Below, piece after piece: positions 1 through 64,000 of a DNA stretch of 64,000 nucleotides. The position numbers and the translations under genes were made by a program. The first letter of the stretch is position 1. Each line of letters begins with the position of its first letter. The DNA comes from the human T2T-CHM13v2.0 reference genome, Homo sapiens. The DNA lies in the NCBI RefSeq assembly GCF_009914755.1, contig NC_060939.1. One strand, given 5' to 3'. The notes beneath the pieces are model-generated. The model was not told the DNA's origin, did no database searches, and was given only the letters and a program-made list of their open reading frames with translations.

Positions 1-1284
1 ATATGTAACCTAAGTCTTAGTTTCTTTACCTGTGTGTTGAGGTAATGCCTACCATAGGGAGTTGTGAGACTGAGTATGACCCTAGAGCAGACTAACCAAG
101 TCTGAAGACTTATGTATATAATCTATATCATGTTTTTTTTTTTTTTCCTAAATGGTAGCTTGGGTTTTATAGGATCGTAAGAAAGGAACCAGAATGTCCC
201 TATGCTTTGAGAGACTCTTTTGTATTCTTTGTCTTGTTCAAAGTTTTATTACCCTTTTCAGACCACTAGTGTATCATTTAATGAAAAGCTTTTGAAATAA
301 GTTCAAGGACTATAGTCTGGAATGTACATATGAATTATGACAAAAATAAAACTTATTATTTGGAATTTCTATGAACACACAACACAAAGTAAGAATGTGA
401 TCTGGAAATGACCCAGAGGACTCATTAAATAGTAACTAACCACTCTGACAACCTAGATCCCAAAGTAGAGTGCTTTTGGAGGGTGGAGCATCATTTGGTC
501 AGTTTTATCAGTTTTTATAGTCAGTCCTTTCATATCCATGTCAATAAATCCTAGCATCTAATCAAGTTACATGTGATAGATACTCCCATCTTCTCTGCAG
601 CCAACTTGTTACCCTCATCCCAACTATGCACATATTAAGTTACTGTCCCCCACCACATAGCTTTCCTGATTTTATATATCACAGACACAAAATATAATGA
701 AGTATTATAAATTATTCTTAGGTAATGGATGAGTTATAAACTTCTTTTTAAAAAGTCTCAAAATTGTTTGCTCTGTGTATGTGTGTTTGTATATGTTTGT
801 GTGTATGTGTGTATTCCTGCACCTAAAATGGATAGAGGGGCAAAATTCAACTTTTGAGCAACTGCCTATTTTTTGATGGTTCCTAGGTTTTCCATCCTTA
901 TGCTTTCCTTCATCCCTGAGGTTTTGCTGCAGCCAGTAGTCAGTGAACAATTTCCGGAGCTCTCTGGGGGCACTCCAGCCAATACAGCATGGCCCAGCAG
1001 GGGGATATCTGTTTCTCCCAAGGCTTGCCCACTGGCACAGCACCGGACCATGAAGCCCCTGAGCCTTGGTGCTCTTATTCCTTTGCTGGGGGACTCTGCT
1101 GGGGCAGCCCTCCTCTCTGAATTGCTTCACCTCTCAGGAAGTTACTTTGTTTGCAAAGAGGGCTACAGAAGCTGGTGTTCTAGATCTTTTGTCTGAAAGA
1201 CACTGCCCTTAATTTGTCTTCATGAGGAGGGATGAATGTACACACTGTCATTATGATTCTTTTGTCAGTGGGGCCTTGGATGCA

Positions 1285-1470
1285 TGGTGCACAGTGGTTA
1301 AGAGCGGGCTAGAATCAGCAAGGGCAGCATAGAGTGGTTAACAGTTTAGAAACTGTTTGAATCTTGATTTTCTTACTGTGTGACCTCTCTAAGCCTTCAT
1401 CTCCCTAACAGTAAAACAGAAAAAATGAGGTTGCTGAGAGCATGTTAAATTGGTTAATATATGTCCATGC
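1285..1470 (+). mobile_element. MIR SINE fragment(s)
   Basis: cagtggttaagagc...gtttgaatcttg...tgtgtgacctctctaagcctt...gaggttgctgagag MIR-like motifs. Confidence 0.55.
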
Positions 1471-2921
1471 CAGGAAAAAAGTAGTTTTTAGCCATTGAAT
1501 AATATTACTGCTGTAACAACACAGACATTCCTGAAAAGCCTTGTAACTGGTTTCCTATTTACCACACACATATGAGATAATTCACCAAATACAAATATGT
1601 ACGGTAGCAGAATAACCTGCATTGTAAATGGCACATCAGCATGAGAAATCTACAAACCTACTTCTTAGTGTCAAAAATTTGGGGGAAAAAGAAGGCAGAG
1701 AAATTACAAACTCCTTCTCTACTCTTCACTTATTCTTCTTTCTTATCTTTAATGTCTTTCTTCATTTCTTCACTTCTGATTTTATTATCAAATTTTAGGA
1801 GTTACTGAGTTAATGCGTTATGTTTTCTTTAAGAGATAGCTCCTCTCTATCTCCATCAAATAGCATGAAATTTGAGGCTTGTGTACTATCAAATTGTTTG
1901 CATTATTTTTAATCCATGACATTGATGATAGCTATAATATAATCTCAGATTCCTGATTCCTGCTTGTATTTTGTTTAAACTCTACTGCCTATTTAATATC
2001 TGACACTGCTAAGCATTTTGCTGGCTTACAGAATATCATTTTTCATGCTAATAACTTTAATGAAAATATCAGACAAATATATAAATCATTATATGTGAAA
2101 TAGAAGAGTCAGCACAGACTTAAATACACTAATTTGCTAACCATGTTTAGATATTATTATTTTCAAATACTGGTGATATTTGAGTAAATATTTTGATATT
2201 CACTCTCATTATACGGTTATGATTTCTTTCAAGTATATTATTTGAAATTATTTTATTTTCATGTGTGAGTATGTGTGTGTACTTATTATATTCCAGTTCC
2301 ACCCCTGTTCTTGCAGCACACATGGCTGATTGCATAATCATATCAACAGAAAAAATATGATTCGCTTAGCCCTAATAGATGCTGTACCAAACAGTGACAG
2401 TCCACCTGTCTCAAGAAAGAGACAAACTTATAAGATGCTGACTGTTCCATTTAAGCATTGCCATGCTCATCAGATAACTGGCTGCAAAAATGAATACTGC
2501 ATTATTAAAGAGAAGAGAGGAATAGACTGGAGCAAATGCCATGGTTTTTAGTGACTTTCTTTTTCTTCAGACATAAATAGAATCACAGAGGTAAGCCTCT
2601 GCTCTAATTAATTCTCTCCTTGGTTACACTGTGAGCCTTCCCTTCACTGCCCTCATCAGAACCACCTGAAGGGAATAACTAATAAGAGTTCATCTGTCAT
2701 CCTTTGTACATGATAAAATTCAGACTGCTTAGAAATCAAAGGTGCCAAGTTATGCCCACCTGCAAAGAAATCATAATAGAGAATATTTATGTAGCTTTCT
2801 CGACTGCATGATTTTTTCACATTACCTTACAGAGGTCAGGAAGCTGATTCTGCTGTCCTAAATTTAAACTACAGAAGGTAGGGTATGTTTTAATGACCCT
2901 TCAGCTGGGCACAAATTAGAC

Positions 2922-2940
2922 ACGCCAGCAGAGGGCGAGC
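2922..2940 (+). promoter_or_regulatory. Candidate CTCF site
   Basis: ACGCCAGCAGAGGGCGAGC matches the CCASYAGRKGGCR core; two CpGs are retained in CpG-poor DNA. Confidence 0.5.
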
Positions 2941-3179
2941 ATTAGCCATAAGAAAGGCTGAGGTTTACATTATGGTTTATAGAGGCAAACTCTCCCCCAC
3001 TTACACTCACACAATTATTTTGGGGGCCTTATTTTAAAAGGTTTCTGTTACATGAAGACCCTCAACTTCTGTCTTCACAGCCTACCAAACTTATACTGAG
3101 ACTTTTGTTATAAAAACATTTTCAGGTTTAGGGAAGACAGACTGTCACAATGAAATTCATTAAGCTTTGAAATAAATCA

Positions 3180-3390
3180 AGCCTGCCTGGGTTTGAACCC
3201 TTGGAAGTTGTGTGACCTGAAGCAAATTTCTTGACTTCTCTGAGCTTCAGTTTCCTCATTAGTAAAATAGAGATGAAAAGGGTACCTGCCTCATTGTGTT
3301 GTTGAGATACCCATATGGGACAATACACGTGTAAAGGATTTAGCTCAGTATCAGCCACAGGGTGAACTTCTGATAAGTATTATCTATCGT
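3180..3390 (+). mobile_element. MIR SINE
   Basis: ctgggtttgaaccc...tgtgtgacctgaagcaaattt...ctctgagcttcagtttcctcatt.gtaaaat core. Confidence 0.8.
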
Positions 3391-4339
3391 TAATTCTCAG
3401 TACAAATCCTGGGAAACAGTAGACACTGAAAAATAATAATAATGTGTATAAGAGGAGCCCTGCTAAGAGTGGATTTGGGAAGGCTTGTTAAAGATGAGTC
3501 TGCAGAACTGAAGGATGAGATGCTCAAGGAAGACATGCATATTTCATTAAGAAGAGGTGAAACCTACAAGAGTGAGGAACCAATGGCTGACATTCATGGT
3601 TCACAAACTTAAAATGACTAAGAAATTATCAGGGGAATTGAGTGCTGCACATGGAAATGGAAATAAAACAGGCTGGATGGTTTTATATCCAGAAACATAA
3701 TTTAGTCAAGCAATTGTGTCAGGATAGAGGGATTTTCTACATCTATTTTAGCACCCAAGTTCTTTCTGGCAGGATTTGGGGAAGAACACATATTTTGGAA
3801 TTTGGCAAATCACAAACAGGCCCATCTGTCTGGAAAGAAATGGTCTTTACCCATTTTTTTTTTCCAGCTTGAAACATGAAAGATGTGATTCTAGAAGCAA
3901 AAATGGGTTACAATTTTAGGAAATAAAATCAGTAAGGACCAACATCTTTACAGAGTAGGAGTACTGACAAATCTCATGGGAAGAACTATATCTACCTTTT
4001 CATTCTAAATGGTGTATGCAGGGGCTACTAAATCAAACAGCTTGACTAAGTGGGTTTGAAAGAGAATTAACAATTTTGCAGAGATGTTCATCTACTTGCT
4101 GAAAAGAGTTGGTATGATTGATCTGTCTCCCTAAATCCTGAATACTGTATGGAAGTAGGCTCTTAAATCTAAGAATTACACTTAGTACAAACACTATATT
4201 TTTACAGCTACTTGCACAGAGCTATCCCTATGGGTGTCAACCAAAAGTAGATAAAATGGTCTTTCTTCAAATAATTACTGGGTAGCCAATATTTTTCTAT
4301 ACTCTAAGGACATGTAATATACCTCTATAAGGTGAAATA

Positions 4340-4385
4340 TTAGGTTGTAATGGCAAAAACTGCAATTACTTTTGCACCAACCTAA
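4340..4385. mobile_element. Internally deleted MADE1 (Hsmar1 mariner MITE)
   Basis: TA-ttaggttg/taatggcaaaaactgcaattacttttgcaccaacctaa-TA: intact right half, 8-nt stub of the left TIR, TA target duplication. Confidence 0.8.
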
Positions 4386-5324
4386 TAAATTCTAAAGAGA
4401 TGTTCAGGTATTCTTCTGTGGTATTTAAATACACATCTAAATAAAACAGGCCTTAGTACCTACCCGAGCCAGAAATCTATCCATGAAACAAAGACTATTA
4501 AAGATGATATATGAAATGCCACATTTAAAAAACACTCCAAGTAATGTTTTAAAAATAGCATGTCATCTAAAGCCAGATGAAGATTTGAAAACACACAAGA
4601 CAATTTAGAATCTTTTGGCACTTTGGAGGATCTGACAGCAGCTAGTGTCGCTGGAGGGAAGAGGTAGCACATCTCGAAGCCACGTTAGCCACAGTCATAC
4701 ATGTACATTACATGTATACTAACAAGACATAGCCTGCCCCAAGATACACATCTTTTAGGTAAGAAAATACAATTGTTCAGAAAAACAATGTTAATGATTC
4801 TATAAGTTTTCTTCTCTGATTATACTAATAAGTCCAAAACAAGTTTTTATTTATAATAGTTTAGAAACATTTGGTGCATTACACTCACACAGGCAACACA
4901 GCACAAAATAACTGGTTCCTTCACAATGTATTAGGCATAAGACGATGTGAACTATGTTTTATTATGTAAAATTTTTAATGTAAAAAGTAGGCAAATTATT
5001 ATAATGAACACTTACGTGCCTATCAACTGGTTTCAGTGATTATCAACCCATGACTCTTCAATCATTTATAACCCTCTCTTCCCCTCCTCAGCTCGTATTA
5101 ATTTCAAATCTCATACATCATATCATTTTACCCTTAAACATTTGAACTCTTTTTAAACACAGCCTTCAGTACAATTACTTCATATATTCACAATGATTCT
5201 CTAATACTGAATATCAATTTGGATGTTTAAATTTACAATTATCTCACAAAGAGCTCTCTCCTTTTAATCAGAATCCAAATAATATTTAAATGTTGAATTT
5301 ATTTATGTCCTTTCAGTGCACTTT

Positions 5325-5335
5325 CTTTTTTTCCC

Positions 5336-5370
<35 letters not shown>

Positions 5371-5820
5371 TTATTATTATTATACTTTAAGTTTTAGGGT
5401 ACATGTGCACAATGTGCATGTTAGTTACATATGTATACATGTGCCATGTTGGTGTGCTGCACCCACTAACTCGTCATCTAGCATTAGGTATATCTCCCAA
5501 TGCTATCCCTCCCCACTCCCCCTACCCCACAACAGTCCCCAGAGTGTGATGTTCTCCTTCCTGTGTCCATGTGTTCTCATTGTTCAATTCCCACCTATGA
5601 GTGAGAATATGCGGTGTTTGGTTTTCTGTTCTTGTGATAGTTTACTGAGAATGATGATTTCCAATTTCATCCATGTCCCTACAAAGGACATGAACTCATC
5701 ACTTTTTATGGCTGCATAGTATTCCATGGTGTATATGTGCCACATTTTCTTAATCCAGTCTATCATTGTTGGACATTTGGGTTGGTTCCAAGTCTTTGCT
5801 ATTGTGAATAATGCCACAGA
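5325..5820 (-). mobile_element. Young 5'-truncated L1PA (L1PA2-4-like) 3' end with 13-bp TSD
   Basis: L1 3'UTR and ORF2 C-terminus (TIAKTWNQPKCPTMIDWIKKMWHIYTMEYYAAIK). TSD TTCAGTGCACTTT at 5312-5324 and 5821-5833; tail converted to (TTTA)n. Confidence 0.92.
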
Positions 5821-8800
5821 TTCAGTGCACTTTTATCTATAGGTTTCCCCGTGTCTCTCATTCTCCTTTTTTTATTCTTCTGAAATGTATTTGTTAAAGA
5901 AATTAAGTGGGTCATTCATAAAAGTCTCATATTCTAGATTTTGCTGATCATATTCATGTGGCATAGTTGACATATTCTTCTATTTATATTTTCTATAAGT
6001 CAGTAGTTGAACCTACTGGCTTGATTAAATTCAGGTTCAGTTTTCTTGGGCAAGACTGTTTTATTGATGGTTGTATCTTTTTCTATAACAAGGCACCTGA
6101 TATCCAGCTGTCTCTCTTTTTGTGATGTAAACAACTATCAATGCTGAGTGTTAGCACTATTTTATGCCAACATTTTTCCATTTGTTTTGATTACCTGAAG
6201 CCCTTTTTATAGTCTATTCCTCAAGGAGATATCACAAGAATAATATTCCTTGAGTTTTTAAATGTTTATAGCAGATTATACTCTTTATCCTTGAAGGTGA
6301 GTTTGTTTGTGTTGGATGAATGTGTTGAATATCACATTTATGGTTCATATTTTCTTTACTTACTTTATTTTTTTTAACTTCATTGCCTGTTGGCATAAAA
6401 TTTGCCAAAATTCTGAAGACAGTTTATTTTTTCCTTATGAATGACTTAATCTTTTTTTTTGTCTGGATATCCAAATAATTTACTAGAGTATATCCTGGCA
6501 TTGCTCTTTATAGATTGATTTTTCTCAGGCATGCGGTATGCCCTCTCAAAACAACATATCTCAATTTTTTTGTTTTACATTTTAGTAAGCTTCCTTTGAA
6601 TTTAAGTTTTTACTATCTTATTTTCTTCTTTGGGGAAGGGGTTCATGGGTTCATATTATATCTATGTTAGATTTTCTTTTCTTAGCTTCTATAGTTGTCA
6701 TTTTATCTTGAATTCTTTTTACATACCTTTATTTAAAGCATAATTCATTTTACTTATTTTCCCAAGGTAGTAATACCAGTTGTGTTTATATCCTCTGCAT
6801 TCTTTCACTTCTAAAATAATATTGCTTCTATTTCTAATTCTTTCCTGATCTGTGTACCCTCACCTCTAGTTTTTCCAATACGAATTTGTTACCTTTTCCT
6901 ATCTTGTATCATTTTAATAAACATTTTGAACTTATATGAACTATGAACTATTAGGTTACGGTTTATGTTTTGTGAGCCTGTCTTTATGTCATGTTTTCAT
7001 TTTCTGAGGGGATATCATTATGCTTCATATACTCATTTTTTTTCCTGTAGCAACTTTGTATGGATTTTGAATGTGTTTTTGCTACTTACTTTTTTATAAA
7101 ATGAGTTTTTAAGAGCACAATTTTTTTGTTGTTGTTTTGTTTTGTTTTGTTTTTTTTCGAATCGTCATGAGTTGAAGTATGTACCTGCTGTTCTCAAGTG
7201 ACCCACTGTGCTTTCAAGTGAGTACCTTTGTTTATTTGGGGCTTTACCTGTTCTCAAGTCCTTTACATTCCTTATTGCTTTCTTCTATTTCCTCTCATAC
7301 AAAAGCAGACACCAGAAGGATTTTATATCTTTGTTTGTCCCCACTTGCTTATATTTTGTGTTCATAAGAATATCCTCTCAAGGACTTTTATTTGTTATCT
7401 GGATTTTTGCTTTGCTATCCTAGTTACTCTCTCTAGTTTCAAGAGATGTTTCCTTGAACTATTCTTAAAGAACAGCTCACCATGTGATTAAGGTGGTGGC
7501 AGAAGGGAAGGGGAAGTGTAAGTTACATTGAGCTCTTTTGCTTTAGTGAAGTATTTGCCAAATGGAGATAAATAACTAGAGTTGGCACAAGCCAATTTGT
7601 TGAAATTCGTTTGGTGGTTTCATATAGATAGTAAAATATGAAACAGTGCCAACTGTGATGCTTTGTTTTTAAAAAATGTATCTGTAGATTCTGTAGTCTT
7701 TGTTCTCAAATAGGTGGCTTCATTTTTTTTTCAGTTATCTGTAGATCTCAAAATATTTTGTATCTTTAGCTTGTAGAAACTACTCAGTACCAATTACATA
7801 CCTGGAATTGATCTGTACTCTGTGTACAATGGAGAATGTCTCTGATGGTAAAGAAGTGTTATTGTTCTGATGGTAAAGTGTTATTGTTCTCATGGTTTTG
7901 CAGACTTGAGGACTGGAGTCTGGATACTAAGAGAAAAATTGTCCTTGTACCTGAGGATGAAGGGAAAGGTGATCCAACTCAATGATTATCAAAAGCATAA
8001 TTTAGACAGGAGATAAGAGACTGCATTATGCAGTATTACTGAAGCTCATTTCCCTAGGCAACCCCCGTGGGTTCAGATTGCTCCTGTGTGAACTAGTTCT
8101 TAAATGAATTTTAAAATGCAGTTCACAGTTGTTCTTAGTGAATTAGGCAGGGGACCTGGCTATTGGAAGGCTTCTATCAATCCAAGAGTAAGATACTATT
8201 AAGAACCACAGAAATATAGAATGTATCAAACACTTACAATGAGGAAGAACCCAGAGAAGATGGTGGAGTTAAGCAGATATACCCAGTATATTGGGTGACA
8301 AAGGAAAGGGGGTTCTTAGTATATTCACTGAAATTCCATAGAAGGAGCTTAGAAAGAGAAGCCCCAGAAAAGGTATTCTGGTATTTCCTCAGCCAGGAAG
8401 CTGAGGAAAGATCCTAAATCCCAGGGTCTCACAAGGTCCTGCGTTTGGATCTCTCCATGAAAAAATAGGAGTCAGCCTTCCTTTTGTTTGTAATTTGAGT
8501 TTGAGAAAGGATCTAAATTTCTTATCTCTTTGAGCTTTATAGCAAGAATCAAAAGCTGATGGCCAGCAAACTGGAAAGAGTCCAGTTTTTGTTTTCATTC
8601 AGATTGTTTTAAACATTGCAAAGATTTACACAACATTCTGTATTTCTGCTCTATTTTGAAAACCAGCAGATTTAATTGTCTTGTGCTCCTCTCATTAGGC
8701 AACTGTTGTTCTAGAGAGGGCAGGTACTCTGCAGTTTCCTACAATCCCCACAATCCCTATCTTTTTGAATTTTATCACGCTCGACTGACTTAATCCAGTG

Positions 8801-9233
8801 ACATAACCTTCCTTACTATTAAAGTATTTGTGTTTGCACCTCTGTTTTATAGGATAAAGAGAATAATTACATTCCAAATGCCTGGGTTGAGTTTTCATTC
8901 CAGAATCTCTGGAGTTCAGAGATCTATCCACAGATAGTAGAAGGCACAGCAGGGGAAAGTGATTGCACATTGATAAAGAAGAGAATCAGGGCAAGATAAC
9001 TGACTATTGAAAATATGTCTAAAAGAGACAAGAGTAGGGAGGGAGAGTATTTGAGAAAGATGAAACACCACAGGGCAGCCCTGGTCATGCTCTAAGATGC
9101 TCAGGGTGGAGAGAGTTGCAGCATTCTATCCTCTAACTCAAGCAGGAATTTGATAAATTATTTTTGAATGTTAATACATAGCCTGATGCCTCCTTCAGAT
9201 AGCAATTTAAAAATTGTTGTAAACACACATAAT

Positions 9234-9504
9234 ACATTTTGGGAGGCTGAGGCAGGAGGATTTCTTAAGGGCAGGGGTTTGAGGCCAGCCTGGTCAATAT
9301 AGTGAGACCCTGTCTCTATAAAAAATTTTTAAAAAAATAGCCAGGCATGGTGGCACACACCTGTAGTCCCAGCTATTCAGGATGCTGAGGCAGGAGGGTT
9401 GCTTGAGCATAAGAGTTAGAGGCTGCAGTGGGCCATGATTGTGCTATTGCACTCCAGCCTGGGCATCAGGTAAGGTGCTGTCTCAAAAAAAAAAAAAAAA
9501 AAAA
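9234..9504 (+). mobile_element. AluJ (5' slightly truncated)
   Basis: Dimeric Alu with J-type features (ggaggatt, gaccctgtctc, gaggctgcagtg) and an A20 tail. Confidence 0.88.
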
Positions 9505-9852
9505 TCGAACGAACAAACAAAATCCCATACACTTAACATAAAATTTACCATCTTAAACATTTTTAAGTGCACAGTGTTAAGTATATTGACATTGTTGTGG
9601 GACAGATCTCTAGAACTTTTTCATTTTTTAAAACTGAAATTCTATACCCATTACCTGACTTTCTGTTTTCCCCCTCCCCTTGCTCCTGACAACCACTCTT
9701 CTGCCTTCTGTTTCTGAGTTTACTACTTTAGATATCTAAAATAACTAGAATCATATAGTATGTTTTTGTTTGTTTGTTTTATGACTGGCATATCTCACTT
9801 AGCATAATGTGCTCACAGTTCATTCATACTATAGCTTGTGACAAGTTTTCCT

Positions 9853-10167
9853 TTTTTTTTTTTTGTGAGACAGAGTTTCACTCTTGTTGCCCAGACTGGA
9901 GTTCAGTGGTGTGATCTTGGCTCACTCCTCACTCCAACCTTTGCTCCAACCTTTGCCTCCCCGGTTCAAGCAATTCTCCTGCCTCAGCCTCCCAAGGAGC
10001 TGGGATTAAAGGCATGCACCGCCACTCCTGGCTAATTTTTTGTATTTAGTAGAGACAGGGTTTTACCATGTTGGTTAGGCTGGTCTCAAACTCCTTATCT
10101 CAGGTGATCCACCCGCCTCAGCTTCCCAAAGTGCTGGGATTACAGGCATGAGCCACTGAACTCTGCC
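9853..10167 (-). mobile_element. AluS (Sq/Sp-like) with small internal duplications
   Basis: gagtttcactcttgttgcccag...ctcaggtgatccacccgcctc; duplicated ctcactc and ctccaacctttg. Confidence 0.9.
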
Positions 10168-10334
10168 ATTTTCTTTCCTTTTTAAGGCTGAAAAATATTC
10201 CGTTGTATATAAATACTGTATTTTCTTTACCCACTCATCCATTGATGGGCATTTGAGTCCTTCTACCTCTTGGCTATTGTGAATAATATGGCATTGAGTA
10301 CAGTTATGCAAATACGTCTTTGAGATCCTACTTT

Positions 10335-10652
10335 GGATGGAGCTGGAAGCCATTATCCTCCACAAACTAATGCAGAAACAGAAAACCAAATACCACATGT
10401 TCTTACTTATAAGTGGGAGCTGAACGATGAGAACAGATGGACACATGGGGGGAAACAACACACACTGGGTCCTGTTTGGGGGATGCAGAGGGAGGGAGAG
10501 CATCAGGAAGAAAAGCTGAGGGATACTGGGCTTAATACTTACGTGTTGCGTTGATCTGTGCAGCAACCACCATGGCACATGTTGACCTATATAATAAACC
10601 TGCATACCCCACACATGGATGCTGGAACTTAAAAGTTGATTAAAAAATAATA
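10335..10652 (+). mobile_element. L1PA (older, ~PA13-16) 3' end nested in the L1M
   Basis: gatggagctggaagccattatcc...gaaaaccaaataccacatgttc...ggaacttaaaag plus A-rich tail. Confidence 0.85.
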
Positions 10653-13099
10653 ATTCTTTTGGATATATACCCAGAAATGAAATTGCTGGATCGTATGTTT
10701 ATTCTATTTTTGAATTTTTGAGGAACTTTTCTACTGTTTTGCATAGTAGCTACACCATTTTTCATTTCCACCAACAGTGAACACAGGCTTCAATTTCTCC
10801 ACATCTTGCCAATACTTATTTTCTCTTTGTGTGTGTTTTATAATGGCTACTCTAATGGGTGTGAAGTAATATTGTGGTTTTGATACGCATTTCTCTAATG
10901 ATTAGTGATGTTGAGCATAATTTCATATTCTCATTGGGCATTTGTATATCTTCTTTTGAGAAATGTCTATTCAAGTTGGCAAACCACACAATGGATAAAT
11001 GACAGCCTCTTCAACAAATAATGTTGAGAAAACTGGATATGCTCCTGCAAATGAGTGACATTGGATGCTTACGTTACACCATGTACAAAAATTAACTAAA
11101 AAATGGATTATAGTTTACAATGTAAAATATAAAACTATAAAACCCCTAGAAGAAAACATCAGGGAAGAGCTTCAAGACTTTCTCAGTGATTTGTTAAATA
11201 TGACAGTAGAAGCACAGGCAACAAAAGCAAAAGTAGACCAATTAGACATCAAACTTAGAAACTTCAGTATGATGAAGGAAACAGCAAAATGAATAGGTAA
11301 CTAACAGAATGGGAGAAAATATTTGCAGGAAGAAAATAAAAATGGAAGTATTTTTATTTTTTAGTATAGGATGATTCATTAAAGTCTCTACTAGCTGTTG
11401 GAATTTCAGTGTTATAAGAGGGCAATATTTTAGAGTAGAAGATCTTTCTGGAGTTTTAAAAAGTATACTTTCTTTTAAGAAATATATCTGGAAACTGGAA
11501 AATTCATCTATATGAGAAAGATTTTATTATCTCCCTTTTAATTCTTACTATGATCCTATCAGATACTGTTCCCTTCTAGCATTTCCAGAGGTAAGTATCT
11601 CTTCCTCTAGCACCTATTTATAAAATGACAATGATGGTGTTGATAAAAGGAACAGCTGATACTGTCAAGTACTTTAAATTTTTAAGTCATTTGGTTTTTA
11701 CAACAAAAACATGAATAGGTAACACTCTTTATTTTCCTTCATTTTATAGATGACTCATAAATCAAAATTACCAACTGCAAAAATACCAGTTAGAATTATT
11801 TTTAAATGACTATGGGTTCATTGTCTTGACTTCCTTTTCCTCCCATGTGATATATTTTATTAATTTGTGATTTAGCTTTTGGTACTTTATAGAGCTTTCT
11901 CTCAATAGAGATTGACAAAGTAACCAAAGAGTTTGCTGAAGGAGAGAGAAAAAACGGCAAAGACCTGGACAGTGAAGGGTTCTGAAGAAAACATTACTTA
12001 GCTCACAGCTGACCTAGAGTCAACCCTTCCGATGCTTATAAGAGCTTCTTTTTCCCTGGCCCTAAACCAGAAATTAGGGTTTTGTTTTAGCTTTTGCCCT
12101 TCTGGGCTCTACAGAACATGTGGACGTGCTCTTTGGAGATAACAACTAGGAAACGGGAGAATCTGAAACCCTGTAAAAAGAAAGGATGCTATGTCCAATC
12201 ATATTAAATAAAGTGCTCTATGTGGATCTATTTTGATACAAATATTTTAGACCATTTCAAAGAAATATGTTCTTGACTTGCTTCACATTTTATACACATA
12301 GTAGGCAGTTAGGTGGAAAGGTCTTTCAGTATGATTCTTGGTTATAACAAGAAATTGGGTAATTAAAATATCTCTAGTACCAAATATAGTTTCTAAAAAC
12401 CTGTTAGACAAAGGACATCGCCACAAAATTTTGAATCCATGCAGTTTGTGGTCAATAATAATTCTCACCCAGTCATCAGGAAGCTTCTGTCACGGTTATT
12501 TTCACTGCTCTTGGGGTCATCAGTGCATATTGAATAACTCCTGAATGATTGGCATGTGATGTTATTCACATTTGTACTCTAGCCTTCAAAAAAAGGAAAG
12601 GAAGTCATTGTTGTTTTCTTGGAAGAAAAACCCAATGATCATTTATCACTGTGTACATACGTATTTAAGACATTCATCCTTTCCAATATTGAACAAGATT
12701 GCTCAATATATACATCAACTTTATTGTCAAGCATGGAAAAATGTCTAATGTACATAAGACATTTAGTGAGAATATGAATTATTAAGATTATAGTTTTCAT
12801 TTTTGTCAAGCCAAATTGAAATTTGCATTTGGAAATCTGTAAAGAATAGAAAAGGAAAAAAGAAATAGACATATTGAACACATACAGAAAACTGAGGCTC
12901 AGGGAGATTACATAAATAGCATATGGCCATACAGGTGGAAAGTAGTGGAACTCTGAATCAAAGAATGGCTCTTTGGTATTCTAAAACTTATTAAGAATTT
13001 TAAAACATTTACTCCTCTGGAAACGTCGCCATTATGAATGGAGGGCAGATTATAGTAGAAAATGACAATATTTGGTAAGAAGTTTAATATATTGATTAT

Positions 13100-13340
13100 T
13101 GCTAGCTAATATTTATTGAGTACCTACTACATAATAAGTATATACTATCTAAGTTGCTTTACATGGATTATCTCATTTGATTCATCAGCAAGAGTATAAA
13201 TAGAAATTACATTTATACCCATTTTGCAGATAAAGCAAGCTTAGAAATGTTAAGAAACTTTACTAAAGTCAGAAAAATAGTACTTGCTAAAGCCCAAATT
13301 GGAAACCAGGCACCCTGATTTCAGAGTCTGAGCTCTTCAA
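13100..13340 (-). mobile_element. MIR SINE
   Basis: atttattgagtacctacta...ttatctcatttgattc...cccattttgcagataa. Confidence 0.65.
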
Positions 13341-14107
13341 TGCTGTGCCATATCACTAAATCAGTTTCCTGAATCAACAAAATTAAAAAAAAAAAACCCA
13401 AAAAGTGGAAAAAAAATTTTTACTTGAGGTCATCCAAATGCTGTGTCTTTTAAAAAATTTAGAACCTCTTTAAAAGTCCCTTCATCTGATGATTTGCTGG
13501 AATACAGTGCTGACACATTTTTAATTTTACTGAAGGAAATAAAAAATGAACAACAGAATGAAAGTATAGATGCCGTCCCACCAAACAGCATTCAACATCA
13601 AATGATATCTATCCAAAGTCTAACAATCATTACCCAAGCAGAAATATTCTAAAAAAGTGTCTGCTTGAATAATTTACTCCATTTAATTATTAATTTTTTT
13701 CAAAAAATTACAGATTGTGCCATTTATTATGCTTGTATAAGTAAATACTTGTCTGCTTTACAGGGGAACCAGTTTTGAAGTAGACGTTCAAGGCCTGATT
13801 TTTAATCCAGTCTTAACCACTTACTAGTTCTGTACAACCAGATAAGTCTTGCAAGACTTTGAGCCTGTTTCATCATTACAATATGGGAACCATAAAATAC
13901 TACTATAATGTTTTGCAAGTTTTTAAAGATAAGTATCAAATAAGAAAATGTATGTAATAACACTTTTAAGGGTGTTAAGTTTTAGACACTATTATTGTGT
14001 TACTGACTCACTATTGTTGGAATATATAGTTAGAAGGTTTGTTCTGGCACAAATTTGTGAGACAGCTGGTGAGAACTAAGGGCACCATTTGGACCAAGAA
14101 ATAGAAC

Positions 14108-14178
14108 AAAGCTAATTGGCTACACAGGGACTCAACCCGTGTCCTTAGCCTCATTAACTCTGTGCTTTACTAAGCAAG
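14108..14178 (-). mobile_element. tRNA-Ile-derived SINE head (MamSINE1-like), degenerate
   Basis: tggctacacagggactcaacccgtgtccttagcctcattaa aligns to the reverse complement of tRNA-Ile(AAT) tggcccgtacggggatcgaacccgcgaccttggcgttattag. Confidence 0.45.
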
Positions 14179-14184
14179 CACGCT

Positions 14185-14400
14185 ATTATTCACTCACTCA
14201 TCAACCTACCTTTTATGAGTCTAGCCTTCAGCTGGGCATTGGTGATATAAAAATGAATGAACCATGGTCTCTGCCCTCAAGGAGCTCGCAGTCCAGCAAG
14301 GAAAATCAGGCAGATGAGTAAAATAGTAGTTAGCATACTGTATAATAAATCATTGCCACAACAGAGATTTATGAAAGCGCTTAGAAGGCACTGCCAATAC
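14185..14400 (-). mobile_element. L2 LINE 3' fragment
   Basis: ttcactcactca...ctgggcattggtgatataaaaatgaat...tctgccctcaaggagctc. Confidence 0.65.
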
Positions 14401-14549
14401 TGACTGGAGAAGTACAGCATCCATATCTTGTGACAGAATTTGTTGAGCCTAAAATTTTACTTCTTAAATCACTTAGATGCATTTAAATCCCACAGTTGAA
14501 AAATAATCTCATTCCTCAGTTGGAAAAGTCAAAAGCACTTTTTTTTTTT

Positions 14550-14990
14550 CATTTAAACAATGAACATTTATTATCTCACAGTTCCTGTGGGCCAGAAATT
14601 CGAGAATAGCTTACCTGGGTTTTTCTGCCTCAGGGTTTCTCATGTGGTTGCATTTAGCATGTCAGCAGTGGTTGCAGTCATTTGAAAGCTTGAACATGGT
14701 TAGAGGGTCAGCTTCTAAAATGGCTCATTCGCATGCCTGTTGGCAGGAGGTCACAGTTTGTGTCTGGCTGTTGGCAGGAGTCCTTAGTTCCTTGCCACGT
14801 GGACTTCCCCCTAGGCTGCTTGAGTATCCTCATGACATGGCAACTAACTTCCTCCAGAGTGAGCAAACCAGAGTGGGCAAACAGGAAGTGGCAGTACCTT
14901 ATGTGGCCTAGTCTCTAAAGTTACATACTGTCAATTCTACTCAAAAGTGCCATTTTAAAGTGACCCATACTTTAATGGAAAGCTTTAATT
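14550..14990. mobile_element. MLT1 (ERVL-MaLR) solo LTR
   Basis: ttaaacaa...catttattatctcacagtt...cttctaaaatggctcattc...gagtatcctcatgacatggca. Confidence 0.7.
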
Positions 14991-16236
14991 TAAGAACAGA
15001 ACTTAACGTGTGTTTTACTACCATGTAATCTATGCTAGGCACATCTTTCCAAATTGCATAAGATGGTTTATTTCCAAATAGTCGTTCTCCTATACATTAT
15101 TTACTTATATAGAGCTAGAAATGCCAACTTGCTGTTTTAAACATAATCATATTTTTCTCCGTAATTATCTGGACAACTAATCCATTTTGCCAATCCATTT
15201 GCATGGAAACAGAGAGCCAATGATTGGTCAGAGTATTGTTTTTTAAAAAATATAATAGTGAGGTTCAATGGTTGGTTACCAATTCCCTAAAATAAAGATC
15301 GAGGTTTTCTAAAACACTGAAAACACAATTCCATGCACACAGGATTGGTTTATGCTTTTTCAAGGATTCCTCTATTGCTTAAAGCCAGATATACAGGCCA
15401 TGACACAATTCTACAAGAATGACCCCTTTACTTGATTCTTTTGGTTTAGTCAAGCTTCACTACTACTGTACTAAAAAATAAGCAGTGACACAGGTTCCTT
15501 GCTTTTCTTCCACCTGAACCATAAATGAGACAAATGATCTGGCTCAGCTTATGTCTTGGGGTATGAGAGGTGAATGGTACCCTAGAGGTTTTATTCTTTC
15601 TAAAATGACTGCTGAAGCATTTGGAGGAGAAATGATCTTATTATTTAATCCAACCATCTATAAGTTTTGAGGCATGTACCTATGGATGGGGTGAGTGTAT
15701 AAATAGAAATTACTTCTTATCCTGTGTTGTTTAATGTTATTAATTCAAGACTTTGAAAAGCTCCGTAGAAACAGAATGCATCTTACTGATAAGAATGTGG
15801 CTCTTACTGTTGAAATCTCATCGTTGTAATTACACATTATTCAAATCAGGTACTCAGTAGTGAAAACTACTCGTCAAAAGCCAAAACATTTCTACTAGGG
15901 ATTTTGATGTCCCTGCAGGTCAATAAAGTCATAAAGCTCTGTCACTCTAACGGCAACATATTTTATTAGCAGCCAGAGTCCCTCACATACATGTTTCCTG
16001 CCACTTTCAGAGATGTAAACAATTTCCATTTTGAAATATATGACCAGAATCCTGATTATTAGAGCTTAGCACTGCATTCATTAAAACACACATGCTGGCA
16101 TCGAAGCATTCATGAAACATTATTTCTTCTTTCCAATAAAAACTAATGATTACCACCCCTGGTGTGATTCATTTCTTCTACGAGAATATTTGAATTAGAG
16201 CAATATTTTCAAACTTTTCATGGCACTACATACATG

Positions 16237-16441
16237 GTGTTTTTTTTTCTTCTTTTTCTCTCTCTCTCTCTCTTTTTTTTTTTTTTTTTTTTTCAGTCTT
16301 GCTCTGTCGCCCAGGCTGGAGTGCAATGGCGCGATCTTGGCTCACTACAACCTCCGCCTTCCAGGTTCAAGTGATTCTACTGCCTCAGCCTCCTGAGTAG
16401 CTGGGATTACAGGCACCCGCCACCAAGTCCGGCTAATTTTC
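16237..16441 (-). mobile_element. 5'-truncated AluS (right monomer only) with TSD and (TC)n/T tail
   Basis: Right-arm sequence ending at ggctaatttt; TSD CTACATACATG at 16226-16236 and 16442-16452. Confidence 0.88.
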
Positions 16442-18029
16442 CTACATACATGTTTTATAGACCGCTCATGGTTAGAATCATCTTTCATTTATTTCCTTCT
16501 GTAGGTTTAAACATTTACATCACTGACATTAAATCCAAATTTACTGAAGACGTATGCACATTTACCTTATTCTGGGTGCTAGGGTCTCTCAGCTGACCAC
16601 AGCTTCTGTACTTTGCAGTGGTTATTTCACACCAAAAAGTGAAAACAGATTCAGTGAATAGGTGTTCTTTTCTCTATGTATTAAAACACGTTCTTCAAAA
16701 TAGTGTATTGGCTAGCATGAGTTTTTCTGTATAAAAAAGTCAAGTTTCGCCCTATCAGGTGCTTCTAGGTCTAACCGGTTTTCCTGTGCTACTCTCCAGT
16801 GTTACAGCCGGGGGCAGCAGAGCTTTGTCCTGCCTGCCACTCCCGTGATGAGTGAAGGCAGGAATAAGACTGCCCTGGTACTTGCCCCTGATGCAGATCA
16901 TTAGACCTTGAGCAGCTGCTCAGGTCCATTAACAGTCACTTAAGCAGCGGGTAAGGGAAGCTGTGCTGCTCTGAATTAAAGGTGGGGCTGATAGCTGGGA
17001 ATGGGGAGGGCTCAGCTGCTAGTACCCAACATATATATTGTGTCACATTTGGGGACACTTTTTTAAACATCATGGAGAGGTTATTTATTGGTTGTCACAT
17101 ACGGTAGGTGAAATGTTTTGCCACAAGTTTTGCCACAAAATGCTATATCCGGTTTAACTGTTTATTTTGATGGCAACTATTATTATTGAATATTTAGGTG
17201 GAGTCAATTCTAATGTCAGTCAAGACATATTCATCCCTCCATGTACTGAAAAATGCCATACAAATCTGTATATATGCTTCCTATACTGTTTAACCACAGC
17301 TGCTAGTTGACGTTCTTCAGTCCTGGAAATATCCTTCCATTTTCTAAAAAGCAAAGAAAAGTAAAATTTTAAGTAAGCAGTAGAGCAGATGTAGCTTAAA
17401 ACCTCCAAATTATTTCAGGCCTCAAGCTGCTTTAAGGCTGTATTTTAAGATTCAGTACTTTTTTATTTGTTTCAACAGGAGGATTAGAGGATTGAAAATG
17501 CTTTATTGATGGAAAGTGGGAACTGTTACTCCCCCCACCTCCTCTACTCAGCAAAACTAAAAGAGAAAGCAAGTCCATTCAATTCCCAGCCAGATCTTTA
17601 AAATGTTAACATCAAATGAAAAGACATTATTCCTAAGTGAGAAGAAAAACCTTTGCATCACTGTAAGTTACCCATCATTTCCCACTTTGATTTATGCATG
17701 TGTCATTAATTCAAATTGTTCAGGAATCACCTTCAAATGGTTTTCCACAAAAATAAGAGGAAAAACCAACTGGGATGGGATATCAGTATCTCCTCTATTT
17801 AAATACAGGGTCCTGTTAGCTGCATTTGGTGGCTAATAGGGAATGATACTGTGTGCGGTATACTTTCATAATTCCAAGTACAGTCAAGTACATCTAAAAC
17901 AGTCATTGTTGAATAACATGGGTAATTTAGTATTATCCACGCTATTCCACTGGCAGAATTGGCCATGACTGTCTCCTAGGTCATCATCCAGCGATAATGG
18001 GAAGATAGGCTGAGGAAGCTCTGGCATTC

Positions 18030-18725
18030 AGGCGTCTCCCAGCGATGAAGCTGTGTCCCACACAGTTAGTTGTCAGTGCGGTGGTGAAGGCCACACCTGG
18101 CAGTGGCTACAGTGCGTCTCCTGTGAGCAGGGGCTGTAGCTCACCCTCTCGGAGCTACGCCGTGCTACGGCGGCAGGAGAGGGAGCCCGGGCGCTCTCGG
18201 TGGAGGAGGCTGGGGATCGCAGTGCCGGTGCTGCATTCAGAAAAGCCTCAGCCGCAGCCGGCGATGTGTGAAGTTCCCAGCACGCACTCAGCCCGGCTGC
18301 TCCTCACCCTCAAATGTTGATGAGCCTGGGCGCTCCTCAACACACGGGAGAGATCCCATTTTGCTTTCTGGGAGAAAGAGATGAGAAATGAGCCGCGGAA
18401 GGTATTTGGCAATGAGAAGAGTGAAAGGCAGTTTCTTGCCAGCAGCTAAGTTGTAGAATTGCTTCGGAGGCTACCCGGGAGTGCGATAGAATTGACAAGA
18501 AAAGAACAGACACCGTTGCAGACCAAGGCATGCCTGATTGCACGAGTCGGATCCCTGGGACGCAGCTTCCACTCCTGTTCTAACTATTTGTGATTGAAAA
18601 AAGGAAACGAGACTAGAAACACAATTGCAAGTGGTGTTCCTAAAAGGAAAACACATACACTCCAAAAGGAGGGGAAGAACAACCCAGTTGGCGTGCACAT
18701 TTTTTTTTAAAGGAGAATTCCTCAG
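18030..18725 (+). promoter_or_regulatory. UNC13C: CpG-rich promoter and non-coding first exon of UNC13C (TSS not resolvable from sequence)
   Basis: The only clearly GC/CpG-rich non-Alu segment in the window (e.g. cgccgtgctacggcgg, gagcccgggcgc, gccgcagccggcg). It ends in a strong donor CAG|gtatgt at 18725/18726. Confidence 0.75.
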
Positions 18726-19152
18726 GTATGTTCTTTCCTCCGTTGCACGCACTGCTTCATCTGCATGCGATTTTCTGTCTGTATTTTCCTGTCCCTTCTT
18801 TTTGTTTGCACTTGGAAATCACAACCATGGGGTTCTCTTAGCGTAGCAGATATATTTGTAAAATCTCGGCTCTCCTGTTTTTATAATGTACATGATTCTA
18901 TGGAGCATCATGACTTCTCAGTCATTGCTTTTAAAAAAAAGAATTCAGAATGATAAATGACTGCTTAGTTTCCAGTCAACTTTCAGGAGAATATCTACAT
19001 AGGGACAAATAGGGTTGGGATGAAAGGCTGGGATATTCCATAACCCCTCGGAATTTTGGAAGAAAAAAATAGAGCTCAACAGAGAACAAAAGTTGAGGGC
19101 TTCTAGGAAAGGGTTAAAAGCCAAGATGTCATACACTAGTGTGTCACCCAAG

Positions 19153-19236
19153 TGTTTTTCCAGCTCAGCATCCAGTCTGAAGCAAAAGAAGCTTTGTTTT
19201 TCCAGCTCAGCATCCAGTCTGAAGCAAAAGAAGCTT
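19153..19236. repeat. Perfect 42-bp tandem duplication
   Basis: TGTTTTTCCAGCTCAGCATCCAGTCTGAAGCAAAAGAAGCTT x2 with no mismatches. Confidence 0.95.
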
Positions 19237-22200
19237 TACCAATGATTTTTTTATTTCTAGCTCTTCATCAGTTCTTCAAGAAGAAGATCCTGCAGATTTA
19301 CTTTCAAGAGATGAATTGCTTAAATTGTGTGCTTGGTTCTGTTTTACAACTGTTCTGTGGTGCTCAAGGAGGCAGTCTAAAAAAATCCCTTTGGTCCAAC
19401 AGCATGAGTAAACCCTAACTTCTGCAATTACATCATCAATATACTTGTATCATCAAGAGTAAGACAGATATACAACAATAGTAATGTTGGCTGTCTTTAG
19501 TACCTAGACGGAGATGACAACACTTAAAAATCAATTTTCCTCGTTAGGCTTTTAAGGAAAAACAGGAAAGAGGTTTGAGGGTGGGTAATGCATATAAAGA
19601 TTAGTTTTAAAATACTCTGCATTTCTTTAAGAAGCTAAAATTGTAAGTTTATATAATTTTGAAATTAATAAAAAACTTAATGATTTTTAGAAAATCATCT
19701 TACCACATTTTGCTCATCAATACTTTTCATAAAAGTGGGTTAAATTGTCAATAAATTAAATGTGCATATGTCTATATTAAATGAGATTTTCTGGAGGGGA
19801 GAAACGAGAATGAGAAAGTACTACATTTTTGTATATATAAAATATTTAATAGATTTTTAGTGTTAACACAGAGTTAATGCCAAAGCTCTAGGACCCTGGC
19901 TTTTAATTATTGTTGTTCCCACTTTCTTATGATTAAAAAGTTCAAATGCAATAGAGGTAAGTGGGCTTTAAATTGTCATTTATGCATACTGTAAAGTAAA
20001 TCACCACCCTGCTCTTTGAAAACTATAAACCTCATTTTTGCCAAATGGTAGCTATCTGGAGCACTTAGGCCGTAAACAAAATGAGGAAATCATTTGTTTT
20101 AAAATTCCACGCATGACTATAACAACAACAATGTCAAAATATGGTAAGTATAGGCAATTCTTGATACCAGAGGAGTGATTTAGAAAATGAGCAAAGTATT
20201 AAGTTTATGTTTGTTAGTAGGGAGTGAAAAACATTGTGTGTTTCTTCTATGTTGACATCTTGTATAAAGAAGCTTATGATGTCTGTAGGTGAAACACTAT
20301 AGCAGTAATTTTACTGAATCCATTAAGTAATTTTTTAAACTAATAAACTGATCAAGGATCATCTAAAAGAATATTTGAAACTCTAATTTACAAAATTGTA
20401 TTTTCAAACTATAATGGAATTTTGTTGAGAAAGTAATTTCAGTAGAATTGCCAATGTTTTTTCAGTAAAATTTGAAGGTGGATAGTAGGTAAGGGTTTAT
20501 TTCCTAGCATTCAATAATTTGTTGTTAGACCTCCATTAAAGAAATCTGGAAACTCCTTCCAGAGATCATCATCACTATGTGCTAGGTAAATTCATGCCCA
20601 GGTGAAATACGAGGTAAAGTGTTAGCAAAGCCTAGAGAAATCACTTTTCATGGGCTTATTGTTAATAAAGTAAACTGTTTTCCTTTCCAGGCCATATAAT
20701 AACTTGCTATGGTTGCTAATCTTTAAATGTGAAGCAATATAGTTTGTGGTGCACAGAACTAGTTGCTTAAGAGCCCATGGGTCATTGGAAACACAGGATA
20801 ATTGCAGTGATTCCCCTTTTAAAGACAAAACACACTAAATGTATGTTGGGGCTTAGGTGGGGTTGGGAGGAAGGTCAGTGCAGAAGAGAACGTACTTCGT
20901 TGTCTGCTGATTTAGGGCAAACCTCTGTTTTTTGTAATATCAGACACTTTTGGTATGATAATATCTTTTCCCCGATTCTCCAGGCACTTTCATTTCTGTT
21001 AACCTTTTCAGCTAATGCAATGCATAAACCCTGCCATAACTTCTCTGAAGTATTATGCCACCTGTACGTTGTCTTCCAGTTTCAACATATACGTTTCTGT
21101 TATTCATTCTTTCCATCCCATAGTCTTTACTACGGAAAGGCATTCTCTAGAATTTTTGAAGACATTAGAATCATTTTGTCACCCAAGAAAAACAATCCTG
21201 CTTTGCATCTAGAAATTTTAAGAGTTTTAAATACATGCCAAGTTTGTTTCTGAAATACACTTTTATAGCTAGAAAGCCACTTTCTAAATAGGTCATAGTT
21301 TGTACCTAATATCAATTCATTTGGTAATATGCATTTAGAATAACTGTAGCAAAAAATTGCAAATTCAAAGTATCAAATTTGTATTTCTGTTGTTATTACA
21401 AATCCTTTCTGGATCTTAAGTTGTCTGTGGTTGGATCACTAGGCTCCAACTTTCTTCTAGCTTAAAAAAAAGGATTTATTAATAGCCCTCTCAATCTGTA
21501 GCTTTTGAGAATGCAAAATACTGATCACCGGTTCTATAATCTCTACAGAGAAAATGGATGCCACAGCAGTATTTGTTTCACTTGTAGTCTTTTAAGGCAT
21601 AGGAAGGGAGACAGGAATAAATATTCTAACCTCTAGGTCAAAAGTCCCCCAGAGGAGAAGTAGACAATAAGACACACTGAATCGTTTCTCCATCTCTTGT
21701 CAAAATGGTTGTGATGCAGTAGGCATAAATGTTTCCCATCTCTTTTATATCCTAGTCATATTGTATATTTTAGTCTCAGCATACAGAAATTAATTATAAT
21801 CTTGATATGGAAGAGAGTTTTATATTATTCTTCCTATGTAAACAGTTAAGAAAATATTTTGTAGAAATAAATGCTAGATAGAAAGATAGGAACTCAACAT
21901 TATAAATTGTACTCAGAGATTTCGAAGTATTTTTAAAAAGTAATCATAAAAGATGGGCTTCCCTTTCAAATATTTTCTTGTCTCCCTACATTTTCACAAT
22001 CCCATCTTCAGCCTGTCTTTTGCTCCCAACAGCCAATTTTTGTTGGCCCAAATCCTGTGTTCAGGATAAAACATACTTTGTTTCTGAGCCTTCTGGTTCT
22101 TGAGAATCTGGGTGCAATATGTCTTTTTGATGGGGAAAAAGTGTTTTGCATGAAAATATTTTGCTTCATATGTTTTATAAGTTGAAATTATTTACTCTAG

Positions 22201-23599
22201 AAGTAGCTTCTCGAAGCATGTAAAATATAAAAGAAAAAGAGCAGTGATTGGACAGAGTGGGTGGCTATTTCCATTTTATAGGTGGGAAGAACTAATGGCT
22301 TAGGCACATTCCCTGAAGCACGTTTCTGAAAGGGGGCACTGATGATATGGTCTCAGAATAACTGGAGGAAGAAGGGTTGTATTTTGAATCATGTCATTGT
22401 TAAGTGGCACACAACTGAAAAAGTCTAAATAGTTGCTTTATTAATGAGAAATCTTAAGTAAAAATTACCAGTGAGATAAAGCTAGAGAATTAATGACACA
22501 TTCCAACAAGAGTCCAGTGCTTTTTCCTGTCTCATAGAAAATACTGTAATTAATCAAATCCTAGCTCAGTCACCAATTGTCTGGGTGAACTTTGGCCATC
22601 ATTTTCTTTGTAAGCCTTGGTTGTCTGTTGGACTGGTTAGATGTTCATGAAGATCGCTTCTAGTTCCTCAACTCAGAGATTCTATAAAAACTGCACTGTG
22701 CAGACTCTGTAGGCTTGACTCCATTTCAAATGTAGCTACAGAATTACTTGACTCTGACTTGCTTCTCCTGAGAGGCCAGAGGCTTGGTGAATAGCATTTG
22801 TCTACCTGATAAACTGAAGAAACAGTGTTCATGGTTTTAGAATTGAGTAAGAAATTTGTCAACTTGTTTTCCTTCAGACAACAAGGCAGAAGTATTGGCT
22901 TAATTATAATCCATGGAACTGCACATTTTGTATAAGGCTCTTTACTGTGACTCATTAAATATTTGCTGTAGCTGTGATAGATGTTGAAGTACTGCTACTT
23001 CGTTAACAAGAAACAAATAGCATTAGGATACTTAGCTGCTAACTTTTTAAGAGTCATTTATGGAACAATGCTTTTAAAAGTAAAGAATATGTACCTACTG
23101 TACTTAGTTACTGGAATAGATTGACTCTCTCCAGTGCCTTCCTCTCTGGATTGGCACACTCAATGAGAATATGTTAGACAAAAGAGGGCTGCAGGGAGCT
23201 CTCGTGGCTGAAGGGGAAATTTATGAAGCTTCTCAGACCTAAGGAAAATTTATATTTCCTTGTCACTTTCAAAGAAGGTTGATTGGTAGGAGGCAAAATA
23301 TATGGATAACTTCATATATGTAAAAATTAATACTTGATTCTTTTTAGAAAATAATCCCTAAAATTAGAAGATTTTGCTTAATTACACAAAAACTTGCCAC
23401 AGTATTACTGGAGAGTGGTTGAAGAGCATATTTTTTTAAATAATAAATATAATGCTTGATAAACAAATACAGCAAATTAAAAAAATTGCCTACCGTAATT
23501 GCTTTCATTCTCCATTTGGCCTTGAGTGGGAACATTCCTGATACTCTCTTTCTACTTTTTGTCTCGGTGACCTGAATTTCTTCAGTGGCCTCTGTTACC

Positions 23600-24150
23600 T
23601 CTTTGACAGGATTTCCACTAACATGTCTCAAAAGTCAAGAAATTCAGCTCTGGGTCTCTCAAGCAGCTCCTCTTCCTAATTGCTTCAGCTTCTCAGACCC
23701 AAATCTCAAATCATCCTCACTGCCTTATCCTTTCTCATGGTTCATATTCAGTTACTCTTGTTTTCTCTTTAACACTTGGTCTCCAGCCATGTCTTCTGTT
23801 ATCTTCCTATTAACACTACCCTAGTTCAAGTTCTTATAACTTTACGCCTGGAATACTGCTTGAATCTTCCAATTGTTTTATCTGTATGATTCTTTTCTCT
23901 GAGCATCTGTTCTGCATACTACTGCCAAATTCATTGTCCTAAAAAATGCTTTGAACATGACATATGTCACTCCCTGATCAAAAATTTTCAAGGACACTAT
24001 ATTGCTTATAAACTAAAGCCTTAAATACTTAGTATGGCAAAATATTTTTTTTTACAACCAGATCTGACTGCCTTCCCAGCTTTATCTCTTTTTCTATTTC
24101 CTTATCCAATCTCTGCCCCAATTAGACAGATTGTGCACAGTTTCCAGATA
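23600..24150 (+). mobile_element. L2 LINE fragment
   Basis: ccctagttcaag...cctggaatactgc...catatgtcactcccctgatcaaaa motifs. Confidence 0.55.
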
Positions 24151-24799
24151 CTGACATTTTATACAATTCCACAGTAGTAAATGATTTGTCTGATTGATTT
24201 ACTAATGCATCATACACTGTCTTATGAGATTTCTTCTTTGGTCTTGGATTACAGTTAAAACCTATATTTTTGCATGTTACTTTTTAAAAGCCTTAGCTAG
24301 AGAATAAATCCCTTAAGTACAGTGTTTGTGCAAACTTTGGCAAGTTACTTAAAATTTCTGCATCTGAATTCTCAACTAGAAAATAATGACACTATAAAGA
24401 CCATTGCTTCACAGAGTTTACGGGAGGATTAAGTTAAATAGTATAAAGGAAGTTCTCAGTGAGCACTGGCTGTAAATTTGTCATTATCTGTGTATTGAAG
24501 ATAAATGCTCAGTAAATATTTGCTTTTATATTTGAAATGTACATGTTATTAGACAAAAAGACTGGTAAGGGAAGAAGAGTATGGTATGCAAAGTTGGAAA
24601 TAACAAGAAAAATAATTCAAGTCAGAAGCAAACTGAAACCTCTGCTGTGTCCTAAAATGGGAATGACTGTATCAGCACATTTATGGCAAATTGGGATTGT
24701 TTTGGACAGCCTATTTCTGATTAAATCAATTGCCCCAAGATTCTAATATAAGCTTATATGTATTTTCCATAGTGTTATGGCAGCAAATCTTAGCGACTT

Positions 24800-25170
24800 T
24801 CTTTTTTTTTACTCTTTATTTCTTCTAAAGAAAACACGGGAATACATGTGCAGAACGTGCAGGTTTGTTACATAGGTATACGTGTTCATGGTGGTTTGCT
24901 GCACCTATTGACCCATCCTCTAAGTTCCCTCCCCTCAATCCCCACCCTCCAACAGGCCCTGGTGTGTGTTGTTCCCCTCTCTGTGTCCATGTGTTCTCAA
25001 TGTTCAGCTCCCACTTATGAGTGAGAGCATGTGGTGTTTGGTTTTCTGTTCCTGTGTTATTTTGCTGAGAATGATGGTTTCCAGCTTCATCCATGTCCCT
25101 GCAAAGTACATGAACTCATACTTTTTTATGGCTGCATAGTATTCCATGGTGTATATGTGCCACATTTTCT
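24800..25170 (-). mobile_element. L1PA14-like 3' end
   Basis: gggaatacatgtgcagaacgtgcagg...ctattgacccatcctctaagttccctcccc...ccaacaggccctggtgtgtgttgttcccc. Confidence 0.85.
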
Positions 25171-25332
25171 TTTTTTTTTTCTTGGTTCTTTTTTTTAAAT
25201 TTTTTTATTATTATACTTTAAGTTTTAGGGCACATGTGCACAGTGTGCAGGTTTGTTACATATGTATACATGTGCTACTATGTATACATGTATACATGTG
25301 TTAAGTATACATGTGTTACATATGTATACATG
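25171..25332 (-). mobile_element. Very short younger L1PA 3' terminus with rearranged 5' junction
   Basis: T-rich tail + ttattatactttaagttttaggg.acatgtgcac...tatgtatacatgtgc followed by repeated TATGTATACATG copies. Confidence 0.8.
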
Positions 25333-28300
25333 AACTGTCTACCACCTGCTCCTGGGAACAAGAAGAGAGATTAGAGTCTGACCAGCAACCCTGATTTATT
25401 CTTACTCTTCAGGCTCCTGATTTCAGTAACTGTGGTGAACATGAATGTCAGGATCTAGTGTACATGTAGCTCATGAACACAACCACTGAAAGGCAGAAGA
25501 TGTATAGCTATGAGAGTGGTGGAAGACGGATTTTTATTAGTAGGGGAGCTGCCTACCTGATGTCATAACCATGTCACATTATAGGTCAATGTCAACTCAC
25601 TGTGGCGTTTGTCTTCCTCTTGTTGATCAGGGGGTTCTGAGACTACTACTTTCGTCTGGTTTTTGTAGTAACAATATTTTCCTCATTGGGTGTGTATCCC
25701 TTATCCTTCCTCTCTTCCTTTGGTCTAAATCTTCCCATTTTGACTCCAGCTGATAATCTCAACTTTCATTTACCTCCCTCCTGAGCACATCGAATGTGTT
25801 TATGTTGTTGTTTCTACTACTGTGGGTCCTGCTTGATGGCATCTAGCTCCCAGTGGATTTTTCAATAGCCACAATTATGGAAAGAAATCCAGGGAGGAAT
25901 CCCCAATGGTCTTTTTTTAAGTTTTCTTGGGGAAATTCTTAGAGCATCTATCTACTTCAAGACAGGAGGCAGTGTGCCTCATTATAGACAAGTACACTCA
26001 CCTGTGATATTTTATGTTGGAAGAAAATTTCTCAAAGAGTGAACAAAAGGTCTGAGCAAAATATGTCTTGAAGTCCTTGTTTGAACTTGAAATGGGGAGG
26101 GAATGCCAATTAGGAGAGACAAAGTGTGGGGTCAACTCTAGAATCTATTGAGAGAAAATTTGAGCCTAGCTTTGTAAGTTTTCCTTTTGTTTCTCGATTT
26201 TGTATTACATTTCTGTTAAGACACTTGACACTATAAGCCTGGATGAATTTCTCTTATAGTTGATTCCACTTCTCTGTAACTCAGGCCCTACTGGCAAGAT
26301 ATTATTTGTTGATTGTTGTTTTAGAAATATACAGAATCCTTCTATAAGAATGAATAAGACATTTCTTAGAATTCTGAAAATTTGATAAGTACAGAAGATA
26401 TGAAAAAATTCCAATTTTAATTAAGATTATAAAACACTAGATATGGTTTTTAAAAATTATACAGTACCAAGAAAGTACTTATTAAAGTAGTTACACTTTC
26501 TGGATGTCTGTTTTTCAATTGCTTCTCAGTTCAGTCACATATTGCCTCACTTTTCATTGTGAACTTAATCTCTTAGTTCAGTTATGTAAAACTCTTAGAG
26601 GACAGATATTTACTGTACTACTTAACATCAGATGAAACTGGACCAAAAAGCAAAGCCTGTTATATGTTAATGCAAATAAATTTGTTACTATATGTCTGTG
26701 AAAGTGAGTGATAAAACCAACCAATCTGAAATGTAGTGGAAAGACACTCTGAGATCCTATTTATCAGGAATTCAAACATTAATGAACAATTAACTAATTT
26801 ATGGTAGTAGCTTTAGAATAAGGGTAAATATAATAGATATTTACAGGTGAGGATACTACTTATAGATTGGCTTACCTTTGTCTGCAATATTGCACGATAA
26901 GATACACATTATAATGTCATGAGAGATTCTTAAGATTTCTCTTTAGTGTTTTCTACAGTATAAAATATTAAACTATGTTTAGCATAATTTGTCTTCATTT
27001 CACTTCCTAATTATTTGGAATTGATAAACAGATATTTTAGATAAATAGGCATTTCTTGGTTGGTTAAATAACACATTGTTAGTGATGAGGAATGGCTGTC
27101 TGGGTAATTCAAATTTTATTTTATTTAGCTTGGGAGGTAGTAGAAATTATTGGGAAAGTAAGTTAACCTCCTATATGGATTATTTGCCTTGGGAGAAATA
27201 GGCCTGGATCCTAACCCATAATCTTGCCAGAGGAAAACAATTGGTTTTAAAGAGGAACAGAAAAGAGATTGCAGTGACACAAAATCCATCACTTCCTCCA
27301 GAATAGCAATTCAAAGCCATCATCCTACAGAAAGGAAAGTAGAACATCAGTTCTAAACATGAAAGACAGGCTTTTTGTTGTTGTTGTTGTTGTTTAATAT
27401 TCTGCAGCACTAGCAGGCTTATCTTAGTTACCTTTTGCTTACAGTACTTCTGCAATTCATTTGCAAAAATGTCCTGAGGACTCAGCAATTGGCTCTGAAA
27501 GAAGATGGGGTGGGACTGTCATGGACAACAGCAGATAGCCAAGCTTGGGTTTGAAACATGCGCACAAAATTCAGTGTAGCAATCCCAGTGCACTGATGTG
27601 ACTGCGTTTACATTTTCTGTTCTTGCTGTGTGCCTTAGGCTATCTGAAGGATGTCTCTGTTCTTTCCTGATTGAGAGATATATTTCCTGTCTCAAGTTGC
27701 TGCTTTTGCCCTAATTAAACTATCTATAAAACATTTGGCATCTAGGGAGTTTCTTCTGGGTTAATTACAGAACTGTGAGCAGCTTTTGCAGGAGAAATGA
27801 AGTTCAGTTTCAGACGAGATGGGTTTGTGTGAGTTTAATGTGTGGTTACCTGTGCAGAGGCCTAAAGGTTTGACTTTCCCAATACTTCTCTCCCTCACCA
27901 TCCAGGCTGGTCTGAATTTCTAGTGCCTGTATCTGGCTTCTCTTCTATTTTCACTAGCCTGTGAGTTCCTTGAGGGCAAGTCTTATGCTATTGTTCTCTT
28001 CACTGCAAAACTAGTAGAATGCTTACATATTTTAGGTATGGGAGCAGGAGGGAAGGAAGAAACCCTGGTGAATTAAAATGGTTCTGATGAGATACAATAC
28101 AGCAGTTTCCTATGTTTGACATTATTAATACAAAAAATAGTTCTTACATAATTTTCTTGATATTTGAAAGAAGAGGGGATGATATGTATTATTATTGGTC
28201 AGGGAGAATATTCCAGACAAAATGCTTATGGGACATAAAAAAATAACAAAATTGTTGTGAGTAGAGAGCAGGAGGCTGTTTTTGTTATTTAAGAAGCCTT

Positions 28301-28639
28301 TGGGTACTTTGCTAGGTTGCACAGAAGAAATGTGAAGATGAATCCAAAAGGATCTACCATCACAAGCTCTTGCATCTTTTGGGGGAAGGAAATATGAATA
28401 CAGAATTATAAGATTTAGTATTGCAACAGGAATGGTCTGCTAGGGAGGATTTGAAAGTACATTCTTTCCAAGCAAAGAGGTAAAGAGATATCTTGGGTTA
28501 GAACAGAGAAAAGTATAGTAAGGGGCAAGGCTATTGTTGGGTCTGAATTTCATGAAGTGGACATCAAAGAGTCACTTCTTGCTGCAGGGAAAATCTACTG
28601 TTTGTTGAAATTGCTCACTTTCCAAACACTCTGTTCATT

Positions 28640-28755
28640 CCATTCTTAGAGGGCAGGGTCTGTTGCTGTTTGGCTCACCATTGTGTTTCTCAAACCTAGT
28701 ATAGCTCACAATATGAAGCTGGTGCCCAGTAAATATTTATTGTGTGAATGAATAA
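28640..28755 (+). mobile_element. L2 3' end
   Basis: gagggcagggtctgt...cagtaaatatttattgtgtgaatgaat terminal repeat. Confidence 0.6.
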
Positions 28756-30539
28756 AGTGTCGGTATCTCCATATTGTCAGTATTTTTAAAGCTTTTGAAT
28801 TCAAATCCAGGTTTCTAGCTAGCTAGATTCCCCTTGAATATATCTTTCACTTCTTCATCGTCATCAGTAATCTACTCTGTGTTGACTACCATGCAGGTAG
28901 TGGGCTCATAAAAGATTCTTTTAAATAGATGCCATGCTTGGTGTGAGTAAAACAGTACAGAGGAAATTGAGCTGTCTCTCTAATGTCAGCATACGGGTCA
29001 ATATTTTTGAATTTGTTAAATAGATACCTCCCTTCCAAATTGTGATCAAATATTTCTCATCTAGACACTGTATCTCAATTGCATTTATCGATGAAGGCAA
29101 GGTTATGCAACCTCAATTACAGTCCTGGAAAGCTGTCAACAAAATCTGATTAACAAGCACTGCTTAATTGTTAAAAAAAAAAAATGTAGGCAATGTTTCT
29201 TGGCTTCTGCCTGAAATCATAGCCTGGTAGGAAATTCGTGGATTTAAAAAAAAAAAGAAAAAATATTAATCCAAACAGTTCCTGAAGACACCACAGCAGG
29301 GCAGTGGCCTTAATTAAAACTATAACTCCTCTTGTTTTACCTATTTTGCCATTAAATCTATTTCTTCTTTGGCAAATGTAGGATATTTCTGTTTTGTTTA
29401 TTATGCCACGTAAAACATGTTTTCTTTTTTTATTCTCAGATATACAAATAGCCAAATAGAATAATATCTGCAAGTTAACCGTAATTTTAAATTCTCCAGG
29501 GAACGAGCTTTTTGTTTTCAGGAAAATTGTGCTAAATGCCTTTGTAAAGCAGTACTCATCTTGATTTACCTGTTTTTGAAAATATGAACTTATTTATACT
29601 AATGTATAATTGCACTTTTCTTGGAGACAGCAGCCAGCATGGCTACTCTGACAGCTGCTTTAAAAGGGGGCTAATCCTAAGTGCTGACAGGTAGCACTGC
29701 AATAGTTCGGCATCTCAGAGTTTGGAGATCTCTGACACTGTCATGATAAGGAAACCAGAGGAAAAAATGGGTGAAGAGTCTGACATGATTCCATATTTAT
29801 GTTTCTTCCTGTGACCCTGTCCATTATTCCTAAGCAGGTTAAAGGACAAGGCTTACTTACTTGAGGCAAAATTCATAAAGGGAGAAAAGGTCAGCTTGTC
29901 CAAAAGCTAAACGGGCCATGATAACCAGGAGTTTCTCTGCTGAATCTTGGATAGGCTTGCCTTCTCACTGAAAGAGAGATAGATATGTTTACCCTATTAA
30001 AACATACTCTCTTAAAGACTCTCTTAAAGGACTTTAAAAAATATATACCTGTTTTTGTCCCATTCTCTTATTCAGGACTCTTTGAATTATCCCAAACATG
30101 CAGATAATTATTCCATGTATCAATGGGATCATCGATGAAGAAGAGATTATGAGTGAAAAATGAATACAGAATTATAAAGCTTTCAAAAAACCCAGCAAAG
30201 TTTAGGAAGATTAAATGCAAAGTGAGAATGAAGGGGCTCTTCTGTCTTGCCCTCTGCTAGCCAAGAAATTGGTGATGCACCTCTAGCTTCAATTGACCTA
30301 TTTGTATCTGTATATGAAGGACATATTGGAGTTACACTGAAGTGCTGTATAATAAAATTTTAAAATCTTTTGTTTTTACTTTTATTTTTCGGTAGTGATA
30401 GATGCACAGATCTTTCCTATCTCAAACCCCCTTCCAAAACCTAAAAAATTTCTTTATACTTTCGCTTTTATAGTTTAAGTGGATTCAAGTTTCCCTGCTA
30501 GTAAAGCTTGAACCTCTAGAGCCATCTTGCCACTTTGTT

Positions 30540-32972
30540 CATTTACAATCAAATTGGACCAGGGTTATGAAGCATTTCCTCAGTGGCTTAACTGGGTGAC
30601 GATGTATTTCTCCTTGTCCCTATCATGTAATTTCAGCCCTACATTCTCTTAAGGGCCAGAGTCAATTCCTCCTGCCAAGTCTAAAGTGGCCAGGTGGCAA
30701 CCATATGTTAAAAACCATATGATTTATCCACCTTGTCTCCTGATAGAAGGAGACCCCCTCTGGTAACTAGGTCCTATATAATGACAGAGAACGAAGTTGT
30801 AGGGATGGGGAGTACAAATACTCCAGTGGAACACTGAGAGTGGTAATAAGTAGGGCCACACCTACTTCCATTCCTTGGTTCCCAGACTCATGTATTTTAT
30901 CTACTGGGGGCACAGTACCATGGGATAGTCATGAATTTAGGGTATATACTGCTTTCTGAATTATGAGACTTCTTTCTATTAGGGTATCATTTATAACCTG
31001 GTACTTGAAATATGCCTTAGAAGGGTATATATATGTATATGCAGATTGGAATTCTCTGGGCTTTGTTGTGATAGGAATAGTAGAGGAGTCTATAAGGTTA
31101 AATTGTAAATGGTGTGTACTTCCATGGGTCCAATGCTGCATCTCCACTAAGATGAAGTAGACCGCTTGGTCTAAAATTATGTGGGTGGGAAAGGTAAACA
31201 TATCAAAAATCATGTCGATTCTAATTAAAATAAAACATTGTTCTTTCTAGAGCAGAAAAAGTCCAATGTGATCAATCTTTACCAAGTGGCTGGTCCATCT
31301 TCTTGAAAGCTGTTGTATCCGGTGCTCAACCTTTGTCTCAGCTGCTGGCAGATTGGGTATTTGGCAGCAGCAGCACCTAGATCAGACTTGGTGAATCTTA
31401 CTGGGAAGGCTGTCCTCAACCTTCTAATCATCCATTATTTCTTTTGCTTGTATAAATTAAACAATCTCTGTGGAGCAGTGTGCATCTTCTTGCCTCTAGG
31501 AACTGCATTCTATTAGCCATCTCCATAGCTCTAAGTTAGGCCTCCATGGCTGCCACTCCAATGTTGCAACTTATTATGGTAATTGCATCCACATTGTTTC
31601 TGATAGTTAAACACTACTACCTAACCTCAATTGTTTTTGGTATCCTATTATTGCCCTTGTTATCAGAGCCTAGTCCTGTAACGTACCTGATATATAGATG
31701 ATAGGTATCACTGAGATACTCAACAATGTTGTTCAGAATCTCACAATGACCTTACTTATCTCACTGGTGAATGGTGTGTACTCCCATGGAATATTCTTGG
31801 CTGATAGGTTTTCTGGCATTATATAGTATATTCACTCTAGTACATCTACTTCTCTGAGACTTATTATCCCTTTCTCTACCGTTTTCCATACTATTTCTTA
31901 GTGCAGACCATGAATTTTCAACCTTTTAAGAATGACTCTCGTTTTGTGTTAACATGCCTCCTATGGGTCCTTGCCAGGTGTTAAATTTAATATCACTGGA
32001 GAAGGAATGTATCCCATAATGATACATTCTCCTCTGTTTAACCTCGTATACCTCTCCATTGATGTAGCACTGACTGAATCCAGTCCATATGTGCTTTCCC
32101 AATTCCTACTTGTGCATACCTATTGGTGAGGTCTTACAGCTTCTTCAATATATAGCCTTTCTCCTCTCTTAACAGACCCTGCCATTTCTCAGCTGGAGAA
32201 TGCTATGACTTTACTCTAGTTGTTGGTCTGGAGGTCCAGGAGGTTGTTTGTGGTAGATCTTCATGGTGGATGCAAAGATTTTCCTACAAGTAAGAAGCCT
32301 CCATATTGTCTTCAAGCAAGGATGAAGTGCTAGCCCCAACAAGAAGGAGAGGGTGACTTTTGCAATCTTAGAGGATTCAGGAGAATCTAGGGATCCAAGA
32401 GTTTCAGATGAATTAACCCAGATGTCCTATCCCGTGACTCACAGTCCTGTTTTTCCTAAGGCCTTGGCCTTGGCAAATCCAACCTGCCCAAGCTGAGAAT
32501 TCAACCTTCTCTAGAGATTTATAACTCTTATGATTAATTCCTGGACCTGGTGCTCAGCTTTTTCTGAATCTGTGGCAAGAGGGAAGAATCTATATGGTGA
32601 CATTGGAGGTCTGTTGTCTTTCAAGTCAGCTTTACATTAGTAATTAATCACTCTTCACTTTTGTTGTCTTTCTGTACTGCATCAAGAGGCCCTAGCAACA
32701 GTTACTGTATTCCAGAGTATGAATCACTTCTTCCCCTGAACCTCTCAAATACCTGAGATAGAGTATGTATGCACTAATTCATTCCCTTCTACTGATATCC
32801 CATCCCAGTCTACTGCCAGTGAAAACGTTAACAATCACACTGCTATAATACACCACGGACTATCCATTTTCTACATAGCATCAGTGATTAAGTCCTCATT
32901 TCTAGTCTAACTGAGGACATAGATAAAATATCTTATCTGGAGTCACTTCCTCAGTGCTTCCTTGCTATCAAT
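30540..32972 (-). mobile_element. Degenerate ERVL-class internal region (gag/pro; HERVL40-int-like)
   Basis: Reverse complement shows ERVL gag-type motifs (gaaaaagctgagcaccagg.ccagga, agaaggttgaattctcagc, ccagaccaacaactagagtaaagtc, gagtacacaccattcacc); decayed PBS next to the LTR; no long ORF. Confidence 0.6.
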
Positions 32973-33351
32973 TTTCTTAGGTCAGATTCCCAGGGAAGTA
33001 GGCTATGAGACAGAGAAATATACGCTGAACTTCTTTTGGATTAGGTAGAGGGAAAAGCTGAGCTGCAATGCATTTGCAATAGAGTCTTTGACCAATCTCA
33101 CAGGAAACTCTGATGCCAATATGGTCCCTGTATTAAAGCAAGGGGTTCAAGCAATTGAACTCCCACATCCATTAGTCATTGGATGTATAAAGCAGCAGAA
33201 GAGAGAGAATGAGCACTTGACCGTGAACCTCTCTCAGGGAGTGAGTCAACTATGAACTCTTGGCAGCCAACATAACATTTTTGAAAGTTGAAGGGATGAG
33301 TGACTTAGTCCTGAAGGGGGTATCTGTGTGGCACGTTATGGCTGTGCCACA
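32973..33351 (-). mobile_element. ERVL LTR (LTR40-like), 5' LTR of the adjacent provirus
   Basis: Reverse complement begins TGTGGC...cagatacccccttcaggactaagtcactcat...gttggctgcc and ends gggaatctgacctaaga. Confidence 0.6.
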
Positions 33352-36309
33352 TCATGTCTTTCCATTCATTCTGAGAGAAGGTGAGGATGGGAGGCTGGAA
33401 TGCAAAGATTATGGTTGGCATTACATTGACTTGAGTATCAGGGATATTCAGAAAGTGTATGCACTGTGGGGTACCTCTTCCATGTCCTTCTTCCTCCAAA
33501 GACACAAAAGTTTACTCAGAGGATATTCTAATTGTTATTGTTGTTGTGTTTTTTTAATCTGCAACGTTTTAGAAAATAGCAGATTGTGGTCCCACGATCT
33601 GTGGTGTCAAAGATAGTCTCTCTAATTTCCTACAACATTCTTCTGGGTCTTTGCTTTATAGCTGTAGTCAAGGCCTCAATAATGGTCTAGGCTATGTAAG
33701 GGGAATGGACAAACACAGGTATAATTGGGGCCCTATTCTTAATGTAGTTTTATTGAAGAGAGAGATTTTACCTTCCTTTGTGAGAAGAAGCTTTTGATGG
33801 ATAGACATTGTATATTTTTACCCCTGTGCTTATTATAGGTATAAAAAATTTCATATTACCTTCTTAATTTCTTCCTATTATTTCAATTACACCAATACTT
33901 GGACTTGCTATAGATCAAGTTATTAGCTGTATCTTTTGTGATTATTTATTCTCAGAGCTTGCTGATACTAAGCATGTTTTAGTTTTAAACAGAAGAGACG
34001 TTACACGTATAATTTGGTATCCCACAATAAGAATATCAAATTTTTAAAGAACTGGACTTGGTATTTAAATTCCTTACTGGCAGCATGTATTACCTATACT
34101 TATATGGAACGTACTCTATCTTTGCAGAAAACTTTAAAAGATGTCTTGCTATCAGGTATTTTGAAATAATTTATTTATGGATTTACTTAAAGAGCACCTT
34201 AAGATACAGGAAAATGAAATTGCAGCTCTCTTTAGTGTGATGCTAATTTAAATTTTAATTATAAATGCCACACCCATTTCACTTGAGTGCCTTGAAGCAT
34301 AAGTAATGGGCTTTTATCCAAGAATTAGAATCAAATGAAGTTCCATTGTGTGAAGAGAATCACACTAGATCAAATACTCTAAAGAGGAAAAGAGGGGAGG
34401 ATTCTAATTCTGTAAGCATCTATGTTCTAGTCTGTTTTCTCCCAGTGCAACATTCATTAAAACTTAAAATTCTTACTTTTACTACAAAAGAAGGATGAAT
34501 TTAGAGTTTTGCACAATTAATGAAGGGAGAACAGCTTGGAAGCCATGTCAATAGTCAAGTGTAAATCTGTGTGGTGAGGATTAATTGAATGTGTTTTTTA
34601 ATGTGTATAGTATAGTGTCTGAAATATTGCAGAACTTATATAAAAATGTTTAATATTTTTAGTATTTTTAAAATAAAAAAACAAGATAATGACCTCAAGG
34701 GAACACTGATGAGGGCCTGAACTAAGGTGGTAGCTCTGGGAATGGAAAAGAGGTAGGAGGTATGGGAATGAGAGAAATTGTGAAGTTAAGGTTCATAAGA
34801 TTTAGAAACTGGTTAGAGATGTGTGACAAAAAGATGGAGGAATGAAGGGTGAACCTGGATGTCCAGTGTGTATAATTAGGATAATATTGCTTTTGTATAT
34901 AAATATTCTATGAGAAACTGAGGTGACATTATAGTTCATGCATGAAGATAAATTTGAAAATATTAAATTTGAGATGTTAATGGTTATATAGACCCAACTG
35001 GTCAACAAACAAATAGGAATTAATGCAAAGAATAGAAGATAGATGCAGACATATTGATTTGGTAGTTAGAAGAAAGGGGAAAAAAAGTCTGAAAAGAGCA
35101 GAGGGGCCAGTAAAGGACTTTGTTAGGGCTTCTTTGTAAAGAAGGAAACCTACTTAAATTGGTATCTTACTACCCTTCAGATAAAACTCTCATTAGCCCC
35201 AGTCTTCAACCTAGAAATCAATCAGAAAAAAAGGCAGCCCCTCCCTCTGGGGCCATCTGGTCTCTTATTTCCCCTCTTGTTCCTCTTGTCTACATTCTTT
35301 GCCCACCCACCCCACCCCCCTGAAAGTTTTTTCAATGTTCAACTTTTACAAGGTTTATACTTGACTGCTTAAGTAAAAACTTTGTCACTTTCTTGTTGAA
35401 ATGCCTACAAAGGCCTGATGAAAGACTTCATGTTCTCTCTCAAGTTCCCAAGAGAGAAACTTTCTGGACGAGTCTTAATCATGTGACCACCCAGATAGAA
35501 GTAGCTGTGGTCAGAGAGAGGCTCCAGCAGGTCCCATTGTCGTGGAAGTAAATAGACTGATTTAAAGAATGCCAAGTAGTTAATGGTTTCAGATGCAGTG
35601 ATAGGTTGGAGAAGATTAAGATTTTATACAAATACTTTTTATGCCCAATAAAAGAGAAATTTCAGTAGAGTACTGAGGCTGGAACTGGATGGTGAGAGGT
35701 TGGAGATGAAAGGACTCGTGGAGAAGTAGAGAGAGAGAGGTTTCCATGATGCTTTTCAAGAGTTAGGTGGGAGGTGCAGTAGCTGGAGGAGGTAATGCTA
35801 TGGAAGGACGGCCGAAGGCTCTTGTTCATTTGTTTGTTTTTTGTTTACAACATGGAAGATATAAATATGCTTATTGCTTAGGCTGGGTGGACCAGTAGGG
35901 AAAAGAGACTGAAGATGTGAGCAAAAGGAGAGATAACATTCCTAGAGGTGGTGAGAAGTGATTCCATTAAGAGAACAGGAAGAGATGTGATCCTTGGAAA
36001 GGAAGAATTCTTGCATATTAGAGATGTACAGCAAACATACAGTACTGAAACACGTATCTTTTTGAATACTTATTGTAATTTTGTTCCAATTGTGTGACAG
36101 TGAAGCTTTGGACAACTTCAGTTCGTCTTTAATCAAGAAGACGTTTCTGTATCAGGTAGAGGATTTCCAAGCAGGTTTAAGAGGTGAGGCCTGGTCTTTG
36201 TGGTAAAGATTAATGTCAGAAGAACCTTTTATTTCTTTAACACACTGCTTAGGCCCTTATGTCTTTGATTGCAGGGTTGAACCACTTTTTCTGTATATAT
36301 TCGTATTTT

Positions 36310-39300
36310 ATTATTTAGATATTTTTATTGGAGTACAATTTACAGTGAAGTGCATATATTTTAAGCTTACAATTAAAAGAATTTTTAAAAATGAAAACAC
36401 TTAACCACTCTAAGATATAGAGCATTTCTATCACCCTAGAAAGCTTTCTCATATCCCCTTCAAGTCAATCTCCACTCTTCATAGCCAACCGTGTTTCAGA
36501 TTTTGATTATCATAAATTATTCTTGCTTTGAACTTAATATACATAAAATCATAGAGTATGTATTCTTTTGTGCCTGGTTTATTTTGCTCAGCATAATGTT
36601 TATGAATGTCACATGCAGTAGTGGTTCATTATTCAAATATACCATAATTTGTATATTCATTCTCCTGATGGGTTTTTTTTTTTCATTTTTTGGCTATTAT
36701 GAAAAAAGCTATCAGAAAAAATCTTATACACATTTGTTTGTGAAAATATGTTTATTTCTCATGGGTGAGTACTTAAGAATAAAGTTACTGAATCATAGGG
36801 TGCATGTAGGCTTAACTTTGTAAGAAATTAGCCATTCCTAAGGTGATTTTATTTTACATTGTCCTCTGCAATGTATAAAAGTTTCAGTTGCTCCATATCC
36901 CTTCCATCATTTGGTGTAACCAGTCTTTAGAAATTTTAGCCATTTTCATCTGTATGAAATGATATCTCATTTTGATGTTTTTATTTGTATTTTCTTTATA
37001 ATTAATGCTGTAGAGTACAGTTTTATGTGCTTATTCGTCATTTGAACACCTTCCTTGGTGAAGTGTTTATTCAAGTCTTTTGACCTTTTTTGTTTATATT
37101 GTATTTTTATTGTTAATTTTTTGGGTTGGTGTGTGTGCATGCATGTGAGTGTGATACAAATCAGATGTGTGCATTGCAAAGTCAATCTGTGACTTGCCTT
37201 CTTATTTTGTTAATGGTTTTCAAAGAAGACAAGTTTTTAATTTTGATGAATTCCAAGTTATCAAATTTCTGTTTTATATTTAGTGCTTATTTATACTTCT
37301 AAGAAATTTTTCTATACCTTTAGTTTGCGTTAACATTCTTTTATATGTTATACTCACAGCATTACAATTTTAGTTCAGCTGAAATTAATTCTGTATGCAG
37401 AATTATCTACTTTTCTTGTGTTTATAAAATTGTTCCAGGATCATTTATTGAAAATATCCTAATTGAATTTTTTGTACCTTTGTAAAAATTAAAGTTATCT
37501 ATACACATGTGTCTATTTCTGGACTTTCTTCTATTCCAATTATTTCTTTTCTCTAGTTATATCAGTATCACTACTACTGCAGCTGTTAGTAAATTTTGAA
37601 ATTAGGTAGTGTTAATCCTCCAATATTGTTTTATTTTATTTTATTATTATTATTTTCTTTTTGAGACCATCTCACTCTGTTGCCCAGGCTGCAGTGAAGT
37701 GGCACAATCTTGGCTCACTGCAACCTCCACCAGCCAGGCCCAAGCTATCCTCCCACCTCAGCCTCCCTAGTAGATGGGACTACAGGTGTGCGCCACCATG
37801 ACCAGCTAATTTTTGTATTCTTTGTAGAGACAAGGTTTCGTCATGTTGCCCAGGCTGGTCTAGAATTCCTGGGCTTAAGTGATCTTCCTACTTTGGCCTC
37901 CCAAAGTGCTAGGATTACAGGTATGAGCCACCACTCCTGGCCCAATCTTGTTCTTTTTATAGAGTGTTTTAAGTATTCTAGAATCTTTCCATTTCCATAT
38001 ACATTTTAGCATTTTATTTCCAAATTCTCAAAACCAAATATACTGGGATTTTGTTGTGGTCTATTAAATCTATAGATCACTTTGGGGAGAACTGATATAT
38101 TAACGTTGAATTTTTCAACTTATGATCATATATTATCTCTTTAGTTATGCCTTAATTTCTTTCAGCAATATTTGTAGTATTCAGGAAAATATGTCGGTAA
38201 ATTTTTTCTAAAAATTTTATGATTTTGATGTTATAATTGATTTTTTATCTTATTTTTCAATTTTTTACTGCTAGTAGTGAGAAACATAATTTATCTATAC
38301 TGAGCTTATGTTCTGTGAGCTTGCCAAATTTAGTTTTCAGCTTTTATACTTATTTTGAAGATTCCTTAAGATTTTCACATAAATACTCATGTCAACTGTG
38401 GAAAAATGCAATTTAATTTTTTTCCTTTCTAATACTTTTGATTTCATTGTTTTGCCTTATTGACCTATCTAAATCCTCCAATTCAATGTTAAATACAGGT
38501 GGTGAGAGTGGATATACCAAGCTTAATCCCTATCTAAGAGAAAGCATTAAATATTTTGCCTTCAATTATAAGCTCATATGTAGATTTTGATTTTATTAGA
38601 TTGATGATGTTTTCTTCTATTTTGCTAAGAAATGTTTTATGGCATAAATGGGTGTTGAATTTTGTTAGGTGCCTTTTTTTTCTTTACATGTACATAAGTG
38701 ATTATATGCTATTTTTCTCCCTTTTTTAATGTGTTCAATTGCATGACTGATTTTCAAAAATTAAATCAGCCTTACATTCCTGGAATAATTATGCTTGATC
38801 GTGATCTATTAATCTTTTTACACATTTCTATATTTTATTTGCTAATGTTTTGTTAAACATTTTTCATCTACGTTCATGAGGGATACTAATCTGAATTTTT
38901 TCTTCTCTTGTAACATTTTTGTCAAGTTTTGAAATCATGGTTTTGTGGCCAAATAAAGCAATTGGACAGTGTTCTTTCCTCTTTTCTGAAAGAGTTTGTT
39001 TCAAATTAACACATTTTTCCTTAAAGGTTTCTAGAATCCTCTAGTTTAAAAATTCCGCCTGGAGCTTTCTTTATGGAAGATATTTGATTACATATGTATA
39101 TGTAAGATATCTATATATATAAATCTATTCTCTCATACATATAAAATATACATAAGATATATATACATAGAGAAAAATTCTTCCTTAGTTTTTATAATAT
39201 GTGGTTTTGAAGGAATTGATATATTTTATCCATTACTGAATTTATTGACATAAAGTTTGTACAATATTCTCATTGTCGGTTTAATATCTGTATGATTTGT

Positions 39301-39850
39301 ACTTATATTCTGTCTTTCAGTTCTGATATTGGTAATTTGTATTTCTTATTTTCTTCATCAATTTTTATTACCTATTTGTTAACTTCTGGGTTTTTGTCAT
39401 TGACTTCTTCTCTTATTTTTGTTATTTTCTTCATTCCACTTGCTATGTATTTAATTTGCTCTTTTTTTGACAGCTTCTAAAGGTGAAATTTAGATGATAG
39501 ATTCTTAGATTATTTAAACCTATAAATTCATGTTTAAGCACTGCCTTTAGCTGTGTCCCATACATTTTGGTATGTTGTTTTTTTAAATTATTCATTTCAA
39601 AATATTTCAGTTTTGGGGGGTTTTGACCCATGGATTATTTAGAAGAATGTTGTTTAACTTTAAAAGATAGCTGTGGAGATGGAGTGTTTATAGATATTTC
39701 ATTCTTATTGTTTTTTAAATGTCTTTTATTATGGTCACGATATATGCTCTGTAAGATGTTAGTCTTTTGAAATATTTGAGGCTTATTTCAAGGACCAGTA
39801 TGTGTCTTGGTTAGTGAGCTCTGTGCATATGAATAAAGCATATCTCTTCT
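36310..39850 (-). mobile_element. Ancient L1M (L1ME-like) 3'UTR + ORF2 remnants
   Basis: T-rich antisense L1 text (gtgaagtgtttattcaagtcttttg, ttttaattttgatgaa, aaatgggtgttgaattttg, gctgtgtcccatacattttggtatgttg). Confidence 0.75.
37631..37942 (-). mobile_element. AluJ inserted in the L1M
   Basis: J-type cctgggcttaagtgatcttcc, atcctcccacctcagcc; degenerate TSD caatattgtt/caatcttgtt. Confidence 0.88.
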
Positions 39851-41459
39851 ACAGTTTTTGTATGTAATGAGTATGTGATATTTTGACAGAAAAATTAGAT
39901 GACTTCCATATTTTCCTTACTTCAAAGACAGCTAAATTGCTTGAGACAAGCAATTCTGAGGGAGAAGTTTTAAGTTAGAATGGAGTATGCCTCCTAAAAT
40001 AGAGTCTTAAAGAATGATTCAAAGACTTCAAGAAATGTCATAAAGATATCAGAGTCAAGAACAGCATCGGGTTATAATAAAAAGAGTCAATTTCCACAAG
40101 CCAAACTAAAACTACTGGATTTTAGTTTTGTGCCCTTAAGCAAGTCAAGTAACCTCTCCAAACTTTGATCTACTGAAGATAATGACACCTCCCTCCATGG
40201 CTAAGCATTGTAACTATTCTTGGAATCAAGCCACAGAATATATATGAACATGTTTTGAAAACTAAGTCAAATGAAAATGCAGGTGGTGATATTATTATAC
40301 CATTACATAGCATAAATCTATAGTTAATTTTAGTAAAATCTAAGAGTAAAACCAATTTTAGATGATCTATCAAGTGGTTTTAACATTGCTAAAATTCATA
40401 AGTCAGCCTCTTGTTCTTCACAGAGGTCTTAGAAAATCACATTAGAAATCAGTCTGAAATTGCCACTAATTACTAAACCCAGTGTGTTGCTTTTAAGGAT
40501 GTTCTTTTGGCATTAGAGTGAATTTATGGACAGATAGAATGTAATAAAACTAAGCAAAATGAGTTAGCAACACCTAATCATATATAAAGAATACTTTGTG
40601 AACAGATTTTTGTTTAGACACTCGAGGTGCGGCACCCTTTAGACTTCATAAATTAGACTTGTGGACATCTAATCAATGTACCAACTTCCCAGCAATATTC
40701 CTAGTTTCTTGTTATACGTATATTTAATGTAATTTTAGCAAAGGACATATTTTTGGCCAAAATACTTCATTTTGTAGGCAACACTTAGAGAAATACAAAA
40801 AAATTTTTTTAGTTTGAACCTTACTCTTTCGTAATGTGTGATAATTTTTACATCTTAGGAGGGTAATAGATTTGTATTAAGGACAAGATAACCCTTTTCC
40901 TCTTCCACCCTACTAACATTTAGGTCAAGTTCTGTTTGTAGCTGAGCAGGTTGGTGATAGTTCATGACAGGTTTTGATAAATTTATTACTTTTTTCCAAT
41001 GAAAAGTCATTAAAGAGCTATTAACTATCAGACACCCTGGTACATTGCTTTGGGAAAATTGAGGCAAAAATGAGGGATTATATTGCCTCATGTTAGATCC
41101 TATAATACATGTCATACAGTATAGTAAGGGTGTTTGTATGCATTGGAGAAGGTATCTGTGATGATCAAATGAGCCTGTGACACAGATGGAGGAGTGCATT
41201 AGCTCCTGTCTGGGAATTTAAAACACTTTTAACTGCATGTAACACTATAGATTTTTATCTTCCTCACGAACTTTCAAAATTAGTGTGAAATTTACTATAC
41301 CTTAAAAAATAGACTAATGCAACTGAGCAGCTTGCATTAGTCTAAATGAACCCCAAAGAGCGTCTGTGTCACTGTGGTGATTTCTTGGCTGACCTGCAGT
41401 CAGTAAACGAGTAGGGGTAGAGGAAGGGTCTGCTCAGATGGGAATCGTATTATTTAATA

Positions 41460-41680
41460 ATAATGTTAACATTTTTAGTACTTTTGATGTTGTGGGCACT
41501 TCTCTAATTATTTCTTATTTAGTCATTATAGCAATATGAGGAAGGTGGTACCATTATCTTATTTGTTAAATGAGGAAACTGAGAAACAGAGAGATTAAAT
41601 AGTTTGCTCAAAGTGCTCCGTGGGGACACGGCACAGCCATGATCTAAAGTAGCCAATCTGACTTAAGTCTTTCCTCTATA
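41460..41680 (-). mobile_element. MIR SINE
   Basis: atgaggaaactgagaaacagagagattaaatagtttgctcaa core. Confidence 0.7.
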
Positions 41681-41844
41681 CCTTCCCCCACCCACAGGGG
41701 ATGATAGAGCTCAGGTGGGCACCAAATGACACACATGACTCCGTCCCATCAAGGATGGAAATGCTCCGTGATTTAACTGATGTTATCCCACTTGAACAGT
41801 ATGATGCGGTATGGTTTGGTAACCATACAGAAATTATTCAAATC

Positions 41845-42151
<307 letters not shown>

Positions 42152-43364
42152 TTATTCAAATCCTAACTGTATGTTTGAGTAAGTCTCGAGTAAGTCGCTT
42201 AGAAGCTCTGAGTCTAGCTTTTTTTTTTCTCTTCTGTCTTTAAAATGAGAATAATATTTTACCTTGCGGGGTTGTTTTCAAGATACAGATTAATCCAAAT
42301 AAGAGACAGAGTAGACCTTAGGAGACACAGAGGAGCAGGTAATTTGTTCAAATAGGAATATGGCTCCTTGCCTTGGTATAGGACACTCGGGTGGTAATGT
42401 GTCAAACGTGGTGGGACAGAAGACGTGAGAAACATTTCAGCTAATGGAAGCTTTTGCTCTAGAATAGCAGTGGTCCTCAATGGCCTTCCTTTATACAGCT
42501 TAACTCTCCATCAATAATTCTAACAAATGTCAAAATTACTCACAGGATTTACTTTCAGAAATCTCTTTTAATCGCAAACAGTTTCCAATTCCAGAAAATT
42601 ACAGACATTGAGTGTAGAGAATCAAGGTAAAAGTCAAATTATTTAAGGACAGAGTTAGATTGCCCTATCAAAGAATGTTGGGCACAGTGGGAAGGTGCCA
42701 AACCCTGGGATGTGATTGCTATAGAGGAAAGGCAGCACAACACAGAGGAAAGAATAGTGAAGTCGGGGTAGGAGGCCTGCGTTTTTGTTCCAGCTCTGCT
42801 GTATGAACTAAGGCAAGTGTTTTGACCTTCCCAGCTTTCCTTTTCATGCTGTGTACAATTTGAGGATCAGTGCTGTTCAAACTGCACTCCCCAACCTCAA
42901 CGACTCTGTAGAGGGTTTCTGAAGGCCGCAATTTTTGTGGAAGCAGTGAAGTGGGACTCTAACCCTGCTGCCTGAATTCAGCTAAAGGAGCTCTGCTTTT
43001 TCAATCATATTGAGTTTCAACATCTTATTTTGTTGGAAAAAAAGTGGGAGGGGGCTTGTTTCTGAGGATAAAAATCAAAACAAAACAATACCTTATAACA
43101 AAAAAACTCATCTTTGAAATGTTAGAATTCTAAGTTGCTTATCTGTAAGCCAGGGTACCTGTATTCTGCTCTCTGTGCATGTGATTAGGAAAATGTTGCA
43201 AAGATTGAAAAAGCAACAGTGCTTATCATCATGTAGCTGGGAATGGGGTCGGGCCATGCCAAGATAGTAAACAGGCAAAGCTTATTCAAGGTTCCTCAGT
43301 AGCTCATTTCTGGAATACCCTCTTACCTGTCCCCTTTGAAGGTGGACTGTTCCCATTCTCAGAC

Positions 43365-44895
<1,531 letters not shown>

Positions 44896-45169
44896 TGTGA
44901 CTCAGGCTTCTTAATGTTCTCTCTACTCTCCCTCCAAGTCCTGAGGGATATCCTGATAAACCATTTATACCAAAGTACAATGTGCCTGATAAGCCTTAAA
45001 ACCTAGGGGCCCAGTGGTGAGACTTGCATTTCAACAAAGACCAAAATTTTAAATAAAAGAAATAAAGCTCTAATAATAAAAACTAGTATAGATTATTCTT
45101 GAGTAGGGGAGTTCTTCAAACATACTACATAGGTCACCACCTATTTCCCTAAGATTGGTCCTCCTGGGC

Positions 45170-45400
45170 ACAGTAGTATAGAATAGTGTTTATGAGAAAG
45201 GGCTCTAAAACCGGTCACGTTGGTTGCAATGCTGGCTGCATCACTTCCAAGCTATGTGGCTTTGGACTAGATACTCAGGCTCTCGTATTCTTCATTTGTA
45301 AAATGGGAATTCATAACAGTATCTACCACAAGTTTACTATCAAACATTAATGTAATCTATAAAAAGCACTCAAGACAATGCCTGGCATATAATAGACATT
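45170..45400 (+). mobile_element. MIR SINE
   Basis: gctatgtggctttgg...ttcttcatttgtaaaatggga...aaagcact...tgcctggcatataa. Confidence 0.65.
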
Positions 45401-47173
45401 AAAAATGGAAAAACATATGTAAGAGCTGTTTGGTAAACAGCTTAGAAGAATAATTAAGGACTAAATATCATGGTTCAGACTATATAGACTGTAAGGACTA
45501 TAATGAAAAGAAAAGATGACAAGTTAAATAACTTTTGTGGAAAACATGAGTCTCGATTTCTCATTTGAATGATTTGGAACAGATTAGGTGGAGGACATTC
45601 TAGACAGAGTGAAGAACAAGAATAAAACAATGGAAGAATACACGTGTGCATCCACGGTACCATGAAGTGGCCTAGAGCAGAGGGTATACAATCATTCATC
45701 GGGAGAAGGAGGAGAAGAAAATGATATTTAAGGGAAATTAGATGGGATATTTAAGGGAAATTAAATCAATGGGAAGGTTTGAAATGGTGGAGGATATTAC
45801 TTTAGGGGGCCGGTAAACTGCTGTAGTATTCTATGTCTAAAATAAGGAGAATGTAAATTATTATAGTAAAATAATTTTAGAGTTAGGCGATTTGGGCAAC
45901 TACTTCAGCATCTCTGAGGCTCAACATTCAGCATTCCTGATCATAAACTGAGATACTATCCTTACAAGATTACCATGAAGATTATTTGAGATAAACCACA
46001 CAAAAGGACTTTGTAGATCCTAAGTGCTATGGAAATATTAGTACTCAGTGCCATTGTTTACTCTTAAACAAAAGTAGCAGCAATGGGAATGAATAAAGTA
46101 TGTATGTGGGTTGTAGTTGGGTGAAGAAATTCACAAAATAACTGATTAGCTAGAATTAAAGAGTATGCTTGAGTCATTTGACTTTCATTCTTGGGAGAAA
46201 GGGATCTTTCTGTTTGTTTTTAAAAAATAGTATATTAGCTTAGGATAAACCTTTTAATCACTTTCTGATTTGATCATTTTTGTTGAAATATTTTAATATT
46301 TACTGGTTTATTGCTTTTGCCTTAAAGTAAGGCAAAAAACTAACAGTTCCCCCAAACATTATTTAATGTGTTACTGTGTTCCAGCAATTCTCACTGTCAG
46401 AGTCATCCCTGTGATCATCAGTCACATTATATACACATCCTTTTACTCCTTCATGTGGAAAGGATATATAAAACAGGTATAAATCTTCATTGACCTGATA
46501 AAGACATTCTAGAGGATGCTTTTTAAAATTTAATCTTTAATATCAACCTATTTGCTCATCACCTGCCTTGTCCCAACTTGTTCCACCTCGACATGCTCCC
46601 CTTTATCAATCCTTGTGGCTCCTCACACGCTATTGGTGTATCTGGCTTGCCCTTCCATCTCCAGCTACTCTGGTTTTCTTCTTTGCTGTGTTTGGAGGAG
46701 CCTGCTTATAAAGTTACTTGGTCGGTGTGCTGCTCAATGCTGTTTTGCACAGGGGCCCTCTTGCTCAGTTGCACCTTTTCTGCACTTTGTGAGGGTTGCT
46801 TCCTTCTCTGTTGCAGTGATTCTGCCCTCCTACCTGCTGGGAAGCTTCTTTGAGTCAGCTACTTTTCAAATCACCAAGAATTTACTGTTGAACAGATATG
46901 TGGTGAACCATATTTATGTATCACCCTTTTATGTATTTTGAAAGAATTTCTTTTAAATCAGCAATTATAGGGCATTTACTGATGAGGTGCTGTTGTATTG
47001 AAAAGCAGAGGCTTTCTTTCTATGTTCTTGTAGGAAAATAATTCTAATCCTAACACAGTCCAGGACACGTAACACAACTTAATGCAAATGAAGGAGCAGT
47101 TAAGACTAAGGTTATTCTATTAGTCTAGGATTAAGCAAATAACAGTAAAGAGAAAGTCAAAAAGTCAAGTGAT

Positions 47174-47617
47174 TCAATAGCAAAGACATGGAATCAACCC
47201 AAATGCCCATCAAAAATAGATTGGATAAAGAAAATGTGGTACATATACACTATGGAATACTATGAAGCCATAAAAAGGAATGACGTCATGTTCTTTGCAG
47301 GGACATGGATGAAGGTGGAAGCCATTATCCTTAGCAAACTGATGCAGGAACAGAAAACCAAACACTGCATCTTCTCACTCATAAGTGGGAGCTATACAAT
47401 GAGGACACGTGGACTCAGGGAGGGGAACAGCACACACTGGAACCTGTTGCAGGGTGGGTTGTGGGGAGGTAGAGCATTAGGAAAAGTAGCGAAATGTGTG
47501 CTAGGCTTAATACCTATGTAATGGGTTGACAGGTGTAGCAAACCAGCATGGCACACATTTATCTATGTAACAAACCTGCACATCCAGCCCATGTAACCCA
47601 GAACCAAAAATAACAAG
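47174..47617 (+). mobile_element. L1PA (older, ~PA13-16) 3' end
   Basis: ORF2 C-terminus MWYIYTMEYYEAIKRNDVMFFAGTWMKVEAIILSKL plus 3'UTR. Confidence 0.88.
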
Positions 47618-47819
47618 AAAAGCCAGGTAATAAGCATATTTCTATACCAAAGACAGGAATACAGATCAGAATAAGGGCCAGTGAGACAAGCGTGAGTCCT
47701 GAGGCCAGGACTTGGGGAGGTGAACTCCTTGGGCTGTACCATAAGAGGTCCTGTCCCTTTGTCTTCTTTGTCTGTCTTGAAAGTTAACCTCTAAATATCC
47801 AGCTCACCTGGGTATTTAG

Positions 47820-47881
47820 TACTTTACTGCCTTTAATAAGGAACATAAAATACTTTACTGCATTTAGTAAGGAACATAAAA
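47820..47881. repeat. 31-bp tandem duplication (2 mismatches)
   Basis: tactttactgc(c/a)ttta(a/g)taaggaacataaaa x2. Confidence 0.85.
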
Positions 47882-48069
47882 TTGTTTGTTGATCTGAAAA
47901 TGCTTTAACTTAATTCTGGTAATGATTTAGCAATAAATTTTTGACTGTTTAAAAGTTCATTATCTCCTTTAGCTCACTAGGGTATTAAATAGTTCTCTTA
48001 AAAATGAATATGTTAACATATCTGCAAAACATATTTCCCATTAAACACTAATATTAGTTTCCGAGTTTA

Positions 48070-48290
48070 CACACTTTCTGTTCAAATCTGGGGTTCGGAG
48101 TCAAGGCTGTGTTTCATGTTAATCGCATGACCTTAAGCAAGTTTTCAGAAACTAAAGCTTGAGTCACTTTATCTGGAAATTAAAAATACTTATTTTTTAC
48201 AATTATTGTGAGAATGAAATGAGATAAACTTTAGAAAATTGCATACACAGTGCTTGGTACATAGTAAATAATAATTGAATGTTATTACTA
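48070..48290 (+). mobile_element. MIR SINE
   Basis: atgaccttaagcaagtt...attgtgagaatgaaatgagataa...cacagtgcttggtacatagtaa. Confidence 0.65.
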
Positions 48291-49354
48291 AGGCTTCCTA
48301 TAACCGCATAGTCTATTGTTTTAATCTCTTTCAAAGACTTTCTTTCCAAAGTCTTAAATCTTATCCCTAAAGTTCATTAATGAAGACAATGTGTAGTTAT
48401 TTAACTAAAGTTAAAATATCTAGAGAGTAAGTTGGAGCTTTGGAATTCAAGTAGTTGAGATGATGTTATCTTTGCGTTCACCCTCCAGCTACCTCTCATC
48501 TACCTTGAGTTTTTCCTGATTTGAGCTATTTTACTTTAAAAAAATGAACTTCAGAGAGAGGAGTAGGTATGTGGGTTTGTATGGGCTGGGTGTAAGGGTT
48601 TGTGTCAGTTACCACTGGTAACATTCACTTTACGTACAAATGATTGTTTCATAGACTCCAGGACTAGGACCAAACTACCTTTTTGCTTTGTTTAGCTGTG
48701 CAGTTTTTGGTTGTATCTCTTTATCTCTTTGAATCTCTTATCTCCTCATATAATAGGCATAATAATGCCTTTTTTAAAGAGTTTCTGGGAGGATTACGGA
48801 GATAATTTAAGTTTCTGAAACATAACAGGTGATCATTAAATGTCATCTTCCTTTCCTATCTCAGTCACTTGTCTGAAGGAAGTTCCACAGCTGGTATTTT
48901 GGACTCACCAACTCTTTCCCTAAAGCATCTATGGTTTTATGATGGGATTGTATCACACACACATACAGTAGGAGCTCAGTAACTAGGAAGGTGAGATTTC
49001 AATATTAGGAAATTGTTACTGGATCATAGAGATAAAAGGTATCTTCCCTTTCACTTCTGACTGCTTCTTTAGAATGCTTTTGTTCTTCCTCTTTCATTCT
49101 CCAACCTAGCAGAATTCTTAGATTGCCCCCCACTATATCATAATTTTCACATCAGATACCACCTGATTAGTCTTCTGTAATTGCTTCTTGAACTTTTTCA
49201 CTACTCTTCTCAGCACTAGTAATTAATATTTACTGGGCTTTGCTATCTTCTAGACATTGCTCCAAAAATTTACATGTATTAACTTATTTAAACCTTACAA
49301 CTATCCTATGAGGAAATGCTATTTCTGTCCCAATATAATTAATGTACAAGATAA

Positions 49355-49644
<290 letters not shown>

Positions 49645-50009
49645 AGGAAGTAACTTTCTTATGACCACACAGCTAGTGTATCACAGAGTTGGGATTCCAT
49701 TGCAGGTAATCTGGATCAAGGGACTGTGCTGAAAGCCAATAACCATTAGTGCCTACTCCTCAAATGGGATTTCTTAAATTTCAAAACTGTCTACCTTCTG
49801 ATTGTATTTTGTCAATCCTCTGCTCCCCATCAGAGGCATCCCTCTCTGGACAAAGTGGATGCTTCTCCACCTTTGCACATGACATGAATGTCTCAGATGC
49901 TTCCCTTCTGCTCACACTGCTTCTCCTTCTCTGGATTGTGTAAGGCCCAGTGCAGCCAGTTTAGGCTTACTGGAACCTATATTGTTTATGTTTTAGTTCA
50001 TGGTTTTAT

Positions 50010-50930
50010 TACTTTCATTCATTTACATGATCACCTATCTGACAAACAGTATGAGTCTATTATGTATAAAGGAATATAAAAATTTAAAGTTAAATAGAAT
50101 ATGGCTCCTGCTCTTCAAGAGTTTATAGTCAGATAGGAGAGGCAGACATGCAGATAAAATATTTAACGTAAATAATTATGGTATTTTGAGAGTACAATGC
50201 AGGAGCACAGAGGAGGAAGTGCTGTATGCTGAGGAGGTAAAATGAGCTGATGTTGATCCTTGGCTGGGTCTCAAATATATAGATATTCTATAGATATTTA
50301 TGAAAGAGACATGTGAATAGAGAGGGGAAGGGGAAAGGAATCGGAGGAAGAAGGAACAGCATGGAAAAAGGCCCTTTAGTGAGGTAAAAATATGGTAATC
50401 AGGGAACTGCTACTACTTCACCATTGCTGAGGCAGATGTGCTTATGGGAGTGACAGAAAATAAGGCTGCTAAAATAACGTTTCAAGAAGGAGGACATATA
50501 TTTTTAATTGTATGAATTTTAGAAATTTAGGATTTGAAAAAAGAGTCAAATTATCATTAGGAAGACCACGTCGGATACAATTGCCATAGTCTAGATGAGA
50601 AATGACAGTGTTCCTTACTAAGGCATTACTATGTCACCTCAGGTATGAACATGGGATGGATGACACATGATCTAGAATGACTCCTGGGTATATGCTGTGG
50701 GCAAGTGGATGATTATGATGACATTATTGAGATTAGTAATTCAGGAAAATTGCTAGGTTCTGGATGGGGTTTAATTTGGGGCAACTAGGTGGAGATACTA
50801 AGTGGCTGAAATGTGGCCAATTCTTCGATAAAGAGTGGCTAGGAGAGAGATGAGCTCAGTTTGGGTGGTTGCTGAAATGGTTTTGGAGTTTAAACATAAT
50901 TTTTACAGATAGTGAGGGCTGGATAATGAA
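50010..50930 (-). mobile_element. L2 LINE
   Basis: tcattcattt...atggctcctgctcttcaagagtttatagtc.gataggagaggcagaca... purine-rich L2 body. Confidence 0.65.
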
Positions 50931-52487
50931 TGATATTCTGGCTAGAGAGGACATAAAAGTTACTGGGGCATGAAAGAGTGTGGAGCCCTTAGTGAATAAC
51001 AGGTTGTTCTCTGTGGTTGGAATACGAGCAAGTGAGTTCGTGTGTGCAACTGTGGACACCTGTTCCTGAGTTTGCATTTGGTGGGCTTCATTTCGCATTG
51101 AACTTTCCCGCTCAAACTTTTTCTAACAATTGTTGCCTAGAACAGTAGCTTTGAACCAGTAATGCCAGTCAGGAAATTTAGATTTGAAAACATCAGAGGC
51201 ATTAACAGAATTGCTACTTTGATTTAAACAAAAAGAACCATCTGTTTCTAAGTTTGGAAGACCAAAGATTTTGGATTGAGTGATGGGTAGAAAATTTTAT
51301 TCGACTAAAATTAGTTTAAAAATAATTTATCTACCTGATTGCAGCTTAACTTTCCAAAGCCTTTTCTTCACAGGGAGATGTCACATAGGAGTATAAAAAA
51401 TGCTTTTTAAATTAACTCAAAAGTAAATTTCTTGACATTTTTATTAGTAGAAAATAGGTCCTGGTTTGTGTTTGTGAATGAATACCAAATTGTTTCAGAG
51501 CAGAAGAGTTATACCCTGATAGTATTTGAAACCCAGAAAGACTTGGACTTCTTTAGAGTTCATCTCTTTCGCTCCATCTTTTCTCCTCCTCTTCTATGCT
51601 CCCCTTGTCTCTTGTGGAGCTTGGCTCCTGGCCAGAACATGTATCCCCAAATCCCCTGCAGAGCCTGATTGAAATGCAACTGGCAGATTTCCAAGTGGAG
51701 AGAGCTGATAAAAGAGCAGATTTCTGAGACAATCTGTAGTTTATGATGTGTTCTTTAATGAATTAAGTAGATTATCTTCCCAAACACATACTGGAATACC
51801 AACAAAGCCTTTTGACTGTTACTATTATTCTGGGTTACATTTCACTGATAAAATATTAAGTTCAATTCAGCAAAACTTTGAGTTCCTACTAATATGAGGC
51901 CCTGTGCTGGCAAACCAGCAAAATTAAATGTAAACGTTATTTTCTTTTTCTTCACATAATTCAAGAAACTAGTCATCATAGAGATTATTTATTTATGTGG
52001 TCAGAAAAAGATTATTTGAATGAATCAAAAGAGGTTATATATATATAGATAATATTAATTTGTGAATTTTGAATATCTTGGATGTGAGGGGAATATACAT
52101 AGATTTAAATCCTTACATTTGTGTAAGTAAACATGATATTAGGAAAGAAAGTAGAGTAGAAATGACTTTATGAAGTCAATATGGCTGTATAAATTGACTG
52201 TCGTATTACTCAATGTTTTCTAAATAATCATAATTACCTTTTATTACTATTTCAGTTGTGTCCACCCATAAATGATTTATCAAAAAACATTATAAACATA
52301 GTTATTGGTAGTGATTTGCTTTCAGTAGTTATTTTAAAAGTAAATTTACATTGAAATTCATATATTCTCCTACTTCCTCTGCAATTTTTCACACATTGTG
52401 TATTATGAATACTTTTGAAACGTGTTGGAAATGGAAGAAATCTAGAATTGAATTCTGATATTTATTTTAACATTCATTTCTTTTTAG

Positions 52488-52743
52488 ACACTACATGGAG
52501 TTATGTGGAAATGAGAGAGATTCATGAAACCCCTCCTCCAGGAAAGAATGTCTTTCACAGATGGAGCTTTGCTTCTGGTTTGCACAGGACAGCGACAATG
52601 TGGCAGAGCCATGCCTGCCCTTCCTGCTCTTTCCAGTGATTCACAGAACTTCTGAACAGTGATGCTTGCCTTGGATTTTCAGGTTTTCATCCTGATACTT
52701 GTTTACTTTTCTGGGGCAGAAAAGCTTGCACTAATTGCTCTCC
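52488..52743 (+). other. UNC13C: 5'UTR portion (256 nt) of the giant exon
   Basis: Pyrimidine tract and AG acceptor ttttaacattcatttctttttag|AC ending at 52487; non-repetitive sequence up to the ATG. Confidence 0.8.
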
Positions 52744-55726
52744 ATGGTGGCTAATTTTTTCAAGAGCTTGATTTTACCTTACATTCATAAGCTTTGCAAA
52801 GGAATGTTTACAAAGAAATTGGGAAATACAAACAAAAACAAAGAGTATCGTCAGCAGAAAAAGGATCAAGACTTCCCCACTGCTGGCCAGACCAAATCCC
52901 CCAAATTTTCTTACACTTTTAAAAGCACTGTAAAGAAGATTGCAAAGTGTTCATCCACTCACAACTTATCCACTGAGGAAGACGAGGCCAGTAAAGAGTT
53001 TTCCCTCTCACCAACATTCAGTTACCGAGTAGCTATTGCCAATGGCCTACAAAAGAATGCTAAAGTAACCAACAGTGATAATGAGGATCTGCTTCAAGAG
53101 CTCTCTTCAATCGAGAGTTCCTACTCAGAATCATTAAATGAACTAAGGAGTAGCACAGAAAACCAGGCACAATCAACACACACAATGCCAGTTAGACGCA
53201 ACAGAAAGAGTTCAAGCAGCCTTGCACCCTCTGAGGGCAGCTCTGACGGGGAGCGTACTCTACATGGCTTAAAACTGGGAGCTTTACGAAAACTGAGAAA
53301 ATGGAAAAAGAGTCAAGAATGTGTCTCCTCAGACTCAGAGTTAAGCACCATGAAAAAATCCTGGGGAATAAGAAGTAAGTCTTTGGACAGAACTGTCCGA
53401 AACCCAAAGACAAATGCCCTGGAGCCAGGGTTCAGTTCCTCTGGCTGCATTAGCCAAACACATGATGTCATGGAAATGATCTTTAAGGAACTTCAGGGAA
53501 TAAGTCAGATTGAAACAGAACTTTCTGAACTACGAGGGCACGTCAATGCTCTCAAGCACTCCATCGATGAGATCTCCAGCAGTGTGGAGGTTGTACAAAG
53601 TGAAATTGAGCAGTTGCGCACAGGGTTTGTCCAGTCTCGGAGGGAAACTAGAGACATCCATGATTATATTAAGCACTTAGGTCATATGGGTAGCAAGGCA
53701 AGCCTGAGATTTTTAAATGTGACTGAAGAAAGATTTGAATATGTTGAAAGCGTGGTGTACCAAATTCTAATAGATAAAATGGGTTTTTCAGATGCACCAA
53801 ATGCTATTAAAATTGAATTTGCTCAGAGGATAGGACACCAGAGAGACTGCCCAAATGCAAAGCCTCGACCCATACTTGTGTACTTTGAAACCCCTCAACA
53901 AAGGGATTCTGTCTTAAAAAAGTCATATAAACTCAAAGGAACAGGCATTGGAATCTCAACAGATATTCTAACTCATGACATCAGAGAAAGAAAAGAGAAA
54001 GGGATACCATCCTCCCAGACATATGAGAGCATGGCTATAAAGTTGTCTACTCCAGAGCCAAAAATCAAGAAGAACAATTGGCAGTCACCTGATGACAGTG
54101 ATGAAGATCTTGAATCTGACCTCAATAGAAACAGTTACGCTGTGCTTTCCAAGTCAGAGCTTCTAACAAAGGGAAGTACTTCCAAGCCAAGCTCAAAATC
54201 ACACAGTGCTAGATCCAAGAATAAAACTGCTAATAGCAGCAGAATTTCAAATAAATCAGATTATGATAAAATCTCCTCACAGTTGCCAGAATCAGATATC
54301 TTGGAAAAGCAAACCACAACCCATTATGCAGATGCAACACCTCTCTGGCACTCACAGAGTGATTTTTTCACTGCTAAACTTAGTCGTTCTGAATCAGATT
54401 TTTCCAAATTGTGTCAGTCTTACTCAGAAGATTTTTCAGAAAATCAGTTTTTCACTAGAACTAATGGAAGCTCTCTCCTGTCATCTTCGGACCGGGAGCT
54501 ATGGCAGAGGAAACAGGAAGGAACAGCGACCCTGTATGACAGTCCCAAGGACCAGCATTTGAATGGAAGTGTTCAGGGTATCCAAGGGCAGACTGAAACT
54601 GAAAACACAGAAACTGTGGATAGTGGAATGAGTAATGGCATGGTGTGTGCATCTGGAGACCGGAGTCATTACAGTGATTCTCAGCTCTCTTTACATGAGG
54701 ATCTTTCTCCATGGAAGGAATGGAATCAAGGAGCTGATTTAGGCTTGGATTCATCCACCCAGGAAGGTTTTGATTATGAAACAAACAGTCTTTTTGACCA
54801 ACAGCTTGATGTTTACAATAAAGACCTAGAATACTTGGGAAAGTGCCACAGTGATCTTCAAGATGACTCAGAGAGCTACGACTTAACTCAAGATGACAAT
54901 TCTTCTCCATGCCCTGGCTTGGATAATGAACCACAAGGCCAGTGGGTTGGCCAATATGATTCTTATCAGGGAGCTAATTCTAATGAGCTATACCAAAATC
55001 AAAACCAGTTGTCCATGATGTATCGAAGTCAAAGTGAATTGCAAAGTGATGATTCAGAGGATGCCCCACCCAAATCATGGCATAGTCGATTAAGCATTGA
55101 CCTTTCTGATAAGACTTTCAGCTTCCCAAAATTTGGATCTACACTGCAGAGGGCTAAATCAGCCTTGGAAGTAGTATGGAACAAAAGCACACAGAGTCTG
55201 AGTGGGTATGAGGACAGTGGCTCTTCATTAATGGGGAGATTTCGGACATTATCTCAATCAACTGCAAATGAGTCAAGTACCACACTTGACTCTGATGTCT
55301 ACACGGAGCCCTATTACTATAAAGCAGAGGATGAGGAAGATTATACTGAACCAGTGGCTGACAATGAAACAGATTATGTTGAAGTCATGGAACAAGTCCT
55401 TGCTAAACTAGAAAACAGGACTAGTATTACTGAAACAGATGAACAAATGCAAGCATATGATCACCTTTCATATGAAACACCTTATGAAACCCCACAAGAT
55501 GAGGGTTATGATGGTCCAGCAGATGATATGGTTAGTGAAGAGGGGTTAGAACCCTTAAATGAAACATCAGCTGAGATGGAAATAAGAGAAGATGAAAACC
55601 AAAACATTCCTGAACAGCCAGTGGAGATCACAAAGCCAAAGAGAATTCGTCCTTCTTTCAAAGAAGCAGCTTTAAGGGCCTATAAAAAGCAAATGGCAGA
55701 GTTGGAAGAGAAGATCTTGGCTGGAG
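52744..55726 (+). CDS. UNC13C: First coding exon of protein unc-13 homolog C (Munc13-3): N-terminal 994 codons + 1 nt; C1/C2/MUN exons lie outside the window
   Basis: 3-kb stop-free frame. The first ATG (52744, tccATGG) follows an in-frame TAA at 52732. The translation [27 protein letters not shown]...[24 protein letters not shown] is recognised as the Munc13-3 N-terminus. Phase-1 donor GGAG|gtattc at 55726/55727. Confidence 0.95.
53470..53994 (+). other. UNC13C: LINE ORF1p-like module (coiled coil + RRM + start of CTD) within UNC13C, aa ~243-417
   Basis: Heptad repeat followed by SLRFLNVTE...IEFAQRIG...KPRPILVYF...RDSVLKK...[13 protein letters not shown]...RERK, collinear with L1ORF1p NLRLIGVPE...IQEIQR...TPRHIIVRF...KEKMLR...KGKPIRLTADL...QARR (human ORF1p recalled from memory). 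Confidence 0.75.
55654..55713 (+). other. UNC13C: Calmodulin-binding amphipathic helix [20 protein letters not shown]
   Basis: Basic amphipathic helix with a Phe anchor. It matches the Ca2+/CaM-binding segment I recall being described for Munc13-3. Confidence 0.6.
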
Positions 55727-57324
55727 GTATTCATGTTTAAATGCTACATTGTGAGCTAATTGTGTTTTAACATTGGGTAGCACTTCTTTAGAGCATGCTC
55801 TGTGTTTACTTGGGTGAAAGAGTTTACTTGCAATGACTTTCCATGCTTTACTCTGAGGAGCATTTTGTTTTACTCAGGCAGCTCTCCTAAGAAGTTGGGC
55901 TTGATGATTTAAAATCAAAGAATATGTTAAATGGGTCATATTGGAATGAGCCCAAACTTAACCCAACACATTGTGGATCAGATTTCTCTGCTAAATTTAG
56001 GCACAAACCCCATTTAACATCAACTAACTTTGTGGCATCAGTTGTCAAACAAAAGTTGAGTGAAACCAAAGGTTAAGCCAACAGCCTGGCATCTATTTCT
56101 TGGTTCCATTAAGTTTACAGGGATGGAGAGAAAGGTGTAATCTTAAAAAAAAATGTGAAAAGATGGACTCTGAGACTTAACCACTCATTTTCCTATCCAT
56201 TCAACAATTTAGGGGTTGCCCATAGGAAAAGTTGTGTGTGCACAGGACAGTCCCATGGAAGACCATGGACTCCCTTACAACCTACTGGCACAGTCAGGGA
56301 GAGCAATAGAGCCAAGGCCCTAGGTCATGTCTGAGTGGTCACAAGCTATTCTTTGAGAAGAGATCAGTAAGGGGATAGAGTTGAGTGGTTACCTTCTTAA
56401 GAATAAAGTCCCTTCTCCACCATGGAAATGAGAAGAGTACCTTAACTAACTATTTTAATTGCTTTCTTGTGGGAACAACTTTGGATTATATACTTTTGGA
56501 AAGTGATAGTTATATGTAAATGTAAGAGTTTGTTTACTTTCTATTTCTCAACCCAACTTCCTCCGCACTTATTCCACTCCCTTACCATTTATTTTAGTTG
56601 CATGCTAATTACTTACATTTTTGGAATAGTCTGTTACTATCTAAATTTAAATGAATTGCATATTATTATTATGTTCCCTGATCATGGGATTGTCATCATT
56701 AACTAAGCTATTACTCTACATAATACTTCATAAAGGTGTATATGACCAAGTGTTACTTGCTATTATCAAATAACATAATAATATCTGCAGCCAGTAGCTG
56801 GTTATATCTTCTCTGTCTTGACCAAAGCTGTGATCAAACTCCCCTAAATGAGCCATTTTGTGGTTGATGTGAGTAGATTATTGAATAATCAGAAATCTTT
56901 ACTGCTAAACTATTTGAATTTCTAAGACAACTGAAATAACTAGGGTTTGCCACTCTAAAAATCTATCTTTATAAAACAACACAGTTTATGTAATTTATTT
57001 AGGAATGATATAAGTCAAAGGGATCTTGAATGCACTGGCTGTTGCAACATTTTGTGTTTTTGTTTTTTTTGCAGGGATGGGTAGTTCTCAACTATATTTA
57101 AAACTGATTTAAGAGTGAAAAGTAGTCAAATGTTATGCAAATGTAATGCATATGGTAATAATATCTATCTTATATTGGAGTGATTTTTGAGAGTCGGATA
57201 TCCTTGTTACTGAAATTCATTTGCTATTTCTTGGGATACAGGCCAGCAGTTTGACAATGTATTTTATTTGCTGTTGATTCAGAGTTTACTCAAAGGCAAA
57301 TGAAGACTAAGAAGTGCATGAGCA

Positions 57325-57352
57325 TGTGTGTGTGTGTGTGTGTGTGTGTGTG
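57325..57352 (+). repeat. (TG)14 microsatellite
   Basis: Direct reading of the sequence. Confidence 0.95.
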
Positions 57353-59624
57353 GTTTGTATATATCTGTTGTGACATAATAGAGAAATGTTTTAATGGCAG
57401 TTGGTTAATGTAGTTGCTTGAAATGTTAGGCAATATCATAAATAGGACAAGATGATACATTTCAGAAAAATGGATCTTCTTCAACTTCTAAAAATTCCAA
57501 ATTAGCAAGCCTCTGCAAAGCAGATTGTTACTGATGGTGACCCTTCAGCCAGCTAACAAACTTAGTCATCCAGTGAGTGGCACTTAACCTTGGAATACAC
57601 ACATGCTCTTGGTTATCTATAGCCACCTGGTTAAGAATAAAACCACGGATAAAACAATCCTGTGCCATTTACCTGCATATGAGGCCTGGCTATAGAGGAC
57701 TCAGACCCCTCCATCCTCTTGGAGCTTGGCTTCTTATTATCCTGTGAGCCAACTTTGAATGGAATCTGTTGGATATCATCTGTCCTAGAGGAAATCAGCA
57801 CACACATCTTTAAGATGGTCTCTGGTTGCTGAAAGGTACCAGATTGACTACCCAGGAAGCTGCGGTAGCCTAGATTTTAAAGGCTATCTCTGCTCCCCTT
57901 GGCAGCAGTCAGGCAGTTTTCCCCATCCTGTGCCACCCATATGCCTCTGAAGGAAGGACAGCCAAAGAAGGACATTTTCCAGGCCCCTTTCCTGCTCAGA
58001 GCATCCCAAAGAGGTGCCAATTGTCATGATGGTTTCTGTTCCCATGGCCATCTGCTTACTGGGCTTTGGGAAGATGCCAAAATATTTTTTCTCTCCATGG
58101 CTACGTAGTTATCACGAGGTAGCAGTGCTGTCTTTTCTCCATAAGTAACCTTAGCCAGATTGGAGTGCAGAGCTCTTGCTGTCAAACTGTGGGATGCTGT
58201 CTCTCTGACACAGCTTTATGGAATTATAAGCTCACACATTTGAATTATTTATTTCAACTGTTGTCTTCAGGATCCAGAGGACCAGAAAACTCCAATGTTT
58301 ATAGATGTGGATATTTGATGATAATGTTTCAGAGAACTTTCCACCTTAAACAGCATTCCAGTAGGAAGAGACCTTAGAGTGTGTGTAGCCAGAAGCTTCC
58401 CCATGAGTCAAATTCTTCCATTGTTGCTGGCCCCTGCTGAGTTGGCACCATTTGTGCAGCTGTCTTGATTCCTACACCATGATGGTGACTCTCTGATCCC
58501 CCACCTTCAGCCTTGTACCACCTATCAACTGGAATTAACTATTTATTGTCTCCTCAAAATTCCCATGTACTTGCCTCTTATCACACTGACTCTCATATTT
58601 ATGTGCATTTCTCATTTTCTATTCCAGAATAGTCTAGAGGCAAGTTGTCTTTTTTTTTAATCCTTTAACTTGTACTGTGCCTAGACCAGTGTTTTATACC
58701 CATATGGCATTGAGTTAATATGTGTTGGATAAATGCCTGAATCAAGAGAGGTGGGATACTAAATAAAAAAACACAAACTTTAAAGTCAAATCCAAATTCA
58801 AACTGTGGCTTTTAATCGCTAAGACTATGACTTTATCTCCTGAGAACTCAGAAGAATAGACATAAAAGCTTATTACTCAGAATTACTATATATTAGGCCC
58901 TTTCCAGGCTGTTTACCTGTTTTTCATTCTTTTACTTCTTATAACACCACTATTAATTTTATTTTATTATTATCCCATTTTACAGGTGAGGAAGCAGATG
59001 CTGAAAACTTAGCTAGCTTAATGTCATTCAGCTAATAAGTGGTGGATCCAGAATTACATGGATTGTTACTTTGGCTATTTAGAGCAGCAGTATGCTTATT
59101 CACTTCAAAGGTTGTTTTTATTCAAGTTTTAAGTTGGAAAAACTGATAAGAGATGAAGAACAGAGTCAGCCACTAGGTTTAGTTCAACTCAGAGATATTC
59201 ACGAGAAACCAGTATGAATATGAAAGGCACTAAGTTTCTGGGACTCTCAGGTTTTGATGTGAAATAGTTCATTCTCAGTGTTTCTACTTCAAATCCCTGG
59301 TTCATTTTATAAATCAAGATTTGTAGAGTGCAATAAATACTGTACTATAACAGCTGCTTGAAGGATGTTGTATTTGCAGTCTGATACACTTTACCTGAAA
59401 TCAGAACCTGACGTCAGTTTGAAGTATTAATAGTTTTCCTAGCAGAAGGCCAAAAATCTTGTTCTGAAAGAGACTGTGATATCGGAAATTAGCATACTTC
59501 CTAGTTTTTACATCATGTATATATTCTGTTTTCTGAATGGTTATAAAACTGTCAGAATATGTTGACTTCCAAGTAAGGATATAAAACTGAAGGTATTAAA
59601 ATTTCCTAAGGTAGATACTTTGTT

Positions 59625-60000
59625 AGACTAGTGGTTCCTAATCTGGCTGGTTGTTAGAATCATCTGGAAAGCTTTTGTAGTAGTTGTTCCTGGGATGTTA
59701 TTTTAAAATGACCAATTATTAGCATATTTTCACAGATTATTGTGACTTGGTGGTCCTACAACGGGGCCAGGCATATGCCTTTAAATTACACGAGTTACTG
59801 ATGTAATATATGCCCTTTAATAAAACAACAGCAACAACCACACACACAATTAAAAACATAATAAAACAAAATCTAAAATGAAAAGTAAAAAAGCTCACCT
59901 GTGGACAGTCCAGGTCAGGAGGATGCAGTCTGGCTATTCAGATGCTCCCTTGACGGTTCTGAGGGATGTGATCATCAGAACACATTTGAAGAGCACTACT
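59625..60000. mobile_element. MER5-type hAT-Charlie DNA transposon remnants
   Basis: agtggttcctaatctggctg...ttagaatcatctggaaagcttt...catttgaagagcact. Confidence 0.45.
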
Positions 60001-60099
60001 AAAAGCTATGTAGCAAATATACCTGCTCACACGGCGTTCTTAATTTCCCCCTTTTTAAACTTGAAAGAGATAAAATCAGTCTAAGGAAAAATATTAATA

Positions 60100-60420
<321 letters not shown>

Positions 60421-61536
60421 GATTTTTCTTAACTTAAAAACAAAAGATGTTTTGTCAACCTTTCAGAGTTAAGTAGATTATTACATTTTGTGAAAAGGCT
60501 TTAGTAATATCTACATATGAAAATAGAGCAATAAAGATGTATTCCTTAAAAGGTATGTATGAATTTAAAATTTTAGAAATCATCTGTATCAAAAGTCCTA
60601 GGGGATTTTCCTGTAGAAACCATTTAGTGCATAATTTTGCCTACAAATAAATTCCTATCCTTCCACATTTTATCTGACAACTTGGGGCTTTTTTTTTGTT
60701 TGTTTTTGGTAAATCTTCCTTCAAGCATAGCAATACTGGTAATAGTAGAAGGCAACTTATTTGCAAAATGTTCCATAAAAATGCAGTGCATAACAATAAC
60801 CTTTTGTCTAGTATTTTTTGCTTCTAATACACTAGAATTATCTATAAAGTGATTCTCTTGTTTTTTTAATTGACATTTTTATTTGACAGTAACATTTTTA
60901 ATCGACAATAACAATTGTGTATATTTATGCGGTATAATGTAATGTTTTGAGTTACATATACATTGTAGAAAGATTCAAAGAAGCTAATTAACATATCCAT
61001 CACCTTACATATTTTTTTTTTAGTGAGAACATGACAAATCTATTCTTTCAGTAATTTTGAGATATACAATGTTATTATTGACTGTGGTCACCATACCGTG
61101 CAGTAGATCACTAACATTTATTCCTCCAGTCTAGCTCAAACTTTTTACCCTTTGATCAACATCTTCCCTTTTCCCACCTCACTCTCTACCCCAACCCTTA
61201 GCCTCAGGTAATCACCTTTCTAAAATCTGTTTCTCTGAGATTGACTTTGTTAGATTCCACATATAATTGAGATCATACAATACTTTTCTTCCTGTGCCTG
61301 ACTTATTTCACTTAGCATAATGTCCTTCAGTTACATCCGTGTTGTCACAATTACAGATTCCTTTCTTTTTAAAGACCGTGTAGTGTTCCATTGTGTGTAC
61401 ATCTACTTTTTTATCCATTCATCCACTGGTAGACACTTAGGTTGCTTTCATATCTTGGCTATTGTGAATATTGCTGAAGTAAACATGGAAGTGCAGCTAT
61501 CTCTTTGAAATATCAGTCTCAATTCCTTTGGATATG

Positions 61537-61926
61537 CAGCCCTGAGATGCGTAATGACACTTCAGTTGATGATGGACTGCATATATGACAGTCTGTATAC
61601 ATGATGGTGGTCCCAAAAGATTATAATACTGTATTTTTACTGTACCTTTTCTATCTTTGAATATGTTTAGAAACACAAACCTTTACCAGTGTGTTACAAT
61701 TGTCTACAGTAATCACTATAGTAACATGCTCTATATGTTAAATTGTAAATGTTTATGTATCTAAACATATCTAGCAGCAATAGGCTATACCATATAGCTT
61801 AGGTGTATAGTAGGTGATACCATTTACGTTTGTCTAAGGTACAGTCTATGATGGTCAAGCAATGACAAAATCACCTAATGACTCATTTCTCAGAACATAT
61901 CCTTGTTGTTAAGCAACACATGACTG
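61537..61926 (-). mobile_element. Tigger3a/GOLEM-type TcMar DNA transposon
   Basis: Ends ...catttctcagaacatatccttgttgttaagcaacacatgactg; internal ggctataccatatagcttaggtgtatagtagg. Confidence 0.8.
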
Positions 61927-62154
61927 AATATGAAGAAGTGGGATTGGTAGATCATATTTTCTAGTAATTATATTTTTAGTTTTGAAGGAACCTCCATAGT
62001 ATTTTCTGAAATGGCCGTGCTAATATACGTTCCTACCAACAATGTACAAGAATTTCCTTTTCTCTACATTCTCACCAACACTTGTTATTATTCATCTTTT
62101 TGATCGTCATTGAAACAGGTGTGAGGTGATATCACACTGTGGTTTTTTGGCTGT

Positions 62155-62312
62155 TTCTTTTTTTTTTAAGCAACAGGTTCTCTGTCACCCAGGCTGGAGT
62201 ACCTTGACGATCATGGCTCACTGCAGCCTCAAACTTCAGGGATCAAGAGATTCTCCTGCCTCAGCTTCCAGAGTAGCTGGGATTACAAGCAAAAGCCACC
62301 CCAGCCCAGCCT
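62155..62312 (-). mobile_element. Old Alu monomer (FRAM / AluJ right arm)
   Basis: ctgtcacccaggctggagt...gatcatggctcactgcagcctcaaac; flanking tgtggtttt duplication. Confidence 0.75.
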
Positions 62313-62909
62313 CTTTGTGGTTTTAATTTGCATTTCCCTGAGATACTGAGCATTGTTTGATATATCTTCCATTTACATCTATCCTTTTGATAAACGTCTG
62401 CTCAGGTTCTTTGCCTATTTTAAAACCAGGTTACTTATTTTCTTGCTATTGACTTGTTTGGGTTCCTTATGTATTTTGGACATTAGCCCCTTATCAAATA
62501 TATGGTTTGCAAATAATATTTTCTTCCAATTCATGGATCGTCTCATCTTTCTGTAAATTGTTTCCTTGGCTATGCAGAAGCTTTTTACTTCGATGTAATT
62601 CCATTTGCCTATTTTGCTTTTGCTGTCTGTGCTTTCGGAGTCAAAGGAGACCTTTGAGGAGTGAAGTGGCCAAGGGCCCCTAGAAGCAGTAGAGAACCAG
62701 CTAGGGACACTACTTCTTGCTAGAGATAAAGCCTAAAAGATCCAACAGTAAAATTCATCTAGGAGGCAAGACTAGAACCCAACGAATACATGTGTTTGTA
62801 AATTGGTTCAGAGGGGAGAAAGATAATATGTATAAGGAGATTAGTCCCAACTGGAGCCAAAGTGTTTAAGTGTATTCTGGTGTGAGATGGAACTAAGAGA
62901 AAGGGAAAG

Positions 62910-63150
62910 AAACCAATAGGTATGCTATTCTATCAGACTCAGTTCTAGGCATTTTAATTTCATACTTGTCACCATAGCTTTGGGAAGAAGGTACTGTTAG
63001 CCTCATCTTACAAGTGAGATGACTGAGTCTCAGAGGAGCAAAACAAGGAAGGCCCAACATCATATAGCGAATTAAGGGTGTTGGTTGACTCCTATTGTGC
63101 CTTGCCCAGAATCCAAAGTCGATGCTCTTTCCCTGACATCCTGTTGCCAA
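62910..63150 (-). mobile_element. MIR SINE
   Basis: cctcatcttacaagtgag..gactgagtctcagagg...ccaaagtc.atgctcttt. Confidence 0.65.
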
Positions 63151-64000
63151 TGCAGGCCAGTCTTGTCATGAAAGATTATGGCTTATGTTTTTAAGCATCT
63201 GTGTAAGTTGTACATTTAAAGTCAGCCAATTTTGTGTTAGCAAATGTAGTTACATACTGAGCTCTCTTAATAAAAGGTGAGTGATAATAGTTTGTGCTAA
63301 GAGATAGTATCATATTTTTAGGAAGTTTTGTAAGTCTGGGGAGGTGATGCTAGTCACTTGAAAAGATTTTATTAGGGGTGAAGAAGTTAAGTGCCAATAA
63401 GATTAGTTTTTGAGAATTACAAAATTTTTATAGAAGGTAAGAAATTCAAAAGGATATACAAAGACCCATGAACAGGAACAACAAAAATGTTGCAGAGTTC
63501 ATAAACACAGTTAAGTTATGTTATAACTATTAAATGGCTCCCAAACTATAAGACTGGAATACCTGTATTTGCAGGGAAGCTAAAGGCATGGTGCATTTTT
63601 TGAGGAAAATATTAACTGACGATGAAAGATGGCAGTTTCCAGGTTGTACTAGGAATGTTGTTGCAAAGTGTACAATGCAAAATACTGTATCTCAGAGATT
63701 CAAGAAATGATGTTATGTCAAAACCTCAGATGAATAGTTTTTATTTGCTTGTTTCTGCTCATGTCATCATTCATGTTATTTCTTCAAGCTCAGAGACATA
63801 TTTTTATAGAAATTATAAATCATTTTTGAGATTGCTGTGTGGAATAAGATAAACTCTGAACTCTGGTGTAAGATAGCAAAGGATAGCCTAATCAATTATG
63901 ATGAATTATGTGAGAATGGGGTAGATGGAATAGCTACATCCAGTGGGGCAATTTAGGCTCTGGCATAAAACTCAGGAACAAGAGAGGAGACCGACTCCAG

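What the first reader, a model, noticed from the sequence alone, without database searches (positions are those of the whole stretch)
53470..53679. Long coiled coil directly upstream of the RRM-like domain reproduces ORF1p architecture and suggests trimerisation
Seen in sequence: a near-continuous 3-4 heptad pattern L260,L263,V267,L270,I274,I277,V281,V284,I288,L291,F295,S298,T302,I305,I309,L312 (about 7 heptads) ends about 8 residues before the RRM-like beta1 strand. Established: L1ORF1p is a coiled-coil trimer with the RRM immediately after the coil, and beta-branched Ile/Val at both a and d positions favours trimers. Inference: the coil and RRM were captured together and could oligomerise Munc13-3, which lacks the C2A dimerisation domain of Munc13-1/ubMunc13-2. 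This would offer an alternative way to cluster priming factors or form condensates at active zones.
Basis: partly seen in the sequence, partly recalled or inferred. Interest (0 to 1): 0.75.

Follow-up and report, generated by a model that had tools for sequence, protein, structure and literature searches.

The report
Retrotransposon-derived coiled coil in Munc13-3
The stretch encodes a real, extremely conserved coiled coil in the synaptic priming protein Munc13-3 that descends from the LINE-1 ORF1 protein, but both the coil and its ORF1 origin are already in print and whether it forms trimers is still untested.

Summary
All 16 listed residues are present. In aa 260-312, 14 of 16 a/d slots are hydrophobic, which 0 of 20,000 shuffles reach.

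A profile of 12 orthologues hits solved LINE-1 ORF1p (2ykp) at E 4e-6. One ungapped offset of +163 puts all 22 ORF1p core layers, the stammer layer and RRM strand beta1 in register.

Much of this is already in print. Kawabe 2017 described the coil as the motif shared with bMunc13-2, where it binds ELKS1. Kitao 2025 noted the ORF1-like exon and labelled CC and RRM on an AlphaFold model.

New here:
- The UNC13B (bMunc13-2) exon carries the whole coil+RRM module.
- The UNC13B and UNC13C modules fall on one side of a single branch.
- The coil is the most conserved 60 residues of the exon, and its recurrent variation lies only at f positions.

- For a trimer: descent from trimer-forming heptads and a family-consensus core.
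- Against: both RhxxhE motifs and the ion layers are gone, and the paralogue's coil is heteromeric.

My leaning is a partner-docking, active-zone-anchoring coil (0.45) over an obligate homotrimer (0.3).

The parts
52744..55726 (+). First coding exon of UNC13C (994 codons), which holds the whole module
   Evidence: Translation has no stop. The stop-to-stop frame is 52735-55740. The hub annotation places the coding part here.
53425..54039 (+). Conserved ORF1p-like module, aa 228-432 (coil, RRM-like domain and basic linker)
   Evidence: Alignment A1 of 12 orthologues has mean column identity 86%. The A1 profile hits L1 ORF1p 2ykp at E 4.1e-6.
53464..53691 (+). Coiled coil, aa 241-316, equivalent to ORF1p heptads X to I
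   Evidence: 0 of 20,000 shuffles reach the observed heptad score. All 22 ORF1p core layers map at offset +163, and 19 of the 22 are hydrophobic in UNC13C. Identity to 11 orthologues is 0.95-0.99 over aa 241-300.
53470..53679 (+).
   Evidence: 16 of 16 listed residues verified.
53503..53511 (+). Stammer-like three-residue insertion, S254-Q255-I256, at the place of ORF1p M91-E92-L93
   Evidence: Hydrophobic spacing is 4,3,3,4 at 246-250-253-256-260. In relatives, position 249 is hydrophobic in 0.22 and position 250 in 0.84 (n about 31). Support is weak upstream, where only 4 relatives reach aa 239.
53488..53616 (+). aa 249-291, equivalent of the ELKS1-binding coiled-coil motif of bMunc13-2 (residues 145-187)
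   Evidence: 23 of 43 residues are identical to P0363 residues 145-187, matching the 52% stated by Kawabe 2017.
53626..53688 (+). Heptads III-I (aa 295-315) with polar core layers S298 and T302. These are kept in UNC13C but replaced by a variable Gly/Ser/Pro-rich linker in UNC13B
53701..53979 (+). RRM-like domain, aa 320-412 (fold not modelled here)
   Evidence: It aligns to the ORF1p RRM 157-252. R159 maps to the invariant R322.
53980..53997 (+). Basic linker after the RRM (aa 413-418), where homology to ORF1p ends. There is no CTD
   Evidence: In hmmalign, R261 maps to R416 and R262 to K417. The last aligned ORF1p residue is 263, at aa 418.

Best explanation
The interval encodes the coiled coil of an anciently domesticated LINE-1-type ORF1 protein. 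The domesticated piece is coil plus RRM, with the C-terminal domain lost. It was captured into an ancestral unc-13 gene before UNC13B and UNC13C separated. It is the same element that Kawabe et al. called the conserved coiled-coil motif of bMunc13-2 and Munc13-3.

Most likely mechanism (inferred, not shown): in Munc13-3 the helix packs its a/d/g face against the coiled coil of a still unidentified active-zone scaffold protein. That would anchor the priming factor at release sites, as the paralogous helix of bMunc13-2 does with ELKS1. The rigid ORF1p-type junction to the RRM-like domain is retained. Self-association may coexist with partner binding, but it is not the main selected function.
For: Shown:
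- The heptad pattern is real and unique within the exon.
- Homology to solved L1 ORF1p is significant (E 4.1e-6; single sequence 0.015).
- Register, stammer place and coil-to-RRM spacing are identical at offset +163.
- The same a/d periodicity appears in 94 ORF1p-like relatives, and 62 of the 94 have the same 31-residue spacing.
- The UNC13B exon carries the same module (BLASTP E 3e-21 over 166 aa; hhalign probability 99.9%, E 4e-31). Its own profile also has L1 ORF1p as top PDB hit (E 0.0054).
- The Munc13 modules lie on one side of a branch against 70 relatives (UFBoot 99, SH-aLRT 94).
- aa 249-291 equals the ELKS1-binding motif, with 23 of 43 residues identical.

From print: the bMunc13-2 coil binds ELKS1 771-976 at an apparent 1:1.69 stoichiometry and recruits bMunc13-2 to active zones (PMC5379939, passages).

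Inference:
- Near-invariance of surface positions across 122 sequences points to a specific partner, not mere oligomerisation. Only 8 of 63 positions vary, and the four recurrent ones are all at f (P 0.011). ORF1p coils, by contrast, are evolutionarily labile (PMC9410894).
- In UNC13B the conserved stripe is a/d/g while b, c, e and f vary. That fits one-sided docking.
Against: - Munc13-3(1-304) did not bind ELKS1 in yeast two-hybrid, and no partner is known. None was evident among the 15 papers listed of 165 found by my search, judged from titles and abstracts only.
- In UNC13C the b, c and e positions are also invariant, which one-sided docking does not explain.
- The core residues are the commonest or second commonest of the ORF1p-like family at most layers (read). 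The homologous seven heptads of human ORF1p are sufficient for trimer formation (PMC5940361). Homotrimerisation is therefore a live alternative.
- No repulsive g-e' pairs occur, and E259-R264 and E287-R292 could bridge parallel identical helices (read).
- No structure prediction could be run.
Confidence: 0.45

Rival explanations
1. One reading: the coil is a parallel homotrimeriser inherited from ORF1p. It clusters three Munc13-3 molecules and stands in for the missing C2A domain.
For: - Descent in register from ORF1p heptads I-X, of which the C-terminal seven suffice for trimers (PMC5940361).
- The a/d residues are mostly I/L/V and match the family consensus.
- Trimer-type patterns named by PrOCoil are present. 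These are Ile in the core with Glu at g (E287-I288) and core residues with Ser at f (S279, S286) (PMC3098589 section 21; read).
- Possible g-e' bridges exist and there are no repulsive pairs.
- Recurrent variation only at f, the position furthest from any neighbouring helix.
- The Munc13-1 core forms upright trimers on membranes (PMC8851502 and PMC12912961, abstracts only).
Against: - Both RhxxhE trimerisation motifs are lost, replaced by SIDEIS and SVEVVQ.
- The N142 d-layer and the G132/R135 ion site are lost, replaced by I305 and F295/S298.
- Invariant Gly sits at 252, 265 and 294.
- The paralogous coil works as a heteromer with ELKS1.
- No oligomer prediction was possible.
Confidence: 0.3
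2. Two-state coil: a homo-oligomer (a storage or clustered form) exchanges for a heteromeric complex with a scaffold protein. This would be analogous to the switch of Munc13-1 C2A from homodimer to RIM heterodimer. Two overlapping interfaces would explain why every face except f is frozen.
For: - Invariance of a, b, c, d, e and g, with variation only at f.
- A stammer at the ORF1p position. In ORF1p the stammer makes the N-terminal heptads metastable (PMC5940361; PMC10202459).
- The precedent of the C2A switch (PMC5436228, abstract in listing).
Against: This is entirely inferential. No partner is known and no self-association data exist. The stammer call rests on few residues, and neighbouring offsets 156 and 170 still place 18 of 22 layers on hydrophobic residues.
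Confidence: 0.15
3. The coil has no intermolecular role. It is a rigid spacer or an intramolecular regulatory helix, or its conservation reflects constraint on the nucleic acid (splicing or RNA structure) and not on the protein.
For: Extreme conservation could in principle include synonymous constraint, which I could not measure because no orthologue DNA was available.
Against: - An exposed stripe of I/L/V over ten heptads would not stay solvated.
- Substitutions that do occur are conservative and confined to one heptad position, a protein-level pattern.
- The paralogue's coil binds a protein.
- No Rfam match.
Confidence: 0.07

Closest known systems
Human LINE-1 ORF1p coiled coil, heptads I-X (PDB 2ykp/2yko; coil structure described in PMC5940361)
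   Same: - Same heptad register, same place of the three-residue stammer and same distance to RRM strand beta1 at one ungapped offset of +163.
- An RRM follows directly.
- R159, R261 and R262 are kept as R322, R416 and K417.
- Profile E-value 4.1e-6.
   Different: - No RhxxhE motifs and no G132/R135/N142 ion layers.
- No CTD.
- RRM net charge +1 against +8.
- The coil is invariant from fish to human, whereas the ORF1p coil is labile.
- It is an exon of a host gene, not the first ORF of a LINE.
- No Pfam Transposase_22 hit.
ELKS1-binding coiled-coil motif of bMunc13-2 (UNC13B; Kawabe et al. 2017, PMC5379939)
   Same: - Paralogous: 23 of 43 residues identical over the mapped motif.
- Also followed by an RRM-like domain.
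- Same stammer pattern.
- g positions are the most often shared between the two paralogues.
   Different: - In UNC13B, heptads III-I are replaced by a variable Gly/Ser/Pro-rich linker.
- UNC13B evolves much faster (62-65% identity between human and birds, against 80-85% for UNC13C).
- bMunc13-2 binds ELKS1, whereas Munc13-3(1-304) did not.
ORF1p-derived exons of host genes: Lyosin (MYL4), L1-RFX5, NUP42-L1, USP4-L1 (Kitao et al. 2025, PMC12129022)
   Same: A coil plus RRM of L1 ORF1p is fused to a host protein through a coding exon. Lyosin also lacks the CTD. UNC13C was picked up by the same screen.
   Different: Those are alternative, lineage-restricted exons. The UNC13C exon is canonical and was found here from mammals to teleosts. 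It is far more conserved, and it has a paralogue in UNC13B.
L1TD1
   Same: A domesticated L1 ORF1 gene (Kitao introduction).
   Different: It is a stand-alone eutherian gene, repeatedly lost, and not fused to a host protein. It was not compared by sequence here.
C2A domain of Munc13-1/ubMunc13-2
   Same: Functional analogy only: an N-terminal module that self-associates and docks the priming factor to an active-zone scaffold (RIM).
   Different: Unrelated fold and origin.

Membership tests
L1-type ORF1p (coiled coil + RRM + CTD; Pfam Transposase_22) | Significant sequence similarity to ORF1p of known structure | tested here: met
   Profile A1 against PDB gives 2ykp at E 4.1e-6, mouse ORF1 2ldy at 6.5e-4 and RRM 2w7a at 9e-4. 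The single sequence gives E 0.015.
L1-type ORF1p (coiled coil + RRM + CTD; Pfam Transposase_22) | Match to Pfam PF02994 above the gathering score | tested here: not met
   There is no PF02994 hit at E up to 1 for the 994-aa exon. PF02994 is not among the 25 families listed for the human 205-aa module. Two relatives found by the A1 profile (P0148, P0159) do pass it, at 23.7 and 23.0 bits against a cut-off of 22.4.
L1-type ORF1p (coiled coil + RRM + CTD; Pfam Transposase_22) | Coiled coil running right up to the RRM, in a fixed register | tested here: met
   Offset +163 fits the coil layers and the L158-R159 / L321-R322 pair alike. 62 of 94 relatives have the same 31-residue spacing.
L1-type ORF1p (coiled coil + RRM + CTD; Pfam Transposase_22) | RRM fold after the coil | not testable with these tools
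Only a sequence alignment to the ORF1p RRM is available, plus the legend of Kitao's preprint Fig. S6B, which labels an RRM on AF-Q8K0T7.
L1-type ORF1p (coiled coil + RRM + CTD; Pfam Transposase_22) | C-terminal domain (CTD) | tested here: not met
   The alignment ends at ORF1p residue 263, which is UNC13C 418.
L1-type ORF1p (coiled coil + RRM + CTD; Pfam Transposase_22) | First ORF of a LINE, upstream of ORF2 | tested here: not met
   It lies inside a 994-codon exon of UNC13C (hub annotation). It is therefore a derivative of the family, not a member element.
Trimeric ORF1p-type coiled coil | [quoted passage not shown] | tested here: not met
   The aligned positions read SIDEIS and SVEVVQ.
Trimeric ORF1p-type coiled coil | Polar ion-binding core layers (N142 at d; G132/R135) | tested here: not met
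   The equivalents are I305 and F295/S298. UNC13C instead has polar layers at S298 (d) and T302 (a).
Trimeric ORF1p-type coiled coil | Beta-branched residues at both a and d | tested here: inconclusive
PrOCoil finds only Ile at a significant for trimers.
Trimeric ORF1p-type coiled coil | Forms a homotrimer | not testable with these tools
Conserved coiled-coil motif of bMunc13-2/Munc13-3 (Kawabe 2017) | About 52% identity to bMunc13-2 residues 145-187, conserved from fish to human | tested here: met
   23 of 43 residues are identical. Teleost orthologues are 75-77% identical over aa 238-431.
Conserved coiled-coil motif of bMunc13-2/Munc13-3 (Kawabe 2017) | Binds the C-terminal coiled coil of ELKS1 | not testable with these tools
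   Reported negative for Munc13-3(1-304) (PMC5379939). If rat numbering follows other mammals, that bait probably lacks I305, I309, L312 and the RRM.

The most novel reading that the evidence does not exclude
A LINE-1 ORF1p coil (stammer included) plus RRM was captured once, before UNC13B and UNC13C split, and became the active-zone anchoring module of both bMunc13-2 and Munc13-3. On this reading the ELKS1-binding motif is itself a retrotransposon trimerisation helix. In Munc13-3 the helix still self-assembles into a parallel trimer that pre-organises three priming cores, and it exchanges with, or also binds, an unknown scaffold partner.
Probability: 0.25. Interest if true: 0.8.

Novelty: new member of a known kind. 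Interest (0 to 1): 0.5.

Why it matters
How Munc13-3 reaches and is organised at release sites is not known. It lacks the RIM-binding C2A domain and did not bind ELKS1.

Recognising its one ultra-conserved N-terminal element as an ORF1p coil with a rigid junction to an RRM-like domain gives concrete constructs and mutants to test:
- the full module, instead of residues 1-304;
- core-layer mutants;
- deletion of the stammer.

It also shows that the ELKS1-binding motif of bMunc13-2 has the same retrotransposon origin. That would make this one of the oldest and most strongly constrained LINE-1 protein domestications seen so far. A stable trimer would fit the upright trimers reported for the Munc13-1 core (abstracts only).

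The basic facts (a coil, and ORF1 likeness) are already published. The value added here is the link between them and a set of testable details, not a discovery of a new kind.

Tried and rejected
Tools that could not be used:
- Complex prediction with 3 copies of A1 was not available.
- The genome search with an alignment was busy and then not accepted.

Searches with weak or negative results:
- The RRM as a single protein against the human genome gave only weak hits (E 0.2-0.8) and did not recover UNC13B.
- Pfam gave only sub-threshold coiled-coil families.
- The human bMunc13-2 module alone did not hit ORF1p in PDB. Only its profile did.
- No PDB chain of any Munc13 matched the coil.
- PMC2630067 (Khazina and Weichenrieder 2009) is not held. 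The Harbury 1993 rule is recalled, not fetched, and PMC6175849 did not state it.

Errors corrected along the way:
- In one search my script picked an ORF2 fragment by mistake. This was corrected.
- Script error, and a search-term syntax error.

Readings rejected:
- A continuous heptad from 246 puts E249 at d. The stammer register fits better.
- A chance pattern is excluded.
- An antisense gene or a structured RNA is excluded.

Caveat on counts: the 2011 library hits include generic coiled-coil proteins. One example is P0151, of the LRRFIP family, matched in 10 stretches to the coil only.
Full report
**1. What is at the coordinates.**
Window 52744-55726 (+) translates without a stop into the 994 residues of the first coding exon of UNC13C. 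The finding's interval, 53470-53679, is residues 243-312.

In aa 260-312, 14 of the 16 a/d slots are hydrophobic, while the 53 residues hold only 17 hydrophobic residues. None of 20,000 shuffles reaches that. In a 49-residue sliding scan of the whole exon, only windows starting at aa 236-267 score 12 or more.

The other strand has no open frame longer than 79 aa, and no Rfam family matches 52000-56500. Pfam finds only sub-threshold coiled-coil families and no Transposase_22.

**2. Conservation.**
A search with aa 238-431 returned 166 proteins at E 0.001 or better. The 120 listed are unc-13 C-type proteins or unnamed contig proteins, ranging from mammals (95-99% identity) through birds (about 84%) to teleosts (about 75%).

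I chose 11 of these for taxonomic spread and a complete N-terminus. Against them, aa 241-270 and 271-300 are 0.99 and 0.95 identical. These are the highest values anywhere in the 994-residue exon, whose other 30-residue bins range from 0.21 to 0.82.

I then took 122 sequences: human plus the 121 of 123 hits that cover the coil. They reduce to 27 distinct coil strings. Only 8 of the 63 positions in 246-308 vary at all. The four that vary in more than two of the 27 distinct strings (258, 272, 286, 293) are all heptad position f (hypergeometric P 0.011). The positions a, b, c, d, e and g are essentially frozen.

**3. Homology to LINE-1 ORF1p.**
- The human fragment alone hits solved L1 ORF1p (2ykp/2yko) at E 0.015.
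- A profile of 12 orthologues (A1) hits 2ykp at E 4.1e-6, mouse ORF1 (2ldy) at 6.5e-4 and the isolated RRM (2w7a) at 9e-4. The match is colinear from the coil into the RRM.
- Against 1.84 billion representatives, the profile finds 2011 proteins at E 0.001 or better and 67 at 1e-10 or better.
- I scanned 42 of these with Pfam. Five are Munc13 proteins with C1 together with MUN and/or C2 domains. Most of the rest are short proteins with no Pfam match above its curated cut-off. Two pass Transposase_22, three carry a NADAR domain, and one (P0151) is a generic coiled-coil protein. The raw count therefore includes coil-only matches.

**4. Register.**
I read a genomic L1 ORF1 copy (L014, 338 residues from its Met). 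It carries all 15 residues that the papers quote by number: K62, F69, T81, M91, E92, L93, C111, D112, S119, G132, R135, N142, N157, L158 and R159.

With the single ungapped offset +163, all 22 core layers defined by Khazina and Weichenrieder (passages of PMC5940361) fall on M243, I246, L250, I253, I256, L260, L263, V267, L270, I274, I277, V281, V284, I288, L291, F295, S298, T302, I305, I309, L312 and G316. The layers run from Xa to the a-layer before the RRM and include the stammer layer L93. In UNC13C, 19 of these 22 are hydrophobic.
- Offsets 156 and 170 give 18, and all other offsets give 14 or fewer.
- The same offset aligns L158-R159 with L321-R322.

The 4,3,3,4 spacing at 246-250-253-256-260 puts a three-residue stammer at 254-256, where ORF1p has M91-L93. 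This detail is weaker. It rests on E249/L250 in UNC13C, on positions 249 (0.22 hydrophobic) against 250 (0.84) in about 31 relatives, and on only 4 relatives that reach aa 239. Local alignments to a UNC13C profile may also favour it.

Among 94 non-Munc13 relatives covering heptads VII-I, the a/d columns are 0.68-0.99 hydrophobic. The exception is 302 (0.35), where Asn is commonest. The other coil columns, up to aa 315, are 0.04-0.41. In 62 of the 94, the stretch from the L291 column to the L321 column is 31 residues long, as in UNC13C.

**5. What differs from ORF1p.**
- The two RhxxhE trimerisation motifs of heptads V and VI align to SIDEIS and SVEVVQ.
- G132, R135 and N142, which hold chloride ions in the ORF1p trimer, align to F295, S298 and I305.
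- Homology ends at ORF1p 263, which is aa 418, so the CTD is absent.
- R159, R261 and R262 are kept as R322, R416 and K417.
- R206, R210, R211 and R220 are Q366, P370, N371 and Y380. That these four bind RNA is recalled, not checked.
- The RRM net charge is +1 against +8.

**6. The paralogue.**
Searching the human genome with aa 238-319 gave one other significant place. It lies on chromosome 9 inside a 799-codon open frame (E 1e-8, 50% identity). Orthologues of that module are named unc-13 homolog B.

The similarity is not limited to the coil:
- BLASTP of the two modules gives E 3e-21 over 166 residues, running through the RRM-like part.
- Profile against profile gives probability 99.9% and E 4e-31 over 162 columns.
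- The UNC13B profile by itself again has L1 ORF1p as its best PDB hit, at E 0.0054.

In a careful tree, the rows were 6 of the 12 UNC13C rows, 7 of the 11 UNC13B rows and 70 relatives. The Munc13 modules form one side of a branch (UFBoot 99, SH-aLRT 94, and 100% of 200 bootstrap trees). Caveats: the bootstrap had not fully settled, the root is at the midpoint, and the relatives were picked by likeness to UNC13C (the quick tree gave SH-aLRT 94).

In UNC13B, the equivalents of heptads III-I are a variable Gly/Ser/Pro-rich linker.

**7. What is in print.**
- Kawabe et al. [quoted passage not shown] In bMunc13-2, residues 145-187 bind ELKS1 771-976 with an apparent 1:1.69 stoichiometry. Munc13-3(1-304) does not bind ELKS1.
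- On a mouse-genus UNC13B sequence, residues 145-187 map to UNC13C E249-L291 with 23 of 43 residues identical. This confirms that it is the same element.
- In 8 of the 10 mammalian orthologues checked, the coil starts at residue 241. The 1-304 bait therefore probably lacked the last one and a half heptads and the RRM.
- Kitao et al. 2025 (PMC12129022, Methods passage; supplementary table) found UNC13C in a screen for ORF1p-like proteins. They wrote that it has a canonical exon homologous to L1 ORF1, with 'no further analysis'.
- The legend of their preprint Fig. S6B labels CC and RRM on the AlphaFold model of mouse UNC13C.
- Full-text searches found no paper holding Munc13-3 with ORF1p or UNC13B with ORF1p.

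The architecture is therefore published. The trimer idea, the UNC13B module and the link to the ELKS1 motif were not found in print.

**8. Mechanism.**
No oligomer or fold prediction could be run, so what follows is inference.

For a homotrimer:
- Descent from heptads that suffice for ORF1p trimers.
- A core equal to the family consensus.
- Possible E259-R264 and E287-R292 bridges, with no repulsive pairs.
- Some PrOCoil trimer patterns.

Against a homotrimer:
- The lost trimer motifs and ion layers.
- Leu at half of the d positions.
- Three invariant glycines.
- The experimentally heteromeric paralogue.

In UNC13B the conserved stripe is a/d/g, while b, c, e and f vary, as expected for one-sided docking. 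In UNC13C every face but f is frozen, which suggests more than one interface.

I rank the readings as follows:
- Partner docking for active-zone anchoring: 0.45.
- Obligate homotrimer: 0.3.
- Two-state coil: 0.15.
- No intermolecular role: 0.07.

The condensate idea has little support. The CTD and most basic residues are gone, and the domesticated Lyosin formed no foci. A stammer, which ORF1p condensation requires, may however be retained.

**9. Verdict.**
The feature is a member of a known kind, already noted in print, with new connections added here.

Noticed in passing
L002:1498-2007 (human chromosome 9, UNC13B bMunc13-2-specific exon): The bMunc13-2 N-terminal exon carries not only the published coiled-coil motif but a whole ORF1p-like coil+RRM module. 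Kawabe 2017 describes the two N-termini as unrelated apart from the short coil.
   Followed up: yes
P0138, P0148, P0165 (relatives): Three of the 42 relatives scanned join the ORF1p-like coil+RRM to a C-terminal NADAR domain (Pfam E 1e-35 to 1e-36). This is an unexpected fusion for an ORF1-type protein.
   Followed up: no
window 53194-53463 (aa 151-240) and 54364-54453 (aa 541-570): These are further conserved islands in the otherwise poorly conserved exon, at 0.72-0.82 and 0.75 identity to 11 orthologues. They have no Pfam match.
   Followed up: no
window 54010-54030 (aa 423-429): An invariant SSQTYES motif lies just after the point where homology to ORF1p ends. It is identical in all 12 aligned orthologues.
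   Followed up: no
window 53464-53655 (aa 241-304): The published negative ELKS1 test used Munc13-3 residues 1-304. If rat numbering matches other mammals, that bait ends inside heptad II and omits I305, I309, L312 and the RRM-like domain.
   Followed up: partly
P0151: This 1069-residue LRRFIP-family protein matches the A1 profile in 10 stretches through the coil only. The count of 2011 library hits is therefore inflated by generic coiled coils.
   Followed up: partly
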